Numbered from the stretch's first letter, positions 1-62,024 are shown. The stretch is 62,024 bases of DNA from Bacteroidales bacterium (GCA_026416115.1 JAOAFU010000206.1:1-62024), one strand, 5' to 3'. Translations and numbers: made by a program. Notes: generated by a model not told the origin, from the letters alone.

Positions 1-138
1 ATCGACCAGATTAGATTTGGAAAATATGGTCAACCAAGCTGGGAAATGCCTGGTAGCGATAAGAATATGGAGATTTTCCCCATACCAGCCAAAGCCTTAC
101 AAGCTAACTCTAAATTGGTTCAGAATCCTGGATATTAA
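1..138 (+). CDS. SusD/RagB-family outer-membrane nutrient-binding lipoprotein, C-terminal fragment (5' end lies outside the window)
   Basis: Frame 1 is open from base 1 to the TAA at 136-138. The translation IDQIRFGKYGQPSWEMPGSDKNMEIFPIPAKALQANSKLVQNPGY has the FPIP...QNPGY tail typical of SusD-like proteins. Glycoside hydrolase genes follow. Confidence 0.6.
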   Translation: MDQIRFGKYGQPSWEMPGSDKNMEIFPIPAKALQANSKLVQNPGY

Positions 139-210
139 TAAATATAAAAATGGCTGCAATCTTATCATACCGGTTTTTGGTTAGTAGTTAGTAGTTGGAC
201 GAGGGAAAGT

Positions 211-241
211 GTCGGACAGATTACTTCTGTCCGGCATTTTT
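211..241 (+). terminator. Rho-independent terminator after the SusD-like gene
   Basis: GTCGGACAG (211-219) pairs with CTGTCCGGC (227-235) with one G-U wobble. The loop is 7 nt and the stem is followed by ATTTTT. Confidence 0.6.
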
Positions 242-289
242 CAATTGAAAATTTAAGCTTAAATGGGCCAATTATAAAATTTCTAAAGT

Positions 290-1537
290 ATGAATAGGAA
301 CCTTATCAAAGTCATTGCCTTTGCAAGCTTGTTTTTTGCTACTTTATTCATTTTATCATGTTCAAAAAACGACTCACCTGGACAATCCACTAGCGTTCAG
401 ATTTTAAAGCCTGTTGCTGTACCGAAAACCAACGATATTAAAATATATGTTCATTACATGCCTTGGTTCGAAACCCCTTCATCATCGACCGATGGTAAGT
501 GGGGAATACATTGGAGAATGTCGAACTGTAACCCCGATGTAACCGATTCAAGTGGTCGCAGGCAAATAGCTTCGTGGTTTTACCCACTTATTGGCCCTTA
601 TGCTACTTCCGATAGAGATGTTATTGAATATCATCTCCTGTTGATGAAATATGCTGGTATCGATGGTATTCTTTTTGACTGGTATGGTTCTAATAATTTA
701 TACGATTATCCCGATATTCTGAAAAATACTGAATCGGTAATTGATTTTATTGCTAAAGTCGGACTTTCTTTTGGTATAGTGTACGAAGATCGTACTGTAA
801 AAGCTGCTATCGAGGCCAATCCAGAGGAGGATGGTATTTTTCTGGCTCAACAAGATATGGGTTATATCGAAAAAAATTATTTTTCTTCCAGTAATTATAT
901 CAATATTGATAACCGTCCGCTTTTAATGCTTTTTGGTCCAGAATATTTTCATTCTGCAAATCAATGGAGTGAGATTTTTACTGCCTTTACTAAAAAACCT
1001 ATTTTTTTAGTTTTAAATGGAAAATCTTTAGAGGTCGGTAGTAACTCGTCGGGCGAATATTTGTGGGTCGATGCATCGGACGTTAATGATAAGTACAAGC
1101 GTCTTAAAACTTTTTCCTATTGGATGGCAGGTGCGTATCCTGGATTCAAAGATTATTATAAAGAAGGTGGCTGGGGATCGGGTATAGGCTTTACCTATGA
1201 CTACGAGAATGGCAATTTGTTTCAGAGTTTACTTAATAAAGCTACCGATAATAAAGCCAAATATCTCCAGCTGATTACCTGGAACGACTTTGGAGAAGGA
1301 ACCATGATAGAACCAACTGTTGAGTTCGGCTTTACTTTTCTCGAGTTATTGCAAGCTTTTTCTGGAGTGACTTATAATAAAAACGAACTTCAACTCATTC
1401 ATCGTCTTTATTTACTCCGCAAAAAAATGGCAACTAATACAGAAGCTCAAAAAAAGCTCAATCAGGCATTTTATTATTTAGTTGCACTAAAAGTAGAGGA
1501 TGCAAAAAAAATAATTGAAACACTCGAATCTAAATAA
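290..1537 (+). CDS. Putative glycoside hydrolase lipoprotein with a GH99/GH71-like TIM-barrel pattern; family not resolved
   Basis: The lipoprotein signal ends LFILSCS. The motifs YVHYMPWFE, IASWFYPLIGPYATSD, AGIDGILFDWYG and ITWNDFGEGTMIEP resemble the GH99/GH71-type fold. The gene sits between a SusD-like gene and GH13/GH97 genes. Confidence 0.5.
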   Translation: MNRNLIKVIAFASLFFATLFILSCSKNDSPGQSTSVQILKPVAVPKTNDIKIYVHYMPWFETPSSSTDGKWGIHWRMSNCNPDVTDSSGRRQIASWFYPLIGPYATSDRDVIEYHLLLMKYAGIDGILFDWYGSNNLYDYPDILKNTESVIDFIAKVGLSFGIVYEDRTVKAAIEANPEEDGIFLAQQDMGYIEKNYFSSSNYINIDNRPLLMLFGPEYFHSANQWSEIFTAFTKKPIFLVLNGKSLEVGSNSSGEYLWVDASDVNDKYKRLKTFSYWMAGAYPGFKDYYKEGGWGSGIGFTYDYENGNLFQSLLNKATDNKAKYLQLITWNDFGEGTMIEPTVEFGFTFLELLQAFSGVTYNKNELQLIHRLYLLRKKMATNTEAQKKLNQAFYYLVALKVEDAKKIIETLESK

Positions 1538-1547
1538 CAAAGCAGAT

Positions 1548-2945
1548 ATGAAAAACGAAAACTTTATTAAGAATTTTTTGCGGTTGTGTTTTGTAGGTGC
1601 ATTTATTCTAATAATGGCTTGTGAAGATAAGCAGGAACCTTCTAATGTACCTACTAAACCCGATACTACGATTGCAAGTGTCGACACTTTTTCACCAGCT
1701 CCGATCGAAAAACTTGTATTTTATGAAATTAACCTAAGAAGTTTTGGGCCAGGTTGCAATCTTAAAGAAGTAGAAAAACAACTCGACTCAATCCAAGCAT
1801 TGGGAGTAAATGTAATATGGTTAATGCCAATCTTTCCTATTGGTGAAGAAAAAAGAGTTGGTGAGCTTGGTTCGCCTTATAGTGTTAAGGATTATACCGA
1901 TGTCAATCCTGAATTTGGAACCTTTAACGATTTAAAAAACCTTGTTAGAGCTGCTCACAAAAAAAATATTGCAGTTATTCTCGATTGGGTTGCAAATCAT
2001 ACCGCATGGGATAATGCGTGGATTAGTAATACAGATTGGTATTCCCAGGATGCTAATGGAAATATTATCAGTCCTCCAGGTACCAATTGGGCCGATGTGG
2101 CCGACCTGAACTATAATAATGCTCAAATGCGGATCGAAATGATCAAAGCGATGAAATTTTGGGTAACTCAAGCCAATATCGACGGTTTTAGATGCGATGC
2201 AGCTGATTTTGTTCCATATAGTTTTTGGCGACAGGCTATCGATTCGCTTAACAAAATAGGTAAAAAGCTCATTCTTCTCGCAGAAGGCTCGCGTAACGAT
2301 CATTTTACTGCAGGGTTTCAGTTGACTTATGCCTGGGATTTTTATGGCAAGCTAGTTAATATCTTTAGTAAAAATGAAGCTGCTTCAGGAATTTTTTCTA
2401 CCCATACTTCAGAATACAGTAGTGTTCCTGTAGGAAAGCATAAACTTCGTTATATTACTAATCACGATGAGTATGCCTGGACTGCTTCACCAGTTACGCA
2501 ATATGGCAGTAAAGAGGGTTCGTTGGCTGCTTTTGTCATTACAGCTTTTATGAGTAAAGTCCCACTGATCTATGCGGGTCAGGAATTGGCTGTGCCCAAT
2601 ACTATTCCTTTCTTTTCGGTTTATCCGCTCGACTGGCAAATGAACTATGCAATAAAAAGCCAGTATCGACGGCTTATGAAAATTAGGAAAGAAATGAAGG
2701 TTTCGGATAAAAAAATGGTCGCTTTGAATGCTGATGCAAAAGTTGTTGCCTTTAAGCTTACTGATACAAACAACGCTAAGGACTCGAGCCTTATAGTTAT
2801 AGTCAATTGTCGAAATAGTCAGGTAAGTTACATACTTAATGCCGATGTGCCCAGGGCAGTTAAGAATCTTATTACAGGGAATAACGAAGAGTTACCCGAT
2901 GAAATAACATTAAAACCATATGATTATAGAATCTATGCTTATTAA
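1548..2945 (+). CDS. Alpha-amylase family (GH13) lipoprotein
   Basis: GH13 conserved regions are present: ILDWVANHTA, DGFRCDAADFV, LLAEG and YITNHDE. The lipobox is LIMAC. I chose the ATG at 1548 because it lies just after the upstream stop at 1537. Confidence 0.9.
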   Translation: MKNENFIKNFLRLCFVGAFILIMACEDKQEPSNVPTKPDTTIASVDTFSPAPIEKLVFYEINLRSFGPGCNLKEVEKQLDSIQALGVNVIWLMPIFPIGEEKRVGELGSPYSVKDYTDVNPEFGTFNDLKNLVRAAHKKNIAVILDWVANHTAWDNAWISNTDWYSQDANGNIISPPGTNWADVADLNYNNAQMRIEMIKAMKFWVTQANIDGFRCDAADFVPYSFWRQAIDSLNKIGKKLILLAEGSRNDHFTAGFQLTYAWDFYGKLVNIFSKNEAASGIFSTHTSEYSSVPVGKHKLRYITNHDEYAWTASPVTQYGSKEGSLAAFVITAFMSKVPLIYAGQELAVPNTIPFFSVYPLDWQMNYAIKSQYRRLMKIRKEMKVSDKKMVALNADAKVVAFKLTDTNNAKDSSLIVIVNCRNSQVSYILNADVPRAVKNLITGNNEELPDEITLKPYDYRIYAY

Positions 2946-3003
2946 GTAAAGGTATAACAATAATTAGACAACATTACTTTATTAATCACTAAATTTTGGG
3001 TAT

Positions 3004-5013
3004 ATGAAAGTGTCGAATAGTTTCATAATAGGGATATTATTGTCTGTTCTAAATATCCCTGTTTTTTCGCAAAAATCAGATAATCTGGTAGTTACATCTC
3101 CGGATAAATCAATTTCGGTAACAGTCAAGTTACAGAAAGGTAAATTGTATTATCAGATTGCTAAAGATAATAAGGTTATTATTGCACCATCTTCTTTGGG
3201 ATTAAAGTTCAAAAATATTCCCCACATGATTGGCGATTTTAGCTTGGTAGGAAAAAATATTTCATCGTTCGATAATACATGGGAGCAGCCATGGGGAGAA
3301 CAACGATGGGTTCGTAATAATTACAACGAACTATCTATCAGTTTGAAAGATAAGCTAAAAAGGGAAATGCAAATAGTTTTTCGAGTTTTTAACGATGGGG
3401 TTGGCTTTCGTTATCAAATACCTGCTCAGCCTTCTCTCGATAGCTTGATTATCATGGATGAAACTACCGAATTTAACTTTACCCAAGACGAAAAAGCCTG
3501 GTGGATACCTGTTCACCGCGAAAATAGTTATTACGAAAGTATATACAGACTTACATCAATTAGTAATATCGATACAGCCAATACCCCCATAACATTTGAA
3601 CTACAAAATGGATTGTATTTGGCAATTCACGAAGCCAATCTTACGGATTATGCTTCCATGACCCTTGAAAAAAAGAAAGAAGGACATGGTTTCATCTCAT
3701 GTCTTATCCCTTGGTCAAATGGTGTTAAGGTATATGCTAAAGCGCCTATGAGTTCACCCTGGAGAATTTTCATTATTGGTCGGACACCTGGCGAACTTGC
3801 AACTTCTACTCTTATGCTTAATTTGAACGAACCATGTGTGTTATCCGATATTTCGTGGGTAAAACCATCGAAATATATAGGTATTTGGTGGGGAATGCAC
3901 CTGGGCACCTACACTTGGTCGCAAGGTCCTAATCATGGCGCTACAACAGCTAATACCTTAAGGTATATCGATTTTGCAGCTAAGCATGGTTTTGATGGAG
4001 TTCTAGTAGAAGGATGGAATTATGGGTGGGACGGAAACTGGTACGAAAATGGTAATACTTTTAGTTTTACTAAACCTTATCCCGATTTCGATTTGGAGTA
4101 TTTAGCCCAGTATGCACGTTCGAAAAATATTCAACTTATTGGTCATCACGAAACCGGAGGTGCTGTTTCGAATTACGAACGACAAATGGAAGAGGCTTTT
4201 CAGTTGTACAACCGTTTGGGTATACGGTATGTCAAAACAGGATATGTAAATAAGTATCTCGATGGTAAGGAATGGCACGATGGCCAGTATGGAGTTCGAC
4301 ATTATCGTAAAGTGGTAGAGCTCGCCGCAAAATACCAGATAAACATTGATAACCATGAACCCATTAAGCCAACGGGTCTTTGTCGAACCTATCCAAATCT
4401 AATGACCCAAGAGGGTGGAAGAGGGCAGGAGTACGATGCATGGTCGCCCGATGGTGGAAATCCTCCTTCGCATACAACAACTCTGCCATTTACTCGTATG
4501 TTGGCAGGACCATTCGATTTTACCCCAGGAACCTTCAATTTCAGTAATCCTGCTAATCCAAAAACACGAGTACAAACAACTTTAGCCAAGCAATTAGCCC
4601 TATTTGTGGTTATTTATAGCCCGCTTCAAATGGCCTCTGACTTACCCGAAAACTATGAAGGAAAACCGGCTTTTGAGTTTATCAAACGAGTACCATGTGA
4701 TTGGGAAATAACTCTCGTGCCTCAGGCTAAAATTGGCGAATATGTTGTTACTGTTCGCAAAGACCGTAATTCCGACAATTGGTATGTTGGTGCAATAACC
4801 AATGAATTAGCACGTGAACTTAAACTTAAGTTAGATTTTCTTAATCCCAATTCGCAATATAAGGCTCACATTTACATTGACGGTGAAAATGCTAACTGGC
4901 AAGACAATCCCTACGATATTAAAATATTTACTATACCTGTTAAAGCTGGAGATGAACTTCCATTAAGGCTCGCGGCAGGTGGTGGAGCTGCTATCGAAAT
5001 TGTAAAGCAATAA
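3004..5013 (+). CDS. GH97 alpha-glucosidase (SusB-like)
   Basis: The protein is 669 aa with a signal peptide. GH97 hallmarks include GHHETGG, YVKTGY, NIDNHEPIKPTGLCRTYPNLMTQEGGRGQEY and PFTRMLAGPFDFTPG. Confidence 0.9.
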   Translation: MKVSNSFIIGILLSVLNIPVFSQKSDNLVVTSPDKSISVTVKLQKGKLYYQIAKDNKVIIAPSSLGLKFKNIPHMIGDFSLVGKNISSFDNTWEQPWGEQRWVRNNYNELSISLKDKLKREMQIVFRVFNDGVGFRYQIPAQPSLDSLIIMDETTEFNFTQDEKAWWIPVHRENSYYESIYRLTSISNIDTANTPITFELQNGLYLAIHEANLTDYASMTLEKKKEGHGFISCLIPWSNGVKVYAKAPMSSPWRIFIIGRTPGELATSTLMLNLNEPCVLSDISWVKPSKYIGIWWGMHLGTYTWSQGPNHGATTANTLRYIDFAAKHGFDGVLVEGWNYGWDGNWYENGNTFSFTKPYPDFDLEYLAQYARSKNIQLIGHHETGGAVSNYERQMEEAFQLYNRLGIRYVKTGYVNKYLDGKEWHDGQYGVRHYRKVVELAAKYQINIDNHEPIKPTGLCRTYPNLMTQEGGRGQEYDAWSPDGGNPPSHTTTLPFTRMLAGPFDFTPGTFNFSNPANPKTRVQTTLAKQLALFVVIYSPLQMASDLPENYEGKPAFEFIKRVPCDWEITLVPQAKIGEYVVTVRKDRNSDNWYVGAITNELARELKLKLDFLNPNSQYKAHIYIDGENANWQDNPYDIKIFTIPVKAGDELPLRLAAGGGAAIEIVKQ

Positions 5014-5034
5014 TAATTTATTATGATATATGCG

Positions 5035-5069
5035 AAAAGGCGCCAATCCTGGTGCCTTTTTCTTTTTTT
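5035..5069 (+). terminator. Rho-independent terminator ending the glycan-utilisation genes
   Basis: AAAAGGCGCC (5035-5044) pairs with GGTGCCTTTT (5051-5060) with one wobble. The loop is 6 nt and a T-rich run TCTTTTTTT follows. Confidence 0.7.
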
Positions 5070-5302
5070 GTATAGCTCTTTCTAATTTTTATTAATAATT
5101 ATATCAGCAAAGTAATCTAAAAGGATTATCGTGTTTATGGGTTATCCCATAAGTTTAGACAACTTCCATTTTATTTTGGTTTTAATGTATTATCCTCCTA
5201 ATCTTTATTGAGGTAGACAATAGCAAAATCTGAATCAAATGCAAAAAGACCATTTACTTTTGAAATTCTCTAAAAATTTACAGAATTAATCGTGCGCAAG
5301 TG

Positions 5303-5310
5303 TATCTTTG
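5303..5310 (+). promoter_or_regulatory. Bacteroidota-type -7 promoter box (TAnnTTTG) for dxr
   Basis: TATCTTTG lies 15 nt upstream of the ATG at 5325. It sits inside the GTG-extended ORF of the track, which argues for the shorter dxr start. Confidence 0.45.
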
Positions 5311-5324
5311 CAAATATTGGTTAT

Positions 5325-6485
5325 ATGGATATGGCTGAAAAAAAACATATTGCAATATTAGGTTCAACAGGATCTATAGGGACTCAAGCTCTTGAAGTAA
5401 TAGAGGAACATTCCGATTTATTCGAGGTCGAAACATTAACAGCCTACAATAATGCCGATTTATTGATAAAGCAAGCCTACAAATTTGTTCCGAATCAAGT
5501 TGTTATTGTTAACGAGGAACATTATCAGTATGTAAAGGAGGCTCTGGCACATTATCCTATTAAAGTATTTGCCGGAATGAAGTCGTTGGTGGAGGTTGTT
5601 AGCATGCCATCTGTCGATATTGTTTTGGCTGCCATGGTTGGGTATGCAGGTTTAGCTCCAACTATTGCTGCAATAAAGGCAGGAAAAACAATTGCTTTAG
5701 CCAATAAAGAAACGTTGGTAGTTGCAGGTGAATTAATTACTCGTTTGGCTCTCCAGCATAATGTAAATATCTATCCAGTCGATTCTGAACATTCTGCCAT
5801 ATTTCAGTGTTTAGCTGGAGAAATGCATAATCCAATCGAAAAAATTATTCTTACAGCATCGGGAGGTCCTTTTCGTGGATGGTCAAAGGAAAAATTAAAA
5901 AATGTGACTCCTGGTGAAGCTTTAAAACATCCCAACTGGTGCATGGGAAATAAGATTACTATCGACTCGGCAACTCTTATGAATAAAGGCTTTGAAGCTA
6001 TTGAGGCTAAGTGGTTGTTCAACCTTGAACCTTCGCAGATCGAAGTCCTTATTCATCCACAATCGATTATTCATTCGATGGTTCAATTTAAAGATGGGAG
6101 CATAAAGGCACAGTTAGGAGTCCCCGATATGCGATTACCTATTCAATATGCGTTAACATATCCTTATCGAGTAAATTCCAACTTTCCAAGACTTAATTTC
6201 TCCGAATTTACTCAATTTACATTCGAAAAGCCCGATACAAGTGTATTTCGAAATCTTGCCTTCGCATACGACGCAATGAGCAGAGGAGGAAATATTCCAT
6301 GTGCACTCAATGCTGCTAATGAAGTAGTGGTTCATGCTTTTCTTTGCGAACAGATAGGCTTTCTCGAAATGTCTGACATTATTGAACAAACAATTGCCAA
6401 AACAGCATATTATCAATGTAACACTCTCGAAGACTACGAAGAAACCGATCGATGGGCTCGTGATTTTGCTAATAGTTTAATTTAA
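5325..6485 (+). CDS. dxr: 1-deoxy-D-xylulose 5-phosphate reductoisomerase
   Basis: The NADPH-binding motif ILGSTGSIGTQAL is present, along with LANKE, DSEHSAIFQC, LTASGGPFR and NKGFEAIEA. The start could be 5325 or 5331. Confidence 0.93.
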   Translation: MDMAEKKHIAILGSTGSIGTQALEVIEEHSDLFEVETLTAYNNADLLIKQAYKFVPNQVVIVNEEHYQYVKEALAHYPIKVFAGMKSLVEVVSMPSVDIVLAAMVGYAGLAPTIAAIKAGKTIALANKETLVVAGELITRLALQHNVNIYPVDSEHSAIFQCLAGEMHNPIEKIILTASGGPFRGWSKEKLKNVTPGEALKHPNWCMGNKITIDSATLMNKGFEAIEAKWLFNLEPSQIEVLIHPQSIIHSMVQFKDGSIKAQLGVPDMRLPIQYALTYPYRVNSNFPRLNFSEFTQFTFEKPDTSVFRNLAFAYDAMSRGGNIPCALNAANEVVVHAFLCEQIGFLEMSDIIEQTIAKTAYYQCNTLEDYEETDRWARDFANSLI

Positions 6486-6497
6486 TCTTTTTAAGAT

Positions 6498-7820
6498 ATG
6501 GAAATTCTGGTTAAAATTGGTCAATTTTTACTCTCTTTATCAATTCTGATAATATTACACGAATTTGGTCATTTCTTCTTCGCTCGTTTATTTAAAACTA
6601 GGGTTGAGAAGTTTTATTTATTTTTTAACCCATGGTTCTCGTTGTTTAAATTTAAAAAAGGTGAGACCGAATATGGTATTGGCTGGATACCGTTGGGGGG
6701 ATATGTAAAAATATCGGGCATGATAGACGAAAGTATGGATGTTGAGCAAATGAAACAACCTCCGCAACCTTATGAATTTCGTTCAAAACCCTCATGGCAG
6801 AGACTTCTTATCATGTTAGGGGGTGTTTTAGTAAATTTCATATTAGCTTTAGTAATATACATAGGTGTGCTTTATACTTGGGGAGAAGAATATCTACCAA
6901 CCTCAGAAGTGAAATATGGTATTGCTGTCGATTCACTCGGTTACCAGGTGGGTTTTAGGTCGGGAGATAAAATTATTTCGGTCGATAATAAGCCTGTTGA
7001 CAACTTTTTTAAGATTATACCCACCATTGTTCTTGAGGAAGCTAAAACAGTTCAGGTTCTGCGCGATACTCAAGTAGTTAATGTTGAACTTCCCGATCAT
7101 ATCACCCATGCTCTAATTCGAAAGAAAGAACTTTTTACTGTTAGAATACCCTTTATAGTTGGTGGTTTTACCAAAGAATCGGTTGCAAAGCAGGCTGGTT
7201 TTCAAGTGGGCGATAAGATGCTAAAAATTAATGGTCAAGAGGCTATATATTTCGACCAATTTCGTAGTATTTTGTCGCAACACAAAAACGATACCATATT
7301 AGTTACTGTCGAACGAAGTGGCCAGCATCTTGATATTAAGGTAAAAGTTCCTGAAACTGGCCTTTTAGGCATTTATCCCGATGGTAATTTATCTAAATTC
7401 TTTATTTTTAAGCACATAGAGTATGGTTTTTTTGAGTCAATACCAGCAGGTATTTCGAAAGGTTTTAATACTTTAGGCAGCTACATCAAGCAGTTTAAAC
7501 TTGTTTTTTCTCCAACGGCAAAAGGATACGAGTCGTTAGGAGGATTCATTACCATGGGAAGTATCTTCCCTGGCACATGGGATTGGCAAGCATTCTGGTC
7601 GCTTACAGCGTTTCTTTCTATTATTCTCGCTTTTATGAATATATTGCCAATTCCTGCGCTTGATGGGGGGCATATTATGTTCCTCCTGTATGAGATGATC
7701 ACCGGTCGTAAACCTAGCGATAAGTTTTTGGAAAGAGCTCAAATGATCGGATTGGCAATTCTGTTTGCTTTACTTATTTACGCAAATCTTAACGATGTCA
7801 TCAGGCTTTTTTCAAAGTAG
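6498..7820 (+). CDS. rseP: RIP (site-2) zinc metalloprotease RseP, M50 family
   Basis: HEFGH zinc motif at the N-terminus, central PDZ-like regions, and a C-terminal NILPIPALDGGH motif. The dxr-rseP adjacency is widely conserved. Confidence 0.9.
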   Translation: MEILVKIGQFLLSLSILIILHEFGHFFFARLFKTRVEKFYLFFNPWFSLFKFKKGETEYGIGWIPLGGYVKISGMIDESMDVEQMKQPPQPYEFRSKPSWQRLLIMLGGVLVNFILALVIYIGVLYTWGEEYLPTSEVKYGIAVDSLGYQVGFRSGDKIISVDNKPVDNFFKIIPTIVLEEAKTVQVLRDTQVVNVELPDHITHALIRKKELFTVRIPFIVGGFTKESVAKQAGFQVGDKMLKINGQEAIYFDQFRSILSQHKNDTILVTVERSGQHLDIKVKVPETGLLGIYPDGNLSKFFIFKHIEYGFFESIPAGISKGFNTLGSYIKQFKLVFSPTAKGYESLGGFITMGSIFPGTWDWQAFWSLTAFLSIILAFMNILPIPALDGGHIMFLLYEMITGRKPSDKFLERAQMIGLAILFALLIYANLNDVIRLFSK

Positions 7821-7859
7821 GGTTTTGATATTTTAACTATTTTCATAAGGACTTATTTG

Positions 7860-7867
7860 TACATTTG
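7860..7867 (+). promoter_or_regulatory. Candidate -7 promoter box (TAnnTTTG) for tatA
   Basis: TACATTTG lies 22 nt upstream of the tatA ATG. Confidence 0.4.
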
Positions 7868-7889
7868 CTAAAAATTAAAATAAAATATC

Positions 7890-8096
7890 ATGTATTCAAT
7901 GGTGTTATTAGGCTCGATAGGAGCCACAGAAATTATCCTAATCGTTTTAGCTTTGCTAATTCTTTTTGGAGGCAAGAAAATACCTGAACTCATGCGCGGC
8001 TTAGGGCAAGGTTTACACGAATTTAAGAAGGCTAGTCAGGGAAATGATGCAAATAAAAACGATTCAAAGGATACTCAAAAGGAACTAAAGAACTAA
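7890..8096 (+). CDS. tatA: Twin-arginine translocase subunit TatA/E
   Basis: The 68-aa protein has a single TM helix followed by an amphipathic helix: [38 protein letters not shown]. Confidence 0.85.
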
Positions 8097-8125
8097 TTTT
8101 AATTTCGAAAAAGAAAGCAAAGACG

Positions 8126-9469
8126 ATGCTTTTTCGACTTTTAGAGATGTGGCTGCGGAGATGTCCGGAGAGATATTATTATAGCCTATTCCTTTGGTTT
8201 TTTGTTTTTTTTAGTTCCTATCAACTAATAAATGCTCAGGTAAAGAAGTTTCCTCCTTTGTACTATGAGTATCGTATTGAAGAGTTAAGCAAAACTACTC
8301 CCATTCGACTCGATTATAATGCCGACGTACAAAAGTATATCGACCTTTACCTTGATACAAGGGCAGAAAAGCTATCGAGATATCTAACCCTAAAAGACAG
8401 ATACTTTCCAATCTTTGAGGCGGCACTTGATAGGTACGATTTACCTCTCGAACTTAAGTATTTACCTATAGTTGAATCGGGTCTCGATCCCTTAGCTCGT
8501 TCATCTTCTGGCGCCATGGGCTTGTGGCAATTGCTTTACCCTTCGGCCAAACTTCTGGGTCTAAACATAACATCTTATAAAGACGAACGATGTGATGTGT
8601 ATTTGTCGACCGATGCTGCCTGTCGATATCTTAAATATCTATACTCGTTGTTTAACGACTGGCAGCTTGTTTTGGCTGCTTATAACGGAGGTCCAGGTGA
8701 AGTACGAAATGCCATTGCTCGTTCGGGTGGGAAAACAAATTTTTGGGAATTGCAACCATTCTTGCCCGAGCAAACCCGCTGGTATGTTCCTGCATTTATT
8801 GCTGTATTTTATTTAATGAACAATGCTGCCGCTCACGGCATATATCCTGCATCTTTCTCTTTTCCTTCAATCGATACTCTTAAAATTACACAAGCCGCTC
8901 AGTTTTCCAAAATTGCGGCGAAAATAGATATTTCTATTGAACAGTTACGCGAACTGAATCCTGCATATCGAAAAGATTTTATTCCTTCTTCCGATTCACC
9001 CCAAATTCTCGTATTACCCTCCGATAAAATTCTTACCTTTTTAAAGTACGAATATCAAATTTATGCGCTCTCCGATACCAGTGGAAATTTTCGTAATGCA
9101 AAAACATTTACCGATACTGTCGGAAAAAAAATGACTGAATATATTGTCAAACCTGGCGATTTCCTACATAAAATTGCATTGGAGCAAGGGTGTTCGCCAG
9201 AAAGTATTAAGCAATGGAATGGATTATCGAACGATCAGTTAAAAGTTGGCCAACGTCTTAAGTTATGGGTGAGCCCTCAAATGGCTATGAATAATGTTAA
9301 GGAAAAATATTTTTATTATACAGTTAAAAAAGGAGATACGCTTTATTCAATTGCCGAAAAGTTCCGATGCGATTCTATCAACGATATTAAACTTGTCAAC
9401 AACATTACCGACGAACGTTCGCTTAAGGTTGGGCAGATTTTAAAAATAAGAATTGTAACTGTCGACTAA
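8126..9469 (+). CDS. Lytic murein transglycosylase (SLT domain) with two C-terminal LysM domains, MltD-like
   Basis: SLT catalytic region IVESGLDPLARSSSGAMGLWQL and AAYNGGPG. Two LysM repeats: YIVKPGDFLHKIA and YTVKKGDTLYSIA. Confidence 0.85.
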   Translation: MLFRLLEMWLRRCPERYYYSLFLWFFVFFSSYQLINAQVKKFPPLYYEYRIEELSKTTPIRLDYNADVQKYIDLYLDTRAEKLSRYLTLKDRYFPIFEAALDRYDLPLELKYLPIVESGLDPLARSSSGAMGLWQLLYPSAKLLGLNITSYKDERCDVYLSTDAACRYLKYLYSLFNDWQLVLAAYNGGPGEVRNAIARSGGKTNFWELQPFLPEQTRWYVPAFIAVFYLMNNAAAHGIYPASFSFPSIDTLKITQAAQFSKIAAKIDISIEQLRELNPAYRKDFIPSSDSPQILVLPSDKILTFLKYEYQIYALSDTSGNFRNAKTFTDTVGKKMTEYIVKPGDFLHKIALEQGCSPESIKQWNGLSNDQLKVGQRLKLWVSPQMAMNNVKEKYFYYTVKKGDTLYSIAEKFRCDSINDIKLVNNITDERSLKVGQILKIRIVTVD

Positions 9470-9475
9470 TCAATA

Positions 9476-9934
9476 TTAAAGTAGGTTTTCAATCACTTGC
9501 TCAAGATAATGAGACTCATAACCTCGACGGTACCCAAATTGCATGAGCTTTTGTTTTATTATGAAAGGATTTAATGAGGTGTCTATACTTTTTAATTTTT
9601 TTCGTATTTCCTCTTCTATAATTTGAAGATAACTCTCATCAGGATAACTTTCTAATGCTGTTTGAATGATTGTTGAGTTAATACTTTTCGATTGCAGTGC
9701 GTAGCGGATTTTGATTTTTCCCCATCGCTCGAAACGTATCTTGTCGTTAACAAATGCCTTGGCATATCTAAGTTCATCAATAAATCCTTCTTTTTCTAAC
9801 AACTGCACCAAAGCATTTTTTTCATTTTCGGTAAGCTTTGTAATTTGAAGTTTTTTCAAAACGTCGCTTTTGCATCTTTCAGACTTGGTACAATATTTAA
9901 TGAGATTATCTCGAATGCTTTCTATATTATTCAT
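9476..9934 (-). CDS. recX: RecX-family regulatory protein
   Basis: The 152-aa helical-repeat protein has the RecX-like pattern: YCTKSERCKSDVLKKL, EGFIDELRYAKAFVNDK and WGKIKIRYAL. Confidence 0.7.
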   Translation of the reverse strand: MNNIESIRDNLIKYCTKSERCKSDVLKKLQITKLTENEKNALVQLLEKEGFIDELRYAKAFVNDKIRFERWGKIKIRYALQSKSINSTIIQTALESYPDESYLQIIEEEIRKKLKSIDTSLNPFIIKQKLMQFGYRRGYESHYLEQVIENLL

Positions 9935-10063
9935 AATAAAATATTATACAATAAAGATAACGAAATTGCAGTAGATATTATGATATTCATGACTTCAATT
10001 TCGGTTTATCCTTTATTTTGTAAAGAAATAGATTTTTTGTTTTGATAAATACGGCAGTAGAGA

Positions 10064-11800
10064 TTATTGATTTAAATCGCCAACAAAAAATTCAAGATTA
10101 ATCGATGTTTTGTTGCCGAGCATATCCCACGCACTTATTTTTAAATTGTTTTGTCCTTTAAAACCAGTTAAGAAACCAGTGAGTTCTTTTTCAGGAGAGT
10201 TATTGAGCGAAAATGTTATTTTCTGAACAGAAGTATGGTTGTCATTTGCCGAAATATAGAGTTTGGTGTAGGAGGGGTAAACATACCGAGTTTCATTTTG
10301 GTGAGAGATAGGGTAGGAAGGGGATGAAAAAAGGGTATAAACATTGGGTCCTTGATTATCGGTAAAAATAATAAGTGATTGTGATGTAATATTATCAACG
10401 TTATCGGAGGCGGAAATATCGAGCAGATGTCGTCCATCCGATTCAACACCGAAAGAAGATTCATATTTTTGATAATCTTTTTTATCAACGGAAAAGAGTA
10501 TTTCGTTCAAACCAGCTTCGCTATCGTTAGCATATAATTTTATTTTTGTGGCCTTACTAATGAAAATAGTGTCACCAATCTGAAGATAAGGGCCTTCGAA
10601 GCGATAACCGATGGTTGGACCTGTAAGATCGACATAAGGAAGTGAAGCATTTTGTGTACCCTCTGATATTTCGCTACGGTTGTTAACATAATCGAGTGCA
10701 TATGCTCTAATACTGATATTGCCTCCCGTGTTGTTGAGCATGACAGGTTTTTCATACTTTTTATATTCACTATTGTTTATCGAATAATAAATTTCTTTTG
10801 TCCCGGCTTTATTATCAATTGTAGTTAGTTTGAGAAGAGATCGCCCCGAAGAGAACTCTTTACCATTAATAATATAGGTTTTCCCCATTATTTCGGGAAT
10901 GATAGTGGGAGGTGTTTTGTCGACATAAAAGCTAAAGTTTTTTTTCTCGGTAATGTTACCTACTTTGTCTTCTGCCCAGTAGGTAATTATATACTCCCCC
11001 TGTGCAAGAGTATTAATTTCAATGGGTCTTCGATATATCAACGGATTGTTTTCGTTAATAGAGTAAAACAAATTGTCTGTTTCGCTAATAGTGTCTTCTG
11101 CCTGAAAAATTATACGTGCATTACCCGCAAGGATCTGTTCATGAAAATCACCTTTAATTTCCATTGAAATTTTAGGAGCTGTTTTATCAACCACAATCAA
11201 TAGGGTATGAATTTCCTCAATGTTGCCAACATTATCAAAAGCAAAATATTTAATAGTATACTCTTTTTGTTCCGAGAGGACAATAGCAGAGGAATATTCG
11301 GCAAATGGGCTTCCATCGATACTGTACAAAATTTTATCAACCCCCGAAAGAGCATCAGAAGCAGAGAGTATGATCTTAGTTTCGCCGGATACGTATATTT
11401 TGCCTTTTCGCAATTGTTGTCGCTTGGTGTCTATACTAATACGACTTACAGGCGGTTTACTATCGGCATAAACCTCAAAAATAATGTTGCGCTTTGGCAA
11501 AACAACCTGTTTTGTGCTCGTATCGACACAAGATGGGCTTTGTATGGTATTTAATCCTTCTGTGTCGAGGTACATAGGGTTGGTATAACGTTTTGTAGCA
11601 TCGCTTTCTAAGCGTGTAACCCCATGGCTGGCATCGGGTTGGGTACCTATAAACAGGTAGAGGGGTAGCGACTTATTGATGTATAACTTACCGTCGGGCG
11701 ATTTATACATCTTTTTTTCAATAGTTGGAAGCACTTGCGATAATGCAACTACTTCCAGAAAACAAACAAGGGAGAACAAAATCAATCTTTTAGTTTTCAT
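10064..11800 (-). CDS. Secreted protein with five tandem ~90-aa Ig-like repeats; function unknown
   Basis: The signal peptide is MKTKRLILFSLVCFLEVVALSQ (ATG at 11800; the track ORF is extended upstream). The repeat pattern is [AS]xDxxSGxxxIxYSIDxxxxxxYxxxIxLxxxGxxxIxYxAxDxxGNxE....VDKTxP. The repeat boundaries are VDKTAPKI, VDKTPPTI, VDLTGPTI and TDNQGPNV. Confidence 0.7.
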   Translation of the reverse strand: MKTKRLILFSLVCFLEVVALSQVLPTIEKKMYKSPDGKLYINKSLPLYLFIGTQPDASHGVTRLESDATKRYTNPMYLDTEGLNTIQSPSCVDTSTKQVVLPKRNIIFEVYADSKPPVSRISIDTKRQQLRKGKIYVSGETKIILSASDALSGVDKILYSIDGSPFAEYSSAIVLSEQKEYTIKYFAFDNVGNIEEIHTLLIVVDKTAPKISMEIKGDFHEQILAGNARIIFQAEDTISETDNLFYSINENNPLIYRRPIEINTLAQGEYIITYWAEDKVGNITEKKNFSFYVDKTPPTIIPEIMGKTYIINGKEFSSGRSLLKLTTIDNKAGTKEIYYSINNSEYKKYEKPVMLNNTGGNISIRAYALDYVNNRSEISEGTQNASLPYVDLTGPTIGYRFEGPYLQIGDTIFISKATKIKLYANDSEAGLNEILFSVDKKDYQKYESSFGVESDGRHLLDISASDNVDNITSQSLIIFTDNQGPNVYTLFSSPSYPISHQNETRYVYPSYTKLYISANDNHTSVQKITFSLNNSPEKELTGFLTGFKGQNNLKISAWDMLGNKTSINLEFFVGDLNQ

Positions 11801-11831
11801 ATTTTCTTTCCGATTGAGTTCGATATTAAAT

Positions 11832-12215
11832 TCATTCGCTAACATGTTGTACAAACTGAAATGGTAAATTTACGAGTGATTGAAATTCTTTACCGGTACT
11901 AAACATATCTTCGTCGAGATCTTGATAATGCCAGAAAACCTGAATATTAACATTTCGGTCGACAAGTGCCTCAAGATAATTTAATATGTCAAGAATAGCT
12001 TTAGCCGATGCTGAATTGAAATAGTTAAGGTATATGTGCAGTTCGTTATTTGGAGCTGGTTTTTCGATATATTGTGATAGCCATTCAAAAACTCTCTGAT
12101 AAAATCCAGCTACATCTTCCGGAATTGAATTTCCAATAATTTCAAGCTTGCCCGATTCTGGATCAAAATGAATAGCAGGTGTATTTTGACCCTCAGGAAT
12201 TACCAATGGTTCCAT
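11832..12215 (-). CDS. DUF1987 / SiaC-like regulatory phosphoprotein
   Basis: The 127-aa protein reads PLVIPEGQNTPAIHFDPESGKLEIIGNSIPEDVAGFY...LHIYLNYFNSASAKAILDILNYLE...VFWHY. This matches the DUF1987 family architecture as I recall it from P. aeruginosa SiaC. The gene starts 3 nt after the upstream PP2C gene. Confidence 0.75.
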   Translation of the reverse strand: MEPLVIPEGQNTPAIHFDPESGKLEIIGNSIPEDVAGFYQRVFEWLSQYIEKPAPNNELHIYLNYFNSASAKAILDILNYLEALVDRNVNIQVFWHYQDLDEDMFSTGKEFQSLVNLPFQFVQHVSE

Positions 12216-12218
12216 AAT

Positions 12219-14405
12219 TTAAAGATTTAAATGTTTTTTAATAACCGAAAGGAAATTTTTCAGGTTAATGGGTTTTGAAATATGTGCATTACAGCCTGCA
12301 GCCAAAATGCGCTGTATATCGTTTTCGTCGCCAAATGCTGTTTGAGCCACAATGGGGATTACTGGATTGAATTTTCGAATTTCTTTGGTAGCCTCAATTC
12401 CATCCATTTCGGGCATACGAATGTCCATGAGTATAAGGTCGAAGTGTTGTTTTTTACATAATTCAACAGCTTCTTTTCCGTTCAATGCCCTAACTATATT
12501 AGCATTGGTTTTTTTAAGAGCCTCGACTAGTAGAAAATAGTTTATATCTACATCTTCAGCAATCAGAATATTTTTTCCACTCCATTGATATTCTGTCGAT
12601 GCGGAAGGTATAATATGTTGTGTATATTTAATACCCAAGACCAAAACATCATCTAATTGTTCGTTGTCCCCTCTCCAACTTTCAAAATACTCTTCAAGAA
12701 GTTTCTGTTGTTCGCTCATGGGAAGATTACAAATATCGAGCAAGTATTTTCGAAAGTTCACGCTCAGCATTTTCATACGCTTGGGTCCACCAATTTGATC
12801 GTAAAAACCATCCGAAAACAAATATATTTGATCGTTATATTCTAGTTTTATTTCCCTATTGGTAAAAGATTTGTTTTCGGATTTATATATCCCTATAGGC
12901 ATACGATCGGCCTCGATGACTTGTAATTCGCCGTTTCGGATAAGGTAGGCTGGATTGTGGGCGCCTGCAAACTCCATAGTTTTGTTCTCAAAATCAATAA
13001 CACAAAGAGCTATATCCATTCCATCCTTCGATTCGGTAGGACGACCAGTTTGATGGAGCGACTGAATTACGTAATTACGAAGTTCGTTTAAAATATCGCT
13101 AGCATGAAAGGTAACGATATGCCGATTGATTGTCATTTTGCTAACAATTTCGTTCAAAAATGCTATTCCGAGCATACTCATAAACGCACCCGGTACTCCG
13201 TGTCCCGTACAGTCGGCAACAGCAATAACACTAATGTTATCTTTCGACGATATCCAATAAAAATCACCACTCACAATATCTCTTGGTTTGAAAAGAATAA
13301 AATGCTGTGGAAAAATTTTTTCAAATACATAACGTGGAGGTAAAACGGCATTTTGAATTCGTTGGGCATACATAATACTATCGGTAAGTTTCTTTTTCTG
13401 TTCGGTTACAATAGCATGTTGTTTTTCAATTTCTTGTTTTTGTTCTGCAACCTGACGATGACTTTCCGAAAGCATTGCATTGGCTATCTTAATTTTACGT
13501 AATTGTTTAAATATTACAAACAAAAAGAGCGAAATAAGCAAAATAATGAATACCAACGATGCCAGAATAATATTAGTAACCTGTTGATGTGCTTTCTGTA
13601 TCCTTTCTTTTGCCTGAAACTCCTTTTCTCTCAAATCGCGTAACTCTTTTTCCTGTTCAAGTAATTTAAGCGTCAGCTCTTTTTCGGTATTCACTCTATC
13701 AAGTTCTTCGCTAAGAACTCTTTTCTCAGCTTCTTTCGCGTTAACTTCTGCTTCTGCTTTTTTAGTGAGGTCCTCGTAACGCTTCAACTCTTCTTTTTGC
13801 ATCATGTTACGAAGCGAAGAAGCAAGTTCGAAATACTCTTTTGCCTTGTCTGGCCGTCCCAATTTTTCGCTATTCTCCGATAGCATGCCATATATTGTCT
13901 TCAGTGCTTTTAGATCGTTTAATTCCTGTGCCAGACTTAAAGCTCTACTAAGGTTGTTATTGGACTCGTTGTAGTTTTGTTTACCTTGTTGTGCAAGCGC
14001 TATATTGATAAGATCTTGAACAATATCGGGCTTTTTGTTATATTTTTCATTTAATTTCAACGATTGTTTGAAACTTTCTATGGCTTCGTCGTAGTTGTTC
14101 ATCTCCGACTGCAAATAGCCTATGTTGGTGTTTAATACTTTAATGGCATTGTAATTACCAAGTTTTTCGTTTGTTGTAATGGCCTTTTTAAACCATTCTA
14201 TTGCCTGTCGATAATTTCCTTTATCTCTATAAAGAAAGCCAAGTTTAGTTTGCGTTTTGGCAAGCTCAATCTGATTACCTGCTTGTTCGTACTTTACACA
14301 CATCGTTTCGAGCTCGGCTATGTCGTTGGAAGACTGAGCTGTTAATAATTCAAACATTAAAAGGAGTGTAATAAATAATTTCAATTTTATTATTGCTAGT
14401 TTCAT
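12219..14405 (-). CDS. TPR-repeat, membrane-spanning SpoIIE/PP2C-family protein phosphatase with a C-terminal receiver domain
   Basis: N-terminal signal, then TPR-like repeats (YRQAIEWFKKAI, YDEAIESFKQSL) and a coiled coil. A TM helix (ILASLVFIILLISLFLFVIF) follows. PP2C motifs are SGDFYW, VADCTGHGVPGAFMS, DGMDIALC, FSDGFYDQ and DDVLVLGI. The receiver has LILMDIRMPEMDG and ISKP. I preferred the ATG at 14405 over the TTG at 14426. Confidence 0.85.
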   Translation of the reverse strand: MKLAIIKLKLFITLLLMFELLTAQSSNDIAELETMCVKYEQAGNQIELAKTQTKLGFLYRDKGNYRQAIEWFKKAITTNEKLGNYNAIKVLNTNIGYLQSEMNNYDEAIESFKQSLKLNEKYNKKPDIVQDLINIALAQQGKQNYNESNNNLSRALSLAQELNDLKALKTIYGMLSENSEKLGRPDKAKEYFELASSLRNMMQKEELKRYEDLTKKAEAEVNAKEAEKRVLSEELDRVNTEKELTLKLLEQEKELRDLREKEFQAKERIQKAHQQVTNIILASLVFIILLISLFLFVIFKQLRKIKIANAMLSESHRQVAEQKQEIEKQHAIVTEQKKKLTDSIMYAQRIQNAVLPPRYVFEKIFPQHFILFKPRDIVSGDFYWISSKDNISVIAVADCTGHGVPGAFMSMLGIAFLNEIVSKMTINRHIVTFHASDILNELRNYVIQSLHQTGRPTESKDGMDIALCVIDFENKTMEFAGAHNPAYLIRNGELQVIEADRMPIGIYKSENKSFTNREIKLEYNDQIYLFSDGFYDQIGGPKRMKMLSVNFRKYLLDICNLPMSEQQKLLEEYFESWRGDNEQLDDVLVLGIKYTQHIIPSASTEYQWSGKNILIAEDVDINYFLLVEALKKTNANIVRALNGKEAVELCKKQHFDLILMDIRMPEMDGIEATKEIRKFNPVIPIVAQTAFGDENDIQRILAAGCNAHISKPINLKNFLSVIKKHLNL

Positions 14406-14748
14406 CTGATTGGCTTTTGCTGTCAATAGTAAAGTTAATAAACTTTCTTAATTGCCATGCGGAAAATGATTAATTTATTATAAGTTTATTTAATATTCGA
14501 AATTTTTCTCAAAATGGTTTCATTTCTTTCGTGTAATAGTTACACTTGTTTAAATGTGATATGATTAATAATGTATTGATAAACAGAATATTGATTATTT
14601 TTAGATGATCAAAAATTGTCAAACTATTGACTTTTATCAATTGATTTCCTGATAAATTTTCAAAATAGTGTAAAGAGCTTCCTGGCATTTTTAATTAACT
14701 TTATTTTAAGAAACTACAAATTACTAAACCACAAACTACTGCCAGGCT

Positions 14749-15204
14749 ATGAAAACAAAAGAAGACGACTTTGCTGAAGTATCGTACAATCCTTTCCTAC
14801 ATGCTGTTGTAGTAAAATGGAAAAATGTCGACACGCTCAATGAATGCCAGATTACGCTCAATGCTGTTATCGAAACCCTTCTATGTTTTAACAGCAAAAA
14901 AGTAATCTCCGACATGAGTTATGGAAAAACTTATTCGGGTGTCGTAACCGACTGGTTGAAGGTAGAGTTCATTCCTAAATTGTTAGGGAATGGGGTAAAA
15001 AAAATGGCTTTTTTGGTCGAAAATGCCAACATGAGCGGTTTTTTTAGACAGAAACTTACCAAGGATGCAGCTGCCATGGGTAGCATACTAAAACTTTTTT
15101 ACAATCGCAGGGAAATGGAGGGATGGATTAAAGATTATGAACTCATCCCCAAACCTGCAATAAGTAATGCTGAAGATGCAGCACGCTTTGGTTATTTCTT
15201 ATAG
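14749..15204 (+). CDS. Hypothetical protein, possibly of the SpoIIAA-like/STAS fold
   Basis: The 151-aa protein shows the pattern VSYNPFLHAVVVKWKN...KKVISDMSY...WLKVEFIPKLLGNGVKKMAFLV...EGWIKD. This resembles SpoIIAA-like (DUF3478-type) modules. The fold assignment is by eye only. Confidence 0.45.
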   Translation: MKTKEDDFAEVSYNPFLHAVVVKWKNVDTLNECQITLNAVIETLLCFNSKKVISDMSYGKTYSGVVTDWLKVEFIPKLLGNGVKKMAFLVENANMSGFFRQKLTKDAAAMGSILKLFYNRREMEGWIKDYELIPKPAISNAEDAARFGYFL

Positions 15205-15224
15205 TTGTTTTTATTGAAAGGGTC

Positions 15225-15257
15225 AGCTCCGGTAAGTAAAACCGGAGCTTTTTTATG
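15225..15257 (+). terminator. Rho-independent terminator between converging genes
   Basis: A perfect 9-bp stem pairs AGCTCCGGT (15225-15233) with ACCGGAGCT (15241-15249). The loop is 7 nt and TTTTTTAT follows. The T-run overlaps the stop codon of the converging gene at 15253. Confidence 0.65.
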
Positions 15258-15882
15258 CACAGCAATCGGAACATTTACCTTGATTATTGGATTTTTGAAA
15301 AGCTTCTATTCCTTCTTTAAATGAGAAATACGCTACTCCTGCAGCTCCCATTGCATCGATATAAGGTATACGTAGAAAATGGTATAATGCACTAGCAACT
15401 AAAACTACTATCGAAAGGTAAACACAAACTAAGCCACAACGCGCATCGGCAATGATGGGTGCAGAGTTTAATTTTCGTCCTACTCTGATCTTGGCATTAT
15501 AAAGAAAAAGCATAAAAATGATACTGATAATGGTAATAATAATTCCGGGAACGGCGCTTATCGGTTCTTCGCGGTAAATAATGTTTCTAATAACACCATA
15601 TAACAAACCAATTCCAAGAATCCAAAAACTTATGGAGGTAATTCTGAGTGCATACCGCTCTAAACGGGGTTTATGTTCGGCCTCGTTATTCTTAATTCTA
15701 TGTAGCATAACGATAATGCCACTGGCAGAAATAGTCTCAATAAAACTATCTACTCCAAAGCCAAAAAGGGACAACGAATCTTCTGTCCAACCAAAATATA
15801 CCGATACTAACCCTTCGAGAATATTATAAATAACAGTTAGGTATGCCAGTATAATGGCTCGTGTCCATAATTTGTTTTCCAT
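15253..15882 (-). CDS. Cation diffusion facilitator-like membrane protein; transmembrane domain only, with a Cys-rich tail
   Basis: The N-terminus NILEGLVSVYFGWTEDSLSLFGFGVDSFIETISASGII resembles CDF TM1-2 with the acidic pair. It has about 6 TM helices and ends ...GKCSDCCA. Confidence 0.6.
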   Translation of the reverse strand: MENKLWTRAIILAYLTVIYNILEGLVSVYFGWTEDSLSLFGFGVDSFIETISASGIIVMLHRIKNNEAEHKPRLERYALRITSISFWILGIGLLYGVIRNIIYREEPISAVPGIIITIISIIFMLFLYNAKIRVGRKLNSAPIIADARCGLVCVYLSIVVLVASALYHFLRIPYIDAMGAAGVAYFSFKEGIEAFQKSNNQGKCSDCCA

Positions 15883-15921
15883 CGTTTTTTAAAGAAAAAC
15901 AAAATGTCAAGCAATTTGTTT

Positions 15922-16818
15922 TTACCGGCTTAATTTTATTCCATTAAATACGCCCTGAGTTATTTGAACAAACTTTTTATCGCTTGCCCTATATAGCAAA
16001 CAAATAAAGCTTCCTTGCGCTAATGAGTCGGAAGTTATTTCAGTTACAACCATTTTACCATCAACTACGGGTGAGTCGCTCGACAAATATGGGATTGTAT
16101 CGTTCGATGCGGTATAGTACATGGCTATGTTGCAATTGTTGCTATTGAGAGCATATGTACCTTTGAATCGACTACAAATTTTGAAATAAAGTTTTTCACC
16201 CTTTGTATTTTCGCTCTCGATGGTTATGAATTCATTTGAAATTTTTCCTTTAGAGATCGACGATGTCCATAATTTTCCTCCTATGTATGCTCTGATACCG
16301 GATGAAGGATAATTTTCTTTGGTGTAGCTTACGTTGGTAAATCCTCCTGAAGAGATAGTGATCGTTTTCTTTGTTCTATTATTATAAACATAAAAAATAA
16401 AAGACCCCGACGCAACAAGCGAGTCTTTACTGAAAGATGAAAGATAAACTATACCTCCTGCATATAGATTGGAGTATGTAGTGTAAATATCGGTTGAATT
16501 GGAAGGTATATAGGTTGCCCAATGTGAACTTGAAGAATTAAGTTCGTATGTTTTACCAATTATGGTGTCATTTATGGTTAGGGTGATATTACCTAAGGCC
16601 GAATCGAGCCCTGTTATTGTAAGCTGTTTTCCGCAAAGGTATCCCGAATAATTAAAAGCTTTCCATGGAGTGTTGTCGACTTTAGCTTCGATTCCTTCGG
16701 TCACCGAATCGGCACCTGGAGGTCCTGCATTACCACCTTCGTCGATTGTACAACTGTACATTATAAAAAAAAATGCTCCATACAAAAGGAAGTTTTTAAA
16801 ATTAGGTTTTTTAAGCAT
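15922..16818 (-). CDS. Lipoprotein with two internal ~125-aa repeats; function unknown
   Basis: The lipobox is FFFIMYSC. Two related halves both show the pattern xxxW.A......G..LTI.G........L.I....GTY.LNS....A.Y. Confidence 0.7.
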   Translation of the reverse strand: MLKKPNFKNFLLYGAFFFIMYSCTIDEGGNAGPPGADSVTEGIEAKVDNTPWKAFNYSGYLCGKQLTITGLDSALGNITLTINDTIIGKTYELNSSSSHWATYIPSNSTDIYTTYSNLYAGGIVYLSSFSKDSLVASGSFIFYVYNNRTKKTITISSGGFTNVSYTKENYPSSGIRAYIGGKLWTSSISKGKISNEFITIESENTKGEKLYFKICSRFKGTYALNSNNCNIAMYYTASNDTIPYLSSDSPVVDGKMVVTEITSDSLAQGSFICLLYRASDKKFVQITQGVFNGIKLSR

Positions 16819-16908
16819 AGCTATAGGTGTTTTAAAATAGTTGGTTAAAATTACAAAATGAAAATGAATATTATAGTAAGCGAAAAGAAAAAAAGACTTT
16901 TTGGTTAG

Positions 16909-16940
16909 AAAAAAATAGAGACGCCTGCATGACGTCTCTA
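16909..16940 (-). terminator. Rho-independent terminator after the beta-barrel gene
   Basis: TAGAGACG (16916-16923) pairs with CGTCTCTA (16933-16940). On the minus strand the stem is followed by a run of seven U (A-run 16909-15 on plus). Confidence 0.7.
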
Positions 16941-16969
16941 CATGAGTATATATTCTAGTTGAGTTTCAA

Positions 16970-18085
16970 TTATCGGAAGCTTATACCCAAACCTGCAGAA
17001 AATAGGTTGTATTTGTCTATCACCGAATAGTCGCCATGTATCGTAAGCAGAGCAAGTTTGAGTCTGAATCCAACAGTAGCTTTAAAGGCGGCTTTCGAGG
17101 CTAGGGTAGCATTAATAGGATCGATGATATTTTTTACACCCAATTTAACAGGTTCATTGTTGCTGACTGAATTTTGAACATCGAGAGCTTTAGGAGTGTC
17201 GGGTACAGGGAAAGCACCAGAAACTTTAAGTTTTGAAGAGGGAGAAACAAGACCAAGTCCGGCATAAACATTAAATATGGGTATGTTGGTCGAAAGCAAT
17301 AAACTAGCGTTAAGGGCAGAGGCCGAAAGTTCAACTTTTTGATCTTTGTATACATTCATATTAAGTCCGCTGGTGTAGAATTGATTTGGATCGGGAGTAA
17401 GAAATTCGCCAGAAACTGAAGTTTTAAAGCTGGTGTAACTAAGGAGAAAACTCATACTCCAAAAAGGTACTTTATTTACTACAGGTATCCATTGTTTTAG
17501 ATCGTGTTTAATACCTACTCCCCACATACCTAGCTTACCATAATCTCCAATTTTAAGGGTAGGCATGTATCGTCCCATTATTTCAGTACCTTTAGGAAGA
17601 CCAATTCCAGCTTGCAGAGCCATAGTGGGTACTATGGGTACATTTAATCCACCCGGCATTTTAAATTTAACCGATACGTCTTGCTGGGAGTTATCAGGGA
17701 GTGTAACTTTCTGTGTGTAAGTTAATTCGGGTCCATCGCTTTTACTCCCGGCTATGGTAGGGCCCGTTGAGGGTGAAGAATATGAGAGTACGGTTAGACC
17801 TTTTGTAGCAAGGTCGTATGTCTTCATAGCAGAGGGAATCGACGCTATAGTTGTGGTGAGGGTAATATCAAAACCTAGAAGGCCATGTGTGTTTGCAGTA
17901 TTATACCAGCCGTTTGAAAGCCCATATGCAAAACCTTTACCCCATGGTTCGAGATAAGCAGATACCAGTTTGTTTGCATCGGCTGTACCTGCAGTAAGCA
18001 TTTTACCTACTTCGTCGAGCTGTGCAAACATTGACGAAGAGCCCAACATTAAAATTAATCCCATCAATCGTTTTGTTCGTTTCAT
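16970..18085 (-). CDS. Putative outer-membrane beta-barrel protein; function unknown
   Basis: It has a signal peptide (LMLGSSSMFAQ) and alternating amphipathic beta-strand patterns throughout. The C-terminus is aromatic-rich: LFSAGLGISFR. Confidence 0.65.
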   Translation of the reverse strand: MKRTKRLMGLILMLGSSSMFAQLDEVGKMLTAGTADANKLVSAYLEPWGKGFAYGLSNGWYNTANTHGLLGFDITLTTTIASIPSAMKTYDLATKGLTVLSYSSPSTGPTIAGSKSDGPELTYTQKVTLPDNSQQDVSVKFKMPGGLNVPIVPTMALQAGIGLPKGTEIMGRYMPTLKIGDYGKLGMWGVGIKHDLKQWIPVVNKVPFWSMSFLLSYTSFKTSVSGEFLTPDPNQFYTSGLNMNVYKDQKVELSASALNASLLLSTNIPIFNVYAGLGLVSPSSKLKVSGAFPVPDTPKALDVQNSVSNNEPVKLGVKNIIDPINATLASKAAFKATVGFRLKLALLTIHGDYSVIDKYNLFSAGLGISFR

Positions 18086-18139
18086 ATTAAGAAGATTTTA
18101 CGGTTAGTATTCTCTAAACAATTAAAATTGAGATATGGT

Positions 18140-19288
18140 TTATTTACGATTTAGTTCTTGTGCGTATTTTTTTAACATGTTTTCCAATAATGGAAAATAA
18201 TATTTCTGGAAAAATATTTTATGCTTGTTGGTAGAAATGTTTTTTAACCAGACACTACTATTAGCCATTTGTGAAAATATGGTAGAGATTTGGTTTGTTG
18301 CAAAATCGCCTGCAAAATAACAAGTTCGAATTTTTTCCGAATTGTCAATAATTACTGCTGGGAAAATAGAACTCAACCCATAACTATTCAGAATCGAATC
18401 GCCGGTCGATGTTAAATTGAGCTGGAAATTAGCTGCAATATATACACTATCGGAGGGTGCAACAATTTCGAACCACCCAACAAAGTCGGTACTCATGGGT
18501 AGTTGAAATTTAGACCTAAACATTTCATCGTTAACAATAACAGGGTAGGGGACATTTAAATGTTTATTGGCTTCCAAAACAATAGTTGTTCGATTGTTAG
18601 TCAGAATAATGCCTTCTCCTGAGTAAGACCATTGGCCTTCGTGTTCGGAACGATATTGTTCAATGACGTAATAGGGAATTTCGGTGTTACTGGAGTCGAG
18701 AGATTTGAAGTATTTCCCTTTCCAGCCTGTAGAATGAATTTTGAATAATTGTTCTGTTTTATAGCTGATTAAGTCGGATGTAGGACTACCCAGGATATCA
18801 AATTCACCAATAATTAATTTTCCCTTCTCTTTCATCGTTTTTAGTAGAAGGTAATCGTTCTGATTTAACCCACCTTCAATTACGGAGTTTTCTCCACTTC
18901 GTCTAAAACCTTTAAACCATTCGTTAAAGTAAACTCCACGGGTATCTGTATAATAGGCTACATCGTAATGGTCGGATATGCTGTCAATTTGCTCTAATAG
19001 TATTCTCTTGATTTCATACTGATAATCGCTTAAAGGTCGGAGGGGATGGAAACCATAATAATCGTACCCAATTTTGTAACTCTTTCCATTTGATTTTACA
19101 ATTCTTGCATTGTTAAGTACCCAAAACAGCCCTTTATGTTTTTCGTATTTAAAATCGGGAACTGTTTTGTCGAGTACATAAACATTTAAATGCGTTTTTG
19201 GATAGCCCAGCCATACTATATACGATATTGAAAATACTATGAGTATGATAATGATGGCTGCAACGAATAAGTACTTCAAAAATTTCAT
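18140..19288 (-). CDS. N-terminally membrane-anchored hypothetical protein
   Basis: The 382-aa protein has a single N-terminal TM helix (YLFVAAIIIILIVFSISYIVWL). I recognised no motif in the remainder. Confidence 0.7.
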   Translation of the reverse strand: MKFLKYLFVAAIIIILIVFSISYIVWLGYPKTHLNVYVLDKTVPDFKYEKHKGLFWVLNNARIVKSNGKSYKIGYDYYGFHPLRPLSDYQYEIKRILLEQIDSISDHYDVAYYTDTRGVYFNEWFKGFRRSGENSVIEGGLNQNDYLLLKTMKEKGKLIIGEFDILGSPTSDLISYKTEQLFKIHSTGWKGKYFKSLDSSNTEIPYYVIEQYRSEHEGQWSYSGEGIILTNNRTTIVLEANKHLNVPYPVIVNDEMFRSKFQLPMSTDFVGWFEIVAPSDSVYIAANFQLNLTSTGDSILNSYGLSSIFPAVIIDNSEKIRTCYFAGDFATNQISTIFSQMANSSVWLKNISTNKHKIFFQKYYFPLLENMLKKYAQELNRK

Positions 19289-19581
19289 TTGTGCAGGTTT
19301 TAGGTGAAATAGGTTTTATAGGTTAAAAATAATACTTTTTGTCAGATTTAATTAACTTTTGAAAGGAAAAAAACAATGTGACATTCGATTACTTTTAAAA
19401 GATGAATAAAATCGAACTGCTCGGAAAAAGATATCTCTTTCTGAAAAGCATCGAATGCCCTGAGTTTGTTCGTAATTACTAATTTGTACCTTGCAAATAA
19501 ACAAATGGAGTTAAATTGATAAATTTTGCTTATTATGAATGGTATTTCTAACGTTTTTCTTATATTTAAAGAAAAATTACT

Positions 19582-22500
19582 ATGCTTAAAGTATTGAAGC
19601 ATGGGTTGCTTGTAGTTTCGTACTTATTCCAATTTTATATCGATTCGAGTGCTCAGGTTCGATTTAGGAAATTTTCAGTGGAAGATGGACTTTCGAATAA
19701 TTTTGTTCGATGTATTTTTCAGGATTCGATCGGATTTATTTGGGTAGGTACTAAAGATGGACTTAATCGTTTCGATGGCAGTGATTTTGTAAAATATTTT
19801 CATTCGGAAAACTCGCCAAATAGCATTAGCAATAATACCATTAATGTTATACAACAATTCGATTCTCGCAAGCTAATAATATGTACTTCAGGCGGAATTG
19901 ATTTTTATGATTTTTATACCGATTCGTTTACTCATAGCTCTTATTTCAAAGATAGGATTGTGCTAACCCTTTTGCGCGACACTGGTGGTTGGTATTGGGT
20001 CGGTACTTTCGATGGGCTGTATTATGCCAATTTTACTAAAAATTCTTATATCGATTTTTCTCAGAAGCCATACGACTTGATTGGACTAAAGGGCAGAATT
20101 TTTATGTGTTTCTATAAAGATACCAGAGGGCGTTTGTGGGCAGGGACCGACTCAGGTTTGAATATATTTGATCTTAGCAGAATGCATAATACAGTCGTTT
20201 TAGCTAGTTCTCGAGGAGGTCTTAGCTCTAATTATGTTCAGGATATTGAGGTAGATCCGATAGGAAATGTTTGGATAGGTACTGGACAAGGTGGACTTGA
20301 TTATTGTTTAGCCCACGAGGTAATTAAAGAAAATCCTTACATTAAAAATTATCTTCCCGGTAGTGTTATGGATATTTTGTGTTTATCCGAAAATCAAATC
20401 TGGTTTGGAAATGGATCGGGTAAGGGGCTATTTCGAATTAGAAATCCTTTCAATAGTCCCACCATTGATAAATATCTGAGTGATCCTTTTGATTTATACT
20501 CAATTAGTGATAACTCAATTGAATGCGTTTATCGAGATAAAGATGGGGGGCTCTGGATAGGTACATACGCCGGAGGTCTTAATTTTTATTCTCATCGGTT
20601 TAAAAAGTTTTATTCATCAGTTTACCCTGCATTATCCGGAAAATTAAGTAGTAATAGTGTCAATGCCTTTGTCGAGGATAATCAATTTTTATGGATAGGA
20701 ACCGAGAATGGGTTAAACCGCATCGATAAAAAAACTGGAAAGCTCAAAGTTTTTTATGCTAATGGAAAAGGTAAAATCGGGTCTAATGCTGTATATGCAC
20801 TATTTATCGATTCAAAACGCCGACTCTGGGTAGGAACATGGGCAGGGGGCTTAAATTTATATAACTACAAAACCGAAACATTTTCTACGTTTACACATGA
20901 TCCATCTAATCCTTATTCTTTGCCGAGTAATAATGTATTTACAATTAACGAAGATAGTAATCATCAGTTGTGGATAGGTACCATTCGCGGCGGATTAAGT
21001 AGATTCGACGAAAAAAATAATCGTTTTATTAACTTTACTTACAATCCTACAAAAAAAGAAGGAATATTTTCTAATTCAGTTTGTCATATTGCTCCCACTT
21101 CGGATGGAAAATTATGGATTTCAACCTATTTTTCGGCCGACTTATTTGATCCTGAAACCGAAACTTTTACACATTATACTAATATTAAGAAAACAGGTAG
21201 CGATCTTAACTATATTTTCATCGATTCGAAAGGAAATACCTGGTTTGGAAGTGAGAGTGGTTTGACAGTTATGCCTTACACTAAGCAAAATGTTAAGCAT
21301 TATTCGTACAAAGACGTATTGAAAAATATTAAAGCAATTATTGAAGATAGTAAAGGGAATTTGTGGATTAGTACGAATCGAGGACTTGTAAGGTTTGACA
21401 ACGGAGTAAATATTCCCGAAAATCCTTTTTTTACTTCATACCATATACACGACGGTTTGCAGGGAAATGATTTCAATAGAAGAGCTGTGTATAAGAATTC
21501 TGATGGAATGTTATATTTCGGAGGAGTCAATGGCTATACTTGGTTTTATCCCGATAGTATTGAACAAAATCCAATACTCCCCAAGGTATATATCGCTAAA
21601 ATACTTAATTATAATAATCTTCAGCCTATTTTGAAAGCTACGTGTTGCAATGATACTATCGTACTTAAATACGATCAGAATAATTTAATTATCGAATTTT
21701 CTTCGATTAGTTATATTGTACCTGAACATAATCATTACCGTTATCGACTAACTGGTTTTGAGAAAGCTTGGCATACAGTTACGAATCGTCAACCTGCAAT
21801 ATATACAAATCTTCAGCCCGGGAGATACACTTTCGAAATATATGCTTGCAATAATGATGACGTGTGGGGCGAAATACCTACTCGTATTACAATTATCATA
21901 AATCCTCCATGGTGGAAAACTATTTACTTTTATATTGGATTAATAACTTGTTCTATATTGACAGTAATCGGCATCTTTCGTTTGCGTTTACAAAATCTAC
22001 GAAAAATTAAAAAAGAGCTCGAGGAAATAGTTATGCGCCGTACCGAAGAATTATTGCTTGCCAATAAGCAACTTGAGGAGAGCCAAGAAGAAATTGTAGC
22101 TCAAAATAACGAGTTGGAAATGCACAGGTACCATCTCGAACAACTTGTTGAGAGTAGAACCAAAGAATTACAACAGGCCTTAAAAAGGGCTGAGGAGTCT
22201 GATAAATTAAAATCTGCTTTCCTTGCCAATATGAGTCACGAAATTCGTACTCCCATGAATGCAATTCTGGGTTTTTCAACTCTTATCGCCGAAGAAATGA
22301 TACCTCCTGATAAACGAAATGAATATCTTAACATTATCCAGAAAAATTGTGACACACTAAATGTTCTTATCAACGACATTCTCGATCTATCGATGATTGA
22401 GTCGGATCAGATAAAGTTTATATATGCCGAGGTAAATGTAACCCAACTCATGCTTGAGCTCGAGCGTCAATATCAAATTGCTAAACCCGAAAAAATTGAA

Positions 22501-23307
22501 GTGGCCTTTGTCACTAAAACTACAAATGAAATCTATACCCGTACCGATTATGTTCGACTCAAACAAATTTTAAGTAATTTGCTAGGCAATGCTATTAAAT
22601 TTACCGATGAGGGTTACGTTCATTTTGGATATCAGGTTAAAGGTAATGTTATTGAGTTTTTTGTCAAAGACACCGGTATAGGTATTGACCCGACTCAAAA
22701 AGAGCTCGTTTTTAGACCATTCGGTAAAATAAATCCCTCTCATGCCACTGTTTTATATCGTGGAACGGGTTTAGGTTTGTCGATAAGTAAAAAATTGATC
22801 GAACTGATGGGTGGTTCAATCTGGTTTGAGACAGAGGTAGGTAAAGGTACGGTCTTTTATTTTACTATACCTTACACTGCTCAAACCAATACGAAAGAGG
22901 TAATCCCTCAACAACTTACTACCCAAATTAAACTCGACCTCCACAACAAGGTGTTGATTGTTGCAGAGGATGAGACCGACAATTTTTATTTCATTAATGA
23001 GGTGTTACAACAAAGTGGTGCTAAGGTTTTATGGGCTAAAGATGGTGAAGAACTTATTTCCTTGTTGGATTCGGTAAAAAAACCCGATCTCATTTTAATG
23101 GATATAAAAATGCCCAAAATTGATGGTATTGAAGCAATTAGTTTAATAAGAGAGAGAGGATATTTTACACCTGTTATTGCTATTACTGCACACGCTTATC
23201 GTAACGAACAAATTGAAATAATGCGACACTCGTTCGATGGTTACATAGCTAAGCCCATTAAAAAAACAGAGTTGATGCGCACAATTGCTAAGTTTATTGT
23301 ACGTTAA
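19582..23307 (+). CDS. Hybrid sensor histidine kinase/response regulator with a periplasmic two-component-regulator beta-propeller and Y_Y_Y domain; no DNA-binding domain
   Basis: Repeated xxxWIGTxxGLxxF/Y propeller blades are followed by a TM helix (IYFYIGLITCSILTVIGIF) and a coiled coil. The H-box is SAFLANMSHEIRTPMN. The ATPase has the N box (NLLGNAIKFT) and G boxes (DTGIGI, GTGLGLSI). The receiver has LILMDIKMPKIDG. The protein ends after the receiver. Confidence 0.9.
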   Translation: MLKVLKHGLLVVSYLFQFYIDSSAQVRFRKFSVEDGLSNNFVRCIFQDSIGFIWVGTKDGLNRFDGSDFVKYFHSENSPNSISNNTINVIQQFDSRKLIICTSGGIDFYDFYTDSFTHSSYFKDRIVLTLLRDTGGWYWVGTFDGLYYANFTKNSYIDFSQKPYDLIGLKGRIFMCFYKDTRGRLWAGTDSGLNIFDLSRMHNTVVLASSRGGLSSNYVQDIEVDPIGNVWIGTGQGGLDYCLAHEVIKENPYIKNYLPGSVMDILCLSENQIWFGNGSGKGLFRIRNPFNSPTIDKYLSDPFDLYSISDNSIECVYRDKDGGLWIGTYAGGLNFYSHRFKKFYSSVYPALSGKLSSNSVNAFVEDNQFLWIGTENGLNRIDKKTGKLKVFYANGKGKIGSNAVYALFIDSKRRLWVGTWAGGLNLYNYKTETFSTFTHDPSNPYSLPSNNVFTINEDSNHQLWIGTIRGGLSRFDEKNNRFINFTYNPTKKEGIFSNSVCHIAPTSDGKLWISTYFSADLFDPETETFTHYTNIKKTGSDLNYIFIDSKGNTWFGSESGLTVMPYTKQNVKHYSYKDVLKNIKAIIEDSKGNLWISTNRGLVRFDNGVNIPENPFFTSYHIHDGLQGNDFNRRAVYKNSDGMLYFGGVNGYTWFYPDSIEQNPILPKVYIAKILNYNNLQPILKATCCNDTIVLKYDQNNLIIEFSSISYIVPEHNHYRYRLTGFEKAWHTVTNRQPAIYTNLQPGRYTFEIYACNNDDVWGEIPTRITIIINPPWWKTIYFYIGLITCSILTVIGIFRLRLQNLRKIKKELEEIVMRRTEELLLANKQLEESQEEIVAQNNELEMHRYHLEQLVESRTKELQQALKRAEESDKLKSAFLANMSHEIRTPMNAILGFSTLIAEEMIPPDKRNEYLNIIQKNCDTLNVLINDILDLSMIESDQIKFIYAEVNVTQLMLELERQYQIAKPEKIEVAFVTKTTNEIYTRTDYVRLKQILSNLLGNAIKFTDEGYVHFGYQVKGNVIEFFVKDTGIGIDPTQKELVFRPFGKINPSHATVLYRGTGLGLSISKKLIELMGGSIWFETEVGKGTVFYFTIPYTAQTNTKEVIPQQLTTQIKLDLHNKVLIVAEDETDNFYFINEVLQQSGAKVLWAKDGEELISLLDSVKKPDLILMDIKMPKIDGIEAISLIRERGYFTPVIAITAHAYRNEQIEIMRHSFDGYIAKPIKKTELMRTIAKFIVR

Positions 23308-23313
23308 GTTTAT

Positions 23314-24426
23314 TCAAATTGTACTTTTTCTGTATTTAACTAATAGGATTTGCCATAATATCACAGCAAAAATGCAGAGTGAAATAAATTCGGGTAACAG
23401 GTCGAGAAAACTTGAACCCTTAAGAAGTATCATTCTGATTACCCTCATGAAGTAATAAATAGGATTGATTAAATTGAGTTTTTGTGCCCAATAAGGCATA
23501 GTTTCTACTGAAGTGAAAATGCCACTAAGCATAATCGATACTAACAACAAGAAGAAAAGAACAAACAGAGCCTGTTGCTGTGTTCGCGACGAAACTGCAA
23601 CTAATAATCCCACACTCATTACTACTATTAAATATAAAATTGTGAAAATAAATAAGTTGCCTAAATTTCCCAGCATGGGGATATCGTAGAGAAGTTTTCC
23701 TATTATGAGTCCCATACTCAACTCAACTAATGCTAAAAGTAAAAAAGGTAAAAATTTACCAATAATGAATTGATACTTACGTATTGGTGTAACATTTATT
23801 TGTTCAATGGTACCAATTTCTTTTTCACGAACAAAATTGAGAGTCGAAAGTAGCATGCCAATCATAGTAACAAGCAATGCAAGTATAGCTGGCAACATAA
23901 AATTTTTGTAGTTAAGTTGTGGATTAAACCAATGATGAGTAATAACTTTGATTTGGACAGGTAGTATAGTTGTATAGCTTTTTCCCATCTCTTCTTTTAG
24001 AAAACTTGCTATTATAGATTGCACATATGCAGCTGAAATACCTGCCACAACTCCGTTTATTGCATTGATGTTAACTTGTAGCTCAGCTTTTCCTTCCTGT
24101 TTTAGTTTTTTTTCAAAATTCGATGGAAATGTAATAATTACATCTGTTTTTCCCTTTTTCATTTCAATTTCAGCATCTTTGAACGAACCAAACGAGGGTT
24201 GAATTTTAAAAAAAGGAGAATAGGCAAACTTGTTGAAAATTGAACGTGTGGTTGATGAAAAATCGTTGTCGACAAAGCTGATGCGAATGTTTTTAATTTC
24301 GAGTGTGGCTGCATTAACGAGAATAATAAGCTGTACAAAAGGCACAACAAAGAGTATGGGCAACATGACTCGGTTACGGAATACTTGTAGAAACTCTTTT
24401 CGTACAATTGCCAGAATTGTTCGCAT
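23314..24426 (-). CDS. ABC-2 type transporter permease (YbhR/YbhS-like)
   Basis: The 370-aa protein has an N-terminal TM helix, a large extracytoplasmic loop and five C-terminal TM helices. It is the last gene of a TetR-TolC-HlyD-ABC operon. Confidence 0.85.
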   Translation of the reverse strand: MRTILAIVRKEFLQVFRNRVMLPILFVVPFVQLIILVNAATLEIKNIRISFVDNDFSSTTRSIFNKFAYSPFFKIQPSFGSFKDAEIEMKKGKTDVIITFPSNFEKKLKQEGKAELQVNINAINGVVAGISAAYVQSIIASFLKEEMGKSYTTILPVQIKVITHHWFNPQLNYKNFMLPAILALLVTMIGMLLSTLNFVREKEIGTIEQINVTPIRKYQFIIGKFLPFLLLALVELSMGLIIGKLLYDIPMLGNLGNLFIFTILYLIVVMSVGLLVAVSSRTQQQALFVLFFLLLVSIMLSGIFTSVETMPYWAQKLNLINPIYYFMRVIRMILLKGSSFLDLLPEFISLCIFAVILWQILLVKYRKSTI

Positions 24427-24440
24427 ATATATTTAGTTTG

Positions 24441-25547
24441 TTAAACGAGTCGAACCTTAAATTTTTTTATAGCAAGTCCTAAAAACAGCAATGTGAATAA
24501 TATTAGCATCAGCGTTTCGAACCAAATATACTGTAAACCAACGCCTTTAATCATGATACCTTTGATGATGATGATAAAATACTTGGGAGGAAGTATTGAA
24601 CATAGCCACTGCAATATCCGAGGCATATTTTCGATGGGAAAAATGAACCCCGAGAGTAAGATAGTTGGTAACATTAAACCCACAAGCGAAACCATCATAG
24701 CAATTAGCTGACTATTTGTACTGCTCGATATTAATATGCCTATCGATAATGCCAGGAGAATATATAGAAGGCACTCCAACATGAGTAGGAATAGACTTCC
24801 TTTTACTGGAAGCTGAAAAACAAAGTAGCTCATCAGTAAGATGGCTGTAGCATTAAGAAGCGAGAGTAACACGTAAGGTAATACTTTGCCAACAATAATA
24901 TGAAAAGGTTTTAAGGGCGATACCAGTAGGGCCTCCATAGTTCCAGTTTCTTTTTCTCGTACGATAGACACCGAAGTCATGAGTGCAGAGATAAGCATAA
25001 GAATCAAACCTATTATACCTGGCACGAAAAAATATACTCCTTCGAGGTTAGGATTGTATATCATTCGAATTTGTGGGTCGATCCTGTATGAGCCTTGTAA
25101 TGTGTTATTTAGTTCTTTTGTATAGGCCGATATGATTGCCGAAGTATAATTTACCACAAGGTTGGAAAAATTAGCATCAGAGGCATCGGATATAAGTTCG
25201 ATCGAGGCATGGTTCTCTTTTGTTAGTTTTCGAGAAAAATCGGGTTCAAATACAACTACTTCTTTTACCTTACCTTCTTTGAAAATAGCTTCAACATTTT
25301 GTATGTTTGTAAGGTATGAGGTTACCCGAAAATAACTACTGCCTTCAAGCTTTTTTATGATTTGCTTAGTTATTTCATCGTTCGATAAATCGCAAATTGC
25401 TATATTGACTTTTTTGATTTCATTTGTAAGCACAAAACCAAAAAGCAACATTTCGACAATAGGAATTCCCAGAATAACGATAAGGGTTCGCCTATCGCGA
25501 AGTATGTGATAAATTTCTTTTCTAACAAAACCCCAAAAAGCTTTCAT
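24441..25547 (-). CDS. ABC-2 type transporter permease (YbhS/YbhR-like)
   Basis: It has the same topology as the neighbouring permease. Its ATG overlaps the stop of the upstream HAD gene as ATGA. Confidence 0.85.
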   Translation of the reverse strand: MKAFWGFVRKEIYHILRDRRTLIVILGIPIVEMLLFGFVLTNEIKKVNIAICDLSNDEITKQIIKKLEGSSYFRVTSYLTNIQNVEAIFKEGKVKEVVVFEPDFSRKLTKENHASIELISDASDANFSNLVVNYTSAIISAYTKELNNTLQGSYRIDPQIRMIYNPNLEGVYFFVPGIIGLILMLISALMTSVSIVREKETGTMEALLVSPLKPFHIIVGKVLPYVLLSLLNATAILLMSYFVFQLPVKGSLFLLMLECLLYILLALSIGILISSSTNSQLIAMMVSLVGLMLPTILLSGFIFPIENMPRILQWLCSILPPKYFIIIIKGIMIKGVGLQYIWFETLMLILFTLLFLGLAIKKFKVRLV

Positions 25548-26185
25548 AGGTTAAGTAGTTCGTCTACATCAAGTTCTGAAAAGTTATTTATTATTTTATC
25601 TGCAAGCGTTAGCTTATCGGCTGTGAATGAAGTTGTTATTGCAACTGCTTTCATTCCTGCTTTTTTTGCCGACTGAAGCCCAAAAATAGAATCCTCAATA
25701 GCAACACATTCGTACGGTTCTAAATGGAGCAGTTGTGCTGCTCTAAGATATATTTCGGGGTCGGGTTTTCCATGCTTGATTTGTGATTCTTCAACTAACA
25801 CATCAAAAAAGTGCCTAATTTCGAGATTGTCTAAAACAAAATCAAGATTTTCTTTAGGGCCCGAAGTAGCTACTGCTAATCGAATATTTCTTTTTCTTAG
25901 CTGAAAAAGAAGGGATAACAGGCCTTCGGGAGCTTTAATAGTCGACTGAAACACTTCTCTATAAAGTGCTTCTTTCTCTTTAGCTATACGGTTTATCTCA
26001 TTGGGTTCGGTAATGCCTAAAAGCTGTTCTACAAATATTTTGTTTGTTCCTCCAAAGATGCTTTTAACTTTCTCGGCCGACTCAGGTTTACCATACTTCT
26101 CACACATGATTCGCCATGTTTCATCGTGAACTTTGCTATTATCAACCAGCACGCCATCCATGTCAAAAATTACTGCTCTAATCAT
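25544..26185 (-). CDS. HAD-superfamily hydrolase, subfamily IA (beta-phosphoglucomutase-like phosphatase)
   Basis: HAD motif I is VIFDMDGVLVDN. Motif II is AVATSG. Motifs III/IV are KPDPEIY and AIEDSIFGLQSAKKAGM. Confidence 0.85.
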   Translation of the reverse strand: MIRAVIFDMDGVLVDNSKVHDETWRIMCEKYGKPESAEKVKSIFGGTNKIFVEQLLGITEPNEINRIAKEKEALYREVFQSTIKAPEGLLSLLFQLRKRNIRLAVATSGPKENLDFVLDNLEIRHFFDVLVEESQIKHGKPDPEIYLRAAQLLHLEPYECVAIEDSIFGLQSAKKAGMKAVAITTSFTADKLTLADKIINNFSELDVDELLNL

Positions 26186-26219
26186 AATTTCATCTTATTT
26201 TTCAAGTTATATGTTATTA

Positions 26220-26957
26220 TTAAACATCTGCATTTCGAGCAATTTTGTAAAAAACTTCATCCATGCTCGGAGCTTTATATTGATTTTTTAGGTCATCGGG
26301 AGTACCTAATGCAACTAATTTCCCTTCCGATAAAATTGAGACCCGATCGCAATATTCGGCTTCATCCATGTAGTGGGTCGTAACAAAGAGGGTTGTTCCG
26401 GATGCAGCTGCCCTGTGAATAAGTTCCCAAAACTGTCGGCGGGTAATTGGGTCTACCCCTCCAGTAGGTTCATCGAGAAAAACTACCGATGGGTTATGAA
26501 ACGTTGCAATCAGAAATGCAATCTTTTGTTTCCATCCCAAGGGAATATCTCCTACCAGATGATTCTTGATATCGTACAATTTAAATTCTTCGAGCAGGAT
26601 AGTAGTTTTTTCTATAATTTGCTTTTTACTTAATCCGTAAATGGTTGCAAAAAACTGAATGTTTTCAAAGGTTGTAAGATCGTCGTATAACGAAAATTTT
26701 TGACTCATGTAACCAATGTTCTTTTTAATAAGTTCGGATTGAGTGTAAACATTGTATCCATTGACATATACTTCGCCCGAGGTTGGAGTTAACAAACCAC
26801 ATAATATTTTCATAGCAGTTGTTTTACCAGCCCCATTCGCTCCAAGAAAACCAAAAATCTCCCCTTTTTGCACCGAAAAAGTCAAGTGATCATTAGCCAC
26901 AAAATCGCCAAACTTTTTTACTAAATCTTTTACTTCAATCACATTCTTTTTTAGCAT
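26220..26957 (-). CDS. ABC transporter ATP-binding protein
   Basis: Walker A is GANGAGKTT. The Q-loop is GYMSQ. Walker B is VVFLDEPTGGVD. The H-loop is VTTHYMDEAE. Confidence 0.9.
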   Translation of the reverse strand: MLKKNVIEVKDLVKKFGDFVANDHLTFSVQKGEIFGFLGANGAGKTTAMKILCGLLTPTSGEVYVNGYNVYTQSELIKKNIGYMSQKFSLYDDLTTFENIQFFATIYGLSKKQIIEKTTILLEEFKLYDIKNHLVGDIPLGWKQKIAFLIATFHNPSVVFLDEPTGGVDPITRRQFWELIHRAAASGTTLFVTTHYMDEAEYCDRVSILSEGKLVALGTPDDLKNQYKAPSMDEVFYKIARNADV

Positions 26958-26966
26958 AGGTAAAGA

Positions 26967-27869
26967 TTATTCGTTTATCATTCTGTAAATAAAATAATCC
27001 TCCACAGTTGGTGCTATTGGTTCAATACGAAAATTCTCAATTCCCAACTTTGTTAAGTGTTCTGCTATTTCGCGAGGATGGTGTGATGGCTTCATAGTAA
27101 AGTGTACTTTACGACCCGAAAGGTATGCCATTTGACATTCAGGTAAAGAGCTAATGGCACTTTTTATTACATACGTGTTATCTCCAAAAGCTGCATATAG
27201 CTTTACAGGATAGCTAGCAATTAATCTCTCAGGAACATCGGTTGACATTATTTTACCCTTTTGCATTAGAACAATACGGTCGCAAAGACTGGCTTCGTCC
27301 ATGTATGGAGTTGAGACCAAGATAGTAACCCCTCTTTGTTTAAGCTTACGCAAAAGCATCCAGAATTCCTTTCGCGAAACTGCATCAACACCCGTAGTTG
27401 GTTCGTCGAGGATAAGTACTGTCGGACGGTGGATAAGGGCACAGCACAAAGCTAATTTCTGTTTCATCCCTCCCGATAATTTACCAGCAGGTCTTGTTCG
27501 AAAAGGTTCTAGTTGACTATAAATTTCAGCAATCAGATCGTAGTTTTCTTTTACAGAAGTACCATAAATTGTAGCAAAAAAGTTAAGATTCTCCTCAACT
27601 GTAAGATCGGCATAAAGCGAAAACCGCCCTGGCATGTAACCAAGATATCTGCGAATTTTCTGAAAGTCATCTACTACGTCGTAGTTCATGAATTTGACTT
27701 CTCCACTATCGGGCAGAAGCAAGGTTGCCAAAATACGGAATAAGGTGGTTTTACCCGAACCATCGGGTCCGATAAATCCTAATAGTTCGTTAGGGTAAAC
27801 CTCAAAAGATATATTGCTTAATGCAGCTACCTGATTATATTTTTTGAATAAATTGGTTACTCGATACAT
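26967..27869 (-). CDS. ABC transporter ATP-binding protein
   Basis: Walker A is GPDGSGKTT. The signature is LSGGMKQK. Walker B is VLILDEPTTGVD. The H-loop is VSTPYMDEA. Confidence 0.9.
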   Translation of the reverse strand: MYRVTNLFKKYNQVAALSNISFEVYPNELLGFIGPDGSGKTTLFRILATLLLPDSGEVKFMNYDVVDDFQKIRRYLGYMPGRFSLYADLTVEENLNFFATIYGTSVKENYDLIAEIYSQLEPFRTRPAGKLSGGMKQKLALCCALIHRPTVLILDEPTTGVDAVSRKEFWMLLRKLKQRGVTILVSTPYMDEASLCDRIVLMQKGKIMSTDVPERLIASYPVKLYAAFGDNTYVIKSAISSLPECQMAYLSGRKVHFTMKPSHHPREIAEHLTKLGIENFRIEPIAPTVEDYFIYRMINE

Positions 27870-27874
27870 GGCTA

Positions 27875-28798
27875 TTAGTCATTCGTAAACACTACCTCAG
27901 CAGGCATGCCTATCTTGAGAAAACCATCATTCTTAACATCGATTTTAATAGCATAAACCAGATTTACCCGCTCCTCTTTAGTTTGAATAATTTTTGGAGT
28001 AAATTCAGCTTCAGATGCTATCCAGGTAATTACTCCATTATATGATCGCTCTTTTTCTTTTTTGTCATCTACATATACCTTGACTTTCTGACCTAACTTA
28101 ATTTCCGATAATTGTTTACCCGATACATATGCTTTTAGACGCAGTACCGATAAATCGGCAATTTTATATAGCGGCTTACCTGGGATAGCTAATTCACCTA
28201 CTTCAGCATATTTTTCTAACACGGTCCCTTCAATCGGGTTTTTTATGGCACACTTTTGTAGTTGATCTTGAACCTGGGCTACCTGATATAATAGCGAACG
28301 TATTTCCGATGAGATGGTGCTTTTTTGTCTCTCAGTTGCTCTAATCTGACGTCGTAGTATCCTTTTTTGATTCTTCAAATCATCGAGCTGTTTTGCAGGT
28401 GCTGCATCTTCTTCTACAAGCCCCTCAATACGCTTAATCTCCGAGTCTAATACATCCATTTGTTCTTCCTGTACCGATATTTGATCGGCTACCTGAAATA
28501 ATCTTGCTTCGGCGGCTTGTACTTGTGCTACAAGTTGCTGCTTTCGATAGTACAACGAAACCGAGTCTAAATATCCTGCAATCTCGTCCTTTTTTAATAA
28601 CTGACCCTCTTCGATCGGAAAATCAATTATTTTTCCCTGAATTTCTGAGCTAACCATTATTTCTATCGACTCAAAATTCCCGTATGCATCAGTTTCAGAT
28701 CTTTTGGGTTTACAACTCTGCAGGATCTCTCCCAAAATAAACATCACCATTAAAATTTTAATGGAATTTTTTACCGGTAAAGTTTTTAAGATTTTCAT
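27875..28798 (-). CDS. HlyD-family membrane fusion (periplasmic adaptor) protein
   Basis: It has a signal/lipoprotein start, a central coiled-coil hairpin (QVQAAEARL...RRQIRATERQ) and flanking barrel-sandwich and beta-barrel segments. It lies between the TolC and ABC genes. Confidence 0.85.
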   Translation of the reverse strand: MKILKTLPVKNSIKILMVMFILGEILQSCKPKRSETDAYGNFESIEIMVSSEIQGKIIDFPIEEGQLLKKDEIAGYLDSVSLYYRKQQLVAQVQAAEARLFQVADQISVQEEQMDVLDSEIKRIEGLVEEDAAPAKQLDDLKNQKRILRRQIRATERQKSTISSEIRSLLYQVAQVQDQLQKCAIKNPIEGTVLEKYAEVGELAIPGKPLYKIADLSVLRLKAYVSGKQLSEIKLGQKVKVYVDDKKEKERSYNGVITWIASEAEFTPKIIQTKEERVNLVYAIKIDVKNDGFLKIGMPAEVVFTND

Positions 28799-28820
28799 CC
28801 CTTAGGTATTTTTTCGGTTA

Positions 28821-30224
28821 TTATTTTTTTTGCAAAACTAATGTTTCAATACTGCCGTTCAACATGCTGTAATTCACTTTTTCTTGAATCCATAGAATAT
28901 AATCTGTTTCAAGCTGAATGCGAGCCTGATGTTCGGCATTAAGATCATTTATATAATCGACTGCAGAAATCAATCCTTTGTCGAGCCTGTTAGATGAACG
29001 TTGTGTAATTTTTTGCCGAAGTTCAACAATAGCTGAATCGGTTTGCAAAGCCTTGGTAAGCTGCTCAATTCTCGTTTTAGACATTCTGCAATTTAGATTT
29101 ATGGCTTGCTTAAAAGTGCTTAGCTGATTGCCTATTTGTTGTTTTTGTAACATTAGTTGCTGTCGCTCATTTCGACTACTATTCCAGTCGTAAATGGTCC
29201 AACGTAAACTTACCCCTAAAATATAATATGGTTCAAAGCTAGTAGAAAGCATATTAAGTGCTGGTTTACCATAACCAGCCTGAACAAAGGCAACAACCGT
29301 GGGACGCCTCTTTGCAATAGAAATTTGGCTTGCGTTTTCCACCTGTTTTTGTAACGACTCAAAGTTAAATTCTTCTAATTTTTTACCCGGTATACTATCG
29401 ATAAAACTTATTTGTGGAATTTTTAATTCAATACTGTCCGAAAATTGTAATGAGGTAATTTCGCTCAGATTACTATACAGTCCTTCGTTAAGAAATTTTT
29501 GTTCAGTAATTGCTTGATTTATCTTAAGAATTTCTATACGTATAGCATCAAGATCCGATTCCTGCAATATTCCGTTCCGAATGGCTGCCGAAATACTTTT
29601 TTCTTTTTCTTTGAGATTTTGTAATACTACCCTACTTAGTTCCAGCCTTTTTCTGTTCAGTAAAATCTGAAAATACAAATTATTTACCTGTTCGATTAAT
29701 TTTCTTAATTCTATGTCGTTTTTCATTTGTTCGATTTGAGAAGAAATAAAATTGTTTTGTAGTGCATATCGTTTCTGCCCTCCAAGATAGATTGGTTGCT
29801 GCGCCTCAACATATATTTTATATTGATCGCGTGGACTTTCTATACTTCTTCTAACAAACGACACAGGCTGTGTAGATGGATCGGGTATAAGTAAATTTAA
29901 ATTGATAGCATCGCTCTGATATGTTGCTTGTCCAACTATGCCAATTTGGGGTTTCCATTGATTTTCTATGTTTTTTGATCTAAGTTTCTCGGTTTCTTCA
30001 ACAAGCTTTTTATTTGTTGTCATTATATGGGTCTCCAACGTCTTTTCCCAACATTGGGTTAGATCAACAACAAACGATTGAGCAATTAATCCCGATATTT
30101 GAATAAAAGTAATCAAAGAGATTACAAAAATTCTTATGAACACATGATAGCCATTACCCAATTTATTCGATAAGGTTTCAAGAATGAAATTTTTCGTTAT
30201 AAAATTTAAAAAACGACTTTTCAT
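28821..30224 (-). CDS. TolC-family outer-membrane efflux protein
   Basis: The 467-aa protein has two repeated halves of long helical segments alternating with beta segments. It sits between TetR and HlyD. Confidence 0.8.
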   Translation of the reverse strand: MKSRFLNFITKNFILETLSNKLGNGYHVFIRIFVISLITFIQISGLIAQSFVVDLTQCWEKTLETHIMTTNKKLVEETEKLRSKNIENQWKPQIGIVGQATYQSDAINLNLLIPDPSTQPVSFVRRSIESPRDQYKIYVEAQQPIYLGGQKRYALQNNFISSQIEQMKNDIELRKLIEQVNNLYFQILLNRKRLELSRVVLQNLKEKEKSISAAIRNGILQESDLDAIRIEILKINQAITEQKFLNEGLYSNLSEITSLQFSDSIELKIPQISFIDSIPGKKLEEFNFESLQKQVENASQISIAKRRPTVVAFVQAGYGKPALNMLSTSFEPYYILGVSLRWTIYDWNSSRNERQQLMLQKQQIGNQLSTFKQAINLNCRMSKTRIEQLTKALQTDSAIVELRQKITQRSSNRLDKGLISAVDYINDLNAEHQARIQLETDYILWIQEKVNYSMLNGSIETLVLQKK

Positions 30225-30229
30225 AATTT

Positions 30230-30847
30230 TTATGGTTTTAATGCCCGTAAAATGAATGTTACAACTTCTTTTTCTCGTTTGTATATAAATTCTTCGTAGC
30301 TTATTTCAAAATTATTTAGTACAATTTTTTCAATCAAGAACCGACCAATGAAAGGGAAAACACAAAGTGAGATGATATTGGTAAGTAAGTGTTCGGGAGA
30401 TATAGGGTATATTTTTCCAGCTTCACTCTCCTTCCTAATCATTTGTGCGAGTTTGCTGACAAGGTTATTACCATTTTTATCGATTACTAAGCTAAAGATT
30501 TTGGCTAATCTATCGGGGCCAGTTAGCAGCTCCCTTAAAATGAATTGCAATATTTGAGGATTATTTTTTAAAAAATTGAGATAAAAGCGAACTATTTGTT
30601 CAATTTTTATTTCAAAAGGATTATTGTTTTCTAAGATATTATTAATACCAATTGGCAATTGTTGTATTATTTTGGGCACTACTGCTTCGAACAATTTATC
30701 TTTCGTTCGATAATAATAATGCAATAAGGCTTTGTTTATTCCTGCACGATTGGCAATACTCTGCATTCGTGCTCCTTCAAACCCTTTTTCGATAAATTCC
30801 TGATAAGCAGCTTCAAATATAATATCCTCGGTAGTTTGATTTTCCAT
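30230..30847 (-). CDS. TetR/AcrR-family transcriptional regulator
   Basis: The N-terminal HTH region is IFEAAYQEFIEKGFEGARMQSIANRAGINKALLHYYYRTKDKLFEAV. Confidence 0.9.
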   Translation of the reverse strand: MENQTTEDIIFEAAYQEFIEKGFEGARMQSIANRAGINKALLHYYYRTKDKLFEAVVPKIIQQLPIGINNILENNNPFEIKIEQIVRFYLNFLKNNPQILQFILRELLTGPDRLAKIFSLVIDKNGNNLVSKLAQMIRKESEAGKIYPISPEHLLTNIISLCVFPFIGRFLIEKIVLNNFEISYEEFIYKREKEVVTFILRALKP

Positions 30848-30867
30848 TTTTGAAATTTAACTTGATT

Positions 30868-30887
30868 GTTTAACTATTTGGTTAAAC
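30868..30887. promoter_or_regulatory. Candidate TetR operator (perfect 7-bp inverted repeat)
   Basis: The sequence is GTTTAAC-tatttg-GTTAAAC. It lies between the candidate -7 box and the tetR ATG at 30847. Confidence 0.4.
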
Positions 30888-30894
30888 CATTTGG

Positions 30895-30902
30895 CAAAAA
30901 TA
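30895..30902 (-). promoter_or_regulatory. Candidate -7 promoter box for the TetR-efflux operon
   Basis: The minus strand reads TATTTTTG (TAnnTTTG), 47 nt upstream of the tetR ATG. Confidence 0.4.
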
Positions 30903-30975
30903 ATCATTTTTTAAAACCATGCAATAATTTTTATATTTTCGTATCAATTTATTTAAAATTTTAATAACACCACCT

Positions 30976-31968
30976 ATGAAAACATCTAAAGTATATGGTT
31001 TTTTATTTATTGCATTGGCAATAAACTGGTTGTTCTTATCTGGATTTAGCCAGCAAACACCAAGTGTAGTTGAAAAAAATGGATTTTTAAGGGTTAAAGG
31101 GAATAAACTTGTAAATCAGCATGGCGAGGTTGTTCAACTTCGGGGTATGTCTCTTTGCTGGACCCAATGGTTTCCCAAGCATTATAATTATGAGACTGTA
31201 AAATGGTTACGCGACGATTGGAAATGTGAGGTAGTACGTGCCGCGATGGCAGTGGAGTGGGATGGTTATCTTGCACATCCCGACTTAGAACAGCAAAAAG
31301 TTGAAACAGTAGTGCATGCTGCTATAGATCTGGGAATTTATGTCATTATCGATTGGCACGATCATCACGCAAATCGGAATATTGAAGCTGCTAAAAAGTT
31401 TTTTGGCGAAATGGCCAGAAAATTTAATTTGTTCCCCAATATTATTTATGAAACATTTAATGAGCCTGAAAAAATTGGTTGGAGCGACTCTATCAAACCC
31501 TATCACGAAGCTATAATTGCCGAAATTCGTAAATACGACAAGAGAAATTTGATTATATGCGGAACCCCTACATGGTCACAGGATGTCGATATAGCTGCTA
31601 GCGATCCTATTAAGGCATATAATATTGCCTATACTTTACATTATTATGCTGCTACCCATAAACAATGGCTTAGAGATAAGTTGGTTAAGGCATTGAACAT
31701 GGGAATACCTGTTTTTGTAACCGAATATGGTTTGTGCGAGGCAAGTGGTGATGGTCCAATCGATTTTGAAGAATCGGTTAAGTGGTGGGATTTATTGGAC
31801 GAATATAAAATTAGCTACTGTAATTGGGCTATTTATGATAAAAAAGAGAGTGCAGCTGCACTTAAACCTGTTGCCAATGCCTTAGGTGGGTGGAAAATTG
31901 AAGACTTAACGCCTTCGGGTCGATTGGTTAGAGCTAAACTAAGAGGAGAAAAGCTTGAAAAACCTTAA
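30976..31968 (+). CDS. GH5 endoglucanase (cellulase family)
   Basis: It has a signal peptide. The motifs are VQLRGMSL, IIDWHDH, IYETFNEP (acid/base Glu), YTLHYYA and VFVTEYG (nucleophile Glu). Confidence 0.9.
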   Translation: MKTSKVYGFLFIALAINWLFLSGFSQQTPSVVEKNGFLRVKGNKLVNQHGEVVQLRGMSLCWTQWFPKHYNYETVKWLRDDWKCEVVRAAMAVEWDGYLAHPDLEQQKVETVVHAAIDLGIYVIIDWHDHHANRNIEAAKKFFGEMARKFNLFPNIIYETFNEPEKIGWSDSIKPYHEAIIAEIRKYDKRNLIICGTPTWSQDVDIAASDPIKAYNIAYTLHYYAATHKQWLRDKLVKALNMGIPVFVTEYGLCEASGDGPIDFEESVKWWDLLDEYKISYCNWAIYDKKESAAALKPVANALGGWKIEDLTPSGRLVRAKLRGEKLEKP

Positions 31969-31988
31969 GGTTATAAAATATAGATTTA

Positions 31989-32014
31989 AAGGGATACGTA
32001 CATACGTATCCCTT
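31989..32014. terminator. Palindromic hairpin between converging genes (possible bidirectional terminator)
   Basis: AAGGGATACGTA (31989-32000) pairs with TACGTATCCCTT (32003-32014). That gives about 11 bp with a tetraloop. The flanks are only weakly T-rich. Confidence 0.5.
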
Positions 32015-32035
32015 AATAATATTCTTATGATTTAA

Positions 32036-34069
32036 TCAATTATTTCTAAAAGCCTGAACTCCTTCTTTTAAAAAATTAAGATACTTCGCCTTATCATATT
32101 CTGTGCCTATTGGGCCTGCTAAAACCTTACCATCGGGGTGTACTATGGCGTATAGAGGCAATGCGTTAGTCTTAAAAAGCTCAATTTCAAGATTCAGATT
32201 ATATTCTCCTAATGTTTTGATATTTTTTCCATTTATGTTCACTGGTGAAGGAAGCAAAGTTCTTTCGTCGGTGTACAAAGCAACGACTACAAAATTATCT
32301 GCTATGTATTGCTTTACTTCTGGAATACTCCAAACTGTAGCTTCCATTTTTTTGCAGTTACTACACGAGTGCGCTTTAAAGTCGATTAGAATAGGTTTAT
32401 TAAGTTTTCTTGCGCATGCTCTTGCCTGTTCATAGTCGAAATACGAGGGGATTCCAGCAGGGTAGGTGAGTATATCAGCATATTTAGGTGTATCGCAGAG
32501 ATTTGTATTTGAAGTTTTAGGGTTGATTGTTGACTCGTATACGATTTGTTTATTGGCTGGTAAAAATGCTGCCAGTGGATTAAGTTGATTTTTGCCCAAA
32601 AGACCACTAAAAAGATAGATGGCAAAATAGAAAAAGGTTAACGAAAGCAATAAACGAAATACTCCTATACGATCTACAGGCGAGTCGTGCGAAAGACGAA
32701 TTTTACCCAATAGATAAACTCCAAGAAACAAGGCAAGTACTATCCAGAAAATTATCACAAAATCTCGCGAGATTATATCCAGATGATAGGTTTGATCGAT
32801 ATTGATCAAAAACTTAATACCAAAGGCCAACATGAGCGTGCCCAACACAACTTTAACCTCGTTAAGCCATCCGCCCGATTTGGGAAGTTTTGATAACGTG
32901 GTTGGGAAAATTGCAAAAAAAGTAAAAGGCAAAGCAAAGGCCAATCCAAATACTGTCATTCCAAGTATGGGTTTAAGTGCAAATTTTCCCATTGCTTCGA
33001 CTAAGAGTGCACCTACTATCGGTCCTGTACACGAGAACGATACCAAAACAGTAGTAAGTGCCATGAAAAATATTCCTAACCATCCACCTTTATCGGCCTT
33101 GCTATCGGCACTATTTACAAGGCTCGATGGTAATACTATTTCGAATAAGCCTAAGAATGAAAGCGAAAAAATAACAAACAGAGCAAAAAAGATTAGATTC
33201 GGAAGCCAATGATAGCTTAATTTTGCAGCAAAACCTGCTCCAACACTAGTAAGCGATACAATCAAGCCTACCAATCCATATAATAAGGTAATAAATAAAC
33301 CAAAAGTTACTCCGCGAATTCGATTTTTCATTTTTGATTCTGCCGGACGCATGAAAAAAGAAACGGTCATAGGAATCATGGGGAAAACACAAGGAGTAAG
33401 GATAGCAGCTAAGCCGGCTAAGAATGCAATAATTAGAAAATGGAGCAATGATTCATCCTCTGCAGCAATTTTTTGTCCATTTTCTTCTGGTTTATCAACT
33501 ATTTGGGTCCGATCAGTTTCTTTGCTAGCTACAGAGCTAATGGTATCTATAATATTGTTAGTATTTGATGCTGAGGCATTGGGTACCTTTTCATCACTTA
33601 AATTTTTTATTTTCACTTCTATTGTTTTCCTTACTGGAGGTAAGCATGTCTCATCGGTACATGCCATATATTCAACTTCGACCGGAATGATTAGTTCTCC
33701 CGTTTTTTTTAGCTCAATTTGCTGCGAAAAAATGGCTTTATTCGATAAAAGAGTAATTTCCATGTTGTCAAAGGCCGGGTCTTTTTTTCGAACTGGTTTC
33801 GTTACTTCTTTTAACTTCCCTATTAGCGTATAGTTGTTATCGGAAGGAAAATTGAAGTTTGTACGTATGGGTCCCCCTTCTTCAAAATAAGCTCCGTAAA
33901 TATGATAGCCTTTATCTATTGTGGCAATAAAAATTATTTCTCCTGAATTTGAATTTAGCGGTTTGTAGCTTGCGCTCCATTTAACCGGATCAACTACTTG
34001 GGCTCGAATTGGAATGTATACGACAAACGCCATCAGAAAAGCGCTAAGCTTAAATAAGAAACTTCTCAT
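32036..34069 (-). CDS. dsbD: Thiol:disulfide interchange protein DsbD-like (N-terminal domain, cytochrome-c-biogenesis-type TM core, C-terminal thioredoxin domain)
   Basis: The TM core has the CVFPMIPMT motif. The C-terminal thioredoxin fold carries the CxxC motif in DFKAHSCSNCKKME. Confidence 0.8.
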   Translation of the reverse strand: MRSFLFKLSAFLMAFVVYIPIRAQVVDPVKWSASYKPLNSNSGEIIFIATIDKGYHIYGAYFEEGGPIRTNFNFPSDNNYTLIGKLKEVTKPVRKKDPAFDNMEITLLSNKAIFSQQIELKKTGELIIPVEVEYMACTDETCLPPVRKTIEVKIKNLSDEKVPNASASNTNNIIDTISSVASKETDRTQIVDKPEENGQKIAAEDESLLHFLIIAFLAGLAAILTPCVFPMIPMTVSFFMRPAESKMKNRIRGVTFGLFITLLYGLVGLIVSLTSVGAGFAAKLSYHWLPNLIFFALFVIFSLSFLGLFEIVLPSSLVNSADSKADKGGWLGIFFMALTTVLVSFSCTGPIVGALLVEAMGKFALKPILGMTVFGLAFALPFTFFAIFPTTLSKLPKSGGWLNEVKVVLGTLMLAFGIKFLINIDQTYHLDIISRDFVIIFWIVLALFLGVYLLGKIRLSHDSPVDRIGVFRLLLSLTFFYFAIYLFSGLLGKNQLNPLAAFLPANKQIVYESTINPKTSNTNLCDTPKYADILTYPAGIPSYFDYEQARACARKLNKPILIDFKAHSCSNCKKMEATVWSIPEVKQYIADNFVVVALYTDERTLLPSPVNINGKNIKTLGEYNLNLEIELFKTNALPLYAIVHPDGKVLAGPIGTEYDKAKYLNFLKEGVQAFRNN

Positions 34070-34171
34070 ACTTTTATAAGTTGTTGATTAATAATTATAT
34101 CTACAAATTTAGATATATTATTTCAAAAAAAATGTTTAAAAAAATTTAAAAATGAAAGGTAAGAAAAAAAA

Positions 34172-34900
34172 TTAAATGAGGTGCTTAATAAAGTTATCAA
34201 AAGCCATTTCGGCAGCATGTTGTTCGGCTTCTTTTTTAGAATAGCCTTCACCCTTACCTGCTAATTGTCCATCAATAAAAACTTCAGCTACAAAAACGGG
34301 ATGGGTAGGGTCAATTGTGGGTTGGATTTCACGGCAGTCGAAGCTAATAGAGTTATGTTGTTTCTGAGCCCATTCTATAATTCTGCTTTTGTAGTCGGTT
34401 TCAGTTTTTTCGAGCTCACGAAGGTCGATATATTTATTTAATATTTTTTCAACAACAAAAGAGCGGGTTTTGTTATAACCTCGGTCAAGATACATAGCTC
34501 CGATTAGTGCTTCGAGGGCATTTCCGCATACATATTTTCCTCCGTTGACGTGAAAAGAGGTGCTTACAATGAGTTGGTCGAGGCCAAGTTCGAAGGCTAA
34601 TACATTGAGCTGATTTCGTTTTACAATTTTGGAGCGCATCTTAGATAGGAAACCTTCATCCATTTTGGGGTAGTGGGCAAAAAGATACTCGGCTACAATA
34701 GCGTCGAGTACAGCATCTCCAAGAAACTCAAGTCGTTCGTTATTTATTATCGAACCACCTTTATCAGTTTGTGAGGCAGAACGATGGACAAATGCAGTCT
34801 CGTATAGTTTCCAATTTTGAGGTATATAACCTAGAATCTCAATTAATTTTAGATATTGTTTCCGCTTAGGAAAAAAGATGCGGAAAAGTAACGTTGTCAC
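34172..34900 (-). CDS. rnc: Ribonuclease III
   Basis: The RNase III signature ERLEFLGDAVLD is present, along with NALEALIGAMYLD and a C-terminal dsRBD (GKGEGYSKKEAEQHAA). The start is GTG. The acpP-fabF-rnc order is conserved. Confidence 0.9.
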   Translation of the reverse strand: MTTLLFRIFFPKRKQYLKLIEILGYIPQNWKLYETAFVHRSASQTDKGGSIINNERLEFLGDAVLDAIVAEYLFAHYPKMDEGFLSKMRSKIVKRNQLNVLAFELGLDQLIVSTSFHVNGGKYVCGNALEALIGAMYLDRGYNKTRSFVVEKILNKYIDLRELEKTETDYKSRIIEWAQKQHNSISFDCREIQPTIDPTHPVFVAEVFIDGQLAGKGEGYSKKEAEQHAAEMAFDNFIKHLI

Positions 34901-34906
34901 ACCAAC

Positions 34907-36154
34907 TTATAATTTTTTAAAGAGAATACAGGAATTGTGACCACCAAATCCAAAAGTATTACTCATTGCTACCTTTACTTCTCTTTTCTGGGCTTTTCCA
35001 ATAGTGAGGTTTAACTTTGGATCAATTTCAGGATCCACCTGAGTAACGTTGATGGTGGGGGGTACAATATCATGAACAATAGCTAATAACGAAGCTATTG
35101 CTTCCACCGCACCTGCCGCGCCTAATAGGTGGCCAGTCATGGATTTGGTTGAGCTAATATTGAGCTTATAGGCATGCTCGCCAAAAAACTTTTGAATTGC
35201 TTTAAGTTCGGCAACGTCGCCAAGAGGGGTCGATGTACCGTGAACATTAATATAGTCGACAGCTGTTGGAGGCAAATTGGCGTCTTCGAGAGTATTCTTC
35301 ATAACCAAAACAGCACCTTCACCTTCGGGATGTGGTGCAGTTATATGATATGCATCGGCTGACATGCCGCCACCACCCACTTCTGCATATATTTTAGCAC
35401 CACGTGCCTTGGCATGTTCGTACTCTTCAAATACCAACATACCAGCACCTTCGCCCATAACAAAACCGTCTCTTGTGACATCAAAGGGACGAGAAGCTGT
35501 TTTATAATTTTCATTATTGGTTGAGAGTGCTTGAGCCGAATTAAAACCACCCATAGAGAGTTCGTTGATTGCAGCTTCAGCTCCCCCCACCACAATAGCC
35601 ACGGCCTTACCCAACCTAATGAGGTTGAAAGCGTCGACCAAGGCATGCGTGGATGATGCACACGCAGACACAGTTGCATAGTTGGGCCCTCTGAACCCGT
35701 ACTTCATAGCAACATGTCCTGCTGCAATATCACATATCATCTTCGGTACAAAAAAGGGACTAACTTTTGGTGTTCCATCGCCTAACACAAATGCTTTGGT
35801 TTCTTGAACAAAAGTATCGATACCCCCTATACCCGAAGCTATGATTACTCCCACTTTGTCTTTGTCGACTGAAGAAGAAGTGAGGCCACTGTCGGCAATG
35901 GCCTCATCTGCAGCAATTATTGCATACTGTGCATATGGATCAAGCTTCTTTACTTCCTTTCGGTCGAAATACTTACCCGGATCGTAGTTTTTAAGTTCAC
36001 AGGCAAACTGTGTTTTATGCTTACTGGGATCAAAGCGTGTGATTATATTAGCTCCGCTAACTCCGTTTATTAGTCCATTCCAGTATTCCTCAACAGTATT
36101 ACCTATTGGGGTTAAAGCTCCTAACCCCGTAACTACGACCCTTTTTAATTCCAT
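34907..36154 (-). CDS. fabF: Beta-ketoacyl-ACP synthase II
   Basis: The active-site Cys is in SACASS. The catalytic His residues are in NVHGTSTPLGD and KSMTGHLLGAAG. The C-terminus is SNTFGFGGHN. Confidence 0.95.
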   Translation of the reverse strand: MELKRVVVTGLGALTPIGNTVEEYWNGLINGVSGANIITRFDPSKHKTQFACELKNYDPGKYFDRKEVKKLDPYAQYAIIAADEAIADSGLTSSSVDKDKVGVIIASGIGGIDTFVQETKAFVLGDGTPKVSPFFVPKMICDIAAGHVAMKYGFRGPNYATVSACASSTHALVDAFNLIRLGKAVAIVVGGAEAAINELSMGGFNSAQALSTNNENYKTASRPFDVTRDGFVMGEGAGMLVFEEYEHAKARGAKIYAEVGGGGMSADAYHITAPHPEGEGAVLVMKNTLEDANLPPTAVDYINVHGTSTPLGDVAELKAIQKFFGEHAYKLNISSTKSMTGHLLGAAGAVEAIASLLAIVHDIVPPTINVTQVDPEIDPKLNLTIGKAQKREVKVAMSNTFGFGGHNSCILFKKL

Positions 36155-36177
36155 AAGTTTTCGTTAATAATTTTTGA

Positions 36178-36417
36178 TTACTTGTTGACGTTGGCTTCGA
36201 TAAATTTGATTGCTTCTCCTACTGTGGAAATGTTTTCAGCTTGATCGTCAGGAATAGCAATGTTAAATTCTTTTTCAAATTCCATAATCAATTCTACGGT
36301 GTCCAGAGAGTCAGCACCCAAATCGTTGGTGAAGCTTGCTTCAGGTGTAACTTCGCTTTCGTCAACACCAAGCTTGTCAACAATGATTGATTTTACTCTT
36401 GCTGCAATGTCAGACAT
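36178..36417 (-). CDS. acpP: Acyl carrier protein
   Basis: The 79-aa protein has the phosphopantetheine attachment motif [17 protein letters not shown]. Confidence 0.95.
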
Positions 36418-36700
36418 AGTTTTACGTTTTTAATTAATATTAATTACTGTTTGTAAAATTTCCGTGCAAAGAAAATTAATTCATCAGATATTTCAAACAA
36501 TTTTTTAAAAAATTTGTGTTTTGTTAATGTAAATTCTATTGTAATAATCTATAAATCAAATAGTTAAATGTTTTGTTGAACTTGCTTGGTTTTTTAAATC
36601 ATATTTTTATGTGCATATATTTCAAAACCTTGTATTTTTCTGTCTTAGGCTTTTGTTCTTTAAATTACTATTAATTAAAATTTCCTATTAAGTGGTTCAT

Positions 36701-37453
36701 TTAGAAATTTAAACGCTCCTTGAGTAATTTATATCCCGAATCACTAATTTTTAGTTTTGCTCCATTTTTTAAGATCGCAAGGTAGGTTTCTTTCGAAAAG
36801 TGTTCAATTTGTGAGATGTAATCTACATTGACAATATAGGAACGGTGTATTCTTACAAACTCACGATTGGGAAGATTTGTTTCAAAATATTTCATTGTTT
36901 TCTCCTTCAGGTACTTCCCATTTGTTGAGTGAATCATCACGTAATCGTCTTGTGCTTCAATAAAAATAATTTGGTCGAGTGGAATAACTTTTATGGCCGA
37001 GTTGGTTTTAACTACAATCCTATCGAGTGTATTGTTATTGGTCGATGCGTACTCAATTACTTTTTTTATGGCTAAACTTTCGTTTTGCCTGATGGCTAAT
37101 CGTTCGAACGCTTTTTGAATAGCCAGTGAAAAACGTTCTTCTGAGAAAGGCTTAAGTAAGTAGTCGACTGCACTTTTTTCGAATGCTTGAATTGCATATT
37201 GGTCGTATGCGGTAGTAAATATAATTACTGGCGAATGTTCTATTAATTCAAGTGTCTCAAAACCTGTAAGCTTTGGTAATTGAATATCGAGAAAAACTAG
37301 ATCGGGTTTTTGTTCGTTTATAATTTTCACAGCATTAAATCCGTCTATCACTTCAGCAATGAGGTTTATATTAGGAAATTTTTTGAGGTACTCTTTTAAC
37401 ACTAATTTGGCAGGTTCCTCGTCTTCTACTATGATTGCTCTGATGCTCTCCAT
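36701..37453 (-). CDS. LytTR/AlgR-family response regulator
   Basis: The receiver has IIVEDEEPA, LVFLDIQLP and LLKP. The C-terminal LytTR domain has FVRIHRSYIVN. Confidence 0.9.
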   Translation of the reverse strand: MESIRAIIVEDEEPAKLVLKEYLKKFPNINLIAEVIDGFNAVKIINEQKPDLVFLDIQLPKLTGFETLELIEHSPVIIFTTAYDQYAIQAFEKSAVDYLLKPFSEERFSLAIQKAFERLAIRQNESLAIKKVIEYASTNNNTLDRIVVKTNSAIKVIPLDQIIFIEAQDDYVMIHSTNGKYLKEKTMKYFETNLPNREFVRIHRSYIVNVDYISQIEHFSKETYLAILKNGAKLKISDSGYKLLKERLNF

Positions 37454-37479
37454 ACCGAAATACTTTGTGTGGATATAAA

Positions 37480-38523
37480 TTATTGGGGTATAATTAGTTT
37501 CACCTCAAATATATTGTTTTCTTTCCGATATTTCAACAAACCTTCGTTGTGATAAATCAGTCTAAGTCTTTCTTCTATATTTTTTAAACCTAAACCCGCT
37601 CCTTTGCGCGATGGTGAGGAAGGATCAAAGTCATTCTGAACGATAAGAATAAGAAAATTATGTTCGAGAAAAGCCTTAAGGTCAATATTAACAGTTTCCA
37701 CGCTTTCGCTTACTCCATGTTTTATTGCGTTTTCGAAAACCGGCTGTAAGATCATTACCGGAAGGGTAGAGGACAATGCTTTTTCGTCGACATGGACGGT
37801 ATAGTGTATTCGATTTCCAAATCGAATTTTTTCTATTTGCATATAGCGCTGTATATTCTGTAATTCGGAAGAAAGAGATGAAAGTTGTCGTCCATCACGT
37901 GCAAGAGAATATCTTAGAAAATCGGAAAGCAATATTATCATTTCTTGGGCTTTATGTGGGTCTGTGAGCGTTAGGGCGCTAATGGAATTGAGACTATTAA
38001 ATAAAAAATGAGGATTGAGTTGAGACTTTAATAAATTAAGCTCAGCTTCTTTTATCATTCGCGTTAGTCGCACTTCTTCCTGTTTTTTTTCCTGAAGATT
38101 TACGCGATATATATAAAGATAGTACCCAAGGACAAATGCTACATATAGAAATATACTGGGCAGTATCCATCGGGGAAGATGATTTACAACATAATGATAA
38201 TCGGAAGGGTCAAACAAATGTTTATTTACTGAAATAAGGATGAGGGTTTGTAATGAAATAAAGATTATTGCTGCTAACAGATGATTTATGAATGTATTGA
38301 AAGTCCCAACTTTTTCGGGGTAACTATATAAAACTGCATACCAGATAGCAATCCCTAAAAGGGAGCCGAATGTTCCCATAAGCAATGAATTAACTATACT
38401 GGAAGCAAATGAGAGGGGAGTTTTATAATAATGTACAACAAAATTTAATACTATAAATAGTAGCCAACTACTAAAATATATGACAAGGTTCCGAAGGTTT
38501 TTTAATATTGGATGAGGAGTCAT
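37480..38523 (-). CDS. LytS/YehU-type sensor histidine kinase
   Basis: It has multiple N-terminal TM helices. The His_kinase box is LKSQLNPHFLFNSLNSI. The HATPase region has ENAIKHG and GLGLKNI. Confidence 0.85.
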   Translation of the reverse strand: MTPHPILKNLRNLVIYFSSWLLFIVLNFVVHYYKTPLSFASSIVNSLLMGTFGSLLGIAIWYAVLYSYPEKVGTFNTFINHLLAAIIFISLQTLILISVNKHLFDPSDYHYVVNHLPRWILPSIFLYVAFVLGYYLYIYRVNLQEKKQEEVRLTRMIKEAELNLLKSQLNPHFLFNSLNSISALTLTDPHKAQEMIILLSDFLRYSLARDGRQLSSLSSELQNIQRYMQIEKIRFGNRIHYTVHVDEKALSSTLPVMILQPVFENAIKHGVSESVETVNIDLKAFLEHNFLILIVQNDFDPSSPSRKGAGLGLKNIEERLRLIYHNEGLLKYRKENNIFEVKLIIPQ

Positions 38524-38529
38524 GGTTTT

Positions 38530-39300
38530 TTATTTGTAGCTTTTAATTTCACCACCTCCAAAAAATGTTACCCCTTTGATAATCAGAATTTTGTTTTTAT
38601 CGTGCATGGTTGGAATAGCATGACGTTTATCTGCAAAGCCCCCAAGTATTGAGACAACTTCGGTACGAACTTCCCAATCGGCAGGAACAATAAGAGAAGC
38701 GCCTCCAAAAACGCAAACCATATCAATCACATGGGTTCCCTCGGCTAATTGAGCATGGGTGAAATCGAGCTCTGAACCTCCAAAAATGCACGTTATTTTC
38801 CCTCCTTTAAACTGCTGACTTACTATAATTTGCTTGTTTCCTCCAAAAATGTTTGCTACATCGATATAATCGTTCATATTTGTTTGACTCGTATAGTCTG
38901 CATTGTAATTTTGATCATTAAAATTATGTCGATGTGGGTGATGATGTACATTGCTATTACGCCTGAAAATAATTAAAAAACCAAGTAAGATAAGTAAAAA
39001 AGGCCAGAAAATTTGTGTAAAATTAAATGGGACATTAATAAACTTTGGTATCATAAAAAAAGCACCAATTGCAATAATTATTATTCCACTTATGGAACCC
39101 TTGTGAGAAACTACGGTTAATATTCCTAATAAAATTAATATCACTTGCCAGCTAAAAAAAATCTGCTTCACAATAGGTGGGAGCAATCCAACATTATCAA
39201 ACAAAAGAATAAACCCGTAGACCAATATGATGATACCAATTGTTAACTTTCGGGCTGCTCGTGCAGTGGGCGTAAGATTTGTGTTACAGTTGTATGTCAT
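38530..39300 (-). CDS. LiaF/YvqF-like membrane protein (four TM helices plus a C-terminal LiaF-type domain)
   Basis: TM helices are followed by a His-rich linker (HHHPHRHN). Repeats IFGGxxx / VFGGASLIVPADWEV / ILGGF are typical of the cell-wall-stress LiaF domain. I preferred the ATG at 39300 over the TTG at 39360. Confidence 0.6.
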   Translation of the reverse strand: MTYNCNTNLTPTARAARKLTIGIIILVYGFILLFDNVGLLPPIVKQIFFSWQVILILLGILTVVSHKGSISGIIIIAIGAFFMIPKFINVPFNFTQIFWPFLLILLGFLIIFRRNSNVHHHPHRHNFNDQNYNADYTSQTNMNDYIDVANIFGGNKQIIVSQQFKGGKITCIFGGSELDFTHAQLAEGTHVIDMVCVFGGASLIVPADWEVRTEVVSILGGFADKRHAIPTMHDKNKILIIKGVTFFGGGEIKSYK

Positions 39301-39402
39301 TTTCTGCTTTTCATTTTTCGAAGGTAAAAATAGGATACATAATAAACTAAATAAATGCAAAATCGGCTAAAACCTTTATTATGTCGGTAAAATAATTTTT
39401 TA

Positions 39403-41520
39403 TTAATATTTATGTATTTGGTAGCTTAAAACTATAAACATTCTTCTTCCTGGCGATATGTTTCCTAAACTATAAGGCATTACGTTGTTAAAAAGATTGT
39501 CGATTCCTAAAGTGAAGGATAAAGTTTTGTATCTAAGCATTGAAGTAAACTTCCAGTAGTGAAATGCCGGGTCGTGATAAATTATTTCTCCAACTGGTTC
39601 GTAAGTTCGAGCTGCAGTATATCGATCGGACAAATCGAGAGTGATTTGCCAGTTCTTTTTAATCTTTAGGTTGTATGTAATACTTCCTGCAGCCGAGAAT
39701 GGTGCAACATTGTACATAGCACTATCGGTCGACAGATTGATCGAATTGATATACGACATGTTTAGGCTAAATATTAGATCTCTTAAAGGTTTCCATTTCG
39801 AAATCCAGTCTACTCCCATCACACGTGCCTTGTTGATGTTGATATATTGGAAAGTACGTTCGGCAACTAGTGTATGATATATCATGTCAGTCAATTGATT
39901 ATAATAAGCGTTGGCTGCAAATGAGAAGTTGTTTTTTCTTAATTCGACCGAGGTGCTAACATAATTAGAACGTTCGCTCTCAAGGTTTCTATTTCCTATT
40001 AGATAAAACATTCCCTGATGATCGAATTGATAGTACATTTCCTTTAAGGTTGGTGAACGAAAGCCTTGACCATATGAAGTTCTTAAAATGACAGGCTCGA
40101 AACGTAGAACAATACTCAGCGCAGGAACAATACTGTATTTACCTGTTGAGTAATAAATAGCCCGACTACCAGATACAACAGATATTTTTTTCGATATTCG
40201 ATAGTCGTTTTGCAAAAAGGCAATGAGCGTATACATATGCACATAAGGTATGGAAAGTTTTTCGGAAAATAAATTTTCATACACAAATTCCGATCCACCA
40301 GTCCAGTGACCTAAACTGTTAACCCTATCTGTCATCCATCTTAAGGTATGTAATACGTCTGATGCTGTTTTGCTATGATTATCGTTACGGTTGATCAAAA
40401 TATTGTAGTTTACAAAGCGGTCGATAGCATAGGAAAACACCATTTGAGCACTGTCGTTTTGTTTGTGCTCAATTTTTACTAAAGAACTTTGGCCTGCATA
40501 ACCATGATCGACAGCTCTTACATCTACAATGCCGTCGTAAATTCGATTATAAAAAATATTCCCCTTAATTGTTAAAGAGGTTTGTTTCGAAAAATTATAG
40601 TCGAAGCGCTGATTAAAAGCATAGTTCGAATATTTTTCTTGATTTTTTGAGTACGGTTCATTGGGGGTTAGGTCATATCCGTCGGTATGGTTTGTGGTAA
40701 TCGACGATAGGTAGGAGATTTTATTCCTTGCTCCTCCTGCATAGAGGTTAAAGTTTGTTTCATTGTACTTCGAATACCGCAATGAACTTCCTGCTTCAAA
40801 ACCACTTTGGGGTTTGCGGGTAATAAGATTTATTACACCACTTATGGCATTTGAACCATAAATTACCGAGGCTGGCCCACGCAATATTTCTATTCGGTCG
40901 ATGTTGTCCATATTTAGGCGATAATAATCAATATCTCCATCCATTTCTCCAGCCATTCTTTCTCCATCTACTAAGAACAGCATATATCGCGCTCCTAAGC
41001 CTTGATAAGTTAATTTGGGCCGATATCCAAAATTTGCTTTTTCAAGTCCGGCTATTTCACGTTCAAGTACAGAGGTAATGTTATAATTCCCCATTCTTAG
41101 CTGTTGTTCTGCTGGAACAAGTTGGGTCAAAACAGTTGTGTTTTTTATGGGTTGCATCATTCGATTAGCTGTAATAACCACAGCATCAATGTCTTCGACC
41201 GATGGCGTTAGTTTATATGTTTTTTCATGGCTACTTGAAAAAATAAAAGTATCGGTTATCGAATTATAGCCCAACATCGAAATTTCTAATATCACTCTCT
41301 CAAGACTAGGTATTGAGATTGTAAACAAACCCGAATCGTTGGTTAAGGTTACTCGATTATATGTTTTAAGCTGCACCTTTGCTCCAGCAATAGTTTCGCC
41401 TGTTTGTGCATCAATTACTTTGCCCTTAAAGTTTGATTGTGAAAATGATAATTGTACCGAAAACAACATCGGCAAGCTGATAATAAGAAGTAATACTTTT
41501 ATTTTTTTGGTAAAGGCCAT
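39403..41520 (-). CDS. TonB-dependent outer-membrane receptor (probable haem receptor given the HmuY neighbour)
   Basis: It has a signal peptide and a CarboxypepD_reg-like N-domain (GKVIDAQTGETIAGAKVQL). The plug has IEILRGPASVIYGSNAISGVINLIT. A long beta-barrel follows. I chose the ATG at 41520 (MAFTKKIKVLLL). Confidence 0.88.
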   Translation of the reverse strand: MAFTKKIKVLLLIISLPMLFSVQLSFSQSNFKGKVIDAQTGETIAGAKVQLKTYNRVTLTNDSGLFTISIPSLERVILEISMLGYNSITDTFIFSSSHEKTYKLTPSVEDIDAVVITANRMMQPIKNTTVLTQLVPAEQQLRMGNYNITSVLEREIAGLEKANFGYRPKLTYQGLGARYMLFLVDGERMAGEMDGDIDYYRLNMDNIDRIEILRGPASVIYGSNAISGVINLITRKPQSGFEAGSSLRYSKYNETNFNLYAGGARNKISYLSSITTNHTDGYDLTPNEPYSKNQEKYSNYAFNQRFDYNFSKQTSLTIKGNIFYNRIYDGIVDVRAVDHGYAGQSSLVKIEHKQNDSAQMVFSYAIDRFVNYNILINRNDNHSKTASDVLHTLRWMTDRVNSLGHWTGGSEFVYENLFSEKLSIPYVHMYTLIAFLQNDYRISKKISVVSGSRAIYYSTGKYSIVPALSIVLRFEPVILRTSYGQGFRSPTLKEMYYQFDHQGMFYLIGNRNLESERSNYVSTSVELRKNNFSFAANAYYNQLTDMIYHTLVAERTFQYININKARVMGVDWISKWKPLRDLIFSLNMSYINSINLSTDSAMYNVAPFSAAGSITYNLKIKKNWQITLDLSDRYTAARTYEPVGEIIYHDPAFHYWKFTSMLRYKTLSFTLGIDNLFNNVMPYSLGNISPGRRMFIVLSYQIHKY

Positions 41521-41540
41521 GTAATATTGTATTTTAAGTA

Positions 41541-41565
41541 GGGACATAAGTAAATCTTATGTCCC
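41541..41565 (-). promoter_or_regulatory. Intercistronic 10-bp perfect hairpin between the HmuY-like gene and the receptor gene
   Basis: GGGACATAAG (41541-41550) pairs with CTTATGTCCC (41556-41565) with a 5-nt loop. There is no clean U-run after it on the minus strand. Confidence 0.5.
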
Positions 41566-41585
41566 GCTAAATTCTTATTTATATT

Positions 41586-42203
41586 TTATTCAAGCGAACG
41601 AGATCCATCAGGTTGGTACTTATATACCAATGTAACGTATCCTGAGGTGCCTTCGTCGTTATAATAATTTTTTATGTAAAATTTAGCATACTTACCCTTA
41701 GCTGTACGAAAATAGTAAATCCATTTACGACTAACTATCATGGTTCCGTTGGGGGTATTTTCGCGATTATACCAGTTCATGAGTATAGGATTTAGCACAT
41801 ATTTCGTTACTGTTGGTTTGGTTGGATTGGCAGGATTGTATCCGTAAACAACAACCGTATCGTCTGTAACGAATTGTACTGTATCACTAACCGAGATTAC
41901 AACATTCATACCTTCTTCACCAGTGTGGGTAGTGTCGGCAATGGCGACACCGGCCTGTCCTTTACCATTTTTTCCTCCGTTAGTTTTAATCATGTACCGT
42001 TGAAAGGCAATATCCCATTCATTTGAGTTGGCAGGGTCTGAAATTGACACTACTGTGTCTTTCTCGAACGAAAAATATACCCAGTCAGTATGACTACTTG
42101 CATCGACAACAATACTGTGAGAGGCAAGTGGAGTTTTCTCATCATCTTTTTTACAGGAAAAAAATGCTAAAGTAAATGCTGAAATTAGTAATACATTACG
42201 CAT
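41586..42203 (-). CDS. hmuY: HmuY-like lipoprotein (haem-binding family)
   Basis: The lipobox is LAFFSC. The core motif EWDIAFQRYMIKTNGGKNGKGQAG resembles the HmuY family. It lies directly upstream of a TonB-dependent receptor, as in hmuY-hmuR loci. Confidence 0.6.
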   Translation of the reverse strand: MRNVLLISAFTLAFFSCKKDDEKTPLASHSIVVDASSHTDWVYFSFEKDTVVSISDPANSNEWDIAFQRYMIKTNGGKNGKGQAGVAIADTTHTGEEGMNVVISVSDTVQFVTDDTVVVYGYNPANPTKPTVTKYVLNPILMNWYNRENTPNGTMIVSRKWIYYFRTAKGKYAKFYIKNYYNDEGTSGYVTLVYKYQPDGSRSLE

Positions 42204-42333
42204 AGTAGTAATAATTTAAATTATTAAACAACAATTAATTTGATGAAAAATATATTTGATAGAAAAATATGATTTTTCTAAAAGATATTAAAGTCTCCTA
42301 AATGGAGAAAATTTAATAAAATTCTGTATAAAT

Positions 42334-42711
42334 TTATAAGAAAGAAGGGGGAGGACGATTGTATAAACGCCAAATTTTTTCTAAAGAAACTATGCAAAAT
42401 GGAATAGTGAAAATGCGATCAAAAATCCAAATTTTAAATAGAACAGATTTTTTTTCAGGTTCAAAAGGATGATTGGATTTTTGGATTTGAGAATTATACT
42501 TATAAATATTTTTTTTAGAAAAATCGGAGACTTGATGATACGGATGAGAAAGCTCAATTGTAACACCATGAAGCTGTTGATTGATATTAATTTCATGGGT
42601 AACCTGGGGAAATAAGGAAGAGATGACCCAACTACCCAAAAAACACATATATAGTGCTGCAAGTACTACATATGGGGTATGTGTGGCAAATATTCCAAAG
42701 CTGAACATCAT
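42334..42711 (-). CDS. Hypothetical small membrane protein (weak call)
   Basis: The 125-aa ORF starts 17 nt after yebC on the same strand. It has an N-terminal hydrophobic segment. I recognised no motif, and an alternative-frame ORF overlaps it. Confidence 0.3.
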   Translation of the reverse strand: MMFSFGIFATHTPYVVLAALYMCFLGSWVISSLFPQVTHEININQQLHGVTIELSHPYHQVSDFSKKNIYKYNSQIQKSNHPFEPEKKSVLFKIWIFDRIFTIPFCIVSLEKIWRLYNRPPPSFL

Positions 42712-42728
42712 CTCTTCCCTAATATTTG

Positions 42729-43439
42729 TTATCGCATGTTATGAAAAACATTTTTTACATCATCATCTTCCTCAAGCTTTTCGAGGAGTTTTTCAACCTC
42801 AGCAACCTGATCGGCAGGTAATTCTTTTGTGTCGACAGGTATCCATTCAAACTCGGCACTGATAATTTCGAAACCTTTTTCTTCAAGATATTTCTGAATA
42901 CTACCAAACGACTCAAACTCTCCATAAATAATTATAGTATCGTCTTCGGCAAAAACTTCAGATACTCCGAAATCAATCAGCTCAAGTTCGAGTTCCTCGA
43001 GGTTAATACCTTGCTTATATTTAACCTTAAAGTTGCATTTATGTTCAAATAGAAAACTAACACTTCCAGAAGTTCCAAGCGAGCCTCCATTTTTATTGAA
43101 GATGCTACGAATATTGCTTACTGTTCGGGTAGGATTATCAGTTGCTGTTTCGACCAGAATAGCAATACCATGCGGACCATAGCCTTCGTAGATTATTTCC
43201 TTATAGTCTTCCTGTTCTTTAGTGGTTGCGCGTTTGATGGCCCTTTCTACATTTTCTTTGGGCATATTAGCAGCCTTGGCATTCTGTATCAGAACACGTA
43301 GCCTAGGATTAGTGTCTGGATCCGGACCACCTGCTTTGACAGCCATAGCTATATCTTTACCCAATCGGGTAAATGTTTTAGCCATCGTACTCCAACGCTT
43401 GAATTTTCGCTCTTTACGGTATTCAAATGCTCGTCCCAT
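42729..43439 (-). CDS. yebC: YebC/PmpR-family DNA-binding regulatory protein
   Basis: The motifs are MGRAFEYRKERKFKRW, NPRLRVLIQNAKAANMPKENVERAI and YEGYGPHGIAILVE. The -7 box at 43484-91 lies inside the extended track ORF, which supports the ATG at 43439. Confidence 0.9.
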   Translation of the reverse strand: MGRAFEYRKERKFKRWSTMAKTFTRLGKDIAMAVKAGGPDPDTNPRLRVLIQNAKAANMPKENVERAIKRATTKEQEDYKEIIYEGYGPHGIAILVETATDNPTRTVSNIRSIFNKNGGSLGTSGSVSFLFEHKCNFKVKYKQGINLEELELELIDFGVSEVFAEDDTIIIYGEFESFGSIQKYLEEKGFEIISAEFEWIPVDTKELPADQVAEVEKLLEKLEEDDDVKNVFHNMR

Positions 43440-43483
43440 CGTATGGTTATTTAAATTTTTAACAATGTTTTTTATTGGATGTG

Positions 43484-43491
43484 CAAAACTA
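43484..43491 (-). promoter_or_regulatory. Candidate -7 promoter box for yebC
   Basis: The minus strand reads TAGTTTTG (TAnnTTTG), 44 nt upstream of the ATG at 43439. Confidence 0.4.
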
Positions 43492-43511
43492 CAATTTTTT
43501 GACAAACGAAC

Positions 43512-44141
43512 CTAATTCGATACCAAAGGAGCTTGACGGATATAACTATTTTCAAATAAAACTTTAGTAATAAAGTGAGCAACATCTGCACGAGAAATGT
43601 GGCTCAAAAAACCAATTCTTTGATTGCCTACTCGGTAATTTGTTGTTAATTTTCCATTGGTAAGGAGTGGAGCACGAACTAGCGTCCAATCCAATGTTGA
43701 ATTTTCGAGCAATTTTAACTGGTTAACTCCATCATAATACCTTGCAGGTGCTAGTGTTTTAATTAGTAATGTTAGCAAATCATTCTCCCACGAAGGTGTA
43801 TCGCCTTCGACAGAGACACCGGATCCTGTTAGCACAATAATGCGTTTTATTCCAAACTCTTCCATCGATCGGATCATATTGTTGAGAGCAACCGACTGAA
43901 ATCCGGCTTCAGATCCTCTTACGTATCCGATGACAGAAATAACCGCTTCGGTACCTTGTACAGTGTTAAAAACACTTTCAAAATTTCGGGCATCGCCTTC
44001 TACAACATTAAGTAAAGGATGTGTCATTTCAATTCGTCGAGGGTTTCGAACCAAAGCTTGAACTGAAATGTATTTATGCAGTAATTGTTCTAATAGAACT
44101 TTTCCTGTTCGACCAGTAGCACCGAATAAAGCAACTTTCAT
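43512..44141 (-). CDS. NAD(P)H-binding atypical SDR / NmrA-like oxidoreductase
   Basis: The N-terminal Rossmann motif is MKVALFGATGRTGKVLLEQLL. The protein is 209 aa. Confidence 0.8.
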   Translation of the reverse strand: MKVALFGATGRTGKVLLEQLLHKYISVQALVRNPRRIEMTHPLLNVVEGDARNFESVFNTVQGTEAVISVIGYVRGSEAGFQSVALNNMIRSMEEFGIKRIIVLTGSGVSVEGDTPSWENDLLTLLIKTLAPARYYDGVNQLKLLENSTLDWTLVRAPLLTNGKLTTNYRVGNQRIGFLSHISRADVAHFITKVLFENSYIRQAPLVSN

Positions 44142-44410
44142 AATCTAATAGTTTATCTTTTAACTAAGGTCTTTAACCCTATTCAAATATATTCATTTTA
44201 TCTTAAATAAAGTGAGAGTGTTCCACATGATACGTTCTTTCATAATTTTTGAGATTTCTGTTCTTATCCATCTAATTCATTAAAATTCTAATTAATCTGA
44301 TAAAAATATATGTTGATTTAATTTTAGAAAGCCCACTGTCAACAATCAGGAAAATTTGATGTTAGCAATAAAAAATAGAGGCTATACCTTTTATTTTTTA
44401 TCAAAATTAA

Positions 44411-44418
44411 TACTTTTG
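44411..44418 (+). promoter_or_regulatory. Candidate -7 promoter box for the amino-acid permease gene
   Basis: TACTTTTG (TAnnTTTG) lies 32 nt upstream of the ATG at 44451. Confidence 0.45.
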
Positions 44419-44450
44419 GTAGAGTATTTATTTGGTAATTAGAAGTCTAT

Positions 44451-45866
44451 ATGCTACATACATTCAAAAAAAGCCTAAATATATGGGATTCGACGGCTAT
44501 TGTAGCTGGTTCGATGATTGGCTCGGGTATTTTTATTGTAAGTGCCGATATTGCACGGCAAGTGGGTTCGCCTGGTTGGTTGTTAGTAGTATGGTTAATT
44601 ACGGGTATCATGACTGTTTTCGCAGCAGTCAGCTATGGCGAGTTAGCTAGCATGATGCCTAAGGCTGGTGGAATATACATATATCTTCGCGAAGCCTACT
44701 CACCCTTAGTCGGTTTTCTCTACGGATGGAGTTTGTTTCTGGTTATTCAAACCGGTACAATTGCTGCTGTTGCAATGGCCTTTGCCAAATATGCAGGTGT
44801 TATTTTTCCTTGGATTTCTGAATCAAATTGGCTAATAAGTAGTGGTTTTATTAAAATAAACTCCACGCAATTAATTGCAGTTTTGTCAATTCTAATTTTG
44901 ACATACATCAATAGTCGTGGAATTGAGGAAGGAAAAAATGTACAGAATTTGTTTACGTACGCCAAAATTTTGATTCTAATTTTATTCATTGTGGTAGGGA
45001 TGTTTTTTGCCGACTTTAAGAATTTCGAGGGTTTTTGGCAAGCTAGTCAATGGAGAGGCGAACAACAAATTCCCATTGGAGGTTTAACATTACTTACCGC
45101 TATAGGAATTGCTATGGTTGGGGCATTATTTTCGGCCGATGCCTGGTACGATGTTACTTATACCTCTTCAGAGGTAAAAAAGCCTCGAAAAACCATAGCT
45201 CGCAGCCTAATTTTAGGAACGACAATTGTATCGCTATTGTATCTCTTAATTAATGTTGTTTATATTGGAATATTACCAGTTAATGGAACACCCGATGGAG
45301 TTTCAGTAGCTGAACGGGGTATTCAGTTTGCATCTGAAGATAGAGTAGCCACAGCTGTTATGTATCAAATATTAGGACAGAGTGCTGCTGTGATAATGGC
45401 TATTATTGTTGTAATTTCTACAATTGGTTGCAACAATGGCATTATTTTGTCGGGTGCAAGGGTTTCGTATGCTATGGCTCAGGATAATCTTTTTTTTAAG
45501 CATGCTGCAATACTTAATAAAAATAAAGTTCCTTCGGCTGCTTTATATATTCAGGCGCTATGGAGTATGGTGCTCTGTTTTACTGGAACTTATAGTCAGC
45601 TTCTCGATTACGTGATGTTTGTAGTAATTGTTTTTTACATACTCACCATTTATGCAGTTTTTGTTTTTAGAAAGAAACGCCCAGAGGTTGAACGTCCTTT
45701 TAAAACACCAGGATATCCTATACTACCTGCTATATATATAATCTTGTGTTTGTTTATCGAGGCCGTATTACTAATCTATAAGCCTACTTCTACCTGGCCG
45801 GGTCTAATTATTATGCTTTCTGGTGTTCCGATATATTATATTTGGCGAAAAAATGTAAAATATTAA
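44451..45866 (+). CDS. APC-superfamily amino acid permease
   Basis: The 471-aa protein has about 12 TM helices. The N-terminal signature is AIVAGSMIGSGIFIVSADIA...YGELASMMPKAGGIYIYLREAY. Confidence 0.9.
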   Translation: MLHTFKKSLNIWDSTAIVAGSMIGSGIFIVSADIARQVGSPGWLLVVWLITGIMTVFAAVSYGELASMMPKAGGIYIYLREAYSPLVGFLYGWSLFLVIQTGTIAAVAMAFAKYAGVIFPWISESNWLISSGFIKINSTQLIAVLSILILTYINSRGIEEGKNVQNLFTYAKILILILFIVVGMFFADFKNFEGFWQASQWRGEQQIPIGGLTLLTAIGIAMVGALFSADAWYDVTYTSSEVKKPRKTIARSLILGTTIVSLLYLLINVVYIGILPVNGTPDGVSVAERGIQFASEDRVATAVMYQILGQSAAVIMAIIVVISTIGCNNGIILSGARVSYAMAQDNLFFKHAAILNKNKVPSAALYIQALWSMVLCFTGTYSQLLDYVMFVVIVFYILTIYAVFVFRKKRPEVERPFKTPGYPILPAIYIILCLFIEAVLLIYKPTSTWPGLIIMLSGVPIYYIWRKNVKY

Positions 45867-45973
45867 TTAAGTTTTTTCGCAAATTAAAAATAGTATTAAA
45901 ATTCAATTCAATTTCAACAAATTAGGGCACAGTTTTTGTGCAAATATGGTTAAAATATGGGAGGGGCATAGTC

Positions 45974-47149
45974 ATGAAAAAACTATTATTAATAATATTC
46001 TTGCTCTCAACTGTTTACACAGCTTGGTGCCAAGATGATATTTATTATTTTCCTTCGAAGCAGAAGAAAGAAAATACTTCTACAAAAGCAAACTCAGCGA
46101 CTGATACCAGTGGTATGACAGCCTACGAAAAATATCTTGCTCTAAAGGAACAAGGGTCGACAACTAATGAATCAACAACGGTACAAGCAGATACTGAAAA
46201 TTCTCGAAAGCCTTCCTATGTTGTTGTAAATCAGGATACCACTTCGGGTAATGTAACAATTAACAATTATTATTTCGACGACGATAGATTTGGGTTTTAT
46301 CGTCGTTTTTATTTTGATTATTATTATCCTTATTACTACGATCCTTTTCTATGGGATTATTATACGTGGTGGGGCTATCCTTATGCTGGCTTTTATGCTG
46401 GTTATTACGGATATTATGGATACTGGGGATACTATTGGGGCTATTACCCATACTATTATCCTTATTACCGAGGCTATTGGCATGGTTTTTACGATGGCTA
46501 TTACTGGCGCGATTATGTAACTGTTTATCCAAGAGAGGGCGTACGGGTTACTCCGGGTAGACGCATGGGTGGTTATGTCGATTTATCGCGACGAGAAAGT
46601 GCTTCTTATTACCCTGCACGATTCGCATCCAACGATTATTATCATGGAACCAGACGTAATGGCATTACAGCTGTTAACAATGCATCGGGTGGGGGGGATA
46701 ATGTTTCAACTCGTAGAAGCATTGCTTCAAATTCAAATTCGAGCTATACCTCTTCTTCAAGTGTTACAACCACTCGTCCATATATTTCTTCACAGACGCG
46801 GCGTACTAATTATGTTCCTACATACAATACCAATACTTCGTCTGAAAGGAGGGCATATCCAACTTCTTCTACACGCGATGATAATTATGTTGTGATTAAT
46901 AACCGTAGGGTTCGTGTAGTTGAGGTATCTCAACCAAGTACTCCAACTCCCCGTCGTTCGGGTACCTCATATACGCCTGCTGTTCGTTCGGTTTCAAATA
47001 CAAGCAATAACGATATGCCGGCTCGTAGTACTTCGACTGAAATAAAAAATAATAACCCTTCACAACCAGTATATAATCCTACTCCTACTCCTTCAACACG
47101 TAGTGGAGGTTCTGAAAGTCGACCTGGAGGAAGTGGACGAAGAAGATAA
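45974..47149 (+). CDS. Secreted low-complexity protein: Tyr/Gly/Trp/Pro-rich core followed by a Ser/Thr/Arg/Asn/Pro-rich basic tail; function unknown
   Basis: The signal peptide is MKKLLLIIFLLSTVYTAWCQ, preceded by GGAGGGG 8 nt upstream. The core reads YYYPYYYDPFLWDYYTWWGYPYAGFYAGYYGYYGYWGYYWGYYPYYYPYYRGYW. The tail ends GGSGRRR. Confidence 0.75.
   Translation: MKKLLLIIFLLSTVYTAWCQDDIYYFPSKQKKENTSTKANSATDTSGMTAYEKYLALKEQGSTTNESTTVQADTENSRKPSYVVVNQDTTSGNVTINNYYFDDDRFGFYRRFYFDYYYPYYYDPFLWDYYTWWGYPYAGFYAGYYGYYGYWGYYWGYYPYYYPYYRGYWHGFYDGYYWRDYVTVYPREGVRVTPGRRMGGYVDLSRRESASYYPARFASNDYYHGTRRNGITAVNNASGGGDNVSTRRSIASNSNSSYTSSSSVTTTRPYISSQTRRTNYVPTYNTNTSSERRAYPTSSTRDDNYVVINNRRVRVVEVSQPSTPTPRRSGTSYTPAVRSVSNTSNNDMPARSTSTEIKNNNPSQPVYNPTPTPSTRSGGSESRPGGSGRRR
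46262..46528 (+). repeat. Cryptic codon-level low-complexity DNA (TAT/TAC, GGN, TGG, CCT reiterations) encoding the Tyr-rich block
   Basis: By my count, 35 of 89 codons are Tyr. Three plus frames and one minus frame stay open across the segment (track ORFs 46260-46532, 46290-46520 and 46351-46560). Confidence 0.8.
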
Positions 47150-47181
47150 TTATTTAAAACCTTGTTATTAAAATCTTAATT

Positions 47182-48645
47182 ATGAAAAAATTTTTATCAA
47201 TTGCTACGACATTGATAGCAGGAACATATTTAATGGCACAAAGCTATCTTTCCGATGCTATCAGAGTATATGATAATTATTATAAAGGGACAGCTCGTAC
47301 CGCAGCTATGGGCAACGCATTTAGTTCGCTTGGTGGCGATATGGGTGCTATTCCTACCAATCCTGCTTCTTTAGGGGTTTACCAATCGAACGAGTTATTG
47401 TTTTCTACCGGTTTGCTTTCGTATGATAATAACAGTAGCTTTTACGGCACTTCGTATAAAGAGACGGGTTACAAATTTGATATTTCGTCTGCAGGCATTT
47501 TATTCAATCGGAAATTAGATGCCTCAGAAGATTGGAAGACAGTAAACTTTTATTTTGGATACAACAAGTTAAATAATTTGAATAGTATTTTCAGCATTCG
47601 GGGCATTACACCCAATACAACTATGATGAATGAGTTTGTTAGTTATGCCAATTCAAGCCCCAATTCTCTCGACAGCTATTTCGAACAGTTGGCCTACGAT
47701 TTATATGTTCTCGATTACGATACAATCAACAACAAGTACTTCTCACCCTATTCTGGTATTCCCTTACGTCAACAACGAAGTATTGAAACTGCAGGTTCGC
47801 TGGGCGAATTTTCTTTTGGTTTGGGTGCCAACTATAATCATGTTCTTTATTTGGGTTTTACAATCAATGCTCGTTCGGGTTATTACGAAGATGTTTATCA
47901 TCATACCGAGATAGACGTTGAAAATAAGATTACCGATTATTCTTACACCTTTAATTATCAGCTAATGACATGGGTGAATGGCTGGAATGCTAAATTTGGG
48001 ATAATTTATCGACCCATTGAGCCCCTTCGCATCGGGATAGGCATTCATACTCCCTCGGTACTGAAAATGAGGCAGGAAATGTATACTACTATGACTGCTG
48101 TAGACGATAATGGCCAAACATGGTCGGCAGAACCTAAAGACTCGAGAGGTAATAATTTGGGGAATTTTTTAGATCGATATACTTTTACTACTCCCTTCCG
48201 TACTGTAATAGGTGTATCGTATTTATTTGGTGAAAGGGGTTTAGTTAGTGTTGATTACGAACGTGCGGATTACAGTCGAATAAAAGTCACTTCTGCCGAT
48301 GATCAAAATGCTAAAGATTACACGAATGATGATGTAAAATCTTTCCTTAAGGCAACCAACAATTTAAGAGCTGGTGGAGAGCTTAAATTGAATAGTTTTT
48401 ACATTCGAGGCGGTTTATCATATTATCAAAGTCCATATAAATCGGGTCAGATTAACGATAAGGCCAATACTTATATCTATAGTGGAGGTATTGGTTACCG
48501 AACGAAAAGTATTGTTATCGATTTTGCATATACATTAACTCAACGTTCCGAGAAGTATTACTTGTACGACGATAACAACCTCTATCCTGCTAAATTAGAA
48601 ACTGGTGTTGGAAGCTATTTACTTACTTTTGGTTTACGTTTTTAG
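47182..48645 (+). CDS. FadL/TodX/PorV-like outer-membrane beta-barrel protein
   Basis: It has a signal peptide. The N-terminal hatch-like motif GTARTAAMGNAFSSLGGDMGAIPTNPASLG matches the FadL-family pattern. It has amphipathic strands and ends LLTFGLRF. It starts 32 nt after the Tyr-rich gene. Confidence 0.65.
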   Translation: MKKFLSIATTLIAGTYLMAQSYLSDAIRVYDNYYKGTARTAAMGNAFSSLGGDMGAIPTNPASLGVYQSNELLFSTGLLSYDNNSSFYGTSYKETGYKFDISSAGILFNRKLDASEDWKTVNFYFGYNKLNNLNSIFSIRGITPNTTMMNEFVSYANSSPNSLDSYFEQLAYDLYVLDYDTINNKYFSPYSGIPLRQQRSIETAGSLGEFSFGLGANYNHVLYLGFTINARSGYYEDVYHHTEIDVENKITDYSYTFNYQLMTWVNGWNAKFGIIYRPIEPLRIGIGIHTPSVLKMRQEMYTTMTAVDDNGQTWSAEPKDSRGNNLGNFLDRYTFTTPFRTVIGVSYLFGERGLVSVDYERADYSRIKVTSADDQNAKDYTNDDVKSFLKATNNLRAGGELKLNSFYIRGGLSYYQSPYKSGQINDKANTYIYSGGIGYRTKSIVIDFAYTLTQRSEKYYLYDDNNLYPAKLETGVGSYLLTFGLRF

Positions 48646-48651
48646 TGGGAT

Positions 48652-49581
48652 CTAAAATAGGTTACGTCTTCGGAATATTAAAAGACTAACAAACGAAAGT
48701 ATAAGAGAACCTATAACCACGTAAAAAAAGGCATATCTAGAATCTTCGAAGTGATTATTTAAGTTCATCCCGAAATAGCTTGCAATAAGCGTTGGGATCA
48801 TCAGGATAATGGTTATAGAGGTAAGTTGCTTCATCACATCGTTGAGGTTATTAGAAATAATCGATGCAAAAGCATCCATCAGATTAGCTTGAATGTCGCT
48901 ATATATTTGTGACATTTCAATTGCCTGTTTTATTTCAATTACAACATCAGCTAATAGATCTTCATTTAGATCGGGGCTACTGGCAAAACGAGAACGTTGA
49001 AGTTTCTGAAGCAAAAGCTCATTTGATTTAAGCGAAGTTATGAAAAACACCAGACACTTTTCCATTCGCATGAGATTCTGGAGTTCTTTGTTATGCGTCG
49101 AACGCTCGATACGTTTTTCAATATGGGTAGTACGAACGTTGATATCTTTTAGATAATGCAAATAAAGACTTGCCGAACGGTGAAAAATCTCGAGTACAAA
49201 ATTAATTTTGTTTTCAATCTGTATTGCCTTTGTTTTAACTGGATAAAGGATGCTTCGAATAACATCATTCTCATAAAGGCATATAGTTACTATAGTATGT
49301 GGAGATATGAGAATTCCCAAAGGTACTGTTACATAAGGAACGTTACTGTCTGTTCGGAAAACTGGTATACGAATAATTATCATCAGCCATCGTCCTTCGC
49401 CTTCGGTACGTGAACGTTCGTCGACGTCGAGGATATCGTTAATGTAATCGATAGGAATCCTCAACTCGTTTACAAGTCGATCTATTTCTTCAGGTGTAGG
49501 ATCGGTTACATTGATCCAGCATCCTTTTTCAAATTCATCTATTTCTATAAGTCTATTGGTTTGTTTCCAAATGGTCAGCAT
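48652..49581 (-). CDS. corA: CorA-family divalent cation (Mg/Co/Ni) transporter
   Basis: The cytoplasmic N-domain is followed by two C-terminal TM helices. The GMN signature appears in IASYFGMNLN. Confidence 0.88.
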   Translation of the reverse strand: MLTIWKQTNRLIEIDEFEKGCWINVTDPTPEEIDRLVNELRIPIDYINDILDVDERSRTEGEGRWLMIIIRIPVFRTDSNVPYVTVPLGILISPHTIVTICLYENDVIRSILYPVKTKAIQIENKINFVLEIFHRSASLYLHYLKDINVRTTHIEKRIERSTHNKELQNLMRMEKCLVFFITSLKSNELLLQKLQRSRFASSPDLNEDLLADVVIEIKQAIEMSQIYSDIQANLMDAFASIISNNLNDVMKQLTSITIILMIPTLIASYFGMNLNNHFEDSRYAFFYVVIGSLILSFVSLLIFRRRNLF

Positions 49582-49745
49582 AATTTAACTTTTTTTGGCA
49601 GCGTTATTTTAATTTGTTTTCCCTACATTCGAAAAAATTAAAATGCAACTACCAAAAAAATGACTATGTAACAATTGTTCTGTTACTTGCTGACGCAACC
49701 CTTTTGCTTGCCAATAAAAGGATTTTAAAAAATTTCTATTAAACA

Positions 49746-49810
49746 TTGCGCCTTCTTTTTTTTCCTGTCAATTGAAGGCGCACAGGAAAATGGCCTCAAT
49801 TGAAACAGGA
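49746..49810. repeat. Cluster of three overlapping, mutually exclusive inverted repeats upstream of corA
   Basis: Repeat A pairs TGCGCCTTC (49746-54) with GAAGGCGCA (49773-81). Repeat B pairs TTTTCCTGT (49759-67) with ACAGGAAAA (49781-89). Repeat C pairs TTCCTGTCAATTGA (49761-74) with TCAATTGAAACAGGAA (49795-810) with a 2-nt bulge. Confidence 0.6.
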
Positions 49811-49871
49811 AGGATTTAACTTTAATTTACACGGGCCATCATCCATAAATCAACATGTGTTGGTTTGCCTG

Positions 49872-49879
49872 CAAAGGTA
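49872..49879 (-). promoter_or_regulatory. Candidate -7 promoter box for corA, implying a ~285-nt leader
   Basis: The minus strand reads TACCTTTG (TAnnTTTG). It is the only consensus-like box I found between corA and position 50400 in the minus orientation. Confidence 0.35.
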
Positions 49880-50446
49880 AAAATTATTTTCTATAATAAA
49901 AAAGGAAATTAAACTCTAGCGGTCAATATTGCCAATTAATCTCCAGATTTGTCCGAACAATTATTGGTATAAGTGTGCTTAACTCCTAATATTTATGCTT
50001 GTTGTTAATATTTATTAATGATGGAGTATCTCAACCAGTTTACTGGGTTAAAACTAAAAGGCAAGATTTGATGATATTGCCAAAATACTGTACTATTTTG
50101 ATTATGAATGCAATCAGCTCTACTGAAGCCGAACGGGAGTCGCAATTAAACTTCCACACAATCCCACAGAAGCGATTTAAAATTGTATTCGGTAAAAAAC
50201 TAAGTCAATTGATTTGAAAGTCGAATGAATATGCTTTTACAAAATTGTGTTTTTGTTAAATCTAAGGAGTAATAATATATTGTTTTATAGGTGATTAATA
50301 ATTGTTTACATTGGATTTTCATAAAATATTTCAGACAGTTGTTTAAGCGTAATAAAGATCCAAGTTTTAGTTTATTAATCATTCCCATTTTAGATAATGG
50401 CAAAACTTGATTTTAAAAAGCAATTTTACTATTTTACGAAAAGCAT

Positions 50447-50454
50447 TATCTTTG
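50447..50454 (+). promoter_or_regulatory. Candidate -7 promoter box for the small-ORF/nikR operon
   Basis: TATCTTTG lies 17 nt upstream of the ATG at 50472 and inside the longer track ORF that starts at 50397. Confidence 0.45.
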
Positions 50455-50471
50455 AAAAAAAAGAGAACAAT

Positions 50472-50711
50472 ATGTTTAAAACAATAACTATACACACAAG
50501 AAGTTCTTTCTGGTCGAGTAGAGAGACCCATGATGAGATTGTAGTTGATTCGGATGATCTTGGAGTAGAGATAGAATTTCAGTGCAATTTGCTGGAGAAA
50601 GAGGGGTATATTGTACGTCAAATTATTCCTGTAAATTCGGGAAATTTAGTTGCAGGAAGCGGAGGATACTATACCGAAAGTGTTGTAATTACTGCAGAGA
50701 AAATACATTAG
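50472..50711 (+). CDS. Small hypothetical protein (79 aa) translationally coupled to nikR
   Basis: The sequence is MFKTITIHTRSSFWSSRETHDEIVVDSDDLGVEIEFQCNLLEKEGYIVRQIIPVNSG.... Its stop TAG at 50709-11 lies one nt before the nikR ATG. I recognised no family. Confidence 0.5.
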   Translation: MFKTITIHTRSSFWSSRETHDEIVVDSDDLGVEIEFQCNLLEKEGYIVRQIIPVNSGNLVAGSGGYYTESVVITAEKIH

Positions 50712-50712
50712 T

Positions 50713-51114
50713 ATGGCAATAAAACGCTTTGGTGTTAGCATTGATGAGGAGGTTTTGTCAACTCTCGATCGATATGTACGAGAAAACAATTTTTCTAACC
50801 GTTCTCAGGCCATTCGTTCTTTAGTTGAGCAGTACATAGTGGAGAATAAATGGCAAAAAAACGAAATTGTAGCTGGTGCCATAGTAATATTGTACGATCA
50901 TCATAAGTCCGACATAATCATTAGGCTGAATGAGATTCAGCATGATTATCATGAAATGATTTTGTCGACACAACATTTTCATCTCGATCATGATACATGT
51001 CTCGAAATCATTGCAGTAAAGGGGAGAGCAAAATTGCTTCAGGAACTGGCCGATCTTATTCTTAGCCGAAAGGGGATTATACACGGGAAATTGGTTATGA
51101 GTAAAGCTGAGTAG
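50713..51114 (+). CDS. nikR: Nickel-responsive regulator NikR (ribbon-helix-helix plus metal-binding domain)
   Basis: The RHH region is KRFGVSIDEEVLSTLDRYVRENNFSNRSQAIRSLV. The C-domain QHDYHEMILSTQHFHLDHDTCLEIIAVKG appears to conserve the His/His/His/Cys nickel ligands of E. coli NikR, aligned from memory. Confidence 0.8.
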   Translation: MAIKRFGVSIDEEVLSTLDRYVRENNFSNRSQAIRSLVEQYIVENKWQKNEIVAGAIVILYDHHKSDIIIRLNEIQHDYHEMILSTQHFHLDHDTCLEIIAVKGRAKLLQELADLILSRKGIIHGKLVMSKAE

Positions 51115-51117
51115 CCA

Positions 51118-52014
51118 GTGTTACAATACGTCCGACACGAAAATATTGATAAACTTAAGTGGGACAGAGCAATTGAGTATTCAATAGCGGGTATGCCCTA
51201 TGCTTTGTCGTGGTATCTTGATACTATTAGTCCCTATTGGGATGCAATTATCGATGGCGATTATAAAAGCATAATGCCTATACCTGTGAAAAAAAAATAC
51301 GGCTTACGTTATGTGATTCAACCACCATTTGCTCAGCAATTAGGAATATTCTCGAACGAAAATCTCGATACCGCGACTATTAATTCGTTTTTAAGATTAC
51401 TTACAAGGAAGTTTGGTTATGTAAATATTCAGCTAAATTTTTCGAATCGATGCGCCTTGCTAAGGGATAATAGCCCTAATTATGTTCTTGATTTAAATAA
51501 GGATTACATTGATTTAAAGCACTTGTTCTCAGAAAATCACCGACGTAATATTAGAAAAATTGAACAAGAAAATAAGCTCTTTGAGGCTAATGAGCTTTCG
51601 AATTCGGCTATTGAGTTGTTTATAAAGACCAATGAGCCGCTAAAGCATTTGGTTCCCCAGTTGCTAAAAATCACGGAGGCAGCAAAAGCAAATCACGCTG
51701 GAGATTGGCAGGTAGCAGTTAACGAAAAGCATGAGATCGTAGGTGTAATTTTTTGGTTGAAGTTTAAGTATCGTCATATTTATTTGTATTCTCTTTCGTC
51801 GGAAGTTGGAAAAAATCTTCGAGCTAGTTTTTTCTTGGTAAATCAGTATATTCGCCAAAACGCAGGTGATACTATATTGCTAGACTTTGAGGGGTCGAGG
51901 ATTCGAGGTATTGCTCGTTTTTTTGAAGGTTTTGGTGCCCGGCTTGAACCCTATCCGGTTTACAAGTATAAAAACTGGTTGCATTTGTTAAGAAGCAGTA
52001 TGTCGCCAACTTAA
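51118..52014 (+). CDS. FemAB-like / GNAT-fold acyltransferase family protein (Acetyltransf_6-like)
   Basis: The 298-aa protein has a GTG start 3 nt after the nikR stop. The N-terminal pattern KLKWDRAI...YALSWYLD and the overall size resemble FemAB-like GNAT proteins common in Bacteroidota. The assignment is tentative. Confidence 0.5.
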   Translation: MLQYVRHENIDKLKWDRAIEYSIAGMPYALSWYLDTISPYWDAIIDGDYKSIMPIPVKKKYGLRYVIQPPFAQQLGIFSNENLDTATINSFLRLLTRKFGYVNIQLNFSNRCALLRDNSPNYVLDLNKDYIDLKHLFSENHRRNIRKIEQENKLFEANELSNSAIELFIKTNEPLKHLVPQLLKITEAAKANHAGDWQVAVNEKHEIVGVIFWLKFKYRHIYLYSLSSEVGKNLRASFFLVNQYIRQNAGDTILLDFEGSRIRGIARFFEGFGARLEPYPVYKYKNWLHLLRSSMSPT

Positions 52015-53919
52015 TGTATTATCATCATGATGTATTATTTTACCATTATCGAGCAACCATCGTACAAGTCTAATTACTTTCTCCGAAGGATATCGCGACT
52101 TGAGTTGTTCAATAATACTTTCGAGCGATGTTGGTTGTCCATGAAGAATTTTTTTTAGTTCATCGACTATAAGATCGAATTCATATTTACTCATATCCAG
52201 TTCGTTTCGTCGCAGACAAATGTCGCACTGTCCGCATCGAACAGTATTTTTTTCGCCAAAATAATGCAGGATAATTTCGCTTCGGCAGTGTAGATTCGAT
52301 TCGGCATAATGCAACATTGCTTCAATTTTATCGGTATAAATTTTTTTACGTTGCATATATTGTTCATATCCTATATAAAGAGCTTTATCTTCAAGGCGTT
52401 CTTCGGTATATATTATAACAGGGTTAGTTTTACGTGGGATATAATTGATAATACCAGCCGTTTTGAGTTTGTTTATGTATTTATATACATCGTCGATGCT
52501 AATATTGGCGCGTTTTGCCAAAGTTTCTTCGCTAATATTTACGTAGCTTGTAAACAATCCCTCGTACGAACGGAGTAGGAGCTTAATAAATCCATCGAAT
52601 GCAATATTGGCTACCTGAAATTTATAAAGATCGTCGCGCCCAACAAGGAAATGTATTTTGGATGGATTATTCAGTTCGTCGGTAAGTTCAATATAACCTT
52701 GCTGTTCGAGTATTTTAAGACTACTATATGCTGTTTGTAGGTTGAGTCGATAGGTAGCTGCAAAATCGTATAGGTCGAAATCGTATGCCATATATTTTCC
52801 GCCTCCGTAAGGTATTTGTAAATAATTTCCCAAGGCATTGTATATGTTTTTTATGGTTTTAATGTCCGGAAAATTAGATTCGATACGTTTTTCGACGCTT
52901 AAGCGGTCGTTTTTATTATATAGCAGTACTGCATATGCTTTTTGCTCGTCTCTTCCGGCACGTCCAGCTTCCTGGTAGTAACTTTCTAGCGAATCGGGCA
53001 AGTCGAAATGAACGACAGCCCTTACGTCGGGTTTATCTATTCCCATCCCAAAGGCATTGGTGGCAACCATTATTCGAGTACGGTTTCGTTGCCATGCTTC
53101 TTGCTTAAGGTCTCGGTCGGTAATAGATAGACCTGCATGATAAAAATCGGCAGAAAGATTATTTTTTTTCAAAAAATCGGCTATTTCTGCAGTTTTGTTC
53201 CGGTTTCGAACATATACGATACCACTACCCTTGATAGACTGGAATATTTTAACTAATTGGCTTTTTTTATCTTCGGTTTCGCGCACTACATAAACTATAT
53301 TTTTACGCTCAAAACTTTTTTGCAGAATGTTTTTTTCTTTAAAGCGTAAAGAGATCATAATATCTTCCGCAACCTCTGGAGTAGCTGTTGCGGTAAGAGC
53401 AAGTACATTTACGTTAGGAAGTAACTCTCTCAATTGAGCTATTTTCAAATACGATGGTCGAAAGTCGTAGCCCCACATCGAAATACAATGAGCCTCATCG
53501 ACAGCAATAAGGTTTACTTTCATTTGTTGTATCCGTGAGCGAAATATATCGGTACCTAAACGTTCGGGCGAGCAGTATAAAAATTTATAATCGCCGTACA
53601 AGCAATTATCGAGAGCAATATTGATTTCCTCCCAACTTAATCCCGAATAAACAGCAACGGCCTTAATTTGTTTTTGTTTTAATTTTTCTACCTGATCTTT
53701 CATTAACGCTATCAGTGGGGTTACAACAATACATAGCCCTTCGTTAAATAAAGCGGGGACTTGATAAGTGATAGATTTTCCCCCTCCCGTTGGTAAAAGT
53801 GCAAGGGTATCGCGTTTTTCGAGTACCGATTCGATTATTTCATACTGCAACGGACGGAATTGGCTATAACCCCAGTATTTCTTTAAAATTTTCAGGCACT
53901 GTTCTCGTTTAGTATCCAT
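51988..53919 (-). CDS. recQ: RecQ-family ATP-dependent DNA helicase
   Basis: Helicase motifs include FRPLQYEII, LPTGGGKS, DEAHCISMWGYDFRPSY, LTATAT and ATNAFGMGIDKPDVR. QEAGRAGRD is also present. A zinc-binding RQC-type cluster is in CRSEIILHYFGE...CGQCDIC. Confidence 0.9.
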   Translation of the reverse strand: MDTKREQCLKILKKYWGYSQFRPLQYEIIESVLEKRDTLALLPTGGGKSITYQVPALFNEGLCIVVTPLIALMKDQVEKLKQKQIKAVAVYSGLSWEEINIALDNCLYGDYKFLYCSPERLGTDIFRSRIQQMKVNLIAVDEAHCISMWGYDFRPSYLKIAQLRELLPNVNVLALTATATPEVAEDIMISLRFKEKNILQKSFERKNIVYVVRETEDKKSQLVKIFQSIKGSGIVYVRNRNKTAEIADFLKKNNLSADFYHAGLSITDRDLKQEAWQRNRTRIMVATNAFGMGIDKPDVRAVVHFDLPDSLESYYQEAGRAGRDEQKAYAVLLYNKNDRLSVEKRIESNFPDIKTIKNIYNALGNYLQIPYGGGKYMAYDFDLYDFAATYRLNLQTAYSSLKILEQQGYIELTDELNNPSKIHFLVGRDDLYKFQVANIAFDGFIKLLLRSYEGLFTSYVNISEETLAKRANISIDDVYKYINKLKTAGIINYIPRKTNPVIIYTEERLEDKALYIGYEQYMQRKKIYTDKIEAMLHYAESNLHCRSEIILHYFGEKNTVRCGQCDICLRRNELDMSKYEFDLIVDELKKILHGQPTSLESIIEQLKSRYPSEKVIRLVRWLLDNGKIIHHDDNTLSWRHTAS

Positions 53920-53931
53920 AGCGAATACTTG

Positions 53932-54372
53932 TTAGGGATTAATCCCATGTACGTTTTGAAATTCTTTCCATTCGGTTATGAAAGATTTACGGCTATGCAC
54001 TTGTTTCTGTTTTTCGATATAATCGATGAGTCGTTCGACCTGTGACTGGCTTACGCTATAAACTCCATACTCGGTGTGCCAATCGAATGAATGAGCAGGA
54101 AAAAGAGCTTCATTAATAACATTTTTGCTTTCGTTGAGAGCCATATCAATAGCATCAGAAATTACCCAATTGGGCGAAGCTTGCAAGAGAAGATGTAGGT
54201 GCTCTTTTGAACCATTAATTGCCTCGACTTTAAAATTTTGATTATGAAAGCATTCTTTTACTATTGCAAACAATTGCTTTTCGTTATCGGGCAAGATTAA
54301 TGGTAGACGGTTGGCAGTACCTATAATGAGATGTAATCGAATATTGTATAAAACTTTGTATTTTTCAGCCAT
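53932..54372 (-). CDS. IS200/IS605-like Y1 (HUH) transposase-family protein, solitary
   Basis: The HUH motif is in KEHLHLLLQ. The C-terminal region W.TEYGVYSVSQSQVERLIDYIEKQKQVHSRKSF resembles the widespread ~150-aa Y1_Tnp family. I saw no flanking hairpins, inverted repeats or tnpB. Confidence 0.7.
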   Translation of the reverse strand: MAEKYKVLYNIRLHLIIGTANRLPLILPDNEKQLFAIVKECFHNQNFKVEAINGSKEHLHLLLQASPNWVISDAIDMALNESKNVINEALFPAHSFDWHTEYGVYSVSQSQVERLIDYIEKQKQVHSRKSFITEWKEFQNVHGINP

Positions 54373-54396
54373 GAAGTAATAGTTGTTAAATAACCA

Positions 54397-54888
54397 TTAA
54401 TAAAGATTGATAAATTCGTATGTATTACCTACAAAATTGAGAAACTTTTTCAAATCATAATTCGAGATAACTATTGATGCCGTGTTAACATTGGGATGAA
54501 AACTAATTTTATGGGCTAATTGTAAGTTTTCATCTAAAAATAAATGGACATGTTTTTCTTTGTCGTTGATAAGAGCAAAAGGTGACACAGAGCCAGGTTT
54601 AACACCTAAATATTTTTCCATTCTGGTTTCCGAAGCAAACGAAAGTTTTCCTTGACGGAGCCGCTTTTCGAGCTCATGTATATTAAGTTCGTACCTATGG
54701 TCGAAGACTACAAGGTAATGCCGGTTACCTTTGTGATTCCTGAAGAATAAGTTTTTACAATGAATTGCATCTATATCTTTCCAATATTTTTTAGCTTCTT
54801 CGATGGTTGGGGCTGGTGGATGCTCGTAATATGTGAAGGGTATTTGCAACTGTTCAAGAATTTTATACAATTCTTTCTGGCCATTCAT
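54397..54888 (-). CDS. YbaK/ProX-type aminoacyl-tRNA deacylase domain protein
   Basis: The motifs are FTYYEHPPAPTIEEA, HCKNLFFRN and LGVKPGSVSPFALIND. The protein is 163 aa. Confidence 0.75.
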   Translation of the reverse strand: MNGQKELYKILEQLQIPFTYYEHPPAPTIEEAKKYWKDIDAIHCKNLFFRNHKGNRHYLVVFDHRYELNIHELEKRLRQGKLSFASETRMEKYLGVKPGSVSPFALINDKEKHVHLFLDENLQLAHKISFHPNVNTASIVISNYDLKKFLNFVGNTYEFINLY

Positions 54889-54905
54889 CGACGAAGTATA
54901 TTTTT

Positions 54906-55298
54906 TTATCTATGAGCATATTTAGCTGCAATACTCAGGACCTTTTCGGGGTCTAAAGGTTTTAATAAATATTCCATACAACCAATTTCTTTACTTTTAT
55001 TCATATACGACTCTAAAGCATAGGCGGTTTGAATTACAATAGGGATATTGGGATAAAGTTGTCGAATTGCTGCAGAGGCCTGAAGTCCACTCATATCTGG
55101 TAATTGTATATCCATGAAAATAAGATATACATGAGGTTTCTTTTTGAGTTGGGAAATTGCTTCGGCAGAATTTTCTGCATGAATAATTTCAACGTTTGTT
55201 TCGTTAAGAATTTCTTTAATAAGTTGAAAGCAAACGTAATCGTCTTCAACCACTAAAATAGTTTTCCCCGATAGGTCAATAGATTTAGAGGTGTTCAT
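54906..55298 (-). CDS. Stand-alone CheY-like receiver protein
   Basis: The motifs are ILVVEDD, LIFMDIQLPDMSG and LLKP. The protein is 130 aa with no output domain. Confidence 0.9.
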   Translation of the reverse strand: MNTSKSIDLSGKTILVVEDDYVCFQLIKEILNETNVEIIHAENSAEAISQLKKKPHVYLIFMDIQLPDMSGLQASAAIRQLYPNIPIVIQTAYALESYMNKSKEIGCMEYLLKPLDPEKVLSIAAKYAHR

Positions 55299-55308
55299 GG
55301 GATAAGGT

Positions 55309-56034
55309 TTATTCGTTTAAGAATTTTGCGAGGTCGTCGAGGTGAATACGCCCTTCGTATATTGCTTTTCCTATGATAATGCCATAGATGCCCGATTTGT
55401 CAAGTTCTTCAATTTCGTGTAGGAAGGTAATACCACCGCTTGCAATAATGTTAACGCTCGGAAAGTCGTGATGAAGCCTACGGTATATTTCAATCGACGT
55501 GCCCTGTAACATTCCATCTTTACTAATGTCGGTACAAAGCACATATTGTATCCCTTTACTTTCGTATTCGGCAATAAAATCGTCGAGTGGAATATCAGTT
55601 ACATTTTGCCATCCTCCAATAGCAATTTTCTCGTCGAGGAAGTCAGCAGCTAAAATAAATTTCTCGGCACCGTGTTCTTCTATCCAGTGAGCGAAGAGTT
55701 CTTTGTTTTGAACGGCTACGCTTCCAATAGTTGCCTGTTGGGCACCAGCATCGAACACCTTTTGCAGATCTTCGTCAGATTTGATACCGCCTCCAAAATC
55801 AATTATCAGGTCTGTTTTCGATGCTATTTTTTCGAGAATGCGGATGTTAACTACATGCTTTGCTTTTGCCCCATCAAGGTCGACTAAATGTATCCGTTTG
55901 AAACCATAGTCCTCAAACTCCTTAGCAACTTCGACAGGATCGTCGTTATAAACTTTTTTTTGAGCATAATCGCCTTGAGAGAGTCTAACACATTTTCCTT
56001 CAATAATGTCGATAGCGGGTATAATAGTAATCAT
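55309..56034 (-). CDS. hisA: ProFAR isomerase HisA
   Basis: The motifs are IIPAIDIIEGKCVRL, LHLVDLDGA and GGGI. The C-terminal phosphate-binding motif is ASGGI...GIIIGKAIYEG. Confidence 0.92.
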   Translation of the reverse strand: MITIIPAIDIIEGKCVRLSQGDYAQKKVYNDDPVEVAKEFEDYGFKRIHLVDLDGAKAKHVVNIRILEKIASKTDLIIDFGGGIKSDEDLQKVFDAGAQQATIGSVAVQNKELFAHWIEEHGAEKFILAADFLDEKIAIGGWQNVTDIPLDDFIAEYESKGIQYVLCTDISKDGMLQGTSIEIYRRLHHDFPSVNIIASGGITFLHEIEELDKSGIYGIIIGKAIYEGRIHLDDLAKFLNE

Positions 56035-56088
56035 TTTCCTAAACCTTATGTCTTTGACAAAATTGTTTCAAATATACTAAAGATTTTT

Positions 56089-56673
56089 TCAGGTATTTTT
56101 TAAAAAATTTTCAAGGATAATCTCACCAATATTTCCACTTTTTTCTGGGTGAAACTGGGTAGCATAGAAGTTCTTGTAACGCATTGCCGCACTGAAAGGC
56201 TGAATGTATTCAGTTGTGGCAATAGTGTATTCGCATACCTCAACGAAATAACTGTGAACAAAATAAACAAACTGATTTTCAAGCTCGGGTGTAAATAAGG
56301 GGCTCTTGACATTATATAGAGCATTCCATCCCATGTGGGGCACCTTAAGCTTTGGCTCAAATTTTTTTACATGTTGAGGGAAAACTCCTATACAAGGTGT
56401 TTTATCTTCCTCAGAAAAACTGCATAGCAATTGCTGCCCAAGACAAATTCCAAGAACAGGTTGAGTAAGACTTTTTATTAATTTGTCGAGTTTTCTTTCT
56501 CGCAGATATTGCATGGTTATACCAGCCGAACCTACGCCAGGAAAGATGACCTTATCGGCTGCAGTAATTCGTGAAGGTTCATCGGTTATTTCGCACTCAA
56601 CGCCTAAACGTTGTAGTGCAAATGCAACCGAGCGAATATTTCCAGCATTATATTTAATAATAGCTACCTTCAT
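56089..56673 (-). CDS. hisH: Imidazole glycerol phosphate synthase, glutamine amidotransferase subunit HisH
   Basis: The N-terminus is MKVAIIKYNAGN. The nucleophile elbow is GICLGQQLL. The catalytic His-Glu pair is in QFHPEKS. I preferred the ATG at 56673 over the TTG at 56694. Confidence 0.92.
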   Translation of the reverse strand: MKVAIIKYNAGNIRSVAFALQRLGVECEITDEPSRITAADKVIFPGVGSAGITMQYLRERKLDKLIKSLTQPVLGICLGQQLLCSFSEEDKTPCIGVFPQHVKKFEPKLKVPHMGWNALYNVKSPLFTPELENQFVYFVHSYFVEVCEYTIATTEYIQPFSAAMRYKNFYATQFHPEKSGNIGEIILENFLKNT

Positions 56674-56686
56674 AGTCGATAAATTA

Positions 56687-57550
56687 TCAATCAAATACTA
56701 CAGTTTTATTGTTGTATACCAAAATACGATGTTGTAGGTGGTATTTAACAGCTCGCGAAAGTACAATTTTTTCTAAATCTTTGCCTTTCTGAATAAAATC
56801 TTCGATGCAGTCTTCGTGGGTTACACGAATAACATCCTGCTCGATGATGGGACCTTCGTCGAGCTCGGTTGTAACGTAGTGACTAGTGGCTCCAATAATT
56901 TTTACTCCTCTGCGAAAAGCAGAGTGATAGGGTCGGGCACCAGGGAAAGCTGGTAAAAAGCTATGATGTATATTGATAATTCGATTGGGGTATGAATTGA
57001 CAAATTTTTCAGATAATATTTGCATGTAACGAGCCAGAATAATAAGGTGTACATTATGATCGGATAATAGCTGCATTTCTTTTTCTTCTTGTGTCAGCTT
57101 ATTTTCGGCAGTAATGGGAAAATAATAAAATGGCACTTGAAAAGCTTGGCAGTCTTTTTCCAGTTCTCTATGGTTACTAATTATAATGGGTGTTTCGATA
57201 TTAAGCTCGTTGGATTTATATCTTGCCAACAGATCGTATAGGCAGTGCGATAGTTTTGACACAAAAATGGCTACTTTATGCCGATAGTTGCTGTAAAATA
57301 TATCCCATGAGATGTTCTGGTATTGAGTGACAATATGTTTGCTAAAATATTCTTTTAATTGTTCGGAGGGGATTGAGAAGTTGGTAAGATCCCACTCGAG
57401 TCGCATGCAAAAGATATTTTCCTCTCGGTCGACATGCTGACGTAATTCAATAATATTGCCCTTGTGCTGGCTAAGGAAATTGGTTATATGGGCAATTATA
57501 CCAGGCTTATCGGTACAGGTCATTAAAAGTATTGCACTTGAAGGCGTCAT
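56687..57550 (-). CDS. purU: Formyltetrahydrofolate deformylase PurU
   Basis: The N-terminal ACT domain reads LLMTCTDKPGIIAHITNFL. The formyl-transferase core has IISNH, IINIHHSFLPAFPG and HYVTTELDEGPII. Confidence 0.9.
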   Translation of the reverse strand: MTPSSAILLMTCTDKPGIIAHITNFLSQHKGNIIELRQHVDREENIFCMRLEWDLTNFSIPSEQLKEYFSKHIVTQYQNISWDIFYSNYRHKVAIFVSKLSHCLYDLLARYKSNELNIETPIIISNHRELEKDCQAFQVPFYYFPITAENKLTQEEKEMQLLSDHNVHLIILARYMQILSEKFVNSYPNRIINIHHSFLPAFPGARPYHSAFRRGVKIIGATSHYVTTELDEGPIIEQDVIRVTHEDCIEDFIQKGKDLEKIVLSRAVKYHLQHRILVYNNKTVVFD

Positions 57551-57562
57551 GCTCTTAATAGT

Positions 57563-58690
57563 TTATAGTTTACCTTTTGTCGAAGGTATCTCTGTATTAA
57601 AAGGATCGCGGTGGATAGCCATTCGAATTGCACGAGCAAAAGCTTTGAAGATCGATTCAATTTTATGGTGCTCGTTTTCACCTTCGGCCTTAATGTTTAG
57701 GTTACATAGTGCCGTATCGGAAAAGGATTTAAAGAAATGGTAAAACATTTCGGTAGGAACATCGCCAATTCTCTCGCGCTTGAAAGTTACATCCCAAACC
57801 AGCCATGGTCTTCCCCCAAAGTCTATAGCCACCTGCGCTAAACAGTCGTCCATGGGAAGGCAAAACCCATAACGTTGCATACCTGCTTTATTTCCTATTG
57901 CTTTGGCAAATGCTTCGCCCAGGGCAAGGGCTGTATCCTCAATTGTATGGTGTTCGTCGACTTCGAGATCGCCTGTAGTTTCAACTTGAAGATCTATCCC
58001 TGCATGACGACCAATTTGGGCTATCATATGGTCGAGAAATTTGAGTCCTGTAGATACATCGACAAAGCCTCGACCATCGAGGTTAATTTTAACCATTACC
58101 TCTGTTTCGTGTGTTTTTCGGTGAACTGTAATTATTCGATGCGGAAGGGCAATGTGTGCATATATAGCTTCCCAGTCGTTAGTAATTAAGGAACATATGT
58201 TGGATAAACCTTTTTGTTCGAGTAGTTCCCACATGTCGTCTTCGCCAATAAGAATGCCTTTACAACCAAGATTTTTTGCAAGCTCGATATCGCTTATACG
58301 GTCACCAATAACGTAGCTTTCTTTTAAATCATAATGTCCCGCAAGGTATTTACCAAGCATAGCCGTACCAGGTTTCCGTGTTGGCTTATTATCTTCGGGT
58401 CTTGATCGGTCGATATATATTGCATCGAACCAGATGTCTTCGTTGCGAAGTATGGTGAGTAATTTATCTTGTACTTGGTTGAAATTGTCTTCAGGGTAAC
58501 TCGGTGTCCCCAAACCATCCTGATTACTTACCATTACCATTTCAAAATCCAGATTGTGGCGTATTTGGTAAAGCATTCGAATTACATGAGGTAAAAATTC
58601 GAGTTGTTCGAGCGTATCTACCTGTTGAGTATCGGGTGGCTCGACTATAATGGTTCCGTCGCGATCGATAAAGAGGACTTTTTTTCTCAT
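57563..58690 (-). CDS. hisB: Bifunctional histidinol-phosphatase / imidazoleglycerol-phosphate dehydratase HisB
   Basis: The HAD-like N-domain has LFIDRDGT. The IGPD C-domain has [14 protein letters not shown] and [16 protein letters not shown]. Confidence 0.93.
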
Positions 58691-58719
58691 GAGTATGAAT
58701 TTCCAATATTTATGTTTAG

Positions 58720-59769
58720 CTAACTATCTATCTTGATTTTCATTTTTTTTAATGCTGATAGGAGCTGTAAATTTTCCTCCTTTGTCCCAACCGTAATCCT
58801 TAGGCAGTTGTTACAAAGATGAACGTTTGATCGGTTGCGTACGATAATTTTTTGTTCGACCAGAAACTGATATACAACATTCGCATCCTGAACCTTGACA
58901 AGAACAAAATTTGCATCGGTTGGGTATATTCTCTGAACTAAGGGTAAGGTTTGCAATTGTTCAATCAATTCTTGCCTATTTTGTAATATCGTTCTTACCC
59001 AGCTGTTTTTTTTCTCAGTGTCTTCTATAGCTTTCAGGATATGCTGTTGGGTTAGCAGGTTAATATTATAAGGATATTTTACTTTATTGAGTAAATGGAT
59101 AATATCTTTTTGGGCAAATGCCATACCTAACCTGATGGCAGCCAGCCCCCATGCTTTTGAAAAAGTTTGCAGTACGACGAGGTTAGGATAGGTATCTAAC
59201 TCGTGCAAAAAGCTTTTGTGAGCAGAAAAGTCGATATAGGCTTCGTCAAGAACAACGATACCCTCGAACTGTTGAAGGATCTTTCTTATTTCATGTTCGT
59301 CGAGGTAGTTGGCTGTCGGGTTATTGGGTGAACATAGAAAAATAATTTTGGTTGAGGCATTGCAGTTATTTAAAATATTTTGGGCATCTAATTCAAAATT
59401 TTCATTTAAAGAAACTGGAATATATTCGACGTTGTTTATTTGAGCTGCAACCTTATACATTCCATAGGTAGGGTCAATAGCAACTACATTATCTTTTGTT
59501 GGTTCGCAGAATATGCGTATAATCAAATCGATAGGTTCGTCGCTACCATTGCCCAAAAATATTTGATCGACGGGGATGTTTTTAAGAACCGATATTTTTT
59601 CTTTAACTTTAAGCTGAAGCGGATCGGGGTAGCGATTGTAAGGAGAGTTAAAAGGACTTTCGTTTGCATCGAGAAAAACTTCGGCTTCTCCTTTAAATTC
59701 GTCGCGTGCACTTGAGTATGGGGTAAGTGACAATATATTTTTTCGTACGAGTTTATCCAAGCTTATCAT
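58720..59769 (-). CDS. hisC: Histidinol-phosphate aminotransferase HisC
   Basis: The motifs are [17 protein letters not shown] and the PLP lysine in [15 protein letters not shown] chose the ATG at 59769, which overlaps the hisD 3' end by 17 nt. Upstream ATGs at 59790 and 59826 would add an atypical extension. Confidence 0.9.
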
Positions 59770-61063
59770 GGCAGTATTTATTAACAACATATTTAAGACG
59801 TAGCGATACGGAATTTTTATGGGCATAAAGTTGTTCCTCTTCTGCCATTTGTTCTATTGTAGAACCAAGGTTAAAAATTCCATAATCGGTTATATGTTGA
59901 AACGTGATTTTTTTGACAAAACTATCAAGATTTACACCGCTGTATATTTTAGCAAAACCGTGGGTAGGAAGGGTGTGGTTGGTTCCCGATGCGTAATCGC
60001 CTGCACTTTCGGGAGTAAGGTTTCCGATAAATACAGATCCTGCATTCACCACGCGGTCGGCTAGCTCCATAGCATTATGAGTAGCTATAATGAGGTGCTC
60101 TGGGGCGTATTCGTTTATGAGTTCAACAATTTCATTTTCGTTTTTCAGAACTATTATTTTACTGTGCTCTAGTGCTTTAGATGCAATTTCTTTTCGAGGA
60201 AGAGCTTCAAGCTGTTTTTGAAGTTCGGCTTCAATGGCTGGTATAATATTTTCGTTGGAAGTAACGAGCAGAACTTGACTATCGGGACCATGTTCGGCCT
60301 GTGCAAGGAGGTCTGAAGCTACAAAGGAAGGTATAGCAGAATCGTCGGCTACTACAAGTACTTCAGATGGGCCTGCAGGCATGTCGATAGCAACACCATA
60401 TTGAAGTACTTTTTGTTTTGCAACTGTAACGTATGGATTACCTGGGCCAAATATTTTGTAGACCTTAGGTATACTTTCGGTTCCAAAAGCCATAGCTGCA
60501 ATAGCTTGAGCCCCTCCTACCTTAAATATATTTTGTATTCCAATGTATTGGGCAGTATACAAAATAGCAGGATGAACTTTACCCTCTTTGTTAGGTGGGG
60601 TACAAAGTACTATTTCTTTGCATCCAGCAATTACAGCAGGTACCCCTAGCATAAGAACTGTCGAAAAAAGTGGGGCAGAACCTCCAGGAATGTATAAACC
60701 AACACTTTCGATAGCCACGCTTTTTTGCCAGCATTTAACTCCCGGCGTTGTTTCAACAACCTTTGGTTGATTTTTCTGATAATTATGAAACTTCTCGATA
60801 TTGCTCTTCGCTTGGGTAATGGCTTTTTTTAGCTGATTGTCAATATTTTGACGTGCTTCCTCAAACTCTTCGAGGCTTACTTTTAATGAATTGAGTTCAA
60901 CTCCGTCGATACTTCGGGTTAAATTAACCAAAGCCGAATCGCCCGATTGTTGGACTTGTTCAAATATACTCTCGACAGTTTTTTCGATACCAGCATAGTC
61001 AAGTTCAGGTCTTTTGAGCAATTGAGCCCATTCTTGTTTGCCAGGATAAAGTACTTTATTCAT
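59753..61063 (-). CDS. hisD: Histidinol dehydrogenase HisD
   Basis: The motifs are GLYIPGG, AGPSEVLVVAD, AQAEHGPDSQ and GDYASGTNHTLPT. I preferred the ATG at 61063 over the TTG at 61081. Confidence 0.93.
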   Translation of the reverse strand: MNKVLYPGKQEWAQLLKRPELDYAGIEKTVESIFEQVQQSGDSALVNLTRSIDGVELNSLKVSLEEFEEARQNIDNQLKKAITQAKSNIEKFHNYQKNQPKVVETTPGVKCWQKSVAIESVGLYIPGGSAPLFSTVLMLGVPAVIAGCKEIVLCTPPNKEGKVHPAILYTAQYIGIQNIFKVGGAQAIAAMAFGTESIPKVYKIFGPGNPYVTVAKQKVLQYGVAIDMPAGPSEVLVVADDSAIPSFVASDLLAQAEHGPDSQVLLVTSNENIIPAIEAELQKQLEALPRKEIASKALEHSKIIVLKNENEIVELINEYAPEHLIIATHNAMELADRVVNAGSVFIGNLTPESAGDYASGTNHTLPTHGFAKIYSGVNLDSFVKKITFQHITDYGIFNLGSTIEQMAEEEQLYAHKNSVSLRLKYVVNKYCHDKLG

Positions 61064-61084
61064 TCCTGAATTTATTTTCAATAT

Positions 61085-61942
61085 TTATACAATCATTTTT
61101 TCGATAGGAATAACTAAAATTCCTTGTGCACCCTTTTCTTTTAATTTACCTATAATTTGCCAAAAGTCTTTCTCGGGTACAACCGAGTGAAGAGAGCTCC
61201 ATCCTTCTTTGGCTAAAGGAACAATAGATGGACTTTTCATTCCAGGAATTAATTCAATTATTTCCTGTATTTTTTCATTTGGGGCATTGAGTAGAATGTA
61301 TTTATGTTTTTTGGCCTTTTGGACACTTCTGATTCTAAAGATGAGTTCATCGAGAATTTTTTGTTTTTCGATACTAAGCTTTGGTTGAGCAATTAATACA
61401 GCCTCGGAACGCATTACTACTTCCACCTCTTTCAAATTATTACTGAAAAGTGTACTTCCCGAGCTGACAATATCAAAAATTGCATCGGCCAATCCAATGC
61501 CAGGGGCAATCTCGACTGATCCGCTAATTTCATGTATCTCGGCATTGATATTATTTTCCTTAAGAAATTTAGTTAGGATATGAGGATAGCTCGTTGCGAT
61601 TCTCTTATTGTTAAAATATTGTAGGTTGGTATATTCGACAGTTTTAGGAACAGCTAACGAAAGCCGGCAGCGCGAAAAGCCAAGACGTTCGGCAATATGA
61701 ACCGGTTTGTCTTTTTCAACATAAACATTTTCGCCTACTATACCTACATCGGTTACCCCATCGGCTACATATTGTGGAATATCATCGTCGCGCAGATACA
61801 AAACCTCAACCGGAAAGTCGGGTGAACTTACCAGTAATCTGCCTTGTCCACCATCAAGACTTACACCGCATTCTTCAAGCAGTTCGATCGATTTTTCGCT
61901 CAATCGCCCCGACTTCTGCAGGGCTACTCTTAATTTTTCCAT
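61085..61942 (-). CDS. hisG: ATP phosphoribosyltransferase HisG (long form with a C-terminal regulatory domain)
   Basis: The motifs are LRVALQKSGRL, DVGIVGEN and DIVSSGSTL. The C-terminal HisG_C-like segment has PSIVPL. Confidence 0.93.
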   Translation of the reverse strand: MEKLRVALQKSGRLSEKSIELLEECGVSLDGGQGRLLVSSPDFPVEVLYLRDDDIPQYVADGVTDVGIVGENVYVEKDKPVHIAERLGFSRCRLSLAVPKTVEYTNLQYFNNKRIATSYPHILTKFLKENNINAEIHEISGSVEIAPGIGLADAIFDIVSSGSTLFSNNLKEVEVVMRSEAVLIAQPKLSIEKQKILDELIFRIRSVQKAKKHKYILLNAPNEKIQEIIELIPGMKSPSIVPLAKEGWSSLHSVVPEKDFWQIIGKLKEKGAQGILVIPIEKMIV

Positions 61943-61971
61943 TTCGTTATTTTTTATCTCAGTTGTTTTTT

Positions 61972-61979
61972 CAAAACTA
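61972..61979 (-). promoter_or_regulatory. Candidate -7 promoter box for the his operon
   Basis: The minus strand reads TAGTTTTG (TAnnTTTG), 29 nt upstream of the hisG ATG. It overlaps the U-tail of the upstream terminator. Confidence 0.4.
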
Positions 61980-62010
61980 AAAAAGGTTTGCAGAATTTTG
62001 CAAACCTTTT
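61975..62010 (-). terminator. Rho-independent terminator of the gene upstream of hisG (gene lies outside the window)
   Basis: AAAAGGTTTGCA (61981-92) pairs with TGCAAACCTTTT (61999-62010) with a 6-nt loop. On the minus strand the stem is followed by TTAGTTTTG. Confidence 0.6.
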
Positions 62011-62024
62011 GATATAACTCAGGT

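Follow-up and report, generated by a model that had tools for sequence, protein, structure and literature searches.

A gene pair conserved across Bacteroidota encodes a predicted FadL-type outer-membrane barrel and a predicted disordered, tyrosine-rich partner

Important bacteria of the gut, the mouth and the environment belong to the Bacteroidota, a phylum whose outer membrane differs in construction from the E. coli paradigm. Structural subunits of its BAM complex were shown in 2025 to include FadL-like barrels (PMC12578637, PMC12611786). Of the four FadL paralogues in B. thetaiotaomicron, two are related to BAM (PMC12578637). The barrel BamG carries a conserved N-terminal extension of approximately 10-12 residues before the hatch, passing through the lateral opening (PMC12578637, PMC12611786), and the N-terminus of BamH is wedged into BamG (PMC12578637). 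The genes for BamG2 and BamH2 are adjacent and form a putative operon (PMC12578637). The same papers describe extracellular loop 3 of Bacteroidota BamA as flexible and rich in Tyr, Gly and Asn (PMC12578637, PMC12611786). They also give a rule for Bacteroidota surface lipoproteins, by which two or more of the residues at +1 to +6 from the lipidated cysteine are acidic (PMC12578637).

The locus described here recalls the BamG-BamH arrangement in that a barrel is paired with an exported partner having a conserved N-terminus near the lipid anchor. It was found in 62,024 nucleotides of a Bacteroidales bacterium (GCA_026416115.1 JAOAFU010000206.1:1-62024), the whole stretch of DNA that was analysed and is referred to as the window. 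By sequence, the two genes are a pair of outer-membrane genes that is conserved throughout the Bacteroidota and uncharacterised; with them, a second FadL-type barrel is widely conserved in these bacteria, almost always encoded beside an unannotated protein whose composition is extreme. The literature, searched by theme or motif string, yielded no description of the pair, and cluster look-ups of its members returned only 'hypothetical protein'.

The partner gene and its protein family

The features of the locus, in window coordinates, are as follows.

45958-45965, + strand: Shine-Dalgarno-like element GGGAGGGG, located 9-16 nt before the start codon of ORF1
45974-47149, + strand: partner gene ORF1, stop codon included; 391-aa exported, predicted intrinsically disordered protein (ORF and translation)
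45974-46033, + strand: signal peptide, aa 1-20 (MKKLLLIIFLLSTVYTAWCQ region), of signal peptidase I type in the window protein
46034-46048, + strand: DDIYY motif, aa 21-25, with which the mature protein begins; no other motif of the family is as conserved
46034-46261, + strand: polar, net-acidic head, aa 21-96 (alignment A1 and AF2)
46262-46531, + strand: aromatic block, aa 97-186, with 35 Tyr, 7 Trp, 8 Phe, 11 Gly and 6 Pro in 90 aa
46532-47146, + strand: basic Ser/Thr/Arg/Asn/Pro-rich disordered tail, aa 187-391, with the GGSGRRR end at 47126-47146
47150-47181, no strand: AT-rich spacer of 32 nt between ORF1 and ORF2, with no convincing terminator
47182-48645, + strand: barrel gene ORF2, stop codon included; 487-aa outer-membrane protein of predicted 14-stranded FadL-type fold (AF2 and Foldseek)
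47242-47391, + strand: N-terminal extension, aa 21-35, and hatch domain, aa 36-70 (GTARTAAMGNAFSSLGGDMGAIPTNPASLGVYQSN), of ORF2, with the NPA motif at 47359-47367

ORF1 begins with the ATG at 45974 and ends with the stop codon at 47147-47149. Reading from an in-frame GTG at 45938 would lengthen the protein by 12 residues; the start was set at the ATG because all homologues begin at the MK(K/T) position. The signal peptide, polar head, Tyr block, basic tail and GGSGRRR terminus that a prior sequence-only reading had described were all recovered in place. Its statement that ORF1 has no characterised family was likewise consistent with Pfam and NCBIfam scans of the protein, neither of which gave a match. 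Scans of the window for tRNAs and Rfam families were both empty.

The aromatic block is extreme in composition. The binomial probability of at least 35 Tyr in 90 residues was 6e-23 against the background of 4.8% Tyr in the 42 long window ORFs besides ORF1, where no 90-aa stretch held more than 13 Tyr. An origin of the block from DNA tandem repeats was ruled out, as none were present in the DNA, and the short other-frame ORFs lying over it are by-products of the TAT/TAC-rich sequence. Within the block the motifs NNYYFDDDRF, YRRF and YYDPF are conserved. The 205-aa tail contains 36 Ser, 30 Arg, 26 Thr, 20 Asn and 17 Pro and has a net charge of +18. In the alignment of homologues, D21, D22 and Y24 are invariant and the DTSGMTxYEKYRALKE segment of the head is conserved; this segment holds the sole helix predicted by AF2 (aa 50-61). 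The mean pLDDT of the AF2 model was 39, predicting a disordered protein, and the model offered no fold usable as a structure-search query.

Eleven full-length homologues of ORF1 had linear motifs in common, and a profile search with the partner family retrieved 1112 cluster representatives (E <= 1e-3). Common to the partners, in fixed order, are the N-terminal DDxYY motif, an acidic head, the aromatic block and a basic tail, with DDxY present in all 78 partners compared. Across the family the aromatic block is rich in Tyr, Trp and Gly, and the long tail is rich in Ser, Thr, Arg, Asn and Gly and has arginines at its end. The head is acidic in every member (median net charge -7) and the tail basic in every member (median +18, minimum +7), most partners having a basic C-terminus. 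The richest 60-aa window of the partners contained a median of 26.5 aromatic residues. Most partner sequence is low-complexity and the tails diverge fast in length and sequence, ranging from 88 to 363 residues, while the charge-block architecture is invariant. A lipobox was found in about two thirds of the family (51 of 78 partners are lipoproteins), the remainder being without a lipid anchor. In 39 of these 51 the DD pair lies 11-12 residues after the lipid cysteine, and 50 of the 51 have zero acidic residues at +1 to +6. Six diverse partners gave no Pfam or NCBIfam domain and no Por_Secre_tail, and no protein-level repeats were seen in the partner alignment. A named orthologue in a model organism was sought with the barrel from a 'Bacteroides sp.' MAG, which returned only unnamed or Muribaculaceae proteins.

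The FadL-type barrel

ORF2 is confidently predicted to be a 14-stranded barrel of FadL fold. The AF2 model (pLDDT 91, pTM 0.85) had 14 long strands following an N-terminal non-barrel segment, and in Foldseek the best of the matches listed was BtBamG (9hiv_F, E = 2.5e-19), followed by PgBamG and then FadL, TodX and TbuX. The BamG chains of B. thetaiotaomicron, P. gingivalis and F. johnsoniae ranked 1, 2 and 6, at 15-17% identity to ORF2. The FadL, TodX and TbuX structures gave E = 1e-13 to 1e-15, and the TM score was 0.56 for BamG and FadL alike. A FadL-type barrel with a hatch, as the sequence-only reading had proposed, is thus borne out by AF2 and Foldseek. Its analogy to PorV is not; the structure of PorV matches ORF2 only distantly (TM 0.31 vs 0.56 for BamG and FadL). 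A PorV-like shuttle was rejected on this score, on the NCBIfam PorV2 model, the one hit in the family scans, which reached 21 bits over the C-terminal 60 residues of ORF2 (cut-off 325), and on the partner side, where the T9SS C-terminal sorting domain was absent from ORF1 and from the six diverse partners.

The structural resemblance to BamG was not matched at the level of sequence. Assignment of ORF2 as a BamG orthologue was rejected, since neither phmmer with the protein nor hmmsearch with the family profile found any BamG chain in the PDB at E <= 10. The family profile detected TbuX (E = 2.5e-7), the sole solved relative found by sequence. ORF2 had no Pfam match at E <= 1, and many of its 690 homologues carry PF03349, including those at 31-36% identity. 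The missing Pfam match, the PF03349 homologues and the reach of the profile to TbuX together place ORF2 in a divergent FadL subfamily, which by sequence is separate from BamG.

Conservation within the barrel was concentrated in the hatch, which scored 0.70 vs 0.43 overall. The NPA motif corresponds to residues 60-62, of which N60 and P61 were invariant in alignments of 35 and 103 sequences. The approximately 15 residues (aa 21-35) ahead of the GTAR start of the hatch showed moderate conservation (0.84 for D25). Conservation was poor in the periplasmic turns and the extracellular loops alike, and so no docking surface stands out on the barrel. The hatch and NPA motif are required for transport in E. 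coli FadL. Their conservation is what would be expected of a working FadL-type channel, and fits transport at least as well as anchoring.

Conservation, selection and translation of the pair

ORF2 starts 32 nt 3′ of the ORF1 stop, and the two genes are likely to form an operon. A promoter and terminator scan, made with a tool lacking a Bacteroidota promoter model, gave consensus matches at chance level only. To place the arrangement in the phylum, 120 Bacteroidota genomes were sampled, in which a hand-made degenerate DNA pattern located 76 testable loci from several orders. A partner of the same kind lay directly upstream of the barrel in 75 of the 76, in the same order and on the same strand, with short gaps. 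The same pair was present at loci L001, L002 and L003 despite differing flanking genes, and at L005, L006 and L008, whose barrels are 32-44% identical to that of the window. The sole recurring neighbour was proS, which often adjoins the pair, and no conserved metabolic genes were seen beside it. The sequence-only reading had staked its proposal on the pair recurring in other genomes, and phylum-wide conservation leaves the proposal standing on this point. The pair also occurs in cultured isolates, which opens it to ordinary genetics.

Comparison of ORF1 with its L001 orthologue gave pN 0.20 and pS 0.73 overall, and every indel was in frame. Within the gene, constraint was strongest in the aromatic block (pN 0.09, pS 0.67), and synonymous sites in this comparison were near saturation. 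Frame disruption or relaxed selection, which the earlier reading had regarded as damaging, was therefore not the case (pN < pS, indels in frame), and ORF1 is, judged from this comparison, a real gene under strong purifying selection. The window sequence itself was found in no RNA run, being held by a single DNA run (a hot-spring metagenome). A Muribaculaceae orthologue pair was covered by mouse-gut metatranscriptome contigs from three labelled runs, and by contigs from one further run that is probably RNA.

The element GGGAGGGG is the only strong Shine-Dalgarno core ahead of any of 42 long ORFs in the window. The earlier remark that ORF1 has a strong GGAGG-like element upstream, uncommon in Bacteroidota, was upheld by the family: a strong element of this kind precedes 22 of 78 partner genes (28%) vs 12 of 555 other ORFs (2%; Fisher P = 1e-13). 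Since Bacteroidia ribosomes are normally blind to Shine-Dalgarno sequences (PMC9976891), its presence suggests special translational control of the partner gene in part of the phylum. The conserved element is a candidate non-ribosomal target of the specialised-ribosome control described so far for rpsU.

Possible roles of the pair and comparison with known systems

We tentatively favour, at a probability of roughly 35%, a reading of the pair as a dedicated Bacteroidota envelope module in which the partner is docked on the barrel, faces the periplasm and forms a cohesive or tethering layer. The partner is a Sec-exported chain, predicted to be disordered and lipid-anchored in most lineages. The DDxYY motif, which opens the mature protein or follows the lipid cysteine by 11-12 residues, would dock it onto its own barrel, much as BamG, itself FadL-like, holds the conserved N-terminus of BamH. 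Most likely the partner does not leave the periplasmic face of the outer membrane, as suggested by lipoprotein forms without the acidic surface-export signal; this placement follows one sequence rule that has exceptions and covers the lipidated members, the rule not being directly applicable to ORF1 because of its signal peptidase I type signal. The aromatic core and Arg-rich tail could make multivalent aromatic and cation-pi contacts with one another, with membrane interfaces or with anionic envelope polymers, and such contacts would yield a cohesive or tethering layer beneath the outer membrane. From composition alone, we infer that the partner may self-associate or form condensates. If the pair serves envelope integrity or biogenesis, it would supply a missing component of the picture of the Bacteroidota envelope, and the partner would be a rare bacterial case of a wholly disordered Tyr/Arg-rich protein in a conserved structural role. 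A bolder extension is distinctly unlikely as a whole: the partner as founder of a new envelope class, a disordered Tyr/Trp and Arg 'sticker' held by its own FadL-type barrel, building a gel or condensate layer for envelope cohesion or outer-membrane biogenesis, with its synthesis gated in part of the phylum by Shine-Dalgarno-reading ribosomes lacking bS21.

The partner might instead reach the cell surface, with the barrel as conduit or anchor and the unfolded chain threaded through or alongside it; the Tyr block would then self-assemble or cross-link and the tail bind LPS, capsule or extracellular DNA, so that a matrix or an adhesive coat would form. Such export is possible but doubtful. A partner predicted to be fully disordered could pass a narrow channel, and its tight pairing with the barrel across the phylum would fit a dedicated route. 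FapF exports FapC and CsgG exports CsgA, a precedent for outer-membrane barrels passing unfolded amyloid subunits. BamG, to which the barrel is structurally closest, grips a surface lipoprotein by the N-terminus (PMC12578637), and the Tyr/Gly/Asn-rich loop of BamA is an instance of such sequence on the outer face. Surface export is somewhat disfavoured by the 50 of 51 lipoprotein partners without the acidic signal. The highly conserved hatch plugs the barrel lumen, PorV-type shuttling is unsupported with no T9SS C-terminal domain on the partner, and occurrence throughout the phylum, often beside the housekeeping gene proS, suggests core envelope biology and not a niche adhesin. Conservation of the hatch and NPA motif bears differently on a FadL/TodX-type channel whose substrate, a lipid or some other hydrophobic compound, the aromatic partner would capture, hand over or retain. 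Here it counts in favour, together with PF03349 in many homologues, Foldseek scores of FadL and TodX near those of BamG, and detection by the family profile of TbuX, a toluene channel. Substrate binding, however, leaves unexplained both the 88-363 residue span of the tail and the invariant charge-block architecture, the neighbourhood offers proS in place of conserved metabolic genes, and we know of no characterised FadL-family transporter with a co-encoded or required disordered partner. This role is considered unlikely.

The high Foldseek ranks of BamG chains from three species raise another candidate, a third BamG/BamH-like unit on BamA or an accessory of some other large outer-membrane complex, whose Tyr/Gly block would engage outer-membrane proteins or lipoproteins that have yet to fold, serving for instance as a holdase or mimicking their aromatic C-terminal signals. 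In its favour are the moderately conserved stretch of approximately 15 residues before the ORF2 hatch, which recalls the extension described for BamG, the two BAM-related FadL paralogues of B. thetaiotaomicron, and BamA loop 3, which the partner's Tyr/Gly/Asn composition brings to mind. We nevertheless judge it very unlikely, as the family profile finds no BamG chain, the barrels are longer, the partner is not a DUF4270 protein and has no surface-export signal, and the BAM subunits described in the available excerpts of PMC12578637 and PMC12611786 include no such disordered protein. That the genes have no joint function, being mere neighbours or ORF1 a fast-evolving low-complexity filler, would agree with a partner that is mostly low-complexity and has a quickly diverging tail. 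The conservation data bring this close to refutation: order, strand and short gaps are kept in all but one testable locus across several orders, partner motifs are invariant, and pN in the aromatic block is low where synonymous sites are nearly saturated.

Among described systems, the likeness to FUS-family proteins, in which Tyr and Arg residues drive condensation, is compositional only. Both carry Tyr/Gly-rich and Arg/Gly/Ser-rich disordered blocks in one chain, but FUS is a nuclear RNA-binding protein and ORF1 a bacterial envelope protein without an RNA-binding domain. E. coli LpoB and RcsF have a lipid anchor, a disordered stretch that spans the periplasm or threads a barrel, and a folded end domain. 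The lipoprotein members of the ORF1 family similarly place a disordered stretch after an outer-membrane lipid anchor; LpoB and RcsF, however, are of ordinary composition, whereas ORF1 is predicted to be disordered end to end and a third of its family lack the anchor. FapF-FapC and CsgG-CsgA resemble the window pair in co-encoding a barrel with a low-complexity secreted protein, aggregation and unfolded crossing being known for the amyloid pairs. Amyloid subunits, in contrast, have imperfect repeats, which the ORF1 family lacks, no FapF or CsgG was among the 50 Foldseek matches listed, and sequence rules argue against surface exposure of the ORF1 family.

The remaining comparisons concern the barrel. 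PorV, like ORF2, is a FadL-superfamily barrel of Bacteroidota, and it binds secreted proteins of the T9SS, but its chain 8gl6_F matched ORF2 with E = 1e-6 at the low TM score given above. FadL, TodX and TbuX (PF03349) have the same fold as ORF2, together with its hatch domain and NPA motif; ORF2 differs in approximately 60 extra loop residues, a longer N-terminus and a score below the Pfam threshold. BamH, a surface lipoprotein of the DUF4270 family, is folded and bears an acidic export signal, unlike the partner described here, which is predicted to be disordered and has no known domain and no such signal. BamG has no detectable sequence relationship to ORF2, and barrels of the window family are 60-150 residues longer. 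In structure, BamG of the BamG-BamH complexes (PDB 9HIV, 9HJM, 9N2D) is nonetheless, like ORF2, a 14-stranded barrel of FadL fold specific to Bacteroidota, with a stretch before the hatch that is conserved in BamG and moderately so in ORF2, and is the best structural match of ORF2 among those listed.

Sequence of the tyrosine-rich partner

The partner gene (ORF1) and the barrel gene (ORF2) are encoded on the forward strand, with the ORF2 start 32 nt downstream of the ORF1 stop. The window originated from a hot-spring metagenome and is, outside the pair, an ordinary Bacteroidales chromosome; the flanking amino-acid permease, convergent CorA-type, YebC and NmrA-like genes are unrelated to the pair.

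Features of the pair and its surroundings
45958-45965, +, Shine-Dalgarno-like element GGGAGGGG, 9-16 nt 5′ of the ORF1 ATG
45974 (ATG) to 47147-47149 (stop), +, ORF1, 391 aa
ORF1 aa 1-20, signal peptide
ORF1 aa 21-96, polar head, first residues QDDIYYFPSK
ORF1 aa 97-186, aromatic block, 90 aa (35 Tyr, 11 Gly, 8 Phe, 7 Trp, 6 Pro)
ORF1 aa 187-391, tail, C-terminal GGSGRRR (36 Ser, 30 Arg, 26 Thr, 20 Asn, 17 Pro)
47182-48645, +, ORF2, 487 aa
48652-49581, -, CorA-type magnesium transporter gene, convergent, directly 3′ of the barrel gene, also in three related loci
34907-36154, -, beta-ketoacyl synthase gene, coinciding with a G+C peak at 35-36 kb (0.45 vs ~0.36)
19582-23307, +, hybrid two-component regulator, 1241 aa
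39403-41547, -, TonB-dependent receptor, adjoining an HmuY gene in the syntenic locus L001

The sequence-only reading had described ORF1 as a Tyr-rich block followed by a Ser/Thr/Arg/Asn/Pro-rich tail ending GGSGRRR, belonging to no characterised family. The residue counts agreed with this layout. Against the 4.8% Tyr of the window's 42 other long ORFs, at least 35 Tyr per 90 residues has a probability of P = 6e-23, and the maximum in any other window ORF was 13. The absence of a known family was likewise upheld: no Pfam or NCBIfam match was obtained for ORF1 or for six diverse relatives, and the family members were named only 'hypothetical protein' in the source records of the homologues and clusters inspected. 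DNA tandem repeats were ruled out as the source of the Tyr block, as none underlie it.

A word-indexed search returned 11 full-length homologues of ORF1, and a profile of these, run against 1.84 billion proteins, matched 1112 cluster representatives at E <= 1e-3, of which 258 reached E <= 1e-10. Alignment of the ORF1 homologues revealed short conserved motifs within variable low-complexity sequence (QDDIYYxPSK, DTSGMTxYEKYRALKE, NNYYFDDDRF, YYDPF, PGRRMGGY, TTRPY, PRRSxxSYTP and a terminal GxGRRR). ORF1 was predicted by AF2 to be disordered from end to end (mean pLDDT 39), with the exception of the signal helix and a short helix at aa 50-61.

Selection was gauged against the orthologue in L001, a close relative of the window locus (67% identity). 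Synonymous sites were near saturation and non-synonymous change was low, with pN/pS of 0.20/0.73 for the whole partner, 0.23/0.67 for its head, 0.09/0.67 for the aromatic block, 0.23/0.77 for the tail, 0.17/0.82 for the barrel and 0.10/0.78 for the neighbouring permease. Every indel in ORF1 was in frame; lack of purifying selection, as in frame-disrupting variation, had been named beforehand, in combination with a barrel family of established unrelated substrate, as grounds for abandoning the proposal. The aromatic block is constrained to the same degree as the permease and, together with the low pN and in-frame indels, this indicates that ORF1 is a real protein under selection.

Four ORFs of 69-108 aa in other frames and on the minus strand (window 46260-46560) overlap the Tyr-rich block and the first part of the tail; they are by-products of TAT/TAC-rich coding sequence, not genes. 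A terminator-like 12-bp hairpin followed by a T-run lies inside ORF1 (window 46277-46307, +), where it codes for DDDRFGFYRRF, and probably arises incidentally from the conserved peptide motif. In ORF1, D88 hardly varies, and in most homologues Ser/Thr comes next and then Thr/Val/Ser. The DTT at aa 88-90 (window 46235-46243) fits the Bacteroidota O-glycosylation motif, D-(S/T)-(A/I/L/V/M/T), and is a candidate site.

Barrel fold and conservation of the gene pair

A first search returned 690 homologues of ORF2, many with PF03349 and several annotated by NCBI as, for instance, 'OmpP1/FadL family transporter'; in the Pfam scan ORF2 itself fell below every threshold. The AF2 model, built with 35 homologues (pLDDT 91, pTM 0.85), consists of an N-terminal segment followed by 14 long strands. 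It has the FadL fold, as had been proposed from the sequence.

Foldseek matches of the ORF2 model in the PDB
B. thetaiotaomicron BamG, 9hiv_F: E 2.5e-19, TM 0.56/0.65, 17% identity
P. gingivalis BamG, 9hjm_F: E 3.3e-16, TM 0.54/0.65, 15% identity
F. johnsoniae BAM chain B, 9n2d_B: E 1.4e-14, TM 0.54/0.65, 11% identity
FadL, TodX and TbuX, wild-type and point-mutant entries: E 1e-15 to 1e-12, TM 0.48-0.56/0.56-0.65
PorV, 8gl6_F: E 1e-6, TM 0.31

The likeness to PorV, the type IX secretion shuttle, that had been suggested along with the FadL fold did not hold, and a PorV identity was rejected on the TM of 0.31. BamG orthology was also rejected, as the barrel family profile detected no BamG chain in the PDB by sequence even at E <= 10; the only PDB structure it detected was TbuX (E = 2.5e-7). 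Conservation was highest in the hatch (aa 36-70, NPA invariant) and lowest in the extracellular loops and periplasmic turns. Within the FadL superfamily, ORF2 belongs to a long and distinct subfamily.

The partner-then-barrel order recurred in L001 and in two further loci, L002 and L003, whose flanks differ. The barrels of L005, L006 and L008 are 32-44% identical to that of the window, and the genes upstream encode proteins of the same layout that were absent from the word-indexed ORF1 search results. One genome per GTDB species was then surveyed for the barrel motif KxGxIxxPxxxxRxGxxxHxP[TS], written as a degenerate DNA pattern, and at least 120 loci matched. All 120 survey records carried a Bacteroidota label or pair genes matching the family. 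Bacteroidales, Chitinophagaceae, Flavobacteriales, Saprospiraceae, Lentimicrobiaceae, Prolixibacteraceae, Muribaculaceae, Rikenellaceae and Prevotellaceae were among the matches listed, as were four cultured isolates (Chitinophaga filiformis, Mangrovibacterium lignilyticum, Butyricimonas muris and Flavitalea sp.). Each of 119 motif-bearing ORFs (119/119) aligned with the window barrel, at full length if complete or over the available part if cut by the locus end.

Conservation of the pair, a check that the sequence-only reading had called for, was examined in the 76 loci with enough upstream DNA. A partner-like ORF lay directly upstream on the same strand in 75 of them; it combines a block rich in aromatic residues with a Ser/Thr/Arg/Asn/Gly tail, and its end is usually basic. 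The sole testable locus with no partner upstream of the barrel was L114 (Lentimicrobiaceae MAG, 3869-base contig). The two-gene module is conserved and under selection.

The 514-aa ORF upstream of the L114 barrel looks like an unrelated cytoplasmic enzyme. Prolyl-tRNA synthetase (proS) adjoins the pair in 48/127 loci and is divergently transcribed in L005 (2678-4150) and L008 (3008-4483). In the window lineage the pair lies between the permease and the CorA-type gene, not beside proS; CorA-type counterparts occur at L001:10822-11751, L002:4568-5497 and L006:7482-8411, and the upstream genes of L002 differ. Two MAG labels look doubtful: L008 (GCA_046538755.1, labelled Thiohalospira sp.) is a contig with a Bacteroidota-type pair beside proS, and the closest named proteins to the barrel of L041 (labelled Bacteroides sp.) come from Muribaculaceae.

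Partner family anatomy and the Shine-Dalgarno-like element

DDxY was present in all 78 partners on which the family anatomy was based. At least 51 are lipoproteins, 39 of these 51 with a spacing of 11-12 residues from lipid cysteine to DD, and the remainder carry signal peptidase I signals with cleavage directly before the motif (between AQ and DDIYY). The head is net acidic (median charge -7); the tail, of 88 to 363 residues, is net basic in every member (median +18, minimum +7); and the richest 60-residue window holds a median of 26.5 aromatic residues. YxxR[IL]xRF occurred in 37/78 and a YDPFY-like motif in 52/78.

Chitinophagaceae partners (loci such as L011, L022, L038, L042, L054 and L062) are much shorter, at 213-300 aa; the residues that follow the lipid cysteine scarcely vary (C-STAYKTGQTPDDVYYSP), and the C-terminus is often PVR(S/T)F(K/R)R, not GRRR. 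They form a distinct subfamily.

A strong Shine-Dalgarno core (GGAGG, AGGAG and similar, 4-22 nt before the start codon) preceded 22/78 partner genes, against 12/555 for the remaining ORFs of these loci that reach 200 aa (Fisher P = 1e-13); the partner genes so preceded include those of L001, L002, L005, L006, L008, L012, L050, L056, L075, L076, L103, L106, L110, L124-L126 and others. Among the 42 long ORFs of the window, only ORF1 had one. Bacteroidia ribosomes sequester the anti-Shine-Dalgarno sequence and ignore Shine-Dalgarno sequences unless bS21 is missing, and strong ones in Bacteroidia have been read as control elements of rpsU and rpsR (PMC9976891). The earlier remark that the GGAGG-like element is unusually strong and uncommon was therefore correct. 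The element may point to special translational control of the partner gene, in which ribosomes without bS21 may have a non-ribosomal target.

A search of sequencing runs found the window sequence in no RNA run. Both genes of the orthologous Muribaculaceae pair L032 were covered by contigs in three mouse-gut metatranscriptome runs and in one more run that is probably RNA; because DNA carry-over is possible, the evidence for transcription of this pair is modest.

Possible roles of the pair

The partner is a disordered exported protein with an invariant order of blocks. Our preferred reading, with a probability of roughly 0.35, is that it docks via DDxYY to the barrel at the periplasmic face and engages in multivalent self-association or in membrane or polyanion binding. 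That DDxYY sits at a set distance from the N-terminus or lipid anchor hints at docking to a membrane protein, the co-encoded barrel being the simplest candidate, and the Tyr/Trp block with the Arg-rich tail suggests the multivalent contacts. A periplasmic position is suggested by the missing export signal: Bacteroidota surface lipoproteins are recognised by at least two acidic residues at +1 to +6 (PMC12578637), and 50/51 lipoprotein partners have none at +1 to +6 after the cysteine. Export to the surface, the role first proposed, is somewhat less likely, as that missing signal speaks against it.

A working FadL-type channel with the partner as its accessory would draw on the FadL, TodX and TbuX matches and on the conserved hatch, and is a little less likely again. 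An accessory unit of BAM or of another outer-membrane machine would account for the structural matches to BamG, from which the family is remote in sequence, and is improbable. That adjacent genes have no joint function is hardly credible given their co-occurrence across the testable loci, L114 being the one departure.

The pairing of barrels with (lipo)proteins is an established theme in Bacteroidota, and FadL-like barrels are known as well. The barrel subfamily and, above all, the partner family are undescribed in the databases and literature searched; a less likely reading makes the partner a class of its own among envelope proteins. The precedent for docking is found in the Bacteroidota BAM, where the conserved N-terminus of the surface lipoprotein BamH is wedged into the FadL-like barrel BamG, and BamG2 and BamH2 share a putative operon (PMC12578637). 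By analogy with this hold of BamG on BamH, the barrel of the present pair would hold its partner by DDxYY.
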